DNA of 64,000 bases from a virus. The stretch spans positions 237,151 to 301,150 of the IMG/VR virus record IMGVR_UViG_3300000976_000009; one strand, written 5' to 3'. The notes under the pieces were generated by a model. That model searched no databases. It had not been told where the DNA came from and saw only the letters and a list, made by a program, of their open reading frames with translations. The translations under genes were made by a program, and so were the position numbers. Positions 1 through 64,000 of the stretch are shown in pieces. Each line of letters begins with the position of its first letter. Position 1 is the stretch's first letter.

Positions 1-6
1 TCAAAA

Positions 7-579
7 ATGCTTGGTGAGGACACACCACAACTTGAACGCTTGATTTCTCGTGGTGCTTGCATTTCTTGGTCACCAAAGAACCTAGCAAGTTCTTTATTAA
101 TGTGGTCAATTAAATGGATGGTTGAGAACACACAATATAGATTGTTCACAGCATATTCAGACCCAACAGCAAGAGAGATAGGTACGATTTATCAAGCCTG
201 TAACTTTTACTACTTAGGTCAAAAGTCGGGAACAACTAAACGATACATCAACCCATATACTGGTAAGATGGTATCTGATAGATATTTCAGACAAAAGACT
301 GCATATAGAAAATACGCAAAGGAGTTAGGAATTGAATGGCAAAAAGATTGGCACCACCCAACAGGTATGTGTTGGCATAATATACCCGATGAAATAGAGG
401 CTGTGCTTAGAGCATTTTCTAAACAAAAGCAAGTAGAGTCAAAGGTATTTCATTTTCCTCAGAAACATAAGTATGCTTATATTCTGGGTAGAGATAAACG
501 GGAAACGAAACAACTAAAGAAGGTGTTCGAAAATAAAATAAAAACATATCCTTATCCAAAGGATAGAAATAAAGATTAA
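7..579 (+). CDS. Mom-like adenine-modification (GNAT-fold) protein, probably 5'-truncated by window edge
   Basis: Motifs LERL..R and AYSDP..EIGTIYQACNFYYLG resemble the YxDP..G.IYQA.N(W/F).Y.G signature of phage Mom-like proteins. Confidence 0.6.
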   Translation: MLGEDTPQLERLISRGACISWSPKNLASSLLMWSIKWMVENTQYRLFTAYSDPTAREIGTIYQACNFYYLGQKSGTTKRYINPYTGKMVSDRYFRQKTAYRKYAKELGIEWQKDWHHPTGMCWHNIPDEIEAVLRAFSKQKQVESKVFHFPQKHKYAYILGRDKRETKQLKKVFENKIKTYPYPKDRNKD

Positions 580-580
580 A

Positions 581-862
581 ATGAGAAATATATTATTACT
601 ATTAGGAGCATTATTACTGTTAACTGGGTGTGCAGATGTATCACACGTTCAAGAATGTTTACCAGAGGCAGAACACACTTATGGGTTCTGGGGTGGAACA
701 TGGCACGGTATGATTACGTTCCTATCATTTATAGGTAGTATAATCTGGGATGATGTCGCAGTATATGCAGTAAATAATAATGGTGGTTGGTATAATTTCG
801 GATTCGTTGGTGGATTATTTTTTATATTAAAAATCATTGGATTATTGTTGAAAAATGATTAA
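581..862 (+). CDS. Small membrane lipoprotein
   Basis: Lipobox LLLTGC; GFWGGTWHG and NNGGWYNFGF motifs; hydrophobic helices. Confidence 0.7.
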   Translation: MRNILLLLGALLLLTGCADVSHVQECLPEAEHTYGFWGGTWHGMITFLSFIGSIIWDDVAVYAVNNNGGWYNFGFVGGLFFILKIIGLLLKND

Positions 863-1595
863 GATGAAGAAGATTACAATATTTAGTGGTGCTGGAATCA
901 GCGAAGAAAGTGGGGTACCAACATTTCGTTCTGGTGAAACAGCATTATGGGCTGGAGTTCCTGTTGGAGATGTGGCAACACCAGCTGGTTGGAAGAAGGA
1001 CCGTGAGAATGTGCTGGACTTCTATAATGCACGTAGAAAACAATTAACAGAGGTTACACCAAATGCAGCACATGAAGCATTAGCTAAACTTGAAGAAAAA
1101 TATGATGTAACAATAGTTACTCAAAATGTTGATGATTTACATGAGAGAGGTGGCTCAACTAATGTATTACACTTACATGGTGAATTGACCAAAGCTAGGG
1201 GTTGTATGTATGACCATAAGACTTCACCAGTAGATAATGTATATGATATTGGATATAATGATATCAATATTGGTGATAAGTGTAATGTGAGTGGTTCACA
1301 GTTACGACCACACATTGTGTGGTTTGGTGAAATGCCATTTAATGTTGAAGAGTCAATGCTTGCAATTGAAGAAGCAGATATCATAATGATAATTGGAACA
1401 AGCTTACAAATTGGATATACAATACCACTACTTGGTAATGGGGCACATAGTGCTGATGAGGTTTATTATATTGACCCAAAACCAGCAAATTATTTGGATG
1501 CGTATAGCTTGCCAATAACATATATTAAAAATAAAGCTGTTGAGGGTGTTACTGATTTGGTTAATATCTTAATGGCTAGAAACAACGAAAAATAA
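855..1595 (+). CDS. cobB: Sir2/CobB-family NAD-dependent deacylase
   Basis: GAGISEESGVPTFR, TQNVDDLHERGG, HLHG, RPHIVWFGE and IGTSL motifs. Confidence 0.93.
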   Translation: MIKMKKITIFSGAGISEESGVPTFRSGETALWAGVPVGDVATPAGWKKDRENVLDFYNARRKQLTEVTPNAAHEALAKLEEKYDVTIVTQNVDDLHERGGSTNVLHLHGELTKARGCMYDHKTSPVDNVYDIGYNDINIGDKCNVSGSQLRPHIVWFGEMPFNVEESMLAIEEADIIMIIGTSLQIGYTIPLLGNGAHSADEVYYIDPKPANYLDAYSLPITYIKNKAVEGVTDLVNILMARNNEK

Positions 1596-1603
1596 AGTAT
1601 AGT

Positions 1604-1957
1604 ATGAGTGTAATTAAATTTGAATTAACAGAGCAACATATTGCTTTAGCTAAGAATTTAAACTTTGAACTTTTGTTCTCATTAGCACAAGATAATAAAT
1701 TTGAAGAAGGTAACCTATTTGGTTATTCAGATGATACATTTGATGATGTTGGCTTAATTATTTATGGGATGCCAGATGGTGAATTTGACCCACTTGGTTC
1801 AGATGTTATTAGTTATACCGAAAACCAAAAGAATGAAATGGGTAGATTAATAGGAGAACTACCAATAGCAATGCAGATAATGATGCAAACTGGCACATTT
1901 GTAACTGGTAAGTATAAAACAAAACATCATGATATTAATTGGAAAAAAGTTGGATAA
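1604..1957 (+). CDS. Hypothetical protein
   Basis: ORF in tight operon packing. Confidence 0.7.
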   Translation: MSVIKFELTEQHIALAKNLNFELLFSLAQDNKFEEGNLFGYSDDTFDDVGLIIYGMPDGEFDPLGSDVISYTENQKNEMGRLIGELPIAMQIMMQTGTFVTGKYKTKHHDINWKKVG

Positions 1958-2265
1958 TGTTTAAATTTGATAAAAGAGAAGATAATGATTATAGGGCACA
2001 TTTTGCTAATGACATATTAGAAATGGTTTATATAAAATATAATGGTAATTTAGATTTAGCCTTAAATGAGGTTGAAAAATTTGATGCATATTTAGATTCT
2101 CATGTGAGGAATATTTATGAAACAATAGATAGTCAAATACCGTTAATTGCATATTTAAATTTGAAAAAAGATGGTGCTGATAATTGGGGGTTTACTAATG
2201 ACGAATATCAAGCTGCAATAGATAGAACTATTAATGCTTGTCATGAATATTATAAAAAAGAATAA
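1957..2265 (+). CDS. Hypothetical protein
   Basis: ATG overlapping upstream stop (TAATG). Confidence 0.65.
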   Translation: MFKFDKREDNDYRAHFANDILEMVYIKYNGNLDLALNEVEKFDAYLDSHVRNIYETIDSQIPLIAYLNLKKDGADNWGFTNDEYQAAIDRTINACHEYYKKE

Positions 2266-2266
2266 T

Positions 2267-2728
2267 ATGGAAATTAAATATACAAAGGATGGTGTAATTT
2301 TTAATAATGAATTTATTTCATTAGCGGAAATTATAAAAAATGTTAATGCAGTAGAAATAAATGATGATAAGTTAGCTATGATGACTATGACTTGGGGATA
2401 TAGTCGTAATTTTGATGGGGTTTGTGAAACAATTGTATTACCAATTAATCGATTAAATAATATTAAAGAAATTATTAGTGGTAAAATGATTTATTTTGGT
2501 GAAATAAATGGTAAACATTCTGATATTCATGGTGTATTAGAGGAAAATGAAATCAAAATAAGTACAAATAAAAATGAAATTAATAAATTTTTAACCACTA
2601 ACCCTTCTGGTCATAATTATGACCATTCATTTTTAGATACTTTTTATAATTATTTACTTGATGGACAATATGATATTTCTGATGAAGACATTAAAAAATT
2701 TAAAATAAATTATTGTGGAATGGATTAG
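2267..2728 (+). CDS. Hypothetical protein
   Basis: ORF; start taken at MEIKY just after upstream stop. Confidence 0.65.
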   Translation: MEIKYTKDGVIFNNEFISLAEIIKNVNAVEINDDKLAMMTMTWGYSRNFDGVCETIVLPINRLNNIKEIISGKMIYFGEINGKHSDIHGVLEENEIKISTNKNEINKFLTTNPSGHNYDHSFLDTFYNYLLDGQYDISDEDIKKFKINYCGMD

Positions 2729-2933
2729 TGTTGAAAATAGATTACCAGAGAAAGATGGTAATTCTAGTATATATTGCATAGTATATGACACATATGATGG
2801 TGTAGTAGTTAGACCGTATAATGAATATCATAAATGTTGGGATTTAGAAGATGGTGATGATTATCACTGTGATGCAATTGGTGGGAAGATAACCCATTGG
2901 ATGCCAATACCAGATGAACCTAAAAAAGAATAA
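2715..2933 (+). CDS. DUF551-like phage protein
   Basis: MEWISVENRLPE...ITHWMPIP signature. Confidence 0.8.
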   Translation: MEWISVENRLPEKDGNSSIYCIVYDTYDGVVVRPYNEYHKCWDLEDGDDYHCDAIGGKITHWMPIPDEPKKE

Positions 2934-3113
2934 TATGGGGATGGATTTAGACGCAGTATTTTCAAAAACTGCATTGGATAATATCAGAGAAATGATAAGT
3001 AAAACACCACATGGTGAACGTGAAAAAATTGCTGATGATATAATTGCATTTGAAAAAATGTTATGTGAGAAATATAACTTCAAATCAGCATTTAAAGAAA
3101 ATAAATCAGAAAG

Positions 3114-3145
3114 TTAGGTTAATAGATTAATTATTTGTATATTTG
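3114..3145 (+). promoter_or_regulatory. Bacteroidetes primary-sigma promoter
   Basis: TTAG-N20-TATATTTG upstream of prs. Confidence 0.7.
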
Positions 3146-3162
3146 TACCAAATAATTTACAT

Positions 3163-4179
3163 ATGGATTCAATTATATTTTCAGTAGACGGTAGAGAAGA
3201 CTTATTAGAAAATATTTCTAAAGAGTTATGGGACTTAACACAACACGATAGTCATAAAGTAGAAATTGGTGTAACTAATGCCCAGAAATTCTCAGATGGT
3301 GAAGTTTGTGTAGATTTTAACGATAGTGTTAGGGGTAAAAGGGTTTATCTTTTATGTTCACCTAATGATTCAGATAAAATATTACAACTTAATTTCGCAA
3401 TAGATGCAGCAAAAAGGGCAGCAGCTAAAGAAATTATTCCAATTATACCTTATTTTCCTTATGCAAGGCAAGATAAGAAAGACCAAACTCGTGGTCCAAT
3501 TGGTGCAAAGGTTATGGCTGAAATGCTTGAGAACCGTGGTGCAACCCAAGTGATTACATTTGACCTTCATGCAGACCAAATTCAAGGTTTTTTCAATATT
3601 CCAGTAACACATATGGAAGGTAAATATGTTTTTGATGAATATATTAAGAAAGTTTGTGTTAATGATGGTGATGTAATTTTATGTTCACCAGATGCTGGTG
3701 CAGCAAAAAGAACTTCCCATTACGTAAAACGTATGAAAAAGTACGATATTGAATTAGATATGGTATTAATTAATAAAACTAGAGTTGAAGCAAATAAAGT
3801 TGACTCTATGGTATTGATTGGTGATGTTAAAGGTAAGAATGTCATTATTATAGATGATATGTGTGATACAGGTGGTACATTATGTAAGGCTGCTGAGTAT
3901 TTGATAGAAGAAGGTGCTAAAACTGTAAGAGCAGTAGTAACACATGGCGTATTAAGTGGTCCAGCATTTGAAAGAATAGCTAATTCAAAACTACATAATT
4001 TTGTATGTTCAGATACATTACCAATTCCAAAGATGGTTCAACTTGATAGAAATGGTGGTAGATATATGGTTGATACTGAGGAAGTAGTATATGTAATTGG
4101 TTGTGCTAAACAAGTAGCTAAAGCAATTACTGCAATAAATAACGATATTAGTGTTGAAGAACTTAAACTTAGAAATTAA
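3163..4179 (+). CDS. prs: Ribose-phosphate pyrophosphokinase (Prs family)
   Basis: KFSDGE, PYFPYARQDK, DLHADQIQGFF, SPDAG, IIDDMCDTGGTL and VTHGVLSG motifs. Confidence 0.95.
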   Translation: MDSIIFSVDGREDLLENISKELWDLTQHDSHKVEIGVTNAQKFSDGEVCVDFNDSVRGKRVYLLCSPNDSDKILQLNFAIDAAKRAAAKEIIPIIPYFPYARQDKKDQTRGPIGAKVMAEMLENRGATQVITFDLHADQIQGFFNIPVTHMEGKYVFDEYIKKVCVNDGDVILCSPDAGAAKRTSHYVKRMKKYDIELDMVLINKTRVEANKVDSMVLIGDVKGKNVIIIDDMCDTGGTLCKAAEYLIEEGAKTVRAVVTHGVLSGPAFERIANSKLHNFVCSDTLPIPKMVQLDRNGGRYMVDTEEVVYVIGCAKQVAKAITAINNDISVEELKLRN

Positions 4180-4658
4180 TGGAAATTGAAAACAAAATTA
4201 CTGACCCATTTATTAGTGACTATAAAGCAATTGAGCGTTTAGTTATGGATTATATGAAACATGGTAAATTAATAATTGCATATGATTATGATAGTACCGT
4301 ATTTGACTTCCATAAGAAAGGTCACACATTTGATTTGGTTATGAAATTGTTGAGAGAATGTAGAGATTATGCACAATTTATTGTTTATACACATTCTAAT
4401 GATGATAGGCATGGTGAAATAATTGAATATCTTGATGAGCATAACTTACCTTGGGATACCATTAATGAAGGTATTGTTTGGGCTAATGGAAAAGCAGAGG
4501 GTAAATTATTTTACAGCCACTTTCTAGATGATAGAGCTGGATTAAGAAGTGCTTATATTATTTTAGATAAAGCACTTGATATTATTAAACGTAACCCTAA
4601 TAATATTGAAGAAGCTTGTAAGTTGTTAAAAGAAAGAGGTATTACTTGTGGGGGTTGA
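4179..4658 (+). CDS. HAD-superfamily phosphatase-like protein
   Basis: DYDSTV motif I and LDDRAG motif IV. Confidence 0.7.
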   Translation: MEIENKITDPFISDYKAIERLVMDYMKHGKLIIAYDYDSTVFDFHKKGHTFDLVMKLLRECRDYAQFIVYTHSNDDRHGEIIEYLDEHNLPWDTINEGIVWANGKAEGKLFYSHFLDDRAGLRSAYIILDKALDIIKRNPNNIEEACKLLKERGITCGG

Positions 4659-4896
4659 TTTAAGAATATGTGAAAAAGGTGATATCCTAATAACAGTACA
4701 TGGACTTATGTTAAAGTATGTTGGACCATTACCAGAGGAAAATTATTTTGACCACGAAGTGGAGTACCCAGAGGAAAATGTTGGTTATGGTACTCGTACA
4801 CATGAAGGTTATGTTTTTAGGAAAAAAAGATTACCAGAAGACCAAGATATAGCTAAAATTATTAAGAAAAAAGATTGGAAAAAAATATTTGAATAA
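4648..4896 (+). CDS. Hypothetical protein
   Basis: ORF bridging adjacent genes. Confidence 0.6.
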   Translation: MGVDLRICEKGDILITVHGLMLKYVGPLPEENYFDHEVEYPEENVGYGTRTHEGYVFRKKRLPEDQDIAKIIKKKDWKKIFE

Positions 4897-5693
4897 TGAA
4901 AAGTTTAGGTGATAGAATGAAACACTACGAGGCGTGCTACAGTACAATGATTCCCCCTCGTACATATACAGTAGTTAGGGTAGATGGTAGAGGCTTCTCT
5001 AAGTTCACTAAGAAAATGGATAAACCATTTGATGACCAATTCTCAGAGGCAATGAATTTCGCTGCAATTGAGATGTGTAAAAAGTTTAACCCAGCATTTG
5101 CATATACACAGTCAGATGAAATTACACTTGTCTTTACCGATTTCGGTGAGAATGAAGAAGCTATGTTTAAAGGTAAGGTTCAAAAGATTTGTTCTTTGAC
5201 TGCGGCTAGAGTAACAGCATCTTTCAATAAGAAGATGTTGATGATTGATGCAGCTAGAATGATTACGTTTCCAGAATTTGATATTGCTGAATTTGGGATG
5301 GGCATTGAAAGTGGTGAATTAATTTATGATGTTGAATTTGATTCAAGGGTGTATGTGATTCCAGCGATTAAGGAAGTTGCGAACTGTTTAGTTTGGAGAC
5401 AACAAGATGCAAGACGTAATTCTGTTAGTATGGCTGCTGATGCATTATACTCTCACAATGAGTTAACGGGTAAGTCTTCTAGTGACAAGCAAGAGATGAT
5501 GTTCGATAAGGGTGTAAACTGGAATGACTATGCTGTGAAATACAAGCGTGGGGTTGTCATTAAGAAGGTTGAATTAGAAGGACCACATGGGGCACTTAGG
5601 AAGAGATGGGAAGTTGATAATGAAACACCGATATTTACACAAGATTGGAAATATCTATATGATTTAATACCTAGTATTTGTGATGAATTTTAA
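4896..5693 (+). CDS. thg1: tRNA-His guanylyltransferase / Thg1-like 3'-5' polymerase
   Basis: RMKHYE, VRVDGRGFSKFT, YTQSDEI, FDSRV, WRQQDARRNS and GVNWND motifs. Confidence 0.93.
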   Translation: MKSLGDRMKHYEACYSTMIPPRTYTVVRVDGRGFSKFTKKMDKPFDDQFSEAMNFAAIEMCKKFNPAFAYTQSDEITLVFTDFGENEEAMFKGKVQKICSLTAARVTASFNKKMLMIDAARMITFPEFDIAEFGMGIESGELIYDVEFDSRVYVIPAIKEVANCLVWRQQDARRNSVSMAADALYSHNELTGKSSSDKQEMMFDKGVNWNDYAVKYKRGVVIKKVELEGPHGALRKRWEVDNETPIFTQDWKYLYDLIPSICDEF

Positions 5694-5695
5694 AG

Positions 5696-5732
5696 AAAAA
5701 TGCCAATTTACCTTGTGAGTTGGCATTTTTTT
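5696..5732 (+). terminator. Intrinsic terminator
   Basis: AAAAATGCCAATTTAC/GTGAGTTGGCATTTTT hairpin with T tract. Confidence 0.8.
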
Positions 5733-5774
5733 GTATAAGTTTGCCGTATCATAATAAAGACCAAAATAAACCAA

Positions 5775-7361
5775 ATGAAGTTTAAAAAATTAACTGATGC
5801 ACAAAAGCAAAGGATAACTGAAATTTATACTAGTAAGGAAATCTCTTGGGATGATAAAGAGAAAACATTAGCCAAGTATATTGGTAAATCAACAAGAACT
5901 GCTAGAAAATGGTGTGCCGATTTAGGGTTAACAAAGCCATCGGAATCAGATTCACCTCAATATGAAGCTGCTAAGCTAAAAGAAATTGACAAGAACAGGA
6001 AAGTCTATTTAATTACCTCAGCCCAATCTAATACTGGAATTAACACTAAAATGTTAGATAGTATGGAATTATATGCTAAAGAGCATAATGCTGAAATCTT
6101 AATTATTCCATTAAAATATACTGTTGATATGAGTTGGGTTAAGAGTCATACGTGGGCTAAACGAACAATACCATATCTTAATGCAAGTAATCATGATTTA
6201 TGTGATACACTAACTTATCGTGGAGATGTTAAAATTTTACCAACAGTAAAATGGCCTCTATCAGCAAAAGCATCATTAAGTGGGTTAAATTCAGCAATAT
6301 ATGGGTCAGCAAAGATTCATCAAGAATCACAACCAACATTACAGGGGGATGCATCTAAGATATTAGCCACTACTGGGTCATTAACTAAACCAAATTATAC
6401 TGATACTAATGCTGGTAAACATGGTGAACATTATCATCAATATGGTTTTGTTGTTGTCGAAATTCAAGATGATAAGATTTTTCACTTAAGACAAGTTGAA
6501 GTAAATAAAAATGGTTCATTTGATGATTTATTCTATCATGTTGAAAAAGGTGAGATAAGTAGGAATACTGAAATTGAGGGAATTGTTTTAGGTGATGTTC
6601 ACTTTGCAACGGTTGATGAAGTTGCTTTAGACACTACTTTTGATTTAATGACTAAGTTAAAACCTAAGCACGTTATTTTAGAGGATGTGTTTGATGGTGA
6701 GTCGATTAATCCACACAATTTAGATGACCCATTCCATCAAGCTAAATTAGAATATCAAGGGAAGAATGATTTACAAGCTGAGCTGGATGATATGATGGAT
6801 AAACTTGGGCGATTTGATAAGTTTGATAATGTAGTTATCGTTAGGAGTAACCATGATATATTTTTAGAGAGATTTTTAAAACGTGATTGGCGTAAGTTAC
6901 CTACAATGAAAAATGGTTTACCATATATGGAGTTAGGTGCGATGATGTTAAGAGCGTATAAGAGTGGTAAAGAATTTAAAGGGGTAATACCAACCCTAAT
7001 TAAAAATAGGTATCCTAAGTATCATGCTTTGGGATATGATGAATTATATTATATTAAGCATTTCGCAGTATTTAATCATGGTGAAAAAGGTTCAAATGGT
7101 TCTAGAGGTGGTGGAGCCAAAAATTGGAGTAAATTTACTAGTGGTGTTGATGGTCATAAAGAAAGAGGTATTATAACTGCACATACACATACACCATCAA
7201 GATATGGTAATTCGATTTGTGTTGGTCATATTTTATTACCTCAAGACTATACAATTGGTTCACCTTCTAGCTGGATGCAAAGTAATGCTATAGTACATAA
7301 GAGCGGTAAAGCTCAACAAATTCATATTATTGATGGTAAACATTATACAACTTTTAAATAA
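5775..7361 (+). CDS. Calcineurin-like metallophosphoesterase with N-terminal HTH-like region
   Basis: GDVHF, EDVFDG, SNHD, NHG and AHTH metal-binding motifs; N-terminal LAKYIGKSTRTARKW is HTH-like. Confidence 0.75.
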   Translation: MKFKKLTDAQKQRITEIYTSKEISWDDKEKTLAKYIGKSTRTARKWCADLGLTKPSESDSPQYEAAKLKEIDKNRKVYLITSAQSNTGINTKMLDSMELYAKEHNAEILIIPLKYTVDMSWVKSHTWAKRTIPYLNASNHDLCDTLTYRGDVKILPTVKWPLSAKASLSGLNSAIYGSAKIHQESQPTLQGDASKILATTGSLTKPNYTDTNAGKHGEHYHQYGFVVVEIQDDKIFHLRQVEVNKNGSFDDLFYHVEKGEISRNTEIEGIVLGDVHFATVDEVALDTTFDLMTKLKPKHVILEDVFDGESINPHNLDDPFHQAKLEYQGKNDLQAELDDMMDKLGRFDKFDNVVIVRSNHDIFLERFLKRDWRKLPTMKNGLPYMELGAMMLRAYKSGKEFKGVIPTLIKNRYPKYHALGYDELYYIKHFAVFNHGEKGSNGSRGGGAKNWSKFTSGVDGHKERGIITAHTHTPSRYGNSICVGHILLPQDYTIGSPSSWMQSNAIVHKSGKAQQIHIIDGKHYTTFK

Positions 7362-7368
7362 ATAAAAA

Positions 7369-7677
7369 ATGAAATACATATACTTTGAACTAAATAAAAT
7401 TAATGGTTATAACGAAACAGAAATAACTATTGAAAATCCTAATATCTTAATGATAGAACCTAATACTAATTCAGATGGTTTTTGGGGGTTTACAAATATA
7501 ACAGAAAGACATGGTTTCCCAACTGAATCAAGTGTTATTGTTAACCAAAATTGGGTAAATTTAGATAAATATGATTTGAATAAATACACAAATCCAAAGC
7601 ATCCGTTTTATAAATTGGATAAACACATAAAAGAATGTATTGAAATTCTTAAAACAAAATTAGAAACAAGTGAGTAA
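7369..7677 (+). CDS. Hypothetical protein
   Basis: ORF with A-rich leader. Confidence 0.65.
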   Translation: MKYIYFELNKINGYNETEITIENPNILMIEPNTNSDGFWGFTNITERHGFPTESSVIVNQNWVNLDKYDLNKYTNPKHPFYKLDKHIKECIEILKTKLETSE

Positions 7678-8344
7678 ATTAGTTTTATGTATAGACTTTG
7701 ATGGGACATGCACTACGCATGAGTATCCAAGAGTCGGTAGAGAAATAGGGGCAGCTCCAGTTTTAAAAAGATTGGTTGAAGCTGGACACAAATTAGTCTT
7801 ATTTACTATGAGGTCTGGTAAAGAACAGAATGATGCAGAAAAATGGTTTGCATCACATGGTTTACCATTATATGGTTCTAACACAAATCCGACCCAAAAA
7901 CATTGGACTGCTTCACCAAAGGCTTATGGTCAAATTTATATTGATGATGCAGCATTAGGTTGTCCATTAATTATAAATGGTAAAGATAGACCATATGTTG
8001 ATTGGATTAAAGTTGAAAAACAGTTAGAGGAAAGAGGTGTTTTAGAAACTAATAACCCTATTGATGTTAATACCTTCAAACAAATTTTTTATGATGCAAC
8101 ACTTGATTTAATGAATGGGGAGGAAGCAGTTAATGTTGAAATATCAACTACTGATGGTCAGACTAGAATTAACTATGTTGTTGATGCTGGAAGAAGGGGT
8201 ACAATGACTTATGACAAATCTTATGTGATAATTGATAATGGTGAAGTTAAGTGTAAAACTTGTGAACTATTAGAGGGTTGTGGGATTGAAGAAATTATTG
8301 AAGAAAAAATTAAAGAGTATATATATGGAAACGCAAGAAATTAA
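7670..8344 (+). CDS. HAD-superfamily hydrolase (BT0820-like) with C-terminal extension
   Basis: IDFDGT, LFTMRSG, SPK and YIDDAALGCP motifs. Confidence 0.8.
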   Translation: MSKLVLCIDFDGTCTTHEYPRVGREIGAAPVLKRLVEAGHKLVLFTMRSGKEQNDAEKWFASHGLPLYGSNTNPTQKHWTASPKAYGQIYIDDAALGCPLIINGKDRPYVDWIKVEKQLEERGVLETNNPIDVNTFKQIFYDATLDLMNGEEAVNVEISTTDGQTRINYVVDAGRRGTMTYDKSYVIIDNGEVKCKTCELLEGCGIEEIIEEKIKEYIYGNARN

Positions 8345-8651
8345 GCAATATCTACACGATTGGTGGAATAAAGAACATAATACTACTGACGAATTTAATG
8401 AGAGTGGTTGTTTAGAAATTTTAATTGAAGCTGGTAGGAATGAAATTGAAGTTGATAGAGACTCACATAGGTGGTGGGATGAAGTAACTAAGATAGCTCA
8501 GTTTGGTGATAAATATTTTAGATATACTTGGGCTACAGCAAACAGAGATGAGAGTGTTCAAGATTTAGGTTGGGATTTTAGTTGGTCAAGTGTTAGTGAA
8601 GTAGAACCTTATATGGAAACGGTTGTTGTCACAAAATGGAGGAATGTTTAA
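8325..8651 (+). CDS. Hypothetical protein
   Basis: ORF from METQEIK; HRWW motif. Confidence 0.65.
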   Translation: METQEIKQYLHDWWNKEHNTTDEFNESGCLEILIEAGRNEIEVDRDSHRWWDEVTKIAQFGDKYFRYTWATANRDESVQDLGWDFSWSSVSEVEPYMETVVVTKWRNV

Positions 8652-8871
8652 TATGAAAAATTTTGATAAAATACCATTAGATGCTTATGATTTAGAAGTG
8701 TTTGCAATTAAAGATTGTAAAGAATCACCGACTGGTAAACAAGCGTTTATTGGTTTTAAAATACCTAATGGTAATTTTCATTTCATTGGTGTACCATATA
8801 CTGAACCAATAAACAATAAATAAAACTGATAAAATCTTGTTAGTTTTATTTATTTATCATATCTTTGTATT

Positions 8872-9348
8872 ATGGCTATAGTAGAAACCGCTGGAATATT
8901 TTTTATCAACAATGACAATATGTTATTAGTTGGACACCCAACTGGACATGAGTATTGGTCAATACCAAAGGGTAAGTTAGAGAAAGGTGAAACCTCATAT
9001 GAGGCAGCATTAAGAGAGACTTGGGAAGAAACTAATGTCAATTTGGAGTTAGTAAATTCCCATTACGAATTGGACTGTATTCGATATAAGCATGGAAAAA
9101 AGAAGCTTAAACCATTTATTATATTTGAGTCTGAAAACCGTAGAATTGACTCTAAAGAATTTAGTTTCAAATGTAATTCATTTGTTAGTAAAGATTCCAA
9201 ATGGAATGCTGGTTTACCAGAAATGGATGATTTTAAATGGGTAAGTCTTGAGGAAGCAAAAAACATATTGCATTATACTCAAGTTCAATGCCTAGAATTT
9301 ATAACACAATTAATACAAGAAAAAGATGGCGAAACGTCACAGAGGTAA
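8872..9348 (+). CDS. Nudix hydrolase
   Basis: Nudix box GKLEKGETSYEAALRETWEETN. Confidence 0.92.
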   Translation: MAIVETAGIFFINNDNMLLVGHPTGHEYWSIPKGKLEKGETSYEAALRETWEETNVNLELVNSHYELDCIRYKHGKKKLKPFIIFESENRRIDSKEFSFKCNSFVSKDSKWNAGLPEMDDFKWVSLEEAKNILHYTQVQCLEFITQLIQEKDGETSQR

Positions 9349-9868
9349 AAAACCTATGAGGGTGGTTAAAAAAAATCCTCACCTAATTAACCGAGAAATT
9401 AAAGCACATGATGTTAAACTTGTCCGAGAAGGTCAAGAACCAAAGATTATGTCTTTAAATGAAGCATTAAAAATTGCTGATAGTGAAGAAAAAGATTTGG
9501 TCTTGATGGGACCCAAAGCTACTCCACCAGTTGTTAAGTTAATGGATTACTCTAAATACTTGTATGAATTGAGTAAGAAGAAACCACAACAAAAACCAAA
9601 GCCTATGAAGGAGATTAGGTTCACACCAAATACTGATGATAACGATTTAGAATTTAAGACTAAACATATTATTAATTTTCTTGGTAAAGGACATAAAGTT
9701 AAGGTATTTGTATTCTTTAGAGGTCGTGAAATGGCATTCAAAGATAGGGGTGAAAAACTACTTCTTAAGTTAGCACTTTCATTAGAAGAGTATGCAGTGG
9801 TTGAAAACATGCCAAAAATGGAGGGTAGAAAGATGAACATGTTTTTGAAACCTAAAACAAAAAAATAA
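9326..9868 (+). CDS. infC: Translation initiation factor IF-3
   Basis: INREI, DLV, PPVVKLMDY, KEIRF, KVKV..FRGRE and PKMEGR motifs. Confidence 0.95.
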   Translation: MAKRHRGKKPMRVVKKNPHLINREIKAHDVKLVREGQEPKIMSLNEALKIADSEEKDLVLMGPKATPPVVKLMDYSKYLYELSKKKPQQKPKPMKEIRFTPNTDDNDLEFKTKHIINFLGKGHKVKVFVFFRGREMAFKDRGEKLLLKLALSLEEYAVVENMPKMEGRKMNMFLKPKTKK

Positions 9869-10096
9869 TATTATGGATTTAATTAATGTTACAACTGTTG
9901 ATTTTTGTGGTAATGGTGATGGTATAACCGCAATTTACCTAAATGGTAAATTGCATAAATATGGTGATTATTATCATAATAAAATTAAAGAAACTGATAA
10001 CCAAGTTAGATTTCAAACTAATAATTCAGTGTATCAATTATCAATCAATGTTTTTTCAGATATTGACTAATTCAAAAATTATACATATACTTGTGT

Positions 10097-10564
10097 ATGT
10101 ATGAATTAGTTATAAAATATCTATCTACACAATATTGGGTGGATTCTTATAGTGATACCGTTTATGACTCACAGGTTAAGGTTTATGGGGAACAATTAAG
10201 GAATGATATTGTTGACATGTTTGATGTTAGTGATGTTATTGCGACAGCTTGTATTGAAATATGGTTATATGATGAATCAGTAACATTTGATACTAATAAA
10301 TTTTGGGAAGATATAATTAATCCTTGGAATATTGGGAATGGTGGTATTAGAGGTTCAATAGATTTAGAATACATGAATAATATCGCAGAATCACAAAGAC
10401 AAATTGGTAGATTGATGGGTGTTTCATCTGAAATGTTCGGTGAATCTTTACAACAACTTGGTGATACAACATCTAGAACTGAATTGGCTCTTAATAATTG
10501 GCGAAATGTTAGTATAAAGTACCCAGTGGAAACAATAAATATTATTCCAACTATACTCCCTTAG
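10097..10564 (+). CDS. Hypothetical protein (paralog family with 18784, 21355, 21641)
   Basis: ELV.KYL...Y N-terminus; I..MF...W spacing. Confidence 0.6.
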   Translation: MYELVIKYLSTQYWVDSYSDTVYDSQVKVYGEQLRNDIVDMFDVSDVIATACIEIWLYDESVTFDTNKFWEDIINPWNIGNGGIRGSIDLEYMNNIAESQRQIGRLMGVSSEMFGESLQQLGDTTSRTELALNNWRNVSIKYPVETINIIPTILP

Positions 10565-10677
10565 TATCATCCAAAAGTATTTATTATCATACCCGACAAG
10601 GTTTAAACAATAAAAATACAATTTAATTAGGATAATCAAAAGTTATATTGTATATTTGCATTAACTTATTAAGATAA

Positions 10678-11055
10678 ATGTTTGACAAATTCAAAACAAG
10701 AAAAGGGAGATTAGAGAATAAAATCAAAACAGAACTGGATAAAGAATTTCCAAAGTATGATAAGATTATATCAGCTATTGACACCTACGAAAAAGATAAT
10801 ACCGATACAATTGAGAAATTGAAAAAGGTAAAAAAAGCTGACATGAATAAAATAAATGGGGCTTTAAAACAAACGATTCATGCACATGGACCAATAACTA
10901 AACAGCTAATTGGTTCAGCTGGTAAAAGAATTTATGGTTCATTAATATTGAATCCAAACCAATTAGAAAAGAAAAAAGTGAAAGTTTCAGTTAGAGATGT
11001 ATGTTTAGGGTTTCTTATTGGAGTTATTTTTATAATAATCACACAAATTATTTAG
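10678..11055 (+). CDS. Hypothetical protein with C-terminal TM anchor
   Basis: ORF downstream of a TATATTTG promoter. Confidence 0.7.
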   Translation: MFDKFKTRKGRLENKIKTELDKEFPKYDKIISAIDTYEKDNTDTIEKLKKVKKADMNKINGALKQTIHAHGPITKQLIGSAGKRIYGSLILNPNQLEKKKVKVSVRDVCLGFLIGVIFIIITQII

Positions 11056-11059
11056 ATAT

Positions 11060-11320
11060 ATGGGAAAAAAATCTATATTATTAATTTCAGTTGGAGTATT
11101 AAATTTCATACATGGTTTAACACATATCATCCAATTCATCCAATCGGTTGTTTTGGTTAGTTCATCATTACATGAACATTGTGATGATGATTCTTGGTTT
11201 AATGAATTAATGCATAATCCAATTATTGCAATTATATGGGCATTAATTGGTATATTAACATTAATAATTGGTATAAAGGATTATAAACACCATAAAAAAA
11301 AGAATAATGGAAAAAGATAA
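11060..11320 (+). CDS. Two-TM membrane protein
   Basis: Two hydrophobic segments, His-rich. Confidence 0.65.
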   Translation: MGKKSILLISVGVLNFIHGLTHIIQFIQSVVLVSSSLHEHCDDDSWFNELMHNPIIAIIWALIGILTLIIGIKDYKHHKKKNNGKR

Positions 11321-11654
11321 AATTAATTTCAAAGAATTTCTTGAAATTGCAAATAAATTGGAAATTAAAGTTGGTATGGTTGTCGCAGCTAAGCGTGTAC
11401 CAAAAAAAGATAAGTTATTAGAACTTAGAGTTGCTTTTGGATATGGTTCAGACAGTAATGTCAGTTGTGTCACGAATCTTGGTGAAATACATGAGCCAGA
11501 GGATTTTGTTGGTAATAAATTACCTTTTATAATGAACTTAGAGCCAGCTAAAATGGGCGGTGTATTAAGTGAAGTTATGCTAATGGTTAGTGACTTAAAT
11601 GGTGGTATTGATATTAATATGGCTGATTTCTCAGTTGGTGGTAAATTAATGTAA
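11307..11654 (+). CDS. Stand-alone tRNA-binding OB-fold protein (Trbp111/CsaA/MetRS C-terminal-like)
   Basis: F..F.KLEIKVG.V..A..VP..DKLL.L and NLEPAKMGGVLSEVMLM motifs. Confidence 0.85.
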   Translation: MEKDKINFKEFLEIANKLEIKVGMVVAAKRVPKKDKLLELRVAFGYGSDSNVSCVTNLGEIHEPEDFVGNKLPFIMNLEPAKMGGVLSEVMLMVSDLNGGIDINMADFSVGGKLM

Positions 11655-11655
11655 T

Positions 11656-11868
11656 ATGAATTCAACATTAACTAATTTCGCACGAAATACATTGAAAGAA
11701 GATTTGAGTCAATGTACTGATAGTCAACTATTATTATTCAAAAGAATGTATTCATCGCAAGATTTAACTAAAGAGATTAATTTAGTTATTGATGATATGA
11801 GTGATGGTGATTTAGATTGGGCTATGGTACAAGTTAAAAATACATTAGAAAAAAATAAAAAATTATGA
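11656..11868 (+). CDS. Hypothetical protein
   Basis: FKRMYS...LDWAM.QV ORF in operon. Confidence 0.6.
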   Translation: MNSTLTNFARNTLKEDLSQCTDSQLLLFKRMYSSQDLTKEINLVIDDMSDGDLDWAMVQVKNTLEKNKKL

Positions 11869-12401
11869 AAAAGACAAAACTAAAAATATGGGATTTTGAT
11901 GGTACACTATGTGATACCCCATTACCAGAGGTTGGTAAACCAATTTGGAAAGAAGCAACAGGTAAAGAGTGGGAACATGTCGGATGGTGGTCAAAAGCTG
12001 AGTCTTTGAATTTAGAAATTTTTGAACACCCAACACTACCAAGTGTAATGACTGATTTTGATAAATACAAAGATGCCGAAGATTGCATGAATGTAATGTT
12101 AACTGGTCGTAGAGCTAAGAAACCTTTGGAGGATGCAGTTAAGGCGATTCTTGATTCTCACGGATTGAAATTCGATATGTACTTCCATAATAACGGTGGT
12201 GAGACTGGTGAGAATAAAATGTATAGAATTGAGAAGTTGTTGAAACAATTCCCAGAACTTGATTCAGTTGAAATGTGGGATGACAGGACTTTACATATTC
12301 CAAGATTCCAAGAATGGGGAGATAAGTTGGTTGAAGAAGGTAGGATAAAGGAATTCAAAATTAACCACGTCATTGGTGATAACCATGCGTTAACTCCATA
12401 G
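11865..12401 (+). CDS. HAD phosphatase, RNA-repair (Swiss-army-knife HAD) like
   Basis: WDFDGTL..TP, GWW, MLTGR, K and MWDDR..H motifs. Confidence 0.8.
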   Translation: MKKTKLKIWDFDGTLCDTPLPEVGKPIWKEATGKEWEHVGWWSKAESLNLEIFEHPTLPSVMTDFDKYKDAEDCMNVMLTGRRAKKPLEDAVKAILDSHGLKFDMYFHNNGGETGENKMYRIEKLLKQFPELDSVEMWDDRTLHIPRFQEWGDKLVEEGRIKEFKINHVIGDNHALTP

Positions 12402-13010
12402 GTCTCTTTTTATATCTCTATTAACCTTACTACATAATGGTTGTAAGTTAGTGAAGTGGTTCAATTGAATCGCTTCATTTTCATTTACAGCAGATGATGA
12501 AGGTTTAATATGGTCTATATCCCATCCGTAACCATACTCTCCATTATACTTACCATAATTATCCCACGTCATCCAATCTTCCCATTGGGATTCGATATAT
12601 TGTTTGAATTCTATAAATGAACACCCAAGTATATCATAAGTTCTAGACCTTTTGGTATAACCATTCCTTTTGATTGATTGTCTAATTAAACAACCAATAT
12701 GGTGTTTAAGTTTATACAGTGGGTCTTCACCTATTCTTTTTTTAACATAGTCTGCTTTAGCTTTTTTCACCTTATCTGGGTTAACCTTAGCCCAAGCTTT
12801 TTTTATCTTATTAACTTTATCTTTATTAGCCTCAGCGTATTTTTTATCACTAATCTTTTTACCTTCTTTATTTCTTTCACGACTAGCCTTAACTTTTTCT
12901 GGATTTGCTTTAGCCCAAGCTTTTTGTTGTTGTTTTCTTTTCTCTTTATTGTTTTTACGATATTCAATATCATACAATCTTTTAGCTTCTTTTTTTTCTT
13001 CTGATGTCAT
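12390..13010 (-). CDS. HNH homing endonuclease
   Basis: Basic helical N-terminal repeats; ILGCS, WDIDHIKP and HFTNLQPL..N..K motifs; antisense to its neighbours. Confidence 0.88.
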   Translation of the reverse strand: MTSEEKKEAKRLYDIEYRKNNKEKRKQQQKAWAKANPEKVKASRERNKEGKKISDKKYAEANKDKVNKIKKAWAKVNPDKVKKAKADYVKKRIGEDPLYKLKHHIGCLIRQSIKRNGYTKRSRTYDILGCSFIEFKQYIESQWEDWMTWDNYGKYNGEYGYGWDIDHIKPSSSAVNENEAIQLNHFTNLQPLCSKVNRDIKRDLWS

Positions 13011-13116
13011 AAGTTTATTTTATTATAAATATCAGTAATTTATGAAAAGGATGACCGATATGAACACTTTATGGGGATTATTTGCAAAGTTAAATAATTT
13101 TATGTATCTTTGTTAC

Positions 13117-13650
13117 ATGAAAGATATTAAAGATAAAATTTTAGATAAGGGATATACATTAGTTTATGAAAATTAGTTTGGTTCTTCATTTGTTAATGAA
13201 GAAGTTAAGATGTGTGTTATATTCTTAAATAAGTATGATGAAAAATTAACATATAGTAATTCTGAATTAAGGAAACCTTTAGAAGAAAAGTATAACTTTG
13301 CAACCAAAGGAACTATATGTGTTTTTAATATATATGATGGTGATTTAGATGAACTTGAGCGTGATGAATACCATGCGATTAAAATACACTCAAATAAGTT
13401 AGATATATTACCTAGTAAGCTTAATAAACAATTAACAATTACTTTTAAACCAACAATTGAGGGTGGTGACAAAGGTGATTATGTTATAAATCCATTTGTC
13501 AAAATGGATGGGAAAGCTAATATTAGTTTTTATGAATTTTTGTCAACTGTTGACAAAAATTCTGTGGTGAATTACCCTATGATTATAGATGGTATGTATT
13601 TGTCTTGGTTTAGGTATGTTTCTAATAAAATATATAATGTAGAATTATGA
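13117..13650 (+). pseudogene. Hypothetical protein with one in-frame TAG (13174-13176)
   Basis: Promoter-proximal ATG 13117 is in frame with ORF 13210..13650, and only one TAG intervenes. Confidence 0.5.
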
Positions 13651-14063
13651 GTGATTATAAACATAACAAAGTTGTTAGGTTACCATTCCCTAAAGAAATT
13701 CTTGAAAAATGTAATACATCTGATGCATATGAATGTGAATTATATTTAAGAGAGTTATTGGGTGAATTATGGGATAATAATGATAAAAATAGTTTTAAAT
13801 TAGATTGTTCTGATAAAAGAGCTTATATTGATTGGGTTTATTATTCAACATATGGTGAAGAATCTGGAGATTGGGGTAATGCACGTTTATTGACACAAAA
13901 AGAACTTGACACTATTAAACCATTTTTTAATAAAATTGGTATACCATATGGTGATACTGACTTAAGGGTTGTCGATTTTTGTTACTATAATGCTTGTGAG
14001 CCACCAGATTATTATGATATTGTTAATGAAGATACTGACCATTCTGGCTTATTTATAAATTAA
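13647..14063 (+). CDS. Hypothetical protein
   Basis: MSDY...YYNACEPPDYY ORF in operon. Confidence 0.7.
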   Translation: MSDYKHNKVVRLPFPKEILEKCNTSDAYECELYLRELLGELWDNNDKNSFKLDCSDKRAYIDWVYYSTYGEESGDWGNARLLTQKELDTIKPFFNKIGIPYGDTDLRVVDFCYYNACEPPDYYDIVNEDTDHSGLFIN

Positions 14064-14074
14064 AATAATAAATA

Positions 14075-14632
14075 ATGAAAAGAACTAAATGTCAAAAGCT
14101 AAAGATTATGAAATTTCCTTATTATGAATTTAATAAGGAAGGAGATATCACATATTATGAAAATGATAAAAATATTTGGTATAAGTTTTTTTATAATATA
14201 GATAATCAAATGACCCATAGAAAAACATCTTTTGGTTTCACAAAAAAATGGTTTTATAATTCTGATGGTAAATTCATCAAATATGAAGATAATTATGGGA
14301 ATTATTATGAAAATACAAATAAAATGATTCCTTTTTTTATTAATAATCCCCATAATTTTCATGGGTGGGATAAGATAGGTTATGATATAAATAGAAATAG
14401 AATTATTAAAGTTGACCCATTTAATAATTCTATTCAAAAACATTACCATTATAATGGTTGGTCTTCTATTGAAAAGTATAATAACAAAAAGTTAGTTATT
14501 AAAGAAAATACAAATGGTTATTGGGAAATCACTAATTATGATGATAATATGAATTTAATTAAATATTTGTGTTCAGATGGGAATTGGTGGGATATTAATT
14601 ATTTTTCAAACAATATTTGTCCATTTATTTGA
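14075..14632 (+). CDS. Repeat (YD/DUF2963-like) hypothetical protein
   Basis: Repeated yn.dG.i.yed.G.w units; shares SDGNWWD.N with 20759. Confidence 0.6.
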   Translation: MKRTKCQKLKIMKFPYYEFNKEGDITYYENDKNIWYKFFYNIDNQMTHRKTSFGFTKKWFYNSDGKFIKYEDNYGNYYENTNKMIPFFINNPHNFHGWDKIGYDINRNRIIKVDPFNNSIQKHYHYNGWSSIEKYNNKKLVIKENTNGYWEITNYDDNMNLIKYLCSDGNWWDINYFSNNICPFI

Positions 14633-14686
14633 AAAATAATAATGTATTTAGATAATAAATACATTATTATTTCCTATCTTTGTAGT

Positions 14687-14944
14687 ATGAAAAATAATAA
14701 TTGTCCAGAATGTAATTATCATAGCGATGCTGCTACAGCATTAGATGGAGACTATAAACCCTCAGATGGAGACATATCACTTTGTTTCAATTGTGGTGCT
14801 ATTAATCAATTTGATAGTGAACTTAATATTATACCATTACCAGATATTGTATTGGCTAGTATTAAAGAGCATGAACCAGAAACACACGAACAATTAATGG
14901 ATGCGGTTATATCGATTAAGGCAAATAACATGAGATTGAATTAA
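14687..14944 (+). CDS. Small zinc-finger protein
   Basis: CPEC...CFNC. Confidence 0.65.
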   Translation: MKNNNCPECNYHSDAATALDGDYKPSDGDISLCFNCGAINQFDSELNIIPLPDIVLASIKEHEPETHEQLMDAVISIKANNMRLN

Positions 14945-14950
14945 GAATGA

Positions 14951-15769
14951 ATGAAGTTAGTTGATGAAGGATTAAAAGATATTTTTGATAAAGCAAATAT
15001 AACTGATGTAATCAAAGCATATGGTTATCTTAGGAATAGTGGGTGTTATTCTCGTGCGGCATCAATGAGTAATGCGTTATATTATTTTGACAAGGAAACG
15101 TTAAATGAATATGACCTAATAATAAGGCGAGAATATAGAGATGAATCAGTATGTTTAGAATTCTATAAATTAGTTGGTGAACCACATATTCATGACTATA
15201 TTTCATATTGTTTAACACACAAGAATAATGATGTGCATGAAGATGCATATGAATTGGTTGTTGAATTTGAAGAAGCTTCTCAGTTAGATTCACAATATTT
15301 GATACAAGGCTTTAAAGGGATTCATATTAATAAAATAGAAGAATCTAATAAACATCAAATTATTGATGGGGTTATTCATGATGGGGTTATTCATGATGGG
15401 GATGATGATATGCTTAGACCAGCACAAGGGGAAATGCTAATGGCAGAACCCATAGCATTTGGTGATGATAATGCATTTGGTAATATAGCCCCAAATGATG
15501 GTGTAGTTGAAGAAGATGGTGTTTATGAAGCTGATGGAACTCGTATTGGTAATGTATATGTACCAGAACCAGATAATAGACCATATAGTGGACCAGATAA
15601 TATGACTATTGAAGAATTGACGAGGATGATTCAGCGTAATGCTAGGCAAATGGAAAGATATGAGGGTGATTTAGGTGATGATGATATGACTGTTCGTTTA
15701 GCTAGACGTAGGAGAGATGAATTAATGGAAAACATTGATAGGGTTAGGAGGATATTAGAAAATAGATAA
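14951..15769 (+). CDS. Hypothetical acidic protein
   Basis: ORF with an internal 15-bp duplication (DGVIH x2). Confidence 0.7.
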   Translation: MKLVDEGLKDIFDKANITDVIKAYGYLRNSGCYSRAASMSNALYYFDKETLNEYDLIIRREYRDESVCLEFYKLVGEPHIHDYISYCLTHKNNDVHEDAYELVVEFEEASQLDSQYLIQGFKGIHINKIEESNKHQIIDGVIHDGVIHDGDDDMLRPAQGEMLMAEPIAFGDDNAFGNIAPNDGVVEEDGVYEADGTRIGNVYVPEPDNRPYSGPDNMTIEELTRMIQRNARQMERYEGDLGDDDMTVRLARRRRDELMENIDRVRRILENR

Positions 15770-15773
15770 AAGT

Positions 15774-17705
15774 ATGATTAAAATAAAAGATATATTAGAA
15801 GGTAAACTAAGCATGAATGCCAGCGGTTCTGGTTACCTTACTTCGAATGATTTGCCGAAAGACATTTACATTCACAAAAAAAATATGAACAAAGCATTAC
15901 ATCTTGATAATATTAAAATTGAGGTGATTGAAGGTAAAGGTAGACCACTTGAAGGTAAAGTAGTCGATATTATTGAGAGATTCAAAGATACATTTGTTGG
16001 TACATTACAAGTTTCAGATAGATATGCTTTTTTAGTCCCAGATAGTAACAAAATGCCAGTTGATATTTTCATCCCACTTAACCAACTTAAAGGTGGGACT
16101 GATGGTCAAAAAGCTGTTGGGAGAATAACTAATTGGAAAGATGATGCTAAATCACCTAATGGTGTGATAGATGAGGTTCTAGGTAATGCTGGTGAGAATG
16201 AAGCAGAAATTCACTCAATACTACATGAATATGATTTACCATATAATTTTGATGAAGATGTTGAGGCGGAAGCAAATGCAATCCCAATTGAAATTCCAGA
16301 GTCTGAAATTATTAAGCGTAGAGATATGCGTAATATTCTAACATTTACGATTGACCCATTAACTGCTAAAGATTTCGATGATGCACTTTCTGTAGAATGG
16401 GTAAATGGTAAAATGGTTGTTGGTATCCATATTGCAGATGTAAGTCACTATGTTAGACCAGATACAGATTTGGATAAAGAAGCATATAAGAGAGGAACCT
16501 CAGTTTATTTAGTAGATAGAGTTGTACCGATGCTTCCAGAGAGATTATCTAATGGTTTATGTAGTCTGAGACCACATGAAGATAAATTATGTTTCTCAGC
16601 GGTATTCACATTAGACCATAATGGTCATGTTATTGATGAATGGTTTGGTAAGACTGTTATTCATTCTGATATGAGGTTCACTTATGAGGAAGCTCAAGAA
16701 GTAATTGAAAATGGTTGTGTGGAAAGTTGGGATATGGGTAATTTACAAACTATGGGTCAAAATTTAATTGATGCAGTACTTGCACTTGATAAGACAGCAA
16801 AGAGAATGCGTAAGAAGAGATTCACTAGAGGGTCAATTTCATTTGACAAACGTGAGGTTTCTTTTAAATTAGATGAAAACAATAACCCAATAGGTATTAA
16901 TTTTAAGGTCTCAAAGGATTCTAATAAATTAATTGAGGAATATATGTTACTTGCTAATAGACGTGTTGCACAATTTCTTAAGTCTAAAGGTCCATGTGTG
17001 AATAGAGCACATGATGAACCAGACCCAGCCAAGTTAGAGAATCTAAAAGTGTTTTTAGAACCATTGGGGTATAAAATTAAAACTGGTAATCCAGTTGAAA
17101 TTACTAATACATTAAACCAATTATTGTTAGATGTTAAAGGTACACCAGAAGAAAATATGGTTAGTAGTTTAGTTGTTAGAACAATGATGAAAGCTGTCTA
17201 TACTACTGACAATGTTGGTCATTATGGTTTAGGTTTTGACCATTACTCACATTTTACAAGTCCGATTAGAAGATACCCAGATGTGATTATTCACAGAATG
17301 CTTGGTAGATACTTAGAGGACAAGACTGTTACTAATAAGACTAAGTTAGAGGGTAGGTGTGTTCACTTATCTGAAAGGGAGAGGAAAGCACAGAAAGCTT
17401 CTAGGGATTCCGTTAAGTACATGCAATGTAAGTACATGATTGATAAAATCGGTAAGATTTATAAAGGTGTTGTCGGTTCAATAACTGATTATGGGATGTT
17501 TGTAGAGATGCCAGAGGTTGGTTGTGAAGGGATGGTTAGGATTTCAGAGATAGGTGGTGACACTTATGTAGCTGATACTCAAAACCATTGTATAAAAGGG
17601 TATAACACTGGTGATGTTGTCAGAATGGGAGATGAAGTTAATATTATTGTGAAAGCAGTTGATGTTGAAAGAAAGACTATTGATTTAATGATTGTAAGAT
17701 TGTAA
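15774..17705 (+). CDS. rnr: Ribonuclease R (RNB family)
   Basis: TIDPLTAKDFDDALS, HIADVSHYV, YSHFTSPIRRYPD motifs and a C-terminal S1 domain. Confidence 0.96.
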   Translation: MIKIKDILEGKLSMNASGSGYLTSNDLPKDIYIHKKNMNKALHLDNIKIEVIEGKGRPLEGKVVDIIERFKDTFVGTLQVSDRYAFLVPDSNKMPVDIFIPLNQLKGGTDGQKAVGRITNWKDDAKSPNGVIDEVLGNAGENEAEIHSILHEYDLPYNFDEDVEAEANAIPIEIPESEIIKRRDMRNILTFTIDPLTAKDFDDALSVEWVNGKMVVGIHIADVSHYVRPDTDLDKEAYKRGTSVYLVDRVVPMLPERLSNGLCSLRPHEDKLCFSAVFTLDHNGHVIDEWFGKTVIHSDMRFTYEEAQEVIENGCVESWDMGNLQTMGQNLIDAVLALDKTAKRMRKKRFTRGSISFDKREVSFKLDENNNPIGINFKVSKDSNKLIEEYMLLANRRVAQFLKSKGPCVNRAHDEPDPAKLENLKVFLEPLGYKIKTGNPVEITNTLNQLLLDVKGTPEENMVSSLVVRTMMKAVYTTDNVGHYGLGFDHYSHFTSPIRRYPDVIIHRMLGRYLEDKTVTNKTKLEGRCVHLSERERKAQKASRDSVKYMQCKYMIDKIGKIYKGVVGSITDYGMFVEMPEVGCEGMVRISEIGGDTYVADTQNHCIKGYNTGDVVRMGDEVNIIVKAVDVERKTIDLMIVRL

Positions 17706-18022
17706 TGAAATATCAAGAGCGTGATACTGTTTGTATAATTCGTAGAAATTTTTTTGAAGATGCACCAATTAATGGTATGCGTGGGTTTATAGACCATGTG
17801 CATGGAGATGGTTATTATACATTTGTTGCACTTACAGAAAGAGATGGTATAATTAAAGGTCGTAAAGTTGGTGAAGGTGGTTGTCATGAGAAATATCTTA
17901 AACCAGATAATGGTGAGGATTTAATTGATGCTATGAATACTCTACTATATGAACGTGAGTTACAATATAATAAATTAATGGGTGGATATTACCTAAGAAA
18001 GATAATTGAAGAAGATGACTAA
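17705..18022 (+). CDS. Hypothetical protein
   Basis: TAATG-coupled ORF. Confidence 0.6.
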   Translation: MKYQERDTVCIIRRNFFEDAPINGMRGFIDHVHGDGYYTFVALTERDGIIKGRKVGEGGCHEKYLKPDNGEDLIDAMNTLLYERELQYNKLMGGYYLRKIIEEDD

Positions 18023-18782
18023 AGGATTTACAGTAATAGGGGACACACATGGTAATCACAAGTTGATTGCACATCGTATTAAATCACTAAAATTGGAGAA
18101 TGAAATACTTTTGCATGTTGGTGATTTTGGTGTTGGATTTGCTAAAAGTGAACATGAAGATATTGAGAAAATGGCTTATTTGAATAAGACTTTAAAGAAA
18201 TTCAATAGTCATTGTTATGTTATACGTGGTAATCACGATAACCCAACATTCTTTCAAGGTAATCACAATTATTCTAATCTTCACCTAATCCCAGACTACT
18301 CAGTAATAGAGGTTAATGGTGAAAAGGTATTAATGGTTGGTGGTGCAATTAGTGTTGACAGACAACCACGTAAAGACGATATGCGTAAATGGGCAATAAA
18401 GGGTAGTGACTATGCAACTTATTGGTACGATGAGGGATTCGTATTAGATAAAGAGAAGCTTGAAGCTATGACTAATATTGATTATGTTATAACACATAGT
18501 TCACCTAAATTTGTATTCCCAATAAATGATTTTTCTAATATTGTTGATAGTCATGGACCATTTGTCCAACGTTTTGCTTGGAATGATTATAGTCTTAAAG
18601 ATGATTTAAATAAAGAACGAATTGAACTTGCAGAGATGTATGACATTTTAATTAAGAATAATTCAATTAAGAAATGGTTTTATGGTCATTTCCATACTAG
18701 TAAAGAAGAATTGGTCGGTGAAACTAATTTTGTATTATTAAATTGTGATGAATTTTACAATGTAATTCAAAAAACAACTTAA
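18015..18782 (+). CDS. Calcineurin-like metallophosphoesterase
   Basis: GDTHG, HVGDFG, RGNHD, ITH and FYGHFH motifs. Confidence 0.92.
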   Translation: MTKGFTVIGDTHGNHKLIAHRIKSLKLENEILLHVGDFGVGFAKSEHEDIEKMAYLNKTLKKFNSHCYVIRGNHDNPTFFQGNHNYSNLHLIPDYSVIEVNGEKVLMVGGAISVDRQPRKDDMRKWAIKGSDYATYWYDEGFVLDKEKLEAMTNIDYVITHSSPKFVFPINDFSNIVDSHGPFVQRFAWNDYSLKDDLNKERIELAEMYDILIKNNSIKKWFYGHFHTSKEELVGETNFVLLNCDEFYNVIQKTT

Positions 18783-18783
18783 G

Positions 18784-19206
18784 ATGAATAATTTAACATT
18801 AATACGTAGGTATATAAGCCAAAATTATGAACTATATGTTGACAATAGTGTTAAGATATTGGATAAGTTTACAGGTGGTAATATAAGAATTAACCATTTA
18901 GTCGATGAAACAAATCAAATCTTTGATTTTGATTGTACAAAAATTTGTAATAAATGGTATGACACATGTTTTAATCGGGAAACTAAAGATATACAAAATT
19001 ATTTATCAAACTATAGAGTTAGACTAGGTAGTCGTAATTGGGAGACGTTAGATAAAGATAATAATTTCTTTGAAATTAGAGAAATGGTTAAACATTTTTC
19101 TGATAAATACCACGAAAAATTTATTAGGGAAACCCATAATAATTGGTATCTAAAAAAAATTCAGAAAGAAGTTGAAAAAATAATTAAAATTAATGATTTA
19201 TATTAG
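18784..19206 (+). CDS. Hypothetical protein (paralog family)
   Basis: LIRRYISQNY...QIFD...W. Confidence 0.6.
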   Translation: MNNLTLIRRYISQNYELYVDNSVKILDKFTGGNIRINHLVDETNQIFDFDCTKICNKWYDTCFNRETKDIQNYLSNYRVRLGSRNWETLDKDNNFFEIREMVKHFSDKYHEKFIRETHNNWYLKKIQKEVEKIIKINDLY

Positions 19207-19407
19207 AATATTTCAAATATTTTTATTATATTTGTAATGTAACAACCAAGCTATGTTTAAAGGAAATAAATTAACTATATTATTATTGATTATCATGGTG
19301 ATAATTTTCGGATTCTTTTTTTGGAAGATGTTTTTAGGACTAATATTATTTGTTACAATATTATTTTTAGGATATAAAGTAATTTCCAATCGTAAAAAAA
19401 GATAATA

Positions 19408-19851
19408 ATGAAATTATTACAAAAAAATCGTAAAGCACTATATGAGTATGCACCTATAGATAAGTACATAGCTGGTATTAAATTATTGGGGTCTGAAATT
19501 AAATCTATCCGAGAGGGTGATGTTAATATTAAGGCTGCACATTGTATCTTTAAAGATGGTGAATTATTTATTAAAGGTATGCATATAGCTGAATACAAGC
19601 AAAGTGGTATCCACCAGAACCATGACCCATTAAGAGAACGCAAATTACTCCTTCATAAAAAGGAACTAGAAAAGCTCTTTAAAGGTGTGAGTACTAAAGG
19701 TGTAACCATAGTTCCGATTGCCCTACTATTGTCCAAGGGTGGTTATGTTAAGTTAGAAATAGCATTAGCCAAGGGAAAAAAACTTCATGATAAAAGAGAG
19801 GATATTAAGAAGAAGGACATTGAGCGAGAAACGCAAAGAAAATTTAAGTAA
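19408..19851 (+). CDS. smpB: SsrA-binding protein SmpB
   Basis: NRKA, AGIKLLGSEIKSIR, RERKLLLHKKE and AKGKKLHDKRE motifs; C-terminal tail intact. Confidence 0.96.
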   Translation: MKLLQKNRKALYEYAPIDKYIAGIKLLGSEIKSIREGDVNIKAAHCIFKDGELFIKGMHIAEYKQSGIHQNHDPLRERKLLLHKKELEKLFKGVSTKGVTIVPIALLLSKGGYVKLEIALAKGKKLHDKREDIKKKDIERETQRKFK

Positions 19852-19880
19852 TAACCCATAAAAACCATAAAACTATATAT

Positions 19881-20777
19881 ATGAGTATGAGACCATTGGT
19901 TATCACTGAGAGGATAACAAAGAGAGAGACCGAATCTTTTAAGAAATATCTACAAGAGGTAGACAGCATTCCAAGAATCTCACCAGATGAGGAATTTGAG
20001 ATATCAATAAAAGCACACGGTGGTGATGAGGAAGCACGTAATGAATTAGTTAGAGCGAATCTAAGATTTGTTATTAGTGTTGCAAAACAATATGCAAATA
20101 ACAAGGTTAGTCTTGAAGACCTTGTGAATGAAGGTAATGTTGGACTAATTGAAGCTTCTAAAAGATTCGACCCATCAACTGGATTTAAGTTTATATCATA
20201 TGCAGTATGGTGGATTAGACGTTGTATTATGGAATTCTTAACAAAGTGTTCTAGAACAATCAGAATCCCAAGTAATCAAGCTGCTAATATAACTAAGTTA
20301 ACCGATATTATTGGTGAATTAGAGCAGAGCTTAGAACGTAAGGCTACTCATGATGAAATCATGTCTTATCAAGCAATCATTGATGGTGCTTTTAGTGAGA
20401 AAGATATTAAGTTTTTTACTAATATTTCAGTCACAAATACTGCATCATTAGATAAGCCATTTGGTGATGATAGTGATGCGAGCACATTAATGGAAACTAT
20501 TGAATCAAATATGTTTGAGGCTACAGATGAAAAGGTGAATAGAGAAGGTGATAAGCTTAATGCAGACATCCTAATCAATTTACTTTCAAAACCAATGCAA
20601 AGACATGTAATCACTAGATTGTTCGGATTAGATGGTGATGAAACACAAGATTTGAGACAAATTGCTGATGACCTTAGTATATCTCGTGAGAGGGCTAGGC
20701 AAATCAAAGATACGGCACTTAGAATTCTAAAAGAGAAAAGTAGCCGTAATCAACTTAAATGGATGTTAACAAAATGA
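19881..20777 (+). CDS. RpoD/SigA-family sigma-70 factor lacking region 1.1 (Bacteroidetes primary-sigma-like)
   Basis: KYLQEV, ANLRFVISVAKQY, DLVNEGNVGL, GFKFISYAVWWIR, RTIRIP and SRERARQI motifs. Confidence 0.93.
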   Translation: MSMRPLVITERITKRETESFKKYLQEVDSIPRISPDEEFEISIKAHGGDEEARNELVRANLRFVISVAKQYANNKVSLEDLVNEGNVGLIEASKRFDPSTGFKFISYAVWWIRRCIMEFLTKCSRTIRIPSNQAANITKLTDIIGELEQSLERKATHDEIMSYQAIIDGAFSEKDIKFFTNISVTNTASLDKPFGDDSDASTLMETIESNMFEATDEKVNREGDKLNADILINLLSKPMQRHVITRLFGLDGDETQDLRQIADDLSISRERARQIKDTALRILKEKSSRNQLKWMLTK

Positions 20778-21313
20778 TAACAAGATTCTATGATGAAAGG
20801 GCACGATTGAAATATTGTGTCAGATTATTAAACACTAGATATGCACTAATTGAAAGAACCTATATGGGTACTTCTTATAGTGAGTGGAAGACTCGTGGGT
20901 ATCATAGTGAAGAAGATGGTGCCAATTCATTACTTAGACAAATTAAGGATAAATATACTTATGAGTTTAATGAACAAGGTGAACAAATTTATTGTAAAAA
21001 TAATGAAAATGGTAGTTGGTTCAGAAAAACTTTTGATGGATTTGGTAATTGGGTTGGATTCGAAAGGTCATCTGGTATTTCTAAATCTTTTGGTAATGAT
21101 TATAGTTATGATATTAGATTTTGGAAAATAACTTATAAGAATGGTATCTTAATGACATATGAGGATTCAGATGGTAATTGGTGGGATAAGAATGTCCTAC
21201 CAATGGATTCACCACCATATGAACCAATTCGAATTGGTAATGGTAACCAATTATGGTTTCCAGAACCACCAAATGAAGGTACACAATTAAAATTAGATTT
21301 AGAATTTTCTTAA
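20774..21313 (+). CDS. Hypothetical repeat protein
   Basis: YEDSDGNWWD motif shared with 14075. Confidence 0.6.
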   Translation: MITRFYDERARLKYCVRLLNTRYALIERTYMGTSYSEWKTRGYHSEEDGANSLLRQIKDKYTYEFNEQGEQIYCKNNENGSWFRKTFDGFGNWVGFERSSGISKSFGNDYSYDIRFWKITYKNGILMTYEDSDGNWWDKNVLPMDSPPYEPIRIGNGNQLWFPEPPNEGTQLKLDLEFS

Positions 21314-21354
21314 AATATTCTTTACATTGAAGGTGCTTAAAGTATCTTCTTTGT

Positions 21355-21648
21355 ATGAATAATACTATTAAAGAATTAGTACATCAATATCTAGATAACA
21401 CATATAAATTAGAAATTGCAACACTTTCTGATTATATGGTGATATTAAAATTTAGTAATAGGCGTGTTCCTATTACTACAATGTATGAAGATATTATTGA
21501 AATATTTAATCTTCATCCATACAACTGTCGTGAGTATTTTAATACATGGATTGATTCAGCTTCATTAAAGTTAAACAATGATTCAGTTGATGACTTATAT
21601 GAAAAATATGCTAAATCTAGGGGTTTAACAATTTTACATAATGGATAA
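21355..21648 (+). CDS. Hypothetical protein (paralog family)
   Basis: ELVHQYLDNTY...IIEIF...W. Confidence 0.65.
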   Translation: MNNTIKELVHQYLDNTYKLEIATLSDYMVILKFSNRRVPITTMYEDIIEIFNLHPYNCREYFNTWIDSASLKLNNDSVDDLYEKYAKSRGLTILHNG

Positions 21649-21961
21649 GGATATGTTTGATATAGTATATCGTTATTTAGATGTTGAGTACAATATAAAT
21701 TTCCCAAACCTTGAAGGGTTATATGATTCTAGGAACTCGATTCAAAAAGATAAAATAATTACATCTAGTTCTGGTGAAGAACAATTGTCTGAATTAATCT
21801 TAGAAATTGAACTTGGATTTAATATTTCCAGAGATGATGCCTTTTGGGTAATGCATGATTGGTTAATTACTAAAATAAATAAACACATTAATAGTGGTGG
21901 TAATGATGTTGCTGAATCTAATTTAAAATATTTACTTGGGTGGTTCACTCAAATGGTATAA
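21641..21961 (+). CDS. Hypothetical protein (paralog family)
   Basis: DIVYRYLDVEY...LGF...DWL. Confidence 0.65.
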   Translation: MDKDMFDIVYRYLDVEYNINFPNLEGLYDSRNSIQKDKIITSSSGEEQLSELILEIELGFNISRDDAFWVMHDWLITKINKHINSGGNDVAESNLKYLLGWFTQMV

Positions 21962-22059
21962 TCACAGGTACACATTTGTGTATACAGTCTTTTTTCATTG
22001 TAGTTTTGGTTGTATTTTATTAAGTTTCTATATATTTATAGTATATAAGAATTGAAGTT

Positions 22060-22389
22060 ATGAAAGATTTTATAAAGAATAAATTAGCAGAGGCAAGAGA
22101 CTCTAAACCTAAAGAGACTGAGGCACCAGATAGTGGTGGGTCTCAATATGATAAGATTCAAGCATTACTTGGTAATGAAATCTTTAATCATTCTGAAATA
22201 ATCAGAAAACTTTGGAAGAAGGATGATGCAACTGCTAGGTCTCTTTTTAAAAAGAAACTTGATAGAGCAACCAATGATACTGGAAGTGTCTATTCTTTTG
22301 ATGAAGGTGAACTAACCAGAATCGCAACAATACTTATGAACACCTCTACCGAGATACGTAAACAAATTGGTAAACAAGGTAAAGGGTAA
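22060..22389 (+). CDS. Hypothetical protein, possibly late-expressed
   Basis: Preceded by ATATTTAT motif rather than TAnnTTTG; followed by a terminator. Confidence 0.7.
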   Translation: MKDFIKNKLAEARDSKPKETEAPDSGGSQYDKIQALLGNEIFNHSEIIRKLWKKDDATARSLFKKKLDRATNDTGSVYSFDEGELTRIATILMNTSTEIRKQIGKQGKG

Positions 22390-22402
22390 ACACATTAATA
22401 AT

Positions 22403-22428
22403 AAAGCTTCCACAAGGAGGCTTTTTTT
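22403..22428 (+). terminator. Intrinsic terminator
   Basis: AAAGCTTCC-ACAA-GGAGGCTTTTTTT. Confidence 0.8.
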
Positions 22429-22519
22429 GTGTAATACCATTACACAAAAGCGTAACCTACAAAGGTATGAATTATTTGTGTGAATTCCTAATTTATTATA
22501 AATTATTTTACTTAAGTTA

Positions 22520-22864
22520 TTAACAATCGCTATGTTCTTCACAATGGCAATTAGCACACAGTAAGATACATTTAGTTAATTCCTCTTTCATTCTCACCCA
22601 ACTAATGTCTTTAAATTTTTTATTATAAAAATCTTTATCCTTTTCTTTTGGGTCAATGTGATGGAATTGTAATGCTCCGTAACACTTATCATATCCACAA
22701 TGTTGACAACAACCACCCATATGTTCAATGGCTCTAATCCTTTTATTTTGTCTATGTCTAACAACATTATTACTCCTACATTCTTTACAAATCCATTTAC
22801 CTTGTGAATTCAATAAATATTCAGTTTCACCATGTTTTTTACACTCTTTAATTTTTGTTTCCAT
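22520..22864 (-). CDS. HNH endonuclease (zinc-binding)
   Basis: CKKHG, CKEC, GGCCQHCGY, LQFHHIDP and LLCANCH motifs. Confidence 0.88.
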   Translation of the reverse strand: METKIKECKKHGETEYLLNSQGKWICKECRSNNVVRHRQNKRIRAIEHMGGCCQHCGYDKCYGALQFHHIDPKEKDKDFYNKKFKDISWVRMKEELTKCILLCANCHCEEHSDC

Positions 22865-22959
22865 ATTAATAAATATATGGTTATTACAAAAAGTGTTAAT
22901 AACTTTCACGATTAGGTATATTTCTCCCTATTCAAAAATATCATATTTTCAAACAGCAT

Positions 22960-23058
22960 AATTTTGTGGAACGCACAAAACCCCATACTAGGCTAATACC
23001 TTGCATGAGGTTACATCATTGTTTTGTGGTCTATGGTTAGTAGACCTAGTTTATTGGT
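22960..23058 (-). ncRNA. Putative structured minus-strand leader/small RNA
   Basis: Minus-strand promoter at 23064-23095; ACTAGG/CCTAGT, GGTCTA/TAGACC and ACCT/AGGT stems; alternative CACAAAA pairings. Confidence 0.4.
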
Positions 23059-23183
23059 TTGGTACAAATATAAGTATAATAATTCATTCCACCAAATAAA
23101 ATATGAAAATAAAGTTTTTTTAATAAATTAGGAATAACCAAATAAATATATTATATTTGCTATATCATTAAAAACCAACTCTT

Positions 23184-23867
23184 ATGATTAAAGATAGAGC
23201 ATTAAAAGCTTTAAATTTAGAGCAATACAAAGACACTAATAGACCAGAATGGGTCGGGGAGATAGATTTGAAGCTACCTAGTGAAAGGCAATACATATTA
23301 CGTATGCTAATTAAAAGACCGTTTGGTGAGTGTAAATTACCCAAAGAATTGGAATGGTGTAAGCCAATGGTTGATAAAGCTTTTAATACTCAATTAAAAA
23401 TGGGTATAAGACAACCATTTTGTTATCTAACAATAAGGAATGGGTTGGTTGATAGTGAAACTGATGACGAATGGCACGTTGATGGTTTTAGTCAGACAAT
23501 TACACATTTACCAGAACAAAATTATATTTGGGTAGATAATAATCCTACTGAGTTTATTGTTAAAGAAATTGATATTCCATACGATTTCGATTCTTCTAAA
23601 CACAACATTCATTATTTTATTGATGATAACATAACAGAAAATGATGTTGTTAAAACAATGAATGAGAAGACAATTTATTGTTTAGACCCATATGTTATTC
23701 ATAGGAGACCTAAATTGACAAAAGGCACACAAAGATGTTTTATTAGGGTGTCCTTTACTCCAATTGAGATTGAAGATTGTAATAACACAATTAACCCATT
23801 GATTTCAACAAACTATAAGAGAGATGGTGTTAAGTCATTTAGAAAAAACTTAATTCAATATAAATAA
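23184..23867 (+). CDS. 2OG-Fe(II) oxygenase-like protein
   Basis: WHVDG (HxD), distal IHR and RCFIR motifs. Confidence 0.65.
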   Translation: MIKDRALKALNLEQYKDTNRPEWVGEIDLKLPSERQYILRMLIKRPFGECKLPKELEWCKPMVDKAFNTQLKMGIRQPFCYLTIRNGLVDSETDDEWHVDGFSQTITHLPEQNYIWVDNNPTEFIVKEIDIPYDFDSSKHNIHYFIDDNITENDVVKTMNEKTIYCLDPYVIHRRPKLTKGTQRCFIRVSFTPIEIEDCNNTINPLISTNYKRDGVKSFRKNLIQYK

Positions 23868-23878
23868 TTGATAAATTA

Positions 23879-23931
23879 TTTGGTCAATCCAAATAAATGT
23901 ATTATATTTGTATCAGTCATTAATTAAAACC
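23879..23931 (+). promoter_or_regulatory. Early promoter plus conserved class-1 leader GTCATTAATTAAAACC
   Basis: TTTG-N20-TATATTTG; same leader at 31767, 44640 and 47049, with variants at 33199, 41625 and ~52932. Confidence 0.85.
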
Positions 23932-23938
23932 AAATATT

Positions 23939-24400
23939 ATGAGAGGAATGTCAGAAGCTAATAAAGCAAATTACAAGAGTAAATGTCAAAAGATTAAAGT
24001 AGTTGTTTATGATATGGATAAAGTAGTTGCTGATTTAACAAAGCAACTAAATGAAATGCCAGAACATAAAGATAAAGAATTTCAACTTAGAGATAACAAA
24101 TTAGCTCGTGTTGTTGGTCAAGATATGATTACTGACAATGAGTGTTGTTATTATGATAAGATTGATAAAGGCTTTGAACTTGATGTATACCGTAAGTCTA
24201 AAGAAAAGGTTGACCCAGAAACTGGGAAAAAAACTACTTCATTTTATATGTACCCAACTTGTACAGTAACACTTTCTGAGTCAGATTTGAAAGAGTACAT
24301 TAAAGAAGAAACAACATTAGATGTTTTTATGGGTAGTAGATTTATTTACAACCAAAGAATTGTTGGGAATATTGATTTCATGATTTCAAACATTAAATAA
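23939..24400 (+). CDS. Hypothetical early protein
   Basis: ORF following promoter and leader. Confidence 0.75.
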   Translation: MRGMSEANKANYKSKCQKIKVVVYDMDKVVADLTKQLNEMPEHKDKEFQLRDNKLARVVGQDMITDNECCYYDKIDKGFELDVYRKSKEKVDPETGKKTTSFYMYPTCTVTLSESDLKEYIKEETTLDVFMGSRFIYNQRIVGNIDFMISNIK

Positions 24401-24401
24401 G

Positions 24402-25331
24402 ATGGGAATATTTGAAGGATTTAATTTATTTAAAAAACGTAATTTGGAATCTGAATATATGCCAGATTCAAAAGATATTGATTTTTTAAATAAGGTTGTA
24501 AAGTTTAATAAGAAAAAAGACCTTAGTACAGAAAACCTTGATAGGTTAGCTGAAATAGAAGGTAATGTGAATGAAATATTAGAATATAATTCTAATATTT
24601 ATGACGAATTTGATTGTAAAGATGATGATTATCGTCTAATTAGATTACCAGATACAATAACTGATTTACTTAAAGAAGCACAAGATTCAGTTGGTGTTTT
24701 AATTGAAGGTGGTGTTAGGAATTACCGAAAGAAAATGATTGTTGAGGGGATGTCTAGGTCACCATTTCATAATTTCGTTAATAGTCAGTCTGAATTAATG
24801 TTGTATTTTCCAGAAGACTATAACCGAAAGCTTAAACCAAAAGGCAATTGGATTATGATTACTGAGGACATTGCTGTAGTATCTGCACCAAAAAAATATG
24901 ATATACATTTTGCTACCCCAGTAGCAAAAGACTGTATTGCATTTGGTTATAAGGTAAAGAGATGGTATGCTAGTATTCTCGTTAATAATAAAGAAGTTTT
25001 AATTGAACCTAGAGAATATACACCAATTTATGATGCTAATGCATTATTACAAGCTGTTGATAAAGGTATTACATTAGTTGAGGGTTCAAGTTCAGCTAGA
25101 TTAGATAAAAATAAAGTATTTTATTTGAAGTCTAGAGGATTCTCCCAAACTGAAATATACCAAATTCTATTTAAGTCAATTACTAATAAAGGGTTTTGTC
25201 ACTTTAGATGTGACCCAGAGTATGCAAATGCATTTGATAGGGTGAAAATGGGTTTCAAACCAGAATTAGCTTTTAAGATTGAAGAGCATTTAAATAATTT
25301 ACCAAACTTCAAATTTCAAAAACCATGTTAA
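24402..25331 (+). CDS. Protein carrying a SufB/SufD-like C-terminal helical motif on an unrelated body
   Basis: GSSSARLDKNKVFYLKSRGFS resembles the SufB/D ..G.lD...lFYL.SRG. motif; adjacent to sufC. Confidence 0.6.
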   Translation: MGIFEGFNLFKKRNLESEYMPDSKDIDFLNKVVKFNKKKDLSTENLDRLAEIEGNVNEILEYNSNIYDEFDCKDDDYRLIRLPDTITDLLKEAQDSVGVLIEGGVRNYRKKMIVEGMSRSPFHNFVNSQSELMLYFPEDYNRKLKPKGNWIMITEDIAVVSAPKKYDIHFATPVAKDCIAFGYKVKRWYASILVNNKEVLIEPREYTPIYDANALLQAVDKGITLVEGSSSARLDKNKVFYLKSRGFSQTEIYQILFKSITNKGFCHFRCDPEYANAFDRVKMGFKPELAFKIEEHLNNLPNFKFQKPC

Positions 25332-26053
25332 GTATAAAAAATTTACATACTAGTGTTAAAAAAGAAGCCATTTTAAAAGGCATTGACCTTGAAGTTGGTG
25401 GTGGAGAAGTTCATGCAATTATGGGAAAAAATGGTTGTGGTAAGTCAACACTACTTAGTTCAATTATGGGTTCTGAAATATACAAGACTAAAGGTAGTAT
25501 AGTATTTAATGGTGATGAAATACAAAATATGGATACAACATTAAGAGCTAGGCAAGGTATTTTTCTAACATTTCAAACCCCATATGAGTTTTTTGAAGCT
25601 AGAACTATTGATATTCTAACTAGAGTATGGAATATTAATAAAAAAACAAAAGGAACACCAGAAGAATTTTACGAAGCCCATAAAGATTTATTAACTCTTT
25701 TGGATATTGATATGGAAATGCTAAAACGTGAATTTAATGTTGGGTTTTCTGGTGGGCAGCGTAAACGATTAGAAGTTTTACAACTACTTTTGACTGAACC
25801 TAAATTAATTCTACTAGATGAGATTGATACTGGGCTAGATGTTGATAGTGTAATTGCCATTGGTAAGACACTAGCGAAGTACCAAAAAGAAAAGAATGCA
25901 ACAGTTCTAATTGTCACCCATTTGTCTACATTCCTAAAATACTTAGCACCAGATAAAGTTCATGTGATTGATGATGGAAAAGTTGTTAAGTCGGGAGATG
26001 GAACGTTAGCAAAAAAGATTACAGAAGAAGGTTATTCATTTATATTGAAATAA
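25325..26053 (+). CDS. sufC: SufC-type ABC ATPase
   Basis: GEVHAIMGKNGCGKSTL, GIFLTFQ.P, NVGFSGGQRKR, LDEIDTGLD, IVTH and PDKVHV motifs. Confidence 0.9.
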   Translation: MLSIKNLHTSVKKEAILKGIDLEVGGGEVHAIMGKNGCGKSTLLSSIMGSEIYKTKGSIVFNGDEIQNMDTTLRARQGIFLTFQTPYEFFEARTIDILTRVWNINKKTKGTPEEFYEAHKDLLTLLDIDMEMLKREFNVGFSGGQRKRLEVLQLLLTEPKLILLDEIDTGLDVDSVIAIGKTLAKYQKEKNATVLIVTHLSTFLKYLAPDKVHVIDDGKVVKSGDGTLAKKITEEGYSFILK

Positions 26054-26139
26054 TGCCTAAGAAAGTGGTACATGAGATTGATGAGACAATAACATTTGCC
26101 TTACCAATTTACCCCCAACAATAATAAAATAACTTGAAA

Positions 26140-26341
26140 CTGAATTTAAAAAACGTGAAGCTAAAATTAAAGCCGATTAGTAGCTGAACTCTTTTTAGAA
26201 AATTATTCAGAAGAGCTACACGTTCATCATATTAACGGCATTATAGATGATAATAGGGTCGATAATTTAGCTTGTATTACACCCGAAGAAAATATGAGAG
26301 CCAGATGTTGGCTCTCATTTAATTTAGAGGTGATTAAATAG
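26140..26341 (+). pseudogene. Degraded HNH endonuclease (HNH_3-type)
   Basis: 26174-26341 reads RLVAELFLENYSEELHVHHINGIIDDNRVDNLACITPEEN; no in-frame start, frameshifted upstream. Confidence 0.8.
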
Positions 26342-26465
26342 TGATGGTTTATCACCCGAAGAAATTTTTATCCAAATTAGAGAAAACTTATGATTTATTT
26401 GGATAATCCAAACCTTTTTTGTATATTTGTAGAATAAATTAATAAAAATACAATTCGATTAAATC

Positions 26466-26843
26466 ATGCACATTTTTTTACCATTATTATTTCTAACACT
26501 AGCCATTTGGGGGGTTGTGTTAGGTATCAAAGGAGCTAACAAAGTCCAAGATGACGATTCAGCACTTAATTCATTACGTAAGAAATATGACCTTATTAGG
26601 AATGAGAACCTATTATCTGTTGATGCATTCAATAGATGGTTCAACGCACCCAAACCAAAACATATTTATGCTCATAGTGGTATTTTTGGTAGAACTGATA
26701 AACTAAGTGGTAGTCATTTTGTTGATTATGTGGCTAGTTTCGGATTACTACCATTAGAAGCACAAGCTTTTTATGATGAAAATTATAAAATATTTGTTAA
26801 ATTCCACAGAGAAGTAGAACAAGATTGGTTAACTAGAAATTAA
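26466..26843 (+). CDS. Hypothetical membrane-anchored protein
   Basis: N-terminal TM; promoter upstream. Confidence 0.65.
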   Translation: MHIFLPLLFLTLAIWGVVLGIKGANKVQDDDSALNSLRKKYDLIRNENLLSVDAFNRWFNAPKPKHIYAHSGIFGRTDKLSGSHFVDYVASFGLLPLEAQAFYDENYKIFVKFHREVEQDWLTRN

Positions 26844-27100
26844 GCGGATGTATAAGGGTAAAGTCGGTCAAATGACAATATTCGGTGAAGTTGAATTTAT
26901 TGATACCGAGACATACACTAAGAAGAATAGTAAACGTGACGAGTACATTTATGTAAGTGGTAAATATAAGGTAGTTGGTAATGAAGATATTATCGATTTA
27001 ACTCTGGAATTCTTCAATAAAGATTTAGCCAGACATAAAATTAATTAAAAAAACGAGACTATTATTTGGTAGTACCATAAATGTTTCTTATATTTGAGAT

Positions 27101-27568
27101 ATGAAATTAAACTTAAAAAACGCACTCATACCTTATAAGGTAGCTATTACAATTTTATTATTAGTAGTATTTGGATTATTGTACATAATTTTATTTAGTG
27201 AATCCAATAAACCGATACTAACCCCAACAGAAAATACTAGGGCAGAATTTAACGATACCACGTTCTTAATGCAAACTAGGTCTGCTGATGCAGTCATAAT
27301 GCAATTTGAGGTTACAGCAAAATTAACTGATGACCGAGATTTATTCAATGTTAAGAACATGATATATGAGGCAAGTATAATGAATAATGTCTTATATTTC
27401 TATAATGCAACAGTTGATGGTACAATAAATGACAAAGTTTGGCTACCCAACGCAACTATTAATAGTATGGCATTCGAACAGATGTTTATGGATTTAGTCG
27501 CTAAGAGAGATTCATTAAATGGATTTCCACTAGTTGGTAGTCAATTACCTGTTAATATTATAAAATAA
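27101..27568 (+). CDS. Hypothetical membrane-anchored protein
   Basis: N-terminal TM; promoter upstream. Confidence 0.7.
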   Translation: MKLNLKNALIPYKVAITILLLVVFGLLYIILFSESNKPILTPTENTRAEFNDTTFLMQTRSADAVIMQFEVTAKLTDDRDLFNVKNMIYEASIMNNVLYFYNATVDGTINDKVWLPNATINSMAFEQMFMDLVAKRDSLNGFPLVGSQLPVNIIK

Positions 27569-27615
27569 ACATGAAAATGTTTGGATAATTAATATATTGT
27601 TTTTATATTTGTACC

Positions 27616-27855
27616 ATGAGCAAGAGTAAGAACCCAAAATATATAGCCGAAGGCAAAAGACGTATGAAAGTACGTAAAGATGCACGTAATGGTAATTACC
27701 GTAAATTATGTGCGGAAGCTAGTGAATTGGGTTGTACCTTAAGTGGTGTTAAATATGGTTATTGGGCTGACCCAAACAGTCCAACAGGTTATTCACAAAA
27801 ATGCTCTTACGAGGCTTATGGTACATGCCAATCACCTTGTAATGGTGATTGCTAA
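27616..27855 (+). CDS. Small Cys-rich protein
   Basis: C-terminal QKC...GTCQSPCNGDC. Confidence 0.65.
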   Translation: MSKSKNPKYIAEGKRRMKVRKDARNGNYRKLCAEASELGCTLSGVKYGYWADPNSPTGYSQKCSYEAYGTCQSPCNGDC

Positions 27856-28024
27856 TAAAATAAATATGACTAATAAATGCCCATTTTTATTACAAACGGC
27901 TAGAGATTATGATATGGAGTATCATGATGTAGAGAGAATTTATAAATTCTGGAATGATGAAGGTCTATTTTATGATAAACTTGAAGAGTTTATTAAAGAC
28001 AGACGTAATTCACATTAATTATAT

Positions 28025-28081
28025 TGCGTGGTAGCTTAGTGGTAGAGCTTTTTGCGAGTGGTTCGATTCCCTCCTACGCAA
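28025..28081 (+). ncRNA. tRNA-like RNA lacking the whole anticodon arm
   Basis: Acceptor TGCGTGG/CTACGCA; D-arm GCTT-AGTGGTA-GAGC; 7-nt linker TTTTTGC; T-loop GGTTCGATTCC; ends A-CTA. Confidence 0.8.
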
Positions 28082-28095
28082 CTAAAAACTAAATT

Positions 28096-28338
28096 ATGAA
28101 ACAATTATTATTTGCTATTTTATTAACATTTGGATTAACAGCGATTGCTCAAGACACAATTAATCTTAGACCAAATACAGAACGTATTGCAATTCTTAAT
28201 GATACTAAAGATACACTTTATGTTGTATCTGAAATGTATGAAATGGTATTGGTTATGTGGGAATACCCAAAATATGATTTGGAACGCCCAACTATTGTTC
28301 CAGTTATTTCATTAACAGCATATAGGAAAGAATATTAA
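28096..28338 (+). CDS. Secreted hypothetical protein
   Basis: Signal peptide ending AIA-Q, as in many Bacteroidetes proteins. Confidence 0.65.
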   Translation: MKQLLFAILLTFGLTAIAQDTINLRPNTERIAILNDTKDTLYVVSEMYEMVLVMWEYPKYDLERPTIVPVISLTAYRKEY

Positions 28339-28814
28339 TGTATCAGCCACAACTAAAACATAAGGCGACTCATGGAGGTTATCGTAAGAAACCAACTAAA
28401 GGACAAGTTAGTAGTTTAATGGATATGTACCAAGCTATAAGTAATATTAAACCAAAGCCTATTAAGAAACAAGTTTTAGTGCAACTAAAGTTGAATTTTT
28501 GATGAAACAATTAAAAGAACTATATAATAATATTAACAAAACTGATAAGTTAAAACTTAATCAAGCATTCAATATGAATGGTTGGGTTGTTATATTAAAT
28601 TATTTTGATGGTAGAATTGAAGTTGGAACTCATACTGATAAGCAATCGATTAATTCAACTAGTTGGAAAGGCTTTAAATTATCTAATATAAGATATGAGG
28701 ACATTGAAGAGTATGTCCATAAATGTACAAAAGGTGAATTGAAAAATAATTCACAAAAAATTCACAGAAGTCAGTATTTATTATTATCTTAGTGGTCAGT
28801 TAAAACATCAAAAT

Positions 28815-29537
28815 ATGATTATGAATCCAAATGAGTTAACACCCTTTAAATTTATATTATGGCGTATTAAAGATGAAATTAGAGAAATAAAGTTACGTTT
28901 AGATAATAAGTCATTTAAGAAAATTGCACCCAAAATTACAAAACCAAAAACAACTGTAGAATGCCTACAACAGTATGCTGAGAAGGTGGTCTTAGATTCA
29001 AATTTAAACCTAGAAAATGTTTTAGTACATAATGAAGGACAATTTGGTTTAGCGGGTCGTTCATATTCAACCATGACTGATACCATGAATGATGGTATTA
29101 AGTATGATTTCGAAACAACCCATGCATTTACACCATATATTATAGTACCCGAAATAACTGGTTGGTGGGAATTTCGAGCTTGGTTACATGAAGTAGGACA
29201 CCACAAGAATAAACATTACCGTGAGGTAATTAAGCCAATCTATATTCAAGAATATGAGGCTGAAATATATTGTATTAAAATGGCTAAATATTGTCCATAT
29301 GTTGATGAAATAATGCTTAAGAAAATTATTGATTCAGCTAAATGTTACTTATTTTCACATATGGAAACAGCTGTGGAAGATGGGGTAATTACAAAGTACA
29401 ATAAGATTCCTAAAAAAGTGCGTAAATTCATTGAAGAGAATACTGATGCTAAAGAAATATTACATAAAAAGTTAGTTGAAAAAGCACAGCGTGATTTGAA
29501 TAATTTTGGTAAAATATATGAGCAAATATTTGTATGA
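28815..29537 (+). CDS. Zincin-like (HExxH) metallopeptidase-like protein
   Basis: WLHEVGH...QEYEAE motif. Confidence 0.6.
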   Translation: MIMNPNELTPFKFILWRIKDEIREIKLRLDNKSFKKIAPKITKPKTTVECLQQYAEKVVLDSNLNLENVLVHNEGQFGLAGRSYSTMTDTMNDGIKYDFETTHAFTPYIIVPEITGWWEFRAWLHEVGHHKNKHYREVIKPIYIQEYEAEIYCIKMAKYCPYVDEIMLKKIIDSAKCYLFSHMETAVEDGVITKYNKIPKKVRKFIEENTDAKEILHKKLVEKAQRDLNNFGKIYEQIFV

Positions 29538-29563
29538 GTAAAAACTGGACGAAAAATTGAGTT

Positions 29564-30064
29564 ATGTTAGATAAGATAAAAAGATGGTTAGCGATTGAAA
29601 ACAAAAAACCATCAAATAGTGTATTATTTTGGAATGCAATGTATTATGTTACGTTAGGTATTAGTGCATTATTTAGTTTAGATTTGTTTTGGTTGTTATA
29701 TGGTATTAGCTCATTTTTAGCTATAGGTATATTATTTGATAACGATGAAAGTTTAAAAATTAACTATTGGGTTATGACCTCAATGCCAATACTATTCTTA
29801 GGTTTTGTGGGTGGAATTGCATTTATCATAATTTATCCATTTTATAAATTAGTGACTTGGATAAATAAATTACTTAATGGAAAAACTTGTTTAAGACATG
29901 ATTATAAAAGGATAACCGAAACACCACCAATGAGGGATTCAGATAATACAATTTGTTCTTTCGAAGTCACATATGAATGTCGGAAATGTAATAAAGAAAA
30001 GAAGGGTTGGTCTGATATGTATTTGGGTATGGAAATAATAATAGATGAAGATGAAAAAGATTAA
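29564..30064 (+). CDS. Membrane protein with C-terminal Cys/His motif
   Basis: Several TM segments; CLRHDY...CRKC. Confidence 0.65.
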   Translation: MLDKIKRWLAIENKKPSNSVLFWNAMYYVTLGISALFSLDLFWLLYGISSFLAIGILFDNDESLKINYWVMTSMPILFLGFVGGIAFIIIYPFYKLVTWINKLLNGKTCLRHDYKRITETPPMRDSDNTICSFEVTYECRKCNKEKKGWSDMYLGMEIIIDEDEKD

Positions 30065-30341
30065 ATATTGTATAGTATTAATTTTAGGATTAGTGTTAGT
30101 TGGATGTGGGTCTGATATGGAATACACCTACGATTTAACATACACAGATGGTACAGAAGAAACTGTAGTAACTAAAAGTAAGATGGACTTTGAGAGTGGT
30201 ACTGATTGCATTATAAGTACTGGTTGTGGTTGCGGTGGGACAGATGATAAGTATTGTGGTGTTCGAGCATTCAACCTAATTGGTGAACGTGAAGTTGGTA
30301 GTAAGACTGTTACTAAGTCCTATAAACCAGATGATTTTTAA
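30045..30341 (+). CDS. Lipoprotein
   Basis: Lipobox VLVGC. Confidence 0.65.
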   Translation: MKMKKIKYCIVLILGLVLVGCGSDMEYTYDLTYTDGTEETVVTKSKMDFESGTDCIISTGCGCGGTDDKYCGVRAFNLIGEREVGSKTVTKSYKPDDF

Positions 30342-30545
30342 TGAAAACTGAAATAACATACACGTTGCATGGTACTAGAGATGGTGAACATTGGTTTCAA
30401 TTGGGTAAGGAACTTAAATCTAAGAAATTAGTTTTAGGGGCTTTAAAAAAAACCACATACCCACCAAACTATTCAGAATTTATTGAATTGAAATGGGTGA
30501 AGAATGTTAAGACCATTATGTCAAATGATGAAGAATTTACTGAGT

Positions 30546-30902
30546 ATGAATAGACGAGATGCAAGGTTAGTGAGTGAAAATAATGACTTCACTAGGGGAG
30601 AACTACAAGATATGTTAGTCAAAGCCCTAGAGGTTATGCCTAAATCCTTTTGGAAGAAACCTTCACCCAATAAGTCATTTGATAATGGTTTCTATTTTAA
30701 TTTAGTATTATCTTGGGTTAATTATACCGAAGAAACTAAAGACGATAAAATGAGTTCAATTACTTCATTTAGAGTACTTCATAAATTTGGTGAAATGTCA
30801 CCTAGATATCCATTTGGATTGGTGAAGAAAACTAAATCTACTAGCATATTACATTCAGAAGAACCAAGTCTAATACTCAAAGATAAATACAAGAAAAAAT
30901 GA
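30546..30902 (+). CDS. Hypothetical protein
   Basis: ORF from MNRRDAR. Confidence 0.6.
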   Translation: MNRRDARLVSENNDFTRGELQDMLVKALEVMPKSFWKKPSPNKSFDNGFYFNLVLSWVNYTEETKDDKMSSITSFRVLHKFGEMSPRYPFGLVKKTKSTSILHSEEPSLILKDKYKKK

Positions 30903-31372
30903 AACTGATTGAAATCGATGGTCTATTAAAAAGACCTATAGATATACAAGATGGTTATGCTGATGATAATAATATTAAATCATTTAAAGGTCGAACAATT
31001 GAAACAGATAAACCAATTGATGTATATCGTAACCTAAACAGAAAGGGTCAAATTTATTCAATTCGTCAAAGTGGTAAGGTTGTTGCCCATACGACTGCTA
31101 TTTGTATAAGACAAGCAGAATTTATTGTTAATAGTAGTGGTAAGGCTAGAGCCATAAAAACTATGCAAAGGAATGTACATGCATTCATTCGTGGTTTTTA
31201 TGATACAGATGGTATGGGAACAACAGCTAAAAGAAATGACTTACCAGTTATATTGACATATTCACCATTTTTAACAAAAGGGTTTCATAATAAGATTAGT
31301 GGTAATGAATTAAATGGTGCATTATTCTGTATTATTAATAGTGAGGGGGTTAAAGCTAGTTATACACATTAA
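30899..31372 (+). CDS. Phage hypothetical protein
   Basis: VYRNL..YSIR..GKVVAH...RNVHAFIRG pattern recalled from phage hypothetical proteins. Confidence 0.7.
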   Translation: MKLIEIDGLLKRPIDIQDGYADDNNIKSFKGRTIETDKPIDVYRNLNRKGQIYSIRQSGKVVAHTTAICIRQAEFIVNSSGKARAIKTMQRNVHAFIRGFYDTDGMGTTAKRNDLPVILTYSPFLTKGFHNKISGNELNGALFCIINSEGVKASYTH

Positions 31373-31789
31373 AAATAAGTAATATGTTTGAAGAAAAACA
31401 AGAAATTTGTAGAGCCTGTGGAGACAAATGGTATTCAAAATGGTACAAGGATGGTTTTTGCAATAAATGTCAAGAAGATGGTACTTATGACGAATATTTA
31501 TACCAATTAAGTATTAGTAAATTAGTCAATAAAATTTTCACATATTTAGTGATTGGTTTATTAGCTACTGGCTTAATATTATTTTTCACATAATGGCAGA
31601 ACTAATTGTTGGTTTAATAGAATTATTTTTAGAGTTTGGTTTAATGTCCAAATCTGTTGGTGGGTGCTTATTTTGGTTATCTGGAATAATTGGTGTTATC
31701 GTAATCACTTATTTTTTATGGTGCTAAAATTTGGTGGATTCAAATATTATCCTTATATTTGTATCAGTCATTAATTAAAACCAAACATT

Positions 31790-32689
31790 ATGTCACAAGA
31801 AATTAAATTAACAGAAGACGAAAAAGCACAAATTTTAGCAATTAGAAAAGAGAAAAAAGCTAAAGGTCAACTAAGACAAGAAGCTTATGATAAAAATATT
31901 ATTTCTCAAACTGAATATAAACAAAAATGTATTGAGAAAAAAGTTAAGGAAAACCAAGCATTAGTTAATGCTTATGAAAAATATTATTCCCAATTACTTC
32001 TTGTTAACCCAAATTACAAATTAGTAACCGAAGATATTGAATTTTCTGAAATTGTTAAAGTACAAAAATTAGAGTATATTGATGATGAAGGTAATAATAT
32101 TTGGAAAGATTCTGACGGTGATTTTTTGAATGATTCAAAGACAAAAGAGGTAATTACAACATTAACCGCAAAAGGTGTTACTTCAATTATTAAATATGTT
32201 GGTTCAGATGTGCCAAAAGGATGTAATTACCGAGTACAAATAGATGTTACTGATAATGGTGGTAGACATAGAACTAATTTAGTCTACAAAATGCAGTATA
32301 AAGGGACTAATGTTGATTATACTGATGGTAACAGAAAATATACTGTTGCTAAAACGGTTAATGAAAGAATTATTCAACACGTTGAATGGAAAAAAGCTGA
32401 AATTGAAAGAGAAATTCAACAAAATAGTTTAAAAACTAGGGCATTAGCTAAAGCCAAAAGCCAATATATTAATTCTAATGTTATACTTAGTGAATATTAT
32501 ATAAGAAATAGTAATAGTACTTATGATATGCTTATTGTTACTTTAAGTAATGGAATTGAAGTTGAACTTACTTTTAGTGAAAGAGACAATGTTATTAAAT
32601 TTTCAATAAGAGACATTAGAAATAAGCATTCTATTAGTGCGGATGGTCTGATTGGAGCCTTGGCTAAGATTTCACCTAAAGAAGCATAA
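31790..32689 (+). CDS. Hypothetical early protein
   Basis: Follows promoter 31730-31761 and the class-1 leader. Confidence 0.75.
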   Translation: MSQEIKLTEDEKAQILAIRKEKKAKGQLRQEAYDKNIISQTEYKQKCIEKKVKENQALVNAYEKYYSQLLLVNPNYKLVTEDIEFSEIVKVQKLEYIDDEGNNIWKDSDGDFLNDSKTKEVITTLTAKGVTSIIKYVGSDVPKGCNYRVQIDVTDNGGRHRTNLVYKMQYKGTNVDYTDGNRKYTVAKTVNERIIQHVEWKKAEIEREIQQNSLKTRALAKAKSQYINSNVILSEYYIRNSNSTYDMLIVTLSNGIEVELTFSERDNVIKFSIRDIRNKHSISADGLIGALAKISPKEA

Positions 32690-32893
32690 AATGTACGTAG
32701 AATTAGATACAGAAGACCTATTAAAGTTAGTTGAAGCAACACCTCCAAGTTATACACAACAACAAACTGAACGTATGTTAGAATTAGGTCGATATTCAAA
32801 TACATTTGATAGGTGGATTTGGAACGAGAAAATTAAAGCAATGCCAGATAATAGTTTATATGCGTTGTATAATGAATGTAAAAACGGTAAAGT

Positions 32894-33160
32894 ATGAAAA
32901 AATTATTAGTATTGACATTAGTACTAGGTATCTTATTTAGTTGTTCATCTACTGATGATGGGGATAAGGTTAAAAACATTAATTACGAAACTATTAATGT
33001 TGAAGATTATAGTGACAAGATTAGGATTTATAAGTACACAGTAAATAATATGGAGTATCGAGTATTTGTCAATATTGATGGTGGTGGTACAGTGGTTGTT
33101 AACACAACCTTAGAGCAACTAAAAGTTGATGAATTAAAATATGATAAAATGCATAGGTAA
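32894..33160 (+). CDS. Lipoprotein
   Basis: Lipobox ILFSC. Confidence 0.7.
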   Translation: MKKLLVLTLVLGILFSCSSTDDGDKVKNINYETINVEDYSDKIRIYKYTVNNMEYRVFVNIDGGGTVVVNTTLEQLKVDELKYDKMHR

Positions 33161-33218
33161 TATTAGGATAATATATTATTTTATATTATATTTGTATTGT
33201 CATTAAAAACCAAACATT

Positions 33219-33902
33219 ATGTATAACGGAAGAACAATAAGAGAAGCAATGAAGGAAGCACATGAGAACGTAGATAACTACGGTGGTACGTGGTTCGTTT
33301 GTAGTGATGAGTTCAAGTCTGTTGTGAAAGAATCTTATTTTATAACTGATGAGGGTGACCGTAAAGTTAAACCATTCGTGTGTCTATATAACACTAATGA
33401 TATGAAGTATGGTTTCCATAAAGTCCAATGGGTTAATGGCGAGATTGTCATTGATACTGATGATAGATTAGAGGAAAGATTCTTCCAACCATATGACACA
33501 AAATTTGTTGAAGAAACAGTTGTACATAAGAAACGTAGTATTGGGGTATCTACTACCTCTCCAATAACGATTGGTGACCCACACGTTGGGACTTCTATTG
33601 CCTTAGCTAAAAGTCTAGAAATTGCAAGAATGCATGATAGGTTAAAAGATACCATGTCTCTACCAACTGGTAATTTGATTGAAAAATCTAAAGAGCGTGG
33701 TATTGATATTAAAAATACCTCAAAACCATTTATTATTAATAACCCATATGAGGGTATGAAAAATTGGTTTGATGAACCATACGTTGAACCTAAAGTGTTT
33801 GATATGGCAACTGGTAAAATGAAACCATTACCAGTTAGTGGTTCAATTAGTGAAGAGAAGCGAAAAGCTTTAAGGAAAAAAAGAAAGAAAAGACGTAAAT
33901 GA
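33219..33902 (+). CDS. Hypothetical protein with basic C-terminal tail
   Basis: Follows promoter and leader; ends RKKRKKRRK. Confidence 0.7.
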   Translation: MYNGRTIREAMKEAHENVDNYGGTWFVCSDEFKSVVKESYFITDEGDRKVKPFVCLYNTNDMKYGFHKVQWVNGEIVIDTDDRLEERFFQPYDTKFVEETVVHKKRSIGVSTTSPITIGDPHVGTSIALAKSLEIARMHDRLKDTMSLPTGNLIEKSKERGIDIKNTSKPFIINNPYEGMKNWFDEPYVEPKVFDMATGKMKPLPVSGSISEEKRKALRKKRKKRRK

Positions 33903-33957
33903 TTTGGTTTATTAAATTATTATTCTTATATTTGAATTGTTATTAAAAACCAACATT

Positions 33958-34626
33958 ATGCGAACAGAATTAGAAAAAAAATTAGCAATTCTTACATTTA
34001 AAAAAGAGAGAGAAATTGTTCAAGAAATTACTTTATTTGGTGATAATAACCACACAATAATTGATTATTCAATTGATGTAATTGAAGGTAAATATGATGA
34101 AGATGAAATCTATAACTTAGAAGAAGAAGAAGTTATTACTGAGGGGGAGCGTTCAAGTATTATTGAAGTTTGCTATTGGGTGACAGGTAATGGTGAGGAA
34201 TTAGTCGATTTGCTTTGGAATGAGGAAAGCCTAGTTACTGAGTTACCAAATGAAAGTAAAGTTGTTAGTCAGAAGCATTGTGCTAAGACTTGCAAAGAAT
34301 GTCCGTTTTCAAATACTTCACTACCAGGTTGGTTGTCAGATTATACTGGGCAAGATATACTTAATTTCAAAAATGCTGAGGCAAGTTTCCCTTGTCATAT
34401 GCAAATGACTGATGGTGATTTGTCAGTAGAGCAAACTCAACAAGCAATTGATAAAGGTGAAATGAAACTTTGTCGAGGATATGTTGAATTTGTCATTAAG
34501 TCATGCAAGCAAGTTACTAAAAACGAGCAACTAGCAAAAGCAATTGAAGAAGTTAAAGCGGATGGATTGTCTGACCACACAATGAGTATGTTTGAATTTT
34601 TTAAGCACCATAAATTAGAAGTTTAA
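33958..34626 (+). CDS. Hypothetical protein with Cys-rich C-terminal domain
   Basis: CKECPF...FPCH...LCRG. Confidence 0.7.
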   Translation: MRTELEKKLAILTFKKEREIVQEITLFGDNNHTIIDYSIDVIEGKYDEDEIYNLEEEEVITEGERSSIIEVCYWVTGNGEELVDLLWNEESLVTELPNESKVVSQKHCAKTCKECPFSNTSLPGWLSDYTGQDILNFKNAEASFPCHMQMTDGDLSVEQTQQAIDKGEMKLCRGYVEFVIKSCKQVTKNEQLAKAIEEVKADGLSDHTMSMFEFFKHHKLEV

Positions 34627-34651
34627 AGTATAATATTATACTTTTTTATAT

Positions 34652-34921
34652 ATGGAATTTAAAGCTAAATACTGTGAGCATACTGGTAAATTCTGCTATT
34701 CTAGTGAAGCAAAAGCTATTAGGGCTAAGATTCGATACACAGATATTAAGCGAACCTATTATTGTACCCGTTGTGATTCTTGGCATATAACTAGTCAGTC
34801 ATATGAGGCATATACTGGTAAAAAAAAGAAGAAAGATAAAGCTCCCTCAATTAGTGATATTAAAAAGAAGATTGCTAGTTTGGATAAGAGGATTAAAAAG
34901 AAGGGTGCTAAAAATAAATGA
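34652..34921 (+). CDS. Zinc-finger protein
   Basis: C..TGK.CY...YYCTRCDSWHITS. Confidence 0.7.
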   Translation: MEFKAKYCEHTGKFCYSSEAKAIRAKIRYTDIKRTYYCTRCDSWHITSQSYEAYTGKKKKKDKAPSISDIKKKIASLDKRIKKKGAKNK

Positions 34922-34993
34922 TAAAAGTATTGTACATCCCAAAATTTATTACTATCTTTGCATTAAATAACAAGATAGTTAATATCAAATTAG

Positions 34994-35359
34994 ATGGGCG
35001 AACCAATATATGTCTTCGATGAAGAAGGTGCAAGATTTTTAGTAACCAACGTTAATGCAATGTTGGAAGAAATGCCAGATGAAGGATTAGAAGTGATTTA
35101 TAAATCAACAAGGTATTTTCACGAATTTAATAAAACTGTTCTACAATTAATGGACAGAGGAATAATCCAACAAACTGAGGGTAACCCTTATGATGTTGAA
35201 GGTGTTGAAAGAGGACTAACAGCTTTTGCCGACAAAATAACTGAAAAATTAGGTGGTGATAAGTTAATTCAATATAATGAGGAAACTGATGCACAATGGG
35301 AAGCAAATAAACCTAAAGGTTTTGAACTACCACCAGAAGAATCTGGAGAAGAGGAATAA
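34994..35359 (+). CDS. Hypothetical acidic protein
   Basis: Own promoter and terminator. Confidence 0.7.
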   Translation: MGEPIYVFDEEGARFLVTNVNAMLEEMPDEGLEVIYKSTRYFHEFNKTVLQLMDRGIIQQTEGNPYDVEGVERGLTAFADKITEKLGGDKLIQYNEETDAQWEANKPKGFELPPEESGEEE

Positions 35360-35395
35360 AAAAAAACGACATAAATTTGTTTATGTCGTTTTTTT
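35359..35395. terminator. Bidirectional intrinsic terminator
   Basis: AAAAAAACGACATAAA/TTTATGTCGTTTTTTT. Confidence 0.8.
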
Positions 35396-35411
35396 GTTTT
35401 ACATTTGTTGT

Positions 35412-35759
35412 ATGGAGTTCACAGTAAAAATCACCAAGAAAGATGTTATTATTGGAGTACTAACTAGTTTACTACTAATAGTCACATTCTGCAAAGTGAG
35501 ATGGGGTGATGAACCTAACACAACGTCAAACATTCTCCAATACGGAATGATTGATGATGATATAAATTATACTATTATATACGACCAAGTTAACAATGTT
35601 AGTAAGGTATCAGCTGAGCTATTCGGTAATAGCGATACCATTAACGTTGATGGTGTTTATTTTGTTAAAATTAAACCCGTGTCTGATGCTAAGACACGAG
35701 CAATAATATTAAGGGAAAGAAATGAAGATAGAGATTCAATTAAAGTTATACGTGGTTAG
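35412..35759 (+). CDS. Membrane-anchored hypothetical protein
   Basis: Start MEFTVK right after a TAnnTTTG element. Confidence 0.6.
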   Translation: MEFTVKITKKDVIIGVLTSLLLIVTFCKVRWGDEPNTTSNILQYGMIDDDINYTIIYDQVNNVSKVSAELFGNSDTINVDGVYFVKIKPVSDAKTRAIILRERNEDRDSIKVIRG

Positions 35760-36153
35760 AAATGCCAAAGGGCAATTTTTTAGAAGCAAAGGATATGGTG
35801 GATACGGTAAGACGTGGGTAGATGATATTCAGAAGGCTAAGGTATACACTAAGATTGGGCAAGCACGAAGTCGTGTGACTTGGTTTGCTAACACATACCC
35901 AGAATATGGTATTGCTGATGTAGTCGAGTTGGATGTTACTTCTGGTACTGTATTGAATGAAGGTGATAGAGTACGCAAGGCTCAAATTAAGAAGAAACGT
36001 GCTGAGTTGGAGTACCAGATTCGTTCTGCTCAACGTAGAGTTGAGGAAGCTAGAAACGTCCTTAATGACACTGAGAATCAGAAGGCTAAGTTCGAAAAAG
36101 AGCAAAAGAATTTGGATGATTTACGAGAAGTCTTAAAAAAAATTGAAGATTAA
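35722..36153 (+). CDS. Hypothetical protein with C-terminal coiled coil
   Basis: ORF; heptad-like C-terminus. Confidence 0.7.
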   Translation: MKIEIQLKLYVVRNAKGQFFRSKGYGGYGKTWVDDIQKAKVYTKIGQARSRVTWFANTYPEYGIADVVELDVTSGTVLNEGDRVRKAQIKKKRAELEYQIRSAQRRVEEARNVLNDTENQKAKFEKEQKNLDDLREVLKKIED

Positions 36154-36187
36154 TTTGGTAGATTCAAATTAATTACTTATATTTGTA

Positions 36188-36336
36188 ATGTAGATATGAT
36201 AAGCTAGATAAAAAGGTACTGACCGCTACAGGAAGAACTACCAACTAGATGTCGGGGTATTGACCCTCACTGCCACCTAAAGTCAATCGAAACTGGAACG
36301 TATGTCAGTGGAGCTAAAGGGGTGGAATCTATACAT
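36188..36336 (+). ncRNA. Putative structured RNA directly after a promoter
   Basis: Closing stem ATGTAGAT/ATCTA(TA)CAT; ATTGAC/GTCAAT, CACTG/CAGTG and CCACC/GGTGG pairings; promoter at 36154-36185. Confidence 0.55.
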
Positions 36337-36355
36337 CATTAAAAACCAACAAGAA

Positions 36356-36892
36356 ATGAGTGATACAAAAAAAGTAGTAGAAAAAAAAACAACACCAACT
36401 GAGGTAGTATTTAACCTTATTAGTACTTTGATATTGATTGGGTCTGATATTGACCTAAAAGCAATGTTTACTGAACAAGGTAAATATAGTGATGACTTCA
36501 AGATGCACGTAACTATGGCAAGAGGTGGTTTATTTAAAAAGTCTGCTGAGAAATTTGTCAAAGGTATTTTCACAAATGTAATTCTAAAACGAAAAGAGTA
36601 TTTGGATGCATACATTACCATTGAGGCTAAAGAGTTAGCTAAAACTGAAAAGAAGTTACCAAAATGGTATGGTAAGAAGCAATTACTTGCTGATATTGAA
36701 AGCCAAGAAGGTGAAATGAGTGAACAACAAAGAATGATGTTGAAAGTCAATGATTTGAAAAACATTTTCTCTAAGTTAAACCGTAAAGGTATTAATAATT
36801 GTCTTGGAGATGGAAAAATGACTGACAAAGAATGTCGTGATGTCATTGCTTCAATTACCCAAATGGAGAATAAACTTAAAGACATACTATAA
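36356..36892 (+). CDS. Hypothetical protein
   Basis: Start MSDTKK after CATTAAAAACC leader. Confidence 0.7.
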   Translation: MSDTKKVVEKKTTPTEVVFNLISTLILIGSDIDLKAMFTEQGKYSDDFKMHVTMARGGLFKKSAEKFVKGIFTNVILKRKEYLDAYITIEAKELAKTEKKLPKWYGKKQLLADIESQEGEMSEQQRMMLKVNDLKNIFSKLNRKGINNCLGDGKMTDKECRDVIASITQMENKLKDIL

Positions 36893-36899
36893 GATATAT

Positions 36900-37079
36900 T
36901 GGGGTGTGGTGAAAAGGTAGACACGCCAGTCTGATGTACTGGTGCAGCGAGAAGCGGGTATAATACTGCGGACAGGTGAATACCATAATGCCTACTAATA
37001 GTTAGACTATAAACTGAGTCCGAATGGATAGGTGTAGGGGAGAAAGTTTGGCATGGAGGTTCGATTCCTTCCACCCCAA
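36900..37079 (+). tRNA. tRNA-like RNA, anticodon GAT, with a 112-nt variable region
   Basis: Acceptor TGGGGTG/CACCCCA; class-II-type D-arm GTG..GGTAGA-CAC; anticodon arm CCAGT-CTGATGT-ACTGG; T-arm GGAGG-TTCGATT-CCTTC. Confidence 0.8.
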
Positions 37080-37081
37080 CA

Positions 37082-37308
37082 AAATTAATTTGAGAAAAGC
37101 GAAAGCTAAACTAAAAGTACTAGGAAATTACCACCTAGGAATCGCTGAGTAAGGAGTAGGCAGATGGTCTCTGTTATACAACGTTGAAATTCGAATAACC
37201 TAAAAGCGAGGGTGTAGTTGAGATGAATAGGGGGCTTCATTGCTTGTGACTGAGGAAAAGGTCATTACTGATAGCAACTTGTATCTGCACATTTCTTCAA
37301 ATTAATTT
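37082..37308 (+). ncRNA. Putative ~225-nt structured ncRNA
   Basis: 12-bp closing stem AAATTAATTTGA/TCAAATTAATTT; GCAGAT..ATACAA.GTTG pairs with CAACTTGTATCTGC; ORF-free and GC-elevated. Confidence 0.6.
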
Positions 37309-37357
37309 GTTTTTACGAATTATTATTCTTATATTTGTATTAACATTAAAACCAACA

Positions 37358-37789
37358 ATGATAAAAACAAATAATACAGTAATTTCAGACAAACACTTTG
37401 ACACAATATCTAACCTATTGGATGGAACTGATTTCAATGGTGTAGATTATGATAAAAGTAAGTCACTATTCGAATATGGATTTGTATATGATGGTAGAAG
37501 TAATTCTTTAATTTCAACTCATACATTAGATATTTGGAATGATAAAGAAGCCCCAATACGGTTTGGGGTGGTTGAATTAACCTTAGATAGAATTGATGAT
37601 GTATTCAATGAAAATTCAGAACAAATATTATCTGAGACAAACACAACCTTAATAGAATGGGATGAATTATGTGATTCATATAAGATTAACCTAATTGAAA
37701 ATACATGTGGTGGTCTAAACCTTAGCGGTATGAAGATGGATGTAACTAGTGAGAAATTGATTCAATATTTAAAAACTAAAATAGATTAA
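37358..37789 (+). CDS. Hypothetical protein
   Basis: Follows promoter and CATTAAAACC leader. Confidence 0.65.
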   Translation: MIKTNNTVISDKHFDTISNLLDGTDFNGVDYDKSKSLFEYGFVYDGRSNSLISTHTLDIWNDKEAPIRFGVVELTLDRIDDVFNENSEQILSETNTTLIEWDELCDSYKINLIENTCGGLNLSGMKMDVTSEKLIQYLKTKID

Positions 37790-37790
37790 A

Positions 37791-38069
37791 ATGGATATTG
37801 GTAAAACATTTGAAGATGCACAAGCACTAAGCAAAGAGCATGAAAATTTTGAAGCACCAACATTGGAAGATTTAGCTGATGTTAAGGTTGGTGATACTGT
37901 GAAGGTATGTATGTCACCAGAAAGATTCTGGGCTGAGATTACTAAGGTGGATGGTGAAAAGCTTGAGGCTAGAGTAGATAATAACTTATTTCATGGTGAT
38001 GAGTTTGGATTCGATTTCAACGACACTATTAAATTTGAAAAAAGAAACATTTATTCCGTTTTTGGATAA
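37791..38069 (+). CDS. Hypothetical protein (DUF2314-like)
   Basis: VGDTVKV..ERFW.EIT...G...RVDN. Confidence 0.55.
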   Translation: MDIGKTFEDAQALSKEHENFEAPTLEDLADVKVGDTVKVCMSPERFWAEITKVDGEKLEARVDNNLFHGDEFGFDFNDTIKFEKRNIYSVFG

Positions 38070-38086
38070 AAATAATTATGAATATA

Positions 38087-38118
38087 TTTGGTAGTGTCAA
38101 AACTATTACTTATATTTG
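38087..38118 (+). promoter_or_regulatory. Promoter driving the ORF-free RNA cluster
   Basis: TTTG-N20-TATATTTG. Confidence 0.85.
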
Positions 38119-38122
38119 TAAT

Positions 38123-38257
38123 GTCAACAAAGGATAACGTACTCAACGGTAAGTAGTGTCTGAGAGCCAGAGTGAAACTGGTAAGGAGGTTCGTAAGCGA
38201 TTTAGTTCGAATTGAGAATGCAAAGTGCCTATCCCTCCTAATTATTCCAATGTTGAT
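38123..38257 (+). ncRNA. Putative structured ncRNA
   Basis: GTCAACA/TGTTGAT closing stem; AGGAGG/CCTCCT; CCAG-AGTGAAA-CTGG hairpin. Confidence 0.6.
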
Positions 38258-38261
38258 AAAT

Positions 38262-38449
38262 GGTGATTGTAAAAAGGTGGGTAGTTAGTAAACTAGTTAA
38301 AAAACACAGAATTACGTAATAAGTGTTCAATATATACTAGTGTGAAGGCGAGCAAATTGGATAGCGTATCCCACGCCCAAAGCAAAAGACTAAGCTAGAA
38401 ACAGTCTATTGTCGTGGAATTGAAAAAGGTTCAACTCCTTACTTCACCA
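38262..38449 (+). ncRNA. tRNA-like-ended ncRNA (alternative 5' end at 38341)
   Basis: T-arm AAGG-TTCAACT-CCTT; 3' CTTCACC-A-CAA pairs with GGTGA (38262) or GTGAAG (38342); CCACG/CGTGG arm with an expanded loop. Confidence 0.65.
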
Positions 38450-38454
38450 CAAAA

Positions 38455-38655
38455 CGTCTGGTGTCAGATTAGATTCTATAGATGACTACATGGTTATTCA
38501 TGTCTGAGCAAGTTATCGTGGTAACACTAAGTATAGGATATTGATTTGGTGACAAATATTATATAATATATTTCTGAAAATAGATTTAGTCGCTCAGATA
38601 GATTGAAAATAAGAATGTTTTATATAAGTTGTAGGTTCGATTCCTTCCCAGATGA
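38455..38655 (+). ncRNA. tRNA-like RNA with anticodon arm replaced by a large branched domain
   Basis: Acceptor CGTCTGG/CCAGATG; D-like stem GTCA/TGAC; TGTCTGAGC/GCTCAGATA; T-arm GTAGG-TTCGATT-CCTTC; ends A-CTA. Confidence 0.72.
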
Positions 38656-38663
38656 CTAAATAT

Positions 38664-38798
38664 GTTTTAATGGTGTGAGCATTAAATAAATGGAGAGTAC
38701 TTGAAATTTATTTATGTATTAGTCTAAGAGATAATTGGCATTAATCACATACGCATAAAGCAAGCACTTTATGTAGGGTTCGAATCCCCAATAGGACA
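38664..38798 (+). ncRNA. tRNA-like-ended ncRNA
   Basis: GTTTTA/TAGGAC acceptor-like stem; T-arm GGG-TTCGAAT-CCC; internal GTGTGA/TCACAT and GCATAAAG/CTTTATGT stems; ends A-CAA. Confidence 0.62.
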
Positions 38799-38802
38799 CA
38801 AA

Positions 38803-38960
38803 TTGAACTAACTGATAAGGGAACTCAATGACCCAGATAGACTTGGATAGAGGATAACGTAAGGGAATATGTGTGGTGGTATAACGAGATAGTAGGACTG
38901 AAACCTATAATACCATCTAAGTGATGGGAACAGTAAAAAGCCCACATATATTTGTTCTTT
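38803..38960 (+). ncRNA. Putative structured ncRNA
   Basis: TATGTGTGG/CCACATATA stem; ATAG..TAGG-ACTGAAA-CCTA and CCATC/GATGG hairpins. Confidence 0.5.
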
Positions 38961-38964
38961 TAAA

Positions 38965-39064
38965 TTAAAAATGTTAAGAGTTTTAGCATCATAGCTCGGT
39001 TGATATGGTTTAGAAAATAGTTTTACGTAGACTATACCACCCTTCCAAAACAGATGTTTTTTAA
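38965..39064 (+). ncRNA. Putative small structured RNA
   Basis: TTAAAAATGTT/GATGTTTTTTAA closing stem; ATAGTTT/AGACTAT hairpin. Confidence 0.35.
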
Positions 39065-39159
39065 ATTAAATGCAAATAAATTAGGAATAACCAAATAAAG
39101 TTCTTATATTTGTATTATCAGTTTAACCAATTAATAATAACCAATAAAAAGTAACTAAT

Positions 39160-39435
39160 ATGAAAAATAATTATTTATTAAGTGAGAAAGATTCTAACCA
39201 AGTATTTGCAGTAATTAAAGAAGTTGAACCAATTTCAGCACTTAGAAATACCGAATTAATTAATAAGGTTGGTATAGCTATTGAAGAAGAGTTTTGTTAT
39301 GAAGAAAAAGTTAAAGTAATTCATGATAGTTTTAGTGAAATGGGTGGAACACTTTATATGTCTTTCAAATGCGTTGGAGATTGTGATGAAGAAGAAATTA
39401 GAGAAGTAGAATTAAATTTAACTACAATATATTAA
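39160..39435 (+). CDS. Hypothetical protein
   Basis: Own promoter. Confidence 0.65.
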   Translation: MKNNYLLSEKDSNQVFAVIKEVEPISALRNTELINKVGIAIEEEFCYEEKVKVIHDSFSEMGGTLYMSFKCVGDCDEEEIREVELNLTTIY

Positions 39436-39599
39436 GTTTTATTTATAAAATACTAAAAGTTGTATGTGTTATATCATACGTTTTAGTTTATTTGGTTTAT
39501 GGGGCAATGTGGTGTTGCCCCAATTTTCTAAAAATAATTGTAAAAATTAGGAATAACCAAATAAAGTTGTTATATTTGTACCACACATAAATTAAAAAT

Positions 39600-39926
39600 A
39601 TGAAAAAAGGATTTATTATAGTACTAGTTCTTGGACTAATTTTAGCATACCCAATTGCAAAATTTTCAAGTGTTGAAGTAATTGAAGTAACCATTACTGA
39701 TAAAGAAAGAATTTCAACAGGGAGTGGTGATGATTTAGAACATAAATTCCTAATATATACTAAAAATGAAGTATTCGAAAATACTGATGCTTTATTTCAA
39801 ATGAAATGGAATAGTACTGATGTTCAAAATGATTTGAAAAAAGATTCAACTTATAAAGTTAAAGTATGGGGTTGGAGGATGCCGTTTTTCTCAACCTATA
39901 GAAATATTATTTCAATTGAAAATTAG
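39600..39926 (+). CDS. Secreted/membrane-anchored phage protein
   Basis: N-terminal TM; VTITDKER, VFENTD and GWR.PFFS.YRNII motifs. Confidence 0.7.
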   Translation: MKKGFIIVLVLGLILAYPIAKFSSVEVIEVTITDKERISTGSGDDLEHKFLIYTKNEVFENTDALFQMKWNSTDVQNDLKKDSTYKVKVWGWRMPFFSTYRNIISIEN

Positions 39927-40240
39927 GAATAACCAAATAAATTATGTATCTTTATGTTATGGATAACGTGATGTTTAATGAAGAATTTGAAGTTGAAGTC
40001 TTAGAGCATTTCACTTACGCTCAACTAGAATATTTTTCCAATACCTTAGTAAATGCTATTAAGGATTTGGAAGAGATAAAAATGATGGCTGTTCTTTGTC
40101 AAAAAGATAAAGTAGCTGTCGAGTACCAAAGGTACATACACATAGCTAGAGCAAACCGAGAGGCAATGCTTGTTGTTATGTTAGCTAAAGAAGGTGATGT
40201 TTGTGAACATACAGATATTGAAACTGTTTGGCTAAACTAA

Positions 40241-40322
40241 ATTGCACTTAATCCTCCGCTCGGAGGTAATTCATAAGTGGTTTTAATGATGACAGAAAAG
40301 GCGAGGTGGTTCTCGCCTTTTC
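40241..40322 (+). ncRNA. Candidate sRNA complementary to the class-1 early leader
   Basis: Hairpin CACTTA..CCTCCG/CGGAGG..TAAGTG, then TGGTTTTAATGATGAC (complement of GTCAT.ATTAAAACCA), then terminator GAAAAGGCGAG/CTCGCCTTTTC. Confidence 0.5.
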
Positions 40323-40385
40323 GCTTATATAATAAAATTTAATAAATGATTAGTTAATTCGTTAAATTTTATGTATATTTGTAAT

Positions 40386-40793
40386 ATGAGTATAGATATT
40401 AAAGAAAACAGATTATCAAAAGATTGGGGTAATCTATTAGCAGCTTTCATTGGTGAAAATCATAACGACTGGGTTATTGCTAAAGAAAAAGGTATTGAAA
40501 AAGCTATAATAGAATTATTAAGTCATATAGGTATTCGTGCTATTGTTAAAACAGATAGATATAGCCTACCTTATACACATTCAGTTAGTGTTTCTAATGG
40601 ACAAAGTTCATATATACCAGATATATATGATACGACTATGTTAAGACGTAAATTACTTAAAGAAGTCATAGATATGAATACTAATAAAATCAGATTTTAT
40701 GTTTACATCCACACAACTGATGGCATAGGAGAAGGGTTTAAAAATATCTTTACTAGAAAATTCAATATTGAAATTAGATTTTATCCACATTAA
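40386..40793 (+). CDS. Hypothetical protein
   Basis: Start right after TATATTTG. Confidence 0.65.
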   Translation: MSIDIKENRLSKDWGNLLAAFIGENHNDWVIAKEKGIEKAIIELLSHIGIRAIVKTDRYSLPYTHSVSVSNGQSSYIPDIYDTTMLRRKLLKEVIDMNTNKIRFYVYIHTTDGIGEGFKNIFTRKFNIEIRFYPH

Positions 40794-41107
40794 TGAAGTC
40801 AATTAATCAAATATTTAGAACAAATCCAGACCTAATGAATGAATCAGAGGTCAAAGAATTAATCGAGTACGCACAAGAACTTGAAGAAGAAGTGATTGAA
40901 TCTAACCAATCGAAACAATGGAGTTTTGAAGATAAATTAACTGAGTTAACTAGGGATGTTTTTAGAGGATTAAAAGATATTGAAAAGCAAGAAAATGAGC
41001 ATAATCGTTGGGGTGATGAATTTCCTAAACCAAATTATGAGGAATCATTTAAAAACCTAAAACAGTATTTCTTAAATTTTGCAAAAGATAATAATTTTAG
41101 ATTATAA
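40793..41107 (+). CDS. Hypothetical protein
   Basis: TAATG-coupled ORF. Confidence 0.7.
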   Translation: MKSINQIFRTNPDLMNESEVKELIEYAQELEEEVIESNQSKQWSFEDKLTELTRDVFRGLKDIEKQENEHNRWGDEFPKPNYEESFKNLKQYFLNFAKDNNFRL

Positions 41108-41110
41108 TTT

Positions 41111-41587
41111 ATGAATATATTTGTACTAGATACTAATGTTAATAAGTGTGCTGAGTATCATAATAATAAACATGTTGTTAAAATGGTACTTGAAACAGCA
41201 CAATTACTTTGTGGTGTTCACCATATGACTAAAGGTGAAAAAGATATAGAAAACATTCCATATAGATTATCTCATAAGAATCACCCATGTGCAATATGGG
41301 CAAGGACTTGTATTGAAAATTATATTTGGTTATGTAAGTTAGGTATAGCACTTAGTGAAGAATATACTGTTAGATATGGTAAAACACATAAATCTCAGCA
41401 AGTAATTCAATGGTGTTATGATAATTTACCCAACATTAATAGTAATGGTCAAATGAGTGAGTTTCCATTAGCTATGCCAGAAGAATGTAAAAAAGACACA
41501 GCAGTTAATTCATATCGTAATTACTATATGACTGAAAAGCGTAATATTGCTGATTGGAAATGTTCAAAACCATTTTGGTATAAATAA
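41111..41587 (+). CDS. Pyrimidine-dimer DNA glycosylase / DenV-like family protein
   Basis: MNIFVLD, HVVKM.LETAQLL, HKNHPC.IW, EY..RYGK.H, AMP and YR.YY motifs. Confidence 0.8.
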   Translation: MNIFVLDTNVNKCAEYHNNKHVVKMVLETAQLLCGVHHMTKGEKDIENIPYRLSHKNHPCAIWARTCIENYIWLCKLGIALSEEYTVRYGKTHKSQQVIQWCYDNLPNINSNGQMSEFPLAMPEECKKDTAVNSYRNYYMTEKRNIADWKCSKPFWYK

Positions 41588-41644
41588 ATTTGGTAGATTC
41601 AAATATTATTCTTATATTTGTATTGTCATTAAAAACCAAATTGA

Positions 41645-43527
41645 ATGGGAATATTAGATAATATAGGTAATTTTAGGGTTGGTGGCTCAATTGATGCACA
41701 ATTTCGAACAGGTAATGCCTTAGAACGTATTATGATAGCCTCTGGTCAACAAGTTGGTGGATTCACCTCTTTCTTGACTACATTAGAGCTTTTTGGATAT
41801 CTCCTATTAATGTTTACTGGGATATTCATTATCTGTGCATTCGCAATTATATATATTCTAATATTTGTTGCTAGAGTATGGGGTTACTTATTTCCTTCAA
41901 AAGCTCAAAAAAAGGCATATGCTAAGGCTAAAGCAAATGGTGAGTTCATGAGTGATAAGGAATTAGAACAAAGACTTAACAGATTCGAATTAACAAAAGA
42001 GGAAGAAGAAGAAATTAAAAATATGCATTAATATAAATTCATGGGAAAATTAGATAATAATAATAATAATTGGTTCTCTACAAATGATAATATTGATACA
42101 GGTGTATCGGTATTAATTGGTATTATATTTATACTACTTGGGTTTAAACTCCTTAATGATTTAAATAATAGTGATGAAACTAATGATATTACTATTGATA
42201 CTGAATTAGTTCAATGTATTGAACAGGGATTCATTGACAATAAATTTGTGGTAGATACTACAATGATTGATTATCCAGATTGGGTATATAATGATATGGT
42301 AATAACGTATTATAGTAACAGTTTTATTAGAGTTAGTATTGATAATACTAACATTAATATTAGTGATGATGAAGAAGAAAGAATTAAAACAATTTTAAAC
42401 ACTTATTCCGACTATACTTATGTCGGTACTCAAAGGAGATTAAGAAATAAATTCACAAAAGATTGTAAATAATTATGAAAGAAATGTCTTTATGGGATAA
42501 ACTTCTATTAAAGGGTTTTACCTACAAAATAATAACACACCCATTAAGTTTTTTTGATAAAATTAGAAATTTATTTGGGGCAAATATTAAAGGGAAAAAA
42601 GAAACTAATTTTGAACATCTTATTAAAATAATTAATGGTAAAAGTGTTGAAGTATTTGGTTTAGATATCTGGTATACTAGAGTTACTGTTGATGGTGAAA
42701 CAATATTTGATGCTAGAAGATTTAATGATGATATTTTGTTTGATGCAATAAATAATGCAACAAAAAAACCGACTACTAACAAAGAAGATAAGTGTATCTG
42801 TGATATGAATGCGAATGGTGAGCAAATCGGTGGGTTTTGTTTAAAACATAAGACCGATTGGTTGTAAATTATTAAAAATGCCAAAAAATTTAATTATATT
42901 ATATTTCTCAATATTATGTTTCGTTGCAATTATTGGTTGTGTTGTCTCAATATTCAAGTATAATAAATTATATAAAGTTAATATTGTTGAAGCCAGACCC
43001 AAACTAATTGGTGCTTTAATTAACTTTGGTGTTGCACTTATTTCATTTGTGATAATTCTATTAAACCGATAATGATGTTATATACTATAGTATTTCTTGT
43101 GGCAATTGTCTTACTAATTATTGGTGAGAAACTTAAATTATATAGTAGAGTAACTAGTTTAGTTAGATATAGACTAGATATGATTATTCTTTTATTTGCA
43201 AAGAAATGCCATAAGCAGTTAGAAAAGGATAAGGAAATACACAAAGAAATTATTAAGTCTAATTTCACCAAACAGTATAAGCGAAGTCCATACAGTTGGA
43301 TGTGGTTGATATTACCGCATTGGAGATGGTATCTAGCTAAGTATGAACCTAAAAAATATGCCCAAAGATATTCTGATGCCACTACTGATAGACCACCAAA
43401 ATCTCATCGGTTAAAGTTATGGAAAATTAATGGTTATAAATATAAATTTTATTTACTTAGGAGACTAAAAACTAATTCAATAATTAATAAACATATTAAA
43501 TTAGCACTAGAGGAAAAGAAAAGATAA
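41645..43527 (+). other. Run of five small membrane/hypothetical CDSs (41645, 42041, 42475, 42878, 43072)
   Basis: Abutting ORFs, most with TM segments. Confidence 0.65.
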
Positions 43528-43568
43528 AAATAGTTGGTTTTACAATAACTTATTCGTATATTTGACTT

Positions 43569-45665
43569 ATGGATTTTTTTATAATATTATTACTACTGAT
43601 TTTTAGTGGATTCATAGGTATTAGTGCCTTAAAGGTACGTAATAAAGTTAAGCGTACTAGGTTTATTGATAATCTACCCAATAATATAATTAAGGATTGG
43701 AGTGCTAACACAAGTAGTTACAAGATAAGTACTTATAATTCTGATGATATAATTGCCGTATATCGTTTTAACAATGGAGATAAAATTAGTCTTTTTAAAA
43801 TTCTTGATAAGAAAGTTATTGTATACGATAAAAAAAGAGGTAGAACAACTAACCATGTTATTTATTCATGGGATTGGAACGAAATTATTAGTGTACTTAA
43901 TAAAGTATTAGATAAAGCTAATGGTGGTTCTAAATACCGTACATCTAACTCAAAACCTAAACCAAAGAAAACTAACCCAAACCACTCACACCCAAAATGG
44001 GATAGATATTGGTCACTTATTCTAACAATTAGACAAAGAACTACAAACCTAGAGAATTACCCTAAAGGTCACCCAGATAGACCTTCAAGAGTTAATGAAT
44101 TGAACTCAGCTAAGAGAAGAGCTAAAGCAATGAAGGAAAGATACAACTTTTAAATACTATACTATATGAATTACATTGTCATTAAAACAATCCCAACTGA
44201 GGAACTAAAAGAACATAAAGATTATATTGGGTATCTATTCAAAAACCAAGATGGTGTTTACAATATATGTGACACTTTGGAAGATATTGTTAAGTCAAAC
44301 CAATGGTCTAACAATAGACCAGTCCATTCAATTATGGTATCGGATGAGCCAATTAAAGTTGGTGATAAAATACTAGTTACTTGTGTTAACCAAGAGATGA
44401 ATGGTAAAACATTTACTTATAATGGTGATGCAACAACAGGTGTCGATTTAACCTCCCTAACTGATAGGGGTGGTAATGAAGTCTTAACAACTAAATTCAT
44501 TTTGGATGGTGCATATAAGGTTTTAAGAGCTACTAATAGAGAGGATAAAGAGAAGTTGGTCAATGGAATTATTACACCAATTTTAAAATAATTCACTAAA
44601 TGTTTGGTAGTTAGATATATTATTCTTATATTTGTATCAGTCATTAATTAAAACCAACTAAAATGGGTAACTTAGATAAAATATTAGAGCCATTATTTAC
44701 AACAACTAATAAGTGGAAAATATTCATTGTTTCATTTATTTCTATTTTTATTGTTGGAGTAACTATATCGTATCTGTTTAGTGATAATACAAAAGCTTCA
44801 ATATTATTCGCTTTGTTTTTAGCATTTTTATTTAGTGGTGTATTTACATCTATGATTGCATTATCTAGACTTAGCATTGAATTTTATAAATTTGCCGAAG
44901 ATGTGGAAAATATGATTCGCAATAATGACCCATATAATGATGTTTTGAATAAACTTAAGGAATTAGATAAGCTGTCATTTCATAGAACAACTAGTGAGCG
45001 AATTAGAGAGTTGATTAAGATGACTGAAATTAAATATGGTGTCCAATTATTAAAACGTTAATATGAAAGAAACTAAATTAACATTAGATATTATACAAGG
45101 ACTTGGGATGGAAAGTCAAAGCTACAAACCAGACCATGATGATTTTGGACTAAAGTTTTTATTACCTAAAACTGGATTCGAATTAACTTGTCTTACAGTA
45201 TGTAATGGTGAACCATGTGATAGTGATTCATTAGAAGGAATGGACGGTTGGTTATATATTACAACCAAAGAAGAGATTGAAAGAGTAATGGAGTTAGATG
45301 AGAACCAATTGTTTGAGTTTATTGAGGCTGATAACCCAGAATTTGATAGAGAAGATTTCGAATAAATACCATAGAACATGAAAAAATTATTATTTTTAAT
45401 GGTTGTATTACTATTGACTAGTTGTGTTGATAAGAATCTGACTGAAAAGAAAACCAAATACACTATTGAAATTCTATATGAAAATGGTGATAGTGAAAGT
45501 ATTTCACAAGTAAGAACTTATTTTGACAAATCTTGGTATTATTTAAGTGAAGATGGTTGTCTAATATATAAAAGTAATAATAAATTCCTTTTTGAACGGG
45601 TTGCTTGTGATGTTCGTAGGTTTAATATCACAAAAAAAGAAAATTTATTAAAAGAAGAATTTTAA
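43569..45665 (+). other. Run of hypothetical CDSs (43569, 44166, 44663, 45063, and lipoprotein 45378)
   Basis: Abutting ORFs; promoter at 44603-44634 with class-1 leader; LLTSC lipobox in 45378. Confidence 0.65.
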
Positions 45666-45678
45666 TACTATATAAGAT

Positions 45679-46229
45679 ATGACTGGTACAGCAAAAGTAA
45701 AAGATGATAGTAGTTTCCGTTATAAAGGATTAACATTAAATATTATTGGTGTTTACAATGTCCATATGAGTGAGATATGTCACGATATATACCCATTGGG
45801 TAGTGTAACATATAAACTCTCATTAGATGGCACACAATGGGAAGGTGAGCAGTCTTATACTGTTATTCATGAAAGTGAATTAGAAGACATTACCCCAAAA
45901 GGTTCAGTAGAAGCTAATGTATGGTATGACCGTCTTAAAAATAGTGGTCAGAAAGTTGTTAACAACTATTCAACCCAAATGCTGATAAGTCAATTGACGA
46001 TATTTATGAGGCATATCTTAAACAAGCTAACCTTGAAAGAGGTAAGGGTGTTAAGTCGTCAAATGATTTGAAAGTTGGTGATGATGCGTTTTTCAGAAAA
46101 ACTGTTCAACGTAATGGTAAACCAGATATTGAATATGAACCAATTGTTATTGAACAAGCTGATATTGAACAAATTAGTCAATACAAAGGCACAACGTTTG
46201 AAGACTTTTGGTATATTGCAAAGCAATAA
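45679..46229 (+). pseudogene. Hypothetical protein with a frameshift near 45961
   Basis: A shifted frame continues QLFNPNADKSIDDIYEAYLK...FWYIAKQ* to 46229, ending just before the next ATG at 46240. Confidence 0.55.
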
Positions 46230-46239
46230 ATATAATAGT

Positions 46240-46704
46240 ATGAAATTTAGAGTCCCAAGAAAAATTAGAAAAAAGATAGGTAAGAAAATCTATCTATATC
46301 CACCAGATAAGGATGGTAACTCTTTAATGGCTAAACCTTTAGAGAATCAAAGAGATTATACTGCGTTCTTACAAGGTATACTTAGAACACCATTCCATTT
46401 TACTAAAGCTGAGCAAAAGCAAATGTCAATTGAATGGAATGCTAAATTTAATAAGGTGGTTGAGATTTCTGATGAAGAACTACTTGAAGCGGTTAATAAT
46501 ATATTTGGTGAAGACTATCGAGATAATGCTTACAATGTATTACTTAGAGCAAAGAGTCACCCAATTGCAATTAGTGATTACTATACATTTGTTAATGCTT
46601 GGGGATTGATTCAAAATGGTGAACGATATGGTAATGTGGCTTGTATGTGTATTGATAGTGCTGAGGATAACTTAAAACGTAGTAAGCCTAGAAAACGAAA
46701 GTAA
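46240..46704 (+). CDS. Hypothetical protein
   Basis: Likely true start MKFRVPRK. Confidence 0.7.
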   Translation: MKFRVPRKIRKKIGKKIYLYPPDKDGNSLMAKPLENQRDYTAFLQGILRTPFHFTKAEQKQMSIEWNAKFNKVVEISDEELLEAVNNIFGEDYRDNAYNVLLRAKSHPIAISDYYTFVNAWGLIQNGERYGNVACMCIDSAEDNLKRSKPRKRK

Positions 46705-46705
46705 T

Positions 46706-47828
46706 ATGAAAAAGAAATATTTAGTATTTTCAAATAAGTTACACGAATATACTATTGTCTCAAAACTAAGGGATGATAATACTACTATTCATACATTATC
46801 ACATTCACATGGTGAACAATGGTCTGAAACAACCAAAGGTAAGAAATGTTTGCAAATTATTGAAGGTGACTTAGAAATGGAAATTGTTAAACCAAAAATT
46901 GGTATGCAGTCTTATTCTGATATTATTGAAATGAAATTATTAATTGATTTTATAACTTCAAAATATAATAATGATGAATTTAAAGTAATTGAAGAAAAAA
47001 ATGTGAATAAATTTGGTAATTAGAATTAAATGTATTATATTTGTACCAGTCATTAATTAAAACCAAATATTATGTTTAAAGATAAAGAATTTACTGTTGA
47101 ACAAGGACTTAAAATTCAAGGTGAACAATTAACTGAATGGGAAAGTAAACTACACCCAGAATGTTATAAAGACTTAGTAGCACATGCTACTTCGACAAAC
47201 CACCTAGCTAAAAGTGGCTTGGAAGTTTGTCGAGGAAATAGTCTTTCAAATTTCATAGCCAATTGGAAGCCTAGTAAGGATGTTAAACCAAATGTTCAAT
47301 TTGAGAATGTTAAAATTGAAGCTGGTGATAGTGTTATGAGTAAGGATGGTAGTTTTATTGTTGATGGGTTTTATTACCATTTGAGAGCCTTATTTGTCAC
47401 CACAAAATGTGGTAAAACAATTAAAGGTTATGGAATTACTGGTGTAATTAAAAAAGATTAATATGGTAGGTTTTATATTATTATGTTTAGTAGCATTAGT
47501 TTTATTAATAACAGGTATTATATCAGTAAATGAGTATGATAGTTCTGGTTTTTGGCTTATAATATTTGCGATAATTATCGCATTACTTAGTGTTACTGAG
47601 AAAACAACTAAAATTGGTGAACCATTGTTAATTGACCATAACAAAATTTCCGTTATGTATGATGAAAATGTGGTAATTATTAGATATGATGGTAATACAT
47701 TTGAATATACTGATGTGAAAAAATACAAAGCAATTAAAAAAGGTAAATTTAAATTATTTGTTATTAAAGAATATAATATTCTTGGTAATTTAAAAAGTAG
47801 AAGGTTTGAACTAAAATTAATAGAATGA
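46706..47828 (+). other. Hypothetical CDSs 46706..47023, 47072..47461 and 47463..47828
   Basis: ORFs; promoter at 47012-47043 with class-1 leader. Confidence 0.65.
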
Positions 47829-47999
47829 AAAAAGTAACGACAGTTGAATTAATGAAAGACGGTGTATCATTAGGACATGCACCATTGATACAAGAAAAAG
47901 GTAAAAAAGCAGTCATGTTACATGATGGTAATGAGCCACTTACGTTCGAAACAGCAAAGTTAGCGAAAGAAGAAGGTAAAAAATATATTGAAAAATTTG

Positions 48000-48023
48000 G
48001 ATAAGTAATTTAAATTACTTATC
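48000..48023. promoter_or_regulatory. Perfect 24-bp palindrome inside the promoter of the tmRNA-like RNA
   Basis: GATAAGTAATTT|AAATTACTTATC, between TTTG and TATCTTTA. Confidence 0.6.
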
Positions 48024-48039
48024 TTTACAATATGAAAAT

Positions 48040-48264
48040 GGGGTTGACAATTTGGTTATACCTTTCCTACTTAGCGGTAGGTGACAAGTAGGGTTAGGCT
48101 CGACCTCAAATATGAGCATGATAGAAAGATTCACAAGGAAGTCATAACATCTGATATGTGAGTTAATCTTGAATTAGAATACGAGATGATGGGTTCTACT
48201 GTTATATCCCCACCATAAGTAGACTACAAACGAAAAGGGGGAGGTTCGATTCCTCCCAACTCCA
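48040..48264 (+). ncRNA. Compact tmRNA-like RNA (Ala identity G3-U70, no obvious canonical tag ORF)
   Basis: Acceptor GGGGTTG/CAACTCC-A; stemless D-loop; P2-like CCTTTC/GAAAAGG; T-arm GGAGG-TTCGATT-CCTCC; 3' H-type pseudoknot; smpB in the same window. Confidence 0.72.
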
Positions 48265-48362
48265 CAAAAACAGTGCAACAAAGCAAAGTAAGATTGCCGT
48301 CTGAAACACTAAGTTAAAGCTGTTCTATTTAGGCAATATCGGCAAATATTAGTTAGGTAGTT

Positions 48363-48433
48363 AGAGTGTATAGTTTAATTGGTAGAACAGCCCCGATGAG
48401 GGGCGGGTTTGGGTTCGAGTCCCAATGCATCTC
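48363..48433 (+). tRNA. Aberrant tRNA (5-nt anticodon loop, bulged acceptor stem, C discriminator)
   Basis: D-arm GTTT-AATTGGTA-GAAC; GCCCC-GATGA-GGGGC; T-arm TTGGG-TTCGAGT-CCCAA; ends C-CTA. Confidence 0.75.
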
Positions 48434-48456
48434 CTAAATTATTAATAATAAAGAAT

Positions 48457-48828
48457 ATGAAAACACCTTGTTATATTATTTTAGCAACTAACACCAAAAC
48501 TGGTGAAATACAAGGTAGAATTGAAAATTCATTTTCAATGGGTCTTTCTGATGATTTTGTTAGAGTAGAAAGAGCTTGGGAATACAACTATACTGCTAGA
48601 AATAAAGGTGTTAGTAACAAAAGAGCGACAACAATAACACTAAGAGAAACTTGTAATAAATTAAACCAACACCCAAATACACCAAAAGATGTTACATTTA
48701 ATTTTTATAGAGTTGGTTCTAAACATTGTCCAGTTAAATTAGATTGGGTGAATATTATTAAACGTAAGAAAAAAGAAAAAGGTTGTAGTAAATTTGATGC
48801 TAGAAATTTACGATTTAAAATTAAATAA
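48457..48828 (+). CDS. Hypothetical protein
   Basis: Start MKTPC after the tRNA-like gene. Confidence 0.65.
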   Translation: MKTPCYIILATNTKTGEIQGRIENSFSMGLSDDFVRVERAWEYNYTARNKGVSNKRATTITLRETCNKLNQHPNTPKDVTFNFYRVGSKHCPVKLDWVNIIKRKKKEKGCSKFDARNLRFKIK

Positions 48829-48830
48829 TT

Positions 48831-49085
48831 ATGAAAAAAATATTAATGTCATTATTGATAATCACTTTAATCACATCTTGTTCAACACCAAATCAACGTG
48901 CTGAAATAGTTGAAGAATTTGGTGAAATAATTTGGAGACAATCACCCACATCACATGATGTTTTTGAGACATTTTTATGTAAAGATGAAAATAATCACCT
49001 ATCTATTATTAGAGTTCAAGATGATGCTTCAATATCTTCAATAAATAAAATTAGTGGTTATAAAGTAATTCCAATTTGTGATTAA
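48831..49085 (+). CDS. Lipoprotein
   Basis: Lipobox LITSC. Confidence 0.65.
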   Translation: MKKILMSLLIITLITSCSTPNQRAEIVEEFGEIIWRQSPTSHDVFETFLCKDENNHLSIIRVQDDASISSINKISGYKVIPICD

Positions 49086-49087
49086 GT

Positions 49088-50965
49088 ATGTCATTTGTCC
49101 CAAGTATTTTCCAAAAAAATATATTTGACTTTATTGTAGATGGTGAAGGTAACGCAGTTATCAATGCTGTTGCGGGTTCTGGTAAAACAACTACGTTATT
49201 AGAAGCACTAAAAATGTTACCAAAAGATGCATCAATAATGTTTCTAGCATTCAATAAATCAATAAAAACTGAAATTCAAGAAAAAGTCAACGATTTAGGG
49301 CTAACTAATGTAACTGTTAATACTTGTCATGGGTTTGGGTTCTCTTCTTTATTATCATCATTAGAAAATAAACCGTCAATCGATAACTTAAAGTATCGAA
49401 AGATGATACGTAATGTTATATCATTCATTCAATCTGGTGATTTAACACCAATTTTAGATTATAAATTCAAAGCTAATGAAATCAAAATATGTCAAGCATT
49501 TGATATCGATTGGGAATCTATGGATGATAAATATGAATTTACAAAACGAGTAATCCAATTAGTTGATTTAGGTAGAATGTTTTTGAAAACAACAACTAAA
49601 TCAATTAAGAAAATCAGTAAGAAATATAATATAGTATGTAGTGGTAATGAAGCAGAATTAGCATCTGCTTTAATTAAGCTAGGTAAGACCTTTGTTTCAA
49701 CAATTGATTTTGCTGATATGATATATCTACCAAATGAGTTGAAATTAACCACACAAAAATTTGATTATGTGTTTATTGATGAATGCCAAGACCTAAATAC
49801 AGCACAAAGAGAATTAATGTTAAAATCATTATACCCAAGTAGTCGATTTATTGCTGTCGGTGATAAGAATCAAGCAATTTATGGATTTGCGGGTGCTGAT
49901 GCTGAATCATTTAATAAACTCACTAAATTACCTAATACAATATCATTACCATTATCAGTATGTTATAGATGTGGGTCTGATATTGTTAAAAAAGCTCAAA
50001 ATATTGTGCCAGACATACAACCATTTGATAAAAACAAGAGTGGTGTAGTTGATTTAGATGGTAGTATCAATGATATAATCGATGGTGACATGGTTTTATG
50101 TCGAAATACATATCCATTAGTCAAACTTTGTTTAGCCTTCCTTAAAGATGGCAAAAAAGCTACAATTATGGGTGGTGACATTGGTAAATCTTTAATCAAT
50201 ATGGTTAAAGAAGCTAACCAAAAAGATATGAACAAAGTTTTTGATAAACTTTATCATAATTTAGAATTGGTATTTAAACGTATTCTTAGAGCAGAAGAAT
50301 GTACTGATGAAGAAGCAAGACAAAATACTGAATATGTTAATTATGAGGAAAAAATACAAGTAATTGAAGCAATATATACAGTTGGTGATGATGCCTTAAA
50401 AATAATATCTAAATTAGAAGATATATTTAATGATTTTAATAAAGAAGGTATTATTTTGTCAACGATACATAAATCAAAAGGTTTAGAATCTAATCGAGTG
50501 TTTATTATTCACCCAGAAAAAATGCCTAGCAAATTCGCTAAACAAAAATGGGAACTTACACAAGAAAATAATTTGAGATATGTTGCATATACTAGAGCTA
50601 AATCATTATTATCTATAGTAACTGATTTTGATGCTTATTCTGGTAGAGATGGAGAAACTTTTGCCAATAAAATAAATGAGGTTAAAATATCTCAACACAT
50701 TGGTAAAGTTGGCTCTAAACATAAATTAGAAGGAACTATTGTTGAATGTAGATACATTTCAAATTATAATAGTATGGTGTATGTTATTGAAGATAAAAAA
50801 GGTAACATATTTGAAAAATGGGGCGACATTAAACCAAGATTTGTTGTATCAAATGACAATAGTTTAAAAGAAGGTACATTAATCAGAGCAAATGTTACTA
50901 TTTCTAAACATAGTGAATTTAGAGGGATTAAAAAGAATGGTATTAAAAACTTTGGAATTTATTAA
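49088..50965 (+). CDS. UvrD/Rep-family SF1 helicase with C-terminal extension
   Basis: AVAGSGKTT, LAFN, IDECQD, VGDKNQAIYGFAGA, CYRC, STIHKSKGLE and YVAYTRAK motifs. Confidence 0.93.
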   Translation: MSFVPSIFQKNIFDFIVDGEGNAVINAVAGSGKTTTLLEALKMLPKDASIMFLAFNKSIKTEIQEKVNDLGLTNVTVNTCHGFGFSSLLSSLENKPSIDNLKYRKMIRNVISFIQSGDLTPILDYKFKANEIKICQAFDIDWESMDDKYEFTKRVIQLVDLGRMFLKTTTKSIKKISKKYNIVCSGNEAELASALIKLGKTFVSTIDFADMIYLPNELKLTTQKFDYVFIDECQDLNTAQRELMLKSLYPSSRFIAVGDKNQAIYGFAGADAESFNKLTKLPNTISLPLSVCYRCGSDIVKKAQNIVPDIQPFDKNKSGVVDLDGSINDIIDGDMVLCRNTYPLVKLCLAFLKDGKKATIMGGDIGKSLINMVKEANQKDMNKVFDKLYHNLELVFKRILRAEECTDEEARQNTEYVNYEEKIQVIEAIYTVGDDALKIISKLEDIFNDFNKEGIILSTIHKSKGLESNRVFIIHPEKMPSKFAKQKWELTQENNLRYVAYTRAKSLLSIVTDFDAYSGRDGETFANKINEVKISQHIGKVGSKHKLEGTIVECRYISNYNSMVYVIEDKKGNIFEKWGDIKPRFVVSNDNSLKEGTLIRANVTISKHSEFRGIKKNGIKNFGIY

Positions 50966-50967
50966 AA

Positions 50968-53900
50968 ATGGATATTGAAATAACAAGTTATATTGATTTT
51001 AGCAAACTTTTTGCTGACTTATTTAACTATCATGAAAATGATTTAATTGAATATCAATATGAATCAGAAACATATAGTAATTTATTGAAATTTAATGCCT
51101 CAGCTAGAAATAGTTTTGATTTGATAATTGATGAATGTGAATTGTCTGATAAAACTATTTCATTTATATTTGGATATGATTTTAATGATGCAAATGAAAG
51201 TAATACACAAAGCTCATCTGCTGATTATCATATTATATATGATAGAATATTAGATGAATTTACTGATTGTATTTATTCACAAGGTTAAATTATGATAATA
51301 ACATTAGTATTAATAGCAATATTTGTTTTAATTGTATTAGAAAGTCAATCTAACACACAAACAAACTCAACCTCTCAACCACATGTATCTACAAATACTA
51401 TTGTATTACCAAACGATATAGTGTGTCCAAATTGTGGTAATGATAAATTTAATCCAATAAGAGATTTAGATACTAATACTTTTGATATAATTTGTCCAGA
51501 GTGCAAAGAGGTTGCTTGGATTAACCCAAATAGAGAAGAAAGAATACAACAATTGAATAGTATGATTGATATGCTAGATTAAATTTGGTGATATCAAATA
51601 TTATTCTTATTTTTACAATATGGAAAGAGAAAAAACATTAGCTAAATTCACAGAATTATTCACAACATTCTTATCAAATAAAAAACACCGTATTCATAAT
51701 AATATTGGTGGTCGTTATTTGAAAAAAAACCAAGCGAATATTATTAATAGTGATAGCAATAATAAATATATTAATAATGCGTTTGAAACCGAATTTTATA
51801 TTGGAGACCAAAAGCTTGATTTAGATACTTTAAAAAAATTAAATAAATGTTCTAAGAACAAAATTAATCTAAGTCTGGTTGATAAAACTATTAATTTATC
51901 TAAAAAAACTGTTGTACTTAATTTTGGTGATAAGCCAAATTTAGTGTTAACTGAACATATTACTCCTAAATTAGCTTATAATATTGAACATAAAATTGTT
52001 TGGCGAGGCATATTTAGACGTATATTTTTTATAAAATTAATTGTGAAGGAATCTAAATATGTTACAAATACTAGTAGAACATTTAAATTTGGTAGTATTG
52101 TGATTAATTTAACCGAAGGAGAATTTAATAAATTGTTTAGTATAGCGGAAGAATTTAATAAGGTGAGACCTAATGAAATTGATGAAGCGATTTTAGATAT
52201 TAGAATTAACGAATACAAAGAAAGCTAAACATGGGTTATATTGATTCAGAATTAGGGATAAAAACAGCCAAAGGTTTAGCTAAGTATTTCACAAGTATTT
52301 TTGGTCAACAAGTTATGGCTATAAAAGTGGCTAATTCAGTTAGGTTGATATGGGCAGTAGATAATAAATTACATACTCATGATATTAAGGCTAGTGTAAT
52401 TTATGTCATACAAGAAGAACAGCTTGATGTAGCAATGAATGAAATTAAAAATACAATAATCAAAAAATAATTTGGTGATATCAAATATTATCCTTATATT
52501 TGTAAAACAAAATTGGATAATATGTCTTTAAATAAAAACACAATAGCATACGGAGTTAGAATTAAATTGAAAGATAACTTTGTTCAGAAATGTATTGGTG
52601 ATAAATTTCTAGTAGAACAAGAAGATATATTATTTATTTCTGAGGGTCATGTCTATAATGATTCAAAAGGTGAGTATGTTATGATTAAAGGCGGGTCATT
52701 AACCAATTCTGGTTATGCATACCTAGATGAGTTAGAATTATTACACCCAGTCCCAAATAAACCCATTGTAAATAAACCACACCAACACGTTTTAAATTGC
52801 GTTGAACATGAATTAATTAACGCCAAAGATGGTGATGAAATTAAAATTATTGTTCAAGAAAATAAAGTTGAAATTTGGAACGGTAGTGTTTATACTGGTA
52901 GGCATATATTCAAATAGAATTTTGCTACCCATCATTAATTAAAACCAAAGATTATGAAATTATTTAGTGAAGATGAAATACACGATTTAGTGTTTGATTT
53001 AAATGATGAAATTGATGATTTACTTTCAGATGGGTATTCAGCATCTTCACCAATAGTTAAAAGACGTGAAGATAAAATTAATTCCTTAAATAACCAAAAA
53101 TTAAGTTTCGAGAATGGTAAGAAACACATTAACTTAAAAGATATGACTTTTGTATCTGATGAACTTAGTGGGATTATTTTCATTCAGTCTAGATTTAATA
53201 ACGGACATTTCTTAGGTTTTTGGTCTCACTCACCTTGGGGTACATGTAATGACCAAGAAACTGGTTGGGTAGTATTCAACCCACATACATTTGAAATTAT
53301 TGACCAATGTGAGACTAAACATAATGGTGAATATAGAGAATGGCGTAGAGATATTAAAAATAAATTTGGTGGGGCTAAAACCATTAAAGATATGTCTGGT
53401 GAAACATTGTGGAAAATGTCTGAAACATAATGAAAGATAGAAACCAATTCATAGAAGCTGACGGTCTATATTGGGAGAATGAAACCCAAGAATGGTTTAT
53501 CGACAAAACGTTAACCCAATATGCACATAAGGATTCTGCAACATCACAAGATGACACATTACCATATATTTTTTGTTTTTGGGTTCGAGACAAAACAACT
53601 GGTGAATATGAAAATATTGTTATGGATAACCAATTTAAAGAAGTTGTTCATTCCTCAAAATTCGGTAGTTGTACAACCTACGTTGATAGACTTAAAGTAG
53701 AGAAACGATTCGGTATGCATAAAGAAAAATTCATTACTAGAGTATTTGAGGAAATTGATAAAGAAGATGAAAAAGATATTTAAAAATGGTATTGTATATA
53801 TTAAGTATTATGGTAAGAAAGACCGTATAACTAATCGTGTACTAGTCATTGGTTTCTTAAGAAAATACTTCAAATTCAAATTTTTCTTATACATTTATTT

Positions 53901-56900
53901 GCGTAAGTCAAAATAATTCACTACATTTGAATTATGGAAGCAATCGAAAAAGGTAATTGGGTTTTAGTTCCTTTAACTAAAGATGATTTAGATAACCCAA
54001 ATATTGTCGCAAAAGTTGATAGTGTTACAGATACCATTGTAACTATTGAGCTATCAAATGATGGTAAAGTTGATATCCCACGTAGTTGGTGTAGAGTAGT
54101 ACATATTCAAAATTTTGAAAAATAATGATAATTACAATTGCATTCATATTAACAGCTTTAGTCACACTTCTTTTTGTGGCGGTAATTGTTTCTTCGATTG
54201 GGGAGAGTAGAACTATTGATGTCCCACCATTGTTTATGTTCAAAGCATTACAACCAACAAGATGGTATATTCTATACCCAAGTTTAATTTTTCAAATCTG
54301 GTTTTGGTCGGATAAATTTAATATTATATAAGATATGATACAGACATTTAAAATTAGTACAGGAATGGGTAAAACACATGATGATTTACCATTTTTAACA
54401 GAAGACCAATATAACGAATTTAACGTTATTGGATATACTGGTAAGAGAAGTAACAAGAAACCTTGTGGTCGTCAAGAATATTTGAACTCACTAAATATTG
54501 GTGAGTTCAAAGTTAACCAAACTAAATACGATGATGGTAATTTTATTGAACAATTCACCATTACCTTAGTAACTGAGGATTCAAAAGAAATGTCTGAATT
54601 ACCAGAATGGTTACAAGAACTTTGGAAACTAGACCCAAGCATTGCTAGAAAGGCTGAGAAAGAAATTAGTAACCTAACTAAGATAAAAGATGAGGTTATT
54701 AAAGTTTGGGACGAAGATGGGTTAGGTGGTGAAATTCAAATGAAAACACCTATTGCTTGGCAACGTGTAATTAGATTGTGTAGATAAAATTTAGTATTAT
54801 GTCATTAGAAAATTCAAAAGAAAATAAGTCATTAAATGCAAAAGTGCAAACTAATGATTATAAAGTAAATGTATTAGTTGAAACAACTAATTCAACTAAT
54901 ATGCATTATTCACATTTAAATAAACAGGTGCAAATTGATAAAGTACTTAGTGATGAGGAAATTATTGAACTTTGGGAGAACCGAAAGGTTGATGATAAAT
55001 TGAAATTAGCTAAAGATTGGATTAAAACCCAAGAAGGTTATGCCACTTCTAATTGTGTTGATGATTCATTAGATATTGATTATAATAGTATTGTTAAATA
55101 TTCAAATAAGTAAAATGGGACACCGAACATTAAAGGCATTAGAAGATTCAGACTTACCAGATTCTTGTACAATTGGTGAGGCAAAAGTACTCATACAAAA
55201 TGAGATTAAAGAACAAGAAAACCAACGTGTAGTACAAGATGAATTAGTTGTCAATAAGTTTAATGGTACTTATCTTAAACGTATCGCACCAGATAAATTA
55301 TTTGGAGACACATTAGAAGTTATTCAAGTTACAGGTGTTAAACCAGAAACATACACAACCGATTGGGAACGTACGTTTGGTTTGAAAGGACGAATAATTA
55401 CATTCGATAGATTACATATTCATTCTAGAGAATTTTCAGAAGGTAATGTTTCCGCCTCATATACTGAAAAAACATTAGACACATTCCAAGTTATTGATGA
55501 AACAGAATTTTTATTGTATGTTGTAGAGTATAACAAAATTAATTCTACATTACAAACATTACTCGCTGAAAATAAGTAACTATTATGACATTAGAGGAAG
55601 TATTGAAATTACTTATGGAGAAACACCATAGGAAGCATATATCACTTAGGTCTGCTAAGTATCTGTATGAAATATTAGAAGGTAAATCTAAAGAAACCTA
55701 TATAGTATTTGATAATGGTGGTGGTATGATATTCGATATTTGGAAGATTGATGATGAGCATCTAAATGCTTGGTATGATTCTAAGGATGCATTACCTAAA
55801 CATTTATTGTTTGGACATTACCAAAATGGTGAAACAACACTTAATGAAACATTACCGCATTGGATGGTGTATGAATTAATTCATGAGAAAAATTTGGATA
55901 AGTCAAAATAATTTACTACATTTGTAATATGAAAAAAGTAATATATGTCTTAATTGCACTTGTCACTCTAGGAATGACATCTTGTGCTGAGTGTGAAAAC
56001 CCACCAACTTGTAAATTCCAAAAAGGAGACCTTGTTCAAGACAAGACTTCAAGATGGGCTAAGAAAGGAGCTATTGTTGATACATATGTTACCTCAGATT
56101 GTGAATGTAGATACACCGTGTCTAACACAACTTGGATTGAAGGTAAGACTAAAAGAGATATGTCTGAGTATGAATTAGAAGAAGCGGGTCATGGTATTGA
56201 CCTAGATGCTATGGATGTTCTAAAAGAACTATTCTAATGAATGACAAGATTCATAGAATTATATTCAATATATTTGGATGTATAATAATTATACTAGCTG
56301 TAATCGGTTGGGTTGGAGCATTAACACATTAACAATATGAAAATATCGTTTTATTTATTAGATGATGATACGGAAATAACATCTTTTACTGGGTTAACAA
56401 GTAATCCATTTAATTTAAATGATGTGGTTAACTTATCTGTTAAGCCTCTAAGAAATGATGAATATGAGGGAGCAAATAAAGATTTCATTCAAAATGTCAT
56501 ATATAATAACCATAATGCTAAGGAAGCATTTAATTTGAAAGAAATTAGATTACTCACAGAAAAGAAATATATTAAATTTAATGTTCTTTCTGAACCAGAA
56601 TTATATGTTGAATACCATTGTCAAATAGTTAAGTAAGATATGTTAGATAATATTAAACAACCAGTAGAAACAAAACAAGGTCGAGGACAACTAACCCAAA
56701 GGATTAAAGATAAGTCTAAAGAATTATTTGGCTATGAACTAACTGTTAGACAACTTAGGCTTATTCCATATATTCTTAACGTCATGCAAAACGATAAGAC
56801 AATCGATAGACGTAGAATTAATGATGAAGAATTTGACATTATTATTCAATGGGAAAATGAAAACCATTTGACTTATTCGGTTGCTAGTTGTGAACTTACA

Positions 56901-58733
56901 ATTACTAAAGATTTCTGGGACAAAGCAAATGAAATACTTTTCCTAGGTTATGTTGATTTAATAAAATAGAAAAATTATGATAGGAAATATAATTAAAGGT
57001 TCGGTTGAAACTTATGGAATTGTTGAAGGTAAGGTAATATTAGTTTATCAAGATGCTGTTGCTTTTGGAACTAATGGCTATGTACAAATTACTATGATTC
57101 AAATTAAAGATGATAATGGTAAAGTATATGATATGAGACCTAGAAATATACATGAGATAATTTCAGTTGCTGAAATTAAACCCACTACCAAAACACCATT
57201 GAAAAAACAAATTAGTAATGCTTGGAGTGTATTACGTGATTTAATTAATATGACATTTAAAGGTTATACGGTTTTTTCTTTTAGAAAAAAAGAAAAATTA
57301 GCAGATAGTGTTGTAAATAATTAGTGGCGTGATTAAGATTCATTTTGATTATACTGATGGAACTGAACTATCTTACCAAGAAGGTTTAGATAAAGGTGAT
57401 GGATTTAATACTAATTGCCTAGATTTCTTTACGACTGATAATGATGCATTTGATGTCATTGTAGTTGATAAAAAAGGTAATTCAATTAGTCGTAATGAAT
57501 TACTAAATAATATTGGTAACTATACGACAAAAGAAATAAGACCCGAACATAACATATTGAAAATGTTGAAGGCAAATTCATTTAATTGGAGAAAAATAAT
57601 TGATTAAATATTATATAGTATGAGTACTGAGTATTTCCCATTTAAAATTGGGGATAAATTAAAATCTAGTAATGCCTATAAGAATGGTGATAGAAGAACA
57701 TTTAGAGGTCCGTTAGGTGAACAACGAAAAACCGATATCTATATGGAAGTAACAGGTATTGGTAGAACACTATTCTTTGCTACTTGGGATTGTAACGAAC
57801 ATGTACACGCTAAATGTGGACAATATGAAATGTGGGATGGTTTAGATGAGGGTAAAGTAATTGATGGTGAATACTATTTTAATTCATTACCTACTGAGGA
57901 ACAAACTAAACTAAGAGAAAAGTTCAATGAAGAAATGATTTCAGATAATGAATCTGATTGGTATGAATTTTTTGATTCACTATTAACATAATAACTATGA
58001 GAGTAATGACAACAAAAGAAAAGATAAGTGATTGCTTATTGACTGCCGTATTATGGTTACCAACTTACTTAATCTTTGAATACTTTTCATATGATGGATT
58101 CACTATCTCTGATGGAATGTATTGGTTCGGAACTCTTGTTGGTTATTGTATTGCAATATTCACTAATAAAATTGTCAAAAAAAATTACGAAATTAAAAAA
58201 CTATCTAATCCAAATATTTTGGATGATGTCTAAATATCGTTATTTTATAAACTAGAGTATGAAAATAATAATTGAATTACATAGAAGTGATTTAAGAAAA
58301 GAATATTATAAAACACACTTAAATGATGTTGAATTACATATGTTTTATAAACTAGATACAAGAAAAATATGTGATGCATCTGAAATTATTTTTGTTGAAG
58401 AAACTGGTGTTAAAGAAATACCTAAAGTTAAAAAGTTCTTAAAAACTCGTGGCACAAAAAAATCATTAGAATTTTATAAAATATTCAATAATGCATTTGG
58501 TTAAGTAAATAATTTTACCTATATTTGTAACTCATTAATAAAACAATATGAAAGCAACAACATTATTAGCATTAATATTCGGAATAGGTGGATTGATTTT
58601 AATTGGTGCATACACACACTGGTTAGTAGCACTTGGAGTATTCCTAACAATTTGGGGGAATAACATTTCAAATAATGATATGTTAAAAACTGAATTTAAT
58701 AAGGTTCTAAAGAACTTAAAACGAAAAGATTAA
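50968..58733 (+). other. Dense array of roughly 25 small hypothetical CDSs (includes Zn-ribbon 51292 and lipoprotein 55929)
   Basis: Abutting + strand ORFs with interspersed TTTG..TAnnTTT(G/A) promoters; no recognisable families. Confidence 0.65.
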
Positions 58734-58848
58734 AACGGGCTTTGCGTGGTGGAATCGACTACTTGGCTTAGACCTACCCACTTTTCCACCATAGCAAACT
58801 CCCAATCGAAATAAATACTAAAACCCCCATAAGAAATACTATATAATA

Positions 58849-59509
58849 ATGAGCCTATTTAAAGCAAATAACATAGTACTAAAAATAGGTGTTATTATCA
58901 AAACACTATTAAGACTATTCGTAATATGGACACTTAATCTTATATACTATGAGATTAAACCAGATGCTAATTCTACACTAATTGAAATATCAATAGTTCT
59001 AAGTATATTAGTATTTATCTTATTATACATTGCTGACTTAATTACTGTAGAAAGAAGTATTAAACATCATGGGAAAGAAATAGATGAGTAATCCACTATA
59101 CATAAAATTAGAAGAACATCTTAAACAAAAATATAATTTAACTTATTGTCACGTAATCAAAGTAGATGATAATAGAAGGAATGTATTTGAAGTAATCGTT
59201 GAACCACCATTAACACCTAAGTCACAATTCGAAATAGAAGAATCAGTATTAGAATACTTAGGAGAAGATTGGGAAGGAATAGCTCTAACTTATAGTAGAG
59301 AATATTATGAAAGTATAAATGATACAATTGTATTAACTAATAGTGATATAATCAGTATTTGCAAAGATGTCCCATTTAATGATGTTGAGATATGTATGTT
59401 CCCTATTGACATTATACCAAAATTACTTAGAGCCAAAAAAGTATTGTATAGAATATATACAGATAATCCAGATATACCTTATGTGTCTAAAATATTAAGG
59501 AGTAAATAA
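58849..59509 (+). other. Two hypothetical CDSs (58849..59091 membrane; 59084..59509)
   Basis: C-terminus of 59084 resembles 58259 (L..SD....NDVE..MF). Confidence 0.6.
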
Positions 59510-59519
59510 CTATTCTCAT

Positions 59520-59590
59520 GTACACATTTGTGTACCCATTTTCTCACCTAATTAAATACTCTATAATACCCCTAATACACATTTGTGTAC
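59520..59590. repeat. Palindromic TACACA-TT-TGTGTA sites (two here, a third at 21968-21982)
   Basis: Read directly from the sequence. Confidence 0.75.
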
Positions 59591-59705
59591 CCTAATATAT
59601 ATAAGGTAAATAACGTGTATTAAATGACACTTAAACCCCCTCTATTTGTATCTTTAATCACTCCTTATTGTACTTTAGTTAGCACGTTATAGAAATATAG
59701 TCTTT

Positions 59706-59740
59706 GTGGGAAATCGTGGGATAAAGTGGTAAAAGGTGTG
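59706..59740 (+). promoter_or_regulatory. MraZ-box-like array
   Basis: GTGGG/GTGGG/GTGGT/GTGTG at an exact 10-bp period with A-rich spacers. Confidence 0.55.
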
Positions 59741-60164
59741 ATTTTGTCCCACAGCGAGTACACAAAACCTTAAAAAACATTATGTCATCTGTTTATTCAC
59801 GTTCGATATACGTAAAATTTTTGAGATACACAAGCTTTTCGACAATTATTTATCAACAAAAATTTGTGCATAAAAAAGCTTCTAATTCCTTGTGTATATG
59901 ATATAGTTTTCCTATATGACTTTTCACTGGTAAAAAGAAGCATTAAACATATGGACATGACAGTTGGCTTGAGACACCTAATTTTTTTGTGTAACAAGTT
60001 TGCCCCAAACCTTACTATAGTTTCGGGTATGAGGTGGCTGTCCGCCTATGCAGATATGAATTGAACAAAACAAATATACAACAAAATTATCAGTCCACCA
60101 AATTTTTGTGTAACTATTTTGTTATTTGTAATGATTCTAAATAAAGGAAAGTATAAGGCACAGT

Positions 60165-60219
60165 GGAGTCTACTCTTTCGTAATGTTTCCATTCTGACCC
60201 GTCTCTGTTTCCAACCGAC
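60165..60219 (-). ncRNA. Duplicated minus-strand RNA scaffold, copy 1
   Basis: GTCGGTTGGAAACAGAGACGGGTC-[AATG GAAA CATT]-GAAAGAGTAGACTCC, directly after promoter 60224-60255. Confidence 0.65.
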
Positions 60220-60346
60220 AATACAAATATAAACATTAGTTTTGACACTACCAAATAAAAAGTGATTTATTTTTAATATCCTATAGTATTAAATTAATTT
60301 GTTTCTATAACCCCTATGAATGCTACAAAGTTAAAAATAATTGAAT

Positions 60347-60410
60347 TAAATACTATATAATATTTGGTAGAACCATAAATGTTTCTTATATTTGTAATGT
60401 CAAATTAACT
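60347..60410 (+). repeat. 64-bp direct repeat containing a promoter, copy 1 (copy 2 at 61233-61296)
   Basis: 63 of 64 bases identical; includes TTTGG..TATATTTG..GTCAAATTAACT. Confidence 0.9.
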
Positions 60411-61168
60411 TATTAAGTACTAACAATGCTAAAACAATTAAAGGTGAAGGTTTAGGATATACTACATACATTATGTACTTGTCACCATATAACCAAAACT
60501 CTAAAGGTATTAACCTTTGTAGTCACGCCTCAAAGGGTTGTGCTAAAGCTTGTTTATTTTCTAGTGGTGCGGCTCGTTTCAATAGAGTACAACAAGGTAA
60601 GATTAATAAAACTGAATGGTTTTTAGATAACCGTGTTGAGTTTCTTAATAAATTAGATGCAGAAATTACTGCTATTGAAAACAAAAAGAAGCACCAAGGG
60701 CAAGACGATATACCAGTAATTCGTTTAAATGGTACAAGTGATATAACATTTGAAAAGTTTAAAATTAGAGACGGTAAAAACATATTTGAATTACACCCAA
60801 ACGTACAATTTTACGATTACACAAAGAACCATTTCAGATTTAAAAAGCAATTGCCGTCTAACTACCATTTAACGTTCTCAATGAGCGAAGACAACAAAGA
60901 AAAGTCTATGGAGTTATTGAGCCAAGGTATTAACGTTGCTATGGTATTTGGAGTACGTGACGTAAACGATTTCCCTACTACATACAATGGTTATGAAGTA
61001 ATTAACGGGGACGAAACAGATTTACGTTTCCTAGATGATAAAAACGTTATTGTTGGACTTAAGTACAAGTATATGAGTACTAAGGGTGCTAACAACCAAG
61101 ACAATTTAGATAATAACGATTTTATTATTGATGTGTCAAGTATAAAAAAATATAAAAATGTTGCATAG
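60404..61168 (+). CDS. gp88-like phage protein; frame is open from ATT 60404
   Basis: LC..AS.GC...CL, IRLNGTSDI, VQFYDYTK, NYHLTFS and NGDETDLRFLD motifs; upstream in-frame NLLSTNNAKTIKGE. Confidence 0.8.
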   Translation: MNLLSTNNAKTIKGEGLGYTTYIMYLSPYNQNSKGINLCSHASKGCAKACLFSSGAARFNRVQQGKINKTEWFLDNRVEFLNKLDAEITAIENKKKHQGQDDIPVIRLNGTSDITFEKFKIRDGKNIFELHPNVQFYDYTKNHFRFKKQLPSNYHLTFSMSEDNKEKSMELLSQGINVAMVFGVRDVNDFPTTYNGYEVINGDETDLRFLDDKNVIVGLKYKYMSTKGANNQDNLDNNDFIIDVSSIKKYKNVA

Positions 61169-61232
61169 ATATGAATTGAACAGCTTGTCAATGTACATGG
61201 GGGTTAACGCCCCCTCATCAAATTAATTTAAA

Positions 61233-61296
61233 TAAATACTATACAATATTTGGTAGAACCATAAATGTTTCTTATATTTGTAATGTCAAATTAACT
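61233..61296 (+). repeat. 64-bp direct repeat, copy 2
   Basis: See 60347. Confidence 0.9.
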
Positions 61297-61539
61297 AAAG
61301 TTTGGTCATGGGGTGCGCATGCTTGGGTCACACATGAAGACAAATGGTTAAGGTTTAAGTCTAATGGTCACCACCATAAAGGGCATGTATATATAACTTT
61401 AGGTTTTGACGATACCTTTACAATATACTACACCAATACAAGGGCTAAAGTTATTGATATGGTTACTGGTGTATATGTTGGGTCTTTGATTGATACCATT
61501 GATAACAGAATTGAGCGCATAGCAAATTATAAATACTAA
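61297..61539 (+). pseudogene. Start-less protein-coding frame missed by the ORF track
   Basis: Reads KVWSWGAHAW...LRFKSNGHHHKGHVYITLGFDDTF...IDNRIE..Y*; no upstream in-frame ATG/GTG/TTG; terminator follows. Confidence 0.7.
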
Positions 61540-61545
61540 TAATTG

Positions 61546-61576
61546 AAATGCCCATAACCATTGGTTATGGGCATTT
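61546..61576. terminator. Perfect 15-bp inverted repeat, likely a bidirectional terminator
   Basis: AAATGCCCATAACCA-T-TGGTTATGGGCATTT. Confidence 0.8.
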
Positions 61577-61611
61577 GCTTTATTAAATATTATTAGACTA
61601 TAGGGTAAGTC

Positions 61612-61659
61612 GGAGTCTACTCTTTCACCATAGGCGACCCGTCTCTGTTTCCAACTGAC
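61612..61659 (-). ncRNA. Duplicated minus-strand RNA scaffold, copy 2
   Basis: GTCAGTTGGAAACAGAGACGGGTC-[GCC TAT GGT]-GAAAGAGTAGACTCC, after promoter 61664-61695. Confidence 0.65.
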
Positions 61660-61808
61660 AATACAAATATAAGGATAATAATTCATTCCACCAAATATAA
61701 CTTGAAGTATTTTTATCTTATATAATATTTGTAAATTAGTTGTGATATTATTTGGTAGTTAGATATATTATCCTTATCTTTACAGAGTCAAATTAAAACA
61801 ATAAAACT

Positions 61809-63729
61809 ATGAGTAATCCAAATTATATTGTCGGTAAATTAAGTATAGCACAAATTACATCTGATAGTTTGTTATATGAAATTGAATTAGCCCTTAAAGG
61901 TCGTGAGGCATTTATTGATAACACACCAATTGAAGAAAAGATTTTTTTAGGTGATGTTTTTCAAGCAATAATTGATGAAGACAAAGTAAGTGCAAAAGCA
62001 ATGGGACAACTTGAAACATTAAATAACCAAGTTGTTGAATTTAATTATATTCAGATTATTTAATTTTGTAAGCATAATATTTGGTTTATTCAGATATTAT
62101 GCTTACCTTTATCAAACGTCAAATTAAATACTATATAATATGAAAGATTTTCCAACATTTGAAAAAATAGAAACAGGGATTGAATTAAATGAAGATTTCA
62201 TTCCTAATTCTAATTTATTATATGATGTTTACCACAATGGTAAAACAACAATAATGGTAAAGCTTCCCGATACACCACAAAATAAAGGTTGTGTTGGGTA
62301 TGACATAGCACCAAAAACATTAATTTATGATATGGACAAACCACTTAGTGAATTTACTGGTGATGAGGTTGAAAGTATTTTAGATTACCGTGGTATGAAT
62401 GTGGTTGATGATGGATTTGAAGCGGCTGATGTTTTTATGGAAATGTCACACGTAACCCTTAGAGGTATTCAAATTGAGGTAACAATGACTGGTACTGCAA
62501 CTGTTAAATTAGAAGACGGTGAAACGTTAGAAGATTTAACCGAAAGATATGGTGACATATACTTACACGGTGCTGGTGAAAATGGTTATGAAGATAAAAC
62601 TGATTTAGGTGGTGACATTACTATTAAAATAGTTTAAAAATAATTCACTTTTTATTTGGTTGTTAACTTATATTGTATTATATTTGTTATGTCAAATTAA
62701 AACAATAGAAATTATGATTAGAGTAGTTATTATGTCGGGAACAGCTTACGGAAAACAAGTAGCTGATATGTCAACAGATTATGATGGTGAAACATTAGCA
62801 GATGAAGGTAATGTTGTCATTTATGGTGAGACAGTTGAACAGATTGAAAAGGAAACGGGACTATCTATACAAATGGTATAGTCCCAACCATCAAACGTCA
62901 AATTAAATATTATATAACATGAATGCATTTCAAATCAATTTACAAACGATTTTATTCTTAACTGATAATTCAGTTTTAGGGGCATATAACGAAAACAAAA
63001 AGATGCTTGTATATAACAAACCACTTTGTCAAGTTGAAACAATGAACCATATTCTAAGTGTTCTAAAGGAGAAAGGAAAAGAAGTTGTATTTACATACCA
63101 AACTGATTCCTTTGGGGTTAATTTCTACGACCCTAAGAGTGGTGGTACTAGTGTATTCCATGAGGTAAAAGGTACAGTAGTTGAAGGAGCAGACCCAATT
63201 GAATACAATGATATTATACCTAAAGAAGAATTTAAAGACTTCTTGAAGGATTTAAAAGAGTTGGATGGTGATGCCTATGAAAGTGAGAGTAAAGATGCGT
63301 TTTTAGATTGTTATGAGTATTGGACGGCTAGAGGTCATAATAGATTTTTAGATAAGGTTGAACTAAATAAAATGAGATTAGAAAGAGAAAAAGCTTAGTA
63401 AAAGTTTGGTAGATTAAAAAAGATTACTTATCTTTACAGAGTCAAATTAAAACTAAAACATTATGTCACAAGCAGTACAATACGCACAAGGATTTTTTTT
63501 ACAATTAGATACTCATAGAAGTGGGGAACTATTAAACGCAATGCCAGTACCTACAATGATTACATTATTGAAGTTTGGTAAGCGAATGAGCCAAGAAGCC
63601 CAAGAAGAAGCAATTGAATGCAAACTATTGGGTCGTGAATTAGAAGCAAATGCAACGGCAAAGGATGTTGGAACAATACAAAAGAACTTAAATTCATTAC
63701 AAAAAGCGTATGATTACGCAATGAATTAA
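61809..63729 (+). other. Five hypothetical CDSs, each behind a GTCAAATTAA leader (61809, 62140, 62714, 62919, 63463)
   Basis: Class-2 leader at 61787, 62118, 62692, 62897 and 63441. Confidence 0.7.
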
Positions 63730-63736
63730 AACCATT

Positions 63737-63836
63737 GAAATAAGATAGTTAAAATAAAATTAATGCGCTACTGACCGAATTAAGTAGGAGGTGGATGTAT
63801 AACTAAAGCAGATACAACTGCGACTTATCTTATTTC
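63737..63836 (+). ncRNA. Putative structured RNA
   Basis: 11-bp closing stem GAAATAAGATA/TATCTTATTTC; CTACT/AGTAG and GCAG/CTGC hairpins. Confidence 0.5.
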
Positions 63837-63864
63837 TTTATCAATTATATGGGTGGCGAGCATA

Positions 63865-63970
63865 GTGATATGTTTTAATTTGACACCAAAAGCAAGGACT
63901 ACGAGAATTTACTTTCGTTATAAAGTCCACACCATTCGAGTACTTGCTTTTATTTTTAGTGTGTCACAAA
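63865..63970 (+). ncRNA. Putative structured RNA containing the complement of the class-2 leader
   Basis: TGTTTTAATTTGAC (63871-63884); stems TGACAC/GTGTCA, AAAAGCAAG/CTTGCTTTT and GGACT/AGTCC. Confidence 0.5.
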
Positions 63971-64000
63971 TATAGTATAACATTAATAAAACAATATAAA

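Follow-up and report, generated by a model that had tools for sequence, protein, structure and literature searches.

Why does the tail of a small phage gene carry, in reverse complement, the leader that the same phage places ahead of many of its other genes? The question arises at positions 40241–40322 of a 64,000-nucleotide stretch of DNA (the window; positions 237,151 to 301,150 of the IMG/VR virus record IMGVR_UViG_3300000976_000009), where the original prediction had placed a candidate small RNA antisense to the class-1 early leader; the sequence and coordinates that it gave were correct. The genome around the window is that of a complete phage of 353 kb, with 31.7% G+C and a gp23-type capsid gene, and comparison of this capsid with annotated phages placed Flavobacterium immuto phages among the best matches, all of which fall below 45% identity. 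Its promoters combine a TTTGG-type box with a TATATTTG box and are densest at about 260–307 kb of the genome, and from this promoter type we infer a Bacteroidetes host. The covered part of PMC9723704 places the second promoter box of Flavobacterium at -12 to -5, and transcription starts were therefore predicted five bases past the box.

Behind many of these host-type promoters stand near-identical leaders, which fall into two classes. The class-1 leader (GTCATT..AAAACCA and variants) occurs in the window in nine promoter-led copies and in two more for which no box was detected, and the class-2 leader is GTCAAATTAAAAC. The leader genes are presumably early, given their host-type promoters and the clustering of small genes, and the motif ATATTTAT, which stands ahead of 21 of 75 gene gaps in the core region, was taken as the late promoter of the 353-kb phage. 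Eight copies of ATTAAAACCA are present in the window against 0.82 expected, seven on the + strand and one on the - strand, the latter being the anti-leader site. The leaders predicted to pair with this site are the following.

23164..23186, + strand: predicted target leader of gene 23184 (phrog_1843), pairing net -10.9
23915..23941, + strand: predicted target leader, class 1, net -12.8, rank 1
31766..31792, + strand: predicted target leader, class 1, net -11.7
33199..33221, + strand: predicted target leader, class 1, net -8.3
33939..33960, + strand: predicted target leader of a gene in phrog_5443, net -8.6
37342..37360, + strand: predicted target leader with an 11-nt perfect match, before ORF 37358, net -11.5
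41625..41647, + strand: predicted target leader, class 1, net -7.3
44639..44665, + strand: predicted target leader, class 1, net -12.4
47048..47074, + strand: predicted target leader, class 1, net -11.2
52931..52956, + strand: class-1-like leader, promoter box not detected, net -8.1

A separate class-1-like leader (36335–36360) lies inside the called ORF 36302, which suggests that the true start of that gene is 36358.

The anti-leader itself sits in the tail of a 93-aa gene, the parts of which are laid out as follows.

39923..39954, + strand: host-type (Bacteroidetes sigma-A-like) promoter with a TTAGG box and a TATCTTTA box, predicted start 39959 (promoter scan; box spacing from the covered part of PMC9723704)
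39959..40240, + strand: 93-aa ORF, predicted leaderless, with the anti-leader in its 3' UTR; the protein is predicted to be a helical hairpin
40245..40279, + strand: 5' hairpin pairing CACUUA (40245–40250) with UAAGUG (40274–40279), with an inner CCUCC/GGAGG stem; hides the anti-start-codon half
40272..40293, + strand: anti-leader, complementary to the class-1 leader over the stretch between +1/+2 and the AUG, with 40280–40288 as a predicted open toehold
40295..40322, + strand: terminator-like hairpin with an A-tract and a U-tract, which could act on both strands; a simple terminator scan did not pick it up
40248..40274, - strand: MNYLRAED* frame, which we regard as a side effect of the complement

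The ORF begins at the very base where its transcript is predicted to start. The protein has three homologs (62–75%), all on short contigs, and gave no family match, no atlas match reaching 0.8 and no fold match at E<=0.001. Within the anti-leader, the core is TGGTTTTAATGATGAC (40278–40293), and CATAAG (40272–40277) extends the complement, adding an anti-start codon. The order of hairpin, exposed segment and terminator that had been proposed was borne out by folding, the tail having a z of -4.15 with none of 200 shuffles equally stable, but the description 'largely exposed' applies to 40280–40288 only: these positions have an unpaired probability of 0.8–1.0 in a model of the 3' UTR (lower in full-mRNA models), while 40274–40279 are paired and 40289–40292 mostly paired in the 3' UTR model.

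No promoter belonging to the element itself was found, and the late motif ATATTTAT is absent upstream of it. One candidate for an internal promoter, a TTTGT box with a ACTGTTTG box inside the gene, was ruled out on its missing TA. The notion of a small RNA is supported in part, by comparison with other phages, as regards antisense to leaders; lacking its own promoter, the putative RNA would need to be processed from the mRNA or to act as the mRNA tail. What the site does share with 3' UTR-derived small RNAs is a predicted terminator end, an accessible seed and complementarity to the initiation regions of other mRNAs. A weak anti-leader-like stretch was also noticed at 39476–39530, ahead of the terminator at 39500.

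The strength of the match was gauged with eight distinct class-1 leaders against the 281 terminator windows of the genome, with dinucleotide shuffles as a control. The 40272–40293 element ranked first (-16.3, compared with -12.7 for the runner-up), and none of 2000 shuffles was as good; among 3617 non-coding windows it was beaten only by the reverse strands of two real leaders. In target prediction over 553 gene starts the top four were class 1, as were six of the top eight, and 16 of the 25 class leaders appeared in the top 20; the 11-nt complement reported before ORF 37358 was likewise present. That we are dealing with an ordinary terminator and a chance AT-rich match is very improbable. It would be in keeping with a cruder, plain alignment score over the whole genome including coding sequence, on which the element comes 10th among non-leader peaks (two of the higher ones being real leaders), and with the failure to find a homolog of the locus, but it is at odds with the first rank among terminator windows, with the class-1 identity of the top targets, and with the 21 family matches and the copy in the cultured phage immuto_2-6A described below. 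The class-1 match exceeds chance for a non-coding, terminator-proximal site, and the element is, on the evidence of its sequence, a real and selected-looking one.

A second site of this kind, directed at the other leader class, was found near the end of the window.

63861..63884, + strand: second anti-leader, with 13 nt perfectly complementary to the class-2 leader GTCAAATTAAAAC and an anti-start codon, followed by a long hairpin at 63888–63951

All of the top ten targets predicted for 63861–63884 among the 553 gene starts are class 2. The tail at 63861–63951 folds no better than its shuffles (z -0.98), and the terminator finder did not call the hairpin at 63888–63951. Just beyond the window lies a 62-aa orphan gene with a GSKTP motif (genome 301155–301340), which is flanked on both sides by anti-leaders against class 2, one at window 63861–63951 and the other at genome 301340–301420. 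Eight homologs of this gene were found, none of them in a PHROG, and the flanking by anti-leaders is kept in several related phages: in the ten loci with an ortholog, an anti-leader stands upstream in seven and downstream in five.

For the 40272–40293 locus itself, no homolog with DNA was found by protein, pattern or DNA search of viral contigs, metagenome contigs and annotated phages; 21 candidate loci that were examined were not syntenic with the 93-aa gene locus, and 12 other loci had no repeated leader cassettes. The nearest relative, G001, shares 96% capsid identity and does not cover the region of the anti-leader, and G002 looks like a further piece of it. Relatives were therefore gathered by the promoter–leader cassette (54 metagenome and 25 viral loci) and by capsid, and the family statistics drew on 14 records plus 29 metagenome loci out of the 54 (the strict test used 30), with duplicates and short or leader-poor loci omitted. 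With each phage scored by the leaders that it carries itself, predicted terminators directly followed 68 of 1416 anti-leader peaks, against 19.3 expected (35 groups), while the controls gave 41 against 19.7 (downstream), 25 against 20.0 (sense copy) and 37 of 1861 against 26.7 (reversed leaders). In a strict test that gave wobble pairs no credit, 24 of the 577 terminator windows reached at least 12/13 identity, compared with 3 for the sense copy and 2 for the upstream control, these controls not having been pruned equally and several of the records being close relatives. Three of the 24 proved to be true leaders on the other strand; 21 remain, in 15 records and 14 context clusters, and 40272–40293 is not one of them because the test was ungapped and used GT-starting leaders only.

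The anti-leader is a minority feature among terminator tails. By energy, 38 of 389 units outdid their shuffles by more than 3 kcal/mol and one was worse by that much, about 5 of the 38 being real leaders on the other strand on inspection, and the average terminator window showed no pairing advantage over one placed 100 nt upstream (p=0.92). Examined stretches of G001, G041, L151, L158, L175, L180, the L247–L249 phage, LR756500 and LR756502 held no convincing element, and G003 held weak cases only; L150, an early match, turned out to be a real leader and was dropped. The late motif precedes 4 of the 21 strict matches and 52 of 687 in the comparison set (p=0.076), which is no enrichment. Three tRNA arrays (L227 near 19300, L167 near 4560 and L174 near 1800) begin with promoters followed by AGTTCTTTGAA, which we take to be boxA-like, and close with an anti-leader that includes an anti-start codon; in those of L227 and L167 a CAAAGAAC-type complement of the 5' motif AGTTCTTTGAA also stands before the terminator.

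The copies in relatives follow the leader of their own phage. In the set defined by the 62-aa gene, elements from phages with T at leader position +7 have A as the facing base (six of six), and those from phages with C there have G (six of six); the tree of the 62-aa gene hints at two origins of this change, with no supported branch. Ranked by energy, the exact cognate leader set came first in only four of ten position-defined windows. In a 7x7 matrix, all seven chosen elements paired best with the leader class of their own phage, a result that speaks only for non-generic affinity since the seven had been selected for cognate matches. Wobble-type changes were seen as T>C at 11 of 136 positions, compared with 1 of 249 for the mirror transition A>G, in 38 rows that include three true leaders, and come mostly from one lineage. 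In G045, L137 and L138 a 24-nt block bearing the anti-leader is invariant despite diverging flanks, and is preceded by a CACTT/A[AG]GTG hairpin that bears a resemblance, perhaps without homology, to the front stem at 40245–40279. L137 and L138 also have a promoter of their own, some 95 nt ahead of the point where the element ends, so that the unit there looks like a free-standing small RNA gene. Stretches of about 135 nt containing the invariant 24-nt block, at L137 495–630 (-), L138 3073–3225 and L235 2015–2150 (-), are candidate non-coding RNAs.

Such co-change would also be produced by gene conversion, and one might suppose that the element works as DNA: an inverted copy of the leader created by cassette recombination and kept alike by conversion, or a site that a phage protein binds. 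The cassettes are indeed abundant direct repeats, similar to the PeSLs described in the covered parts of PMC4122927, and promoterless sense copies behind hairpins show that leader copies move around. Several features make a role at the DNA level unlikely. Copies before terminators are biased in orientation, with 24 antisense and 3 sense, and the position around the orthologous 62-aa gene is kept, at 7/10 upstream and 5/10 downstream. The block in G045, L137 and L138 stays invariant amid divergent flanks, and the copied segment stops at the transcription start: over the 12 bases upstream of the start, identity in the strict matches is 0.13–0.61 per position and 0.13 at the final G of the box, which indicates that the promoter is not copied in anti-leaders.

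A further case comes from a cultured phage, Flavobacterium phage immuto_2-6A (NC_055915.1), of which 100 of 160 kb were examined. Its leader motif is present in 16 copies, of which 15 are identical, on the + strand and each behind a promoter box; the one on the - strand (record position 72109) lies just past the stop of gp135, with a hairpin ahead and a terminator-like hairpin after it, the whole unit spanning NC_055915.1 72090–72150 (L252 22090–22150). Among 81 terminator windows this antisense copy scored -12.9 and was beaten only by three reverse strands of real leaders, the next value being -6.5. With one antisense copy to 15 identical leaders, immuto_2-6A is a ready laboratory model for the idea. 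The antisense relation to shared leaders that had been predicted for the window is supported by comparison, as it recurs before terminators in relatives, tracks the leader of each phage and halts at the transcription start, in addition to naming class-1 leaders as its top four of 553 predicted targets.

The alternative offered with the original prediction, in which the minus strand carries a leader and the mini-ORF MNYLRAED*, fared poorly and is, in our estimate, highly improbable. The frame exists, its leader-to-ATG spacing is like that of real leaders, and units of hairpin, leader and ATG precede real genes in G040, L150 and at window 62897. These units, however, lie on the coding strand before long ORFs, whereas near the element no minus-strand promoter is convincing and a U-tract stands ahead of the leader copy; moreover, among the 21 family members 12 have no ATG in this reading and the other nine give frames of 2–27 aa. 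An ORF at 44166–44195 begins ATGAATTAC, like the minus-strand frame of the element, with a GTCATTAAAAC copy just within its coding region, which may be chance.

If the tail acts as RNA on the plus strand, it could do so in cis, folding back onto its own mRNA's 5' end or onto the leader that comes next in a read-through RNA (icaR-like) and thereby limiting translation to a short window. Many family members belong to units opening with a class leader; for L137 and L138, pairing is predicted between the element and the 5' end of the RNA that carries it, and in L130, L159 and L131 a composite terminator–promoter stands between the element and the leader that follows. At 40272–40293, by contrast, the own and neighbouring 5' ends gave net values of +11.2, +8.5, +0.5 and -0.9 kcal/mol, that is, no pairing, and the nearest class-1 leaders lie 2.9 kb upstream, beyond the terminator at 39500, and 1.3 kb downstream; no class leader accompanies the copies that follow tRNA arrays. 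Across 389 units, the nearest own 5' end stood at a mean percentile of 0.50, the end from the first promoter at 0.48 (p=0.07) and the downstream leader at 0.49 (n=177), and in the 38 strongest units the own end stood at 0.56 and the downstream leader at 0.43 (p=0.09), values that, because class leaders are alike, carry little weight against cis pairing in units, such as that of immuto_2-6A, whose own leader belongs to the class. We regard cis action as an unlikely account overall, and since 40272–40293 cannot pair with its own 5' end, action in trans is favoured there.

Because related phages, one of them cultured, mirror their own differing leaders, the tail is likely an RNA that would pair with early messages. 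The explanation that we put a little above even is that 40272–40293 is an antisense RNA borne on a 3' UTR, whose base-pairing in trans to the 5' ends of likely early mRNAs would hold back their translation as negative feedback, on a regulon defined by the leader that about ten phage genes share. The anti-leader would be transcribed from the host-type promoter at 39923–39954, and hence early; the terminator-protected tail would persist, perhaps after cleavage, with the front hairpin as a shield. Pairing may nucleate at the open GUUUUAAUG, extend to the first base of the mRNA and then, as the front stem opens, to the AUG, so that the A-rich initiation region, the Bacteroidetes substitute for a Shine–Dalgarno sequence, becomes masked. 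A silencing effect would be in keeping with work in the host group: upstream adenines promote initiation in Flavobacterium and structure there lowers translation (PMC6847099, in the part covered), and GibS represses at initiation regions in Bacteroides (covered part of PMC7366714). Against this reading, the late motif is absent here and not enriched in the family, so that the anti-leader RNA would be made at the same time as its targets; timing would then come from the accumulation of stable tails, whose build-up could exert a delayed negative feedback on the early burst. Each leader class would have one anti-leader, 40272–40293 for class 1 and 63861–63884 for class 2.

Trans pairing could instead be protective, the covered first bases shielding early mRNAs from 5'-end-dependent decay or keeping them in store. 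The complement is fixed to the extreme 5' end of the mRNA, and in the leader-sense reading an ATG is missing from 12 of 21 members, both of which would suit such a role; but the duplex also extends over the A-rich initiation region, and here over the AUG as well, where structure lowers translation in Flavobacterium (PMC6847099, same part), and we consider protection quite unlikely.

In lytic phages that rely on host promoters, the turning down of early genes is known mostly through proteins. If the negative-feedback reading is true, a regulon-wide antisense brake would be an RNA route to the same end in hosts without Shine–Dalgarno initiation and without obvious Hfq. More tentatively, and as a proposal that we hold to be possible yet short of even, large Bacteroidetes phages may mark their early mRNAs with a shared 5' address and carry one matching anti-address in a 3' UTR for each leader class, a protein-free RNA timer that would close the early programme and mute an incoming relative with the same address, and that may have arisen or been retuned repeatedly, from the 160-kb immuto phages to 350-kb jumbo phages. 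The c4 RNA of P1 and P7 is a phage antisense RNA grouped with sar, OOP and aQ, and an Rfam search of the element, c4 included, gave a best E of 0.25, far under gathering scores. The function of small RNAs in lytic phages is described as unclear in the covered part of PMC8244752, and neither Hfq nor ProQ is obvious in the host group according to that of PMC7366714.

A published description of the arrangement was not found in the openly searchable literature; the likenesses that follow refer to the covered parts of each source. 3' UTR-derived trans-acting bacterial RNAs (PMC7821165) have a 3' UTR seed, an intrinsic terminator end and pairing with the initiation regions of other mRNAs, as predicted here, whereas the anti-leader is phage-encoded, anchored at +1 and directed at one standard 5' end common to 10–25 mRNAs of the phage itself. 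GibS of Bacteroides thetaiotaomicron (PMC7366714) shares an AU-rich extended seed, initiation regions as targets and a Bacteroidetes cell, but is a host intergenic small RNA with a few metabolic targets. Like sar of P22 and OOP and aQ of lambda (PMC12197685), the anti-leader would be a phage RNA that blocks expression of its own phage by pairing; those act at one locus each, as switches of temperate phages, and here the target is a regulon of repeated leaders. The icaR mRNA (PMC3868564) has a complement of an initiation region in its 3' UTR and pairs with its own 5' UTR, while the mRNA of the 93-aa gene is leaderless and shows no such pairing. The PeSLs of T4-like phages (PMC4122927) resemble the target cassettes in being repeated promoter–leader units, often fused to stem-loops, in a region of small genes, but they are direct repeats and recombination points, and an inverted leader before terminators is not described in the parts covered; the anti-leader, being inverted and without a promoter box, does not qualify as a PeSL.

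Several other repeated units were observed in the region. A short GC hairpin with a promoterless sense copy of the leader recurs at window 62860–62921 and 61195–61240 and in G040 (L220 16990–18460); the units in G040 and at 62897 precede internal genes, which suggests that the leader acts at the RNA level. Behind minus-strand promoters lies a repeated non-coding unit that ends in GAGTAGACTCC, at window 60140–60231 and 61600–61671, and also at 60078 and 23072, and similar units ending in AGTAGACTCC follow promoters in L122, L123, L153 and L247, together a candidate multi-copy non-coding RNA family. Long non-coding stretches with tRNA-like T-loop ends occupy 36178–36300, 36900–37290 and 38111–39060, two of them behind promoters; in the second, Rfam recognised a 180-nt tRNA with a large insertion (36900–37079) that was missed by ARAGORN, which elsewhere called a tRNA-His with the unusual anticodon ATG at 48364–48434.
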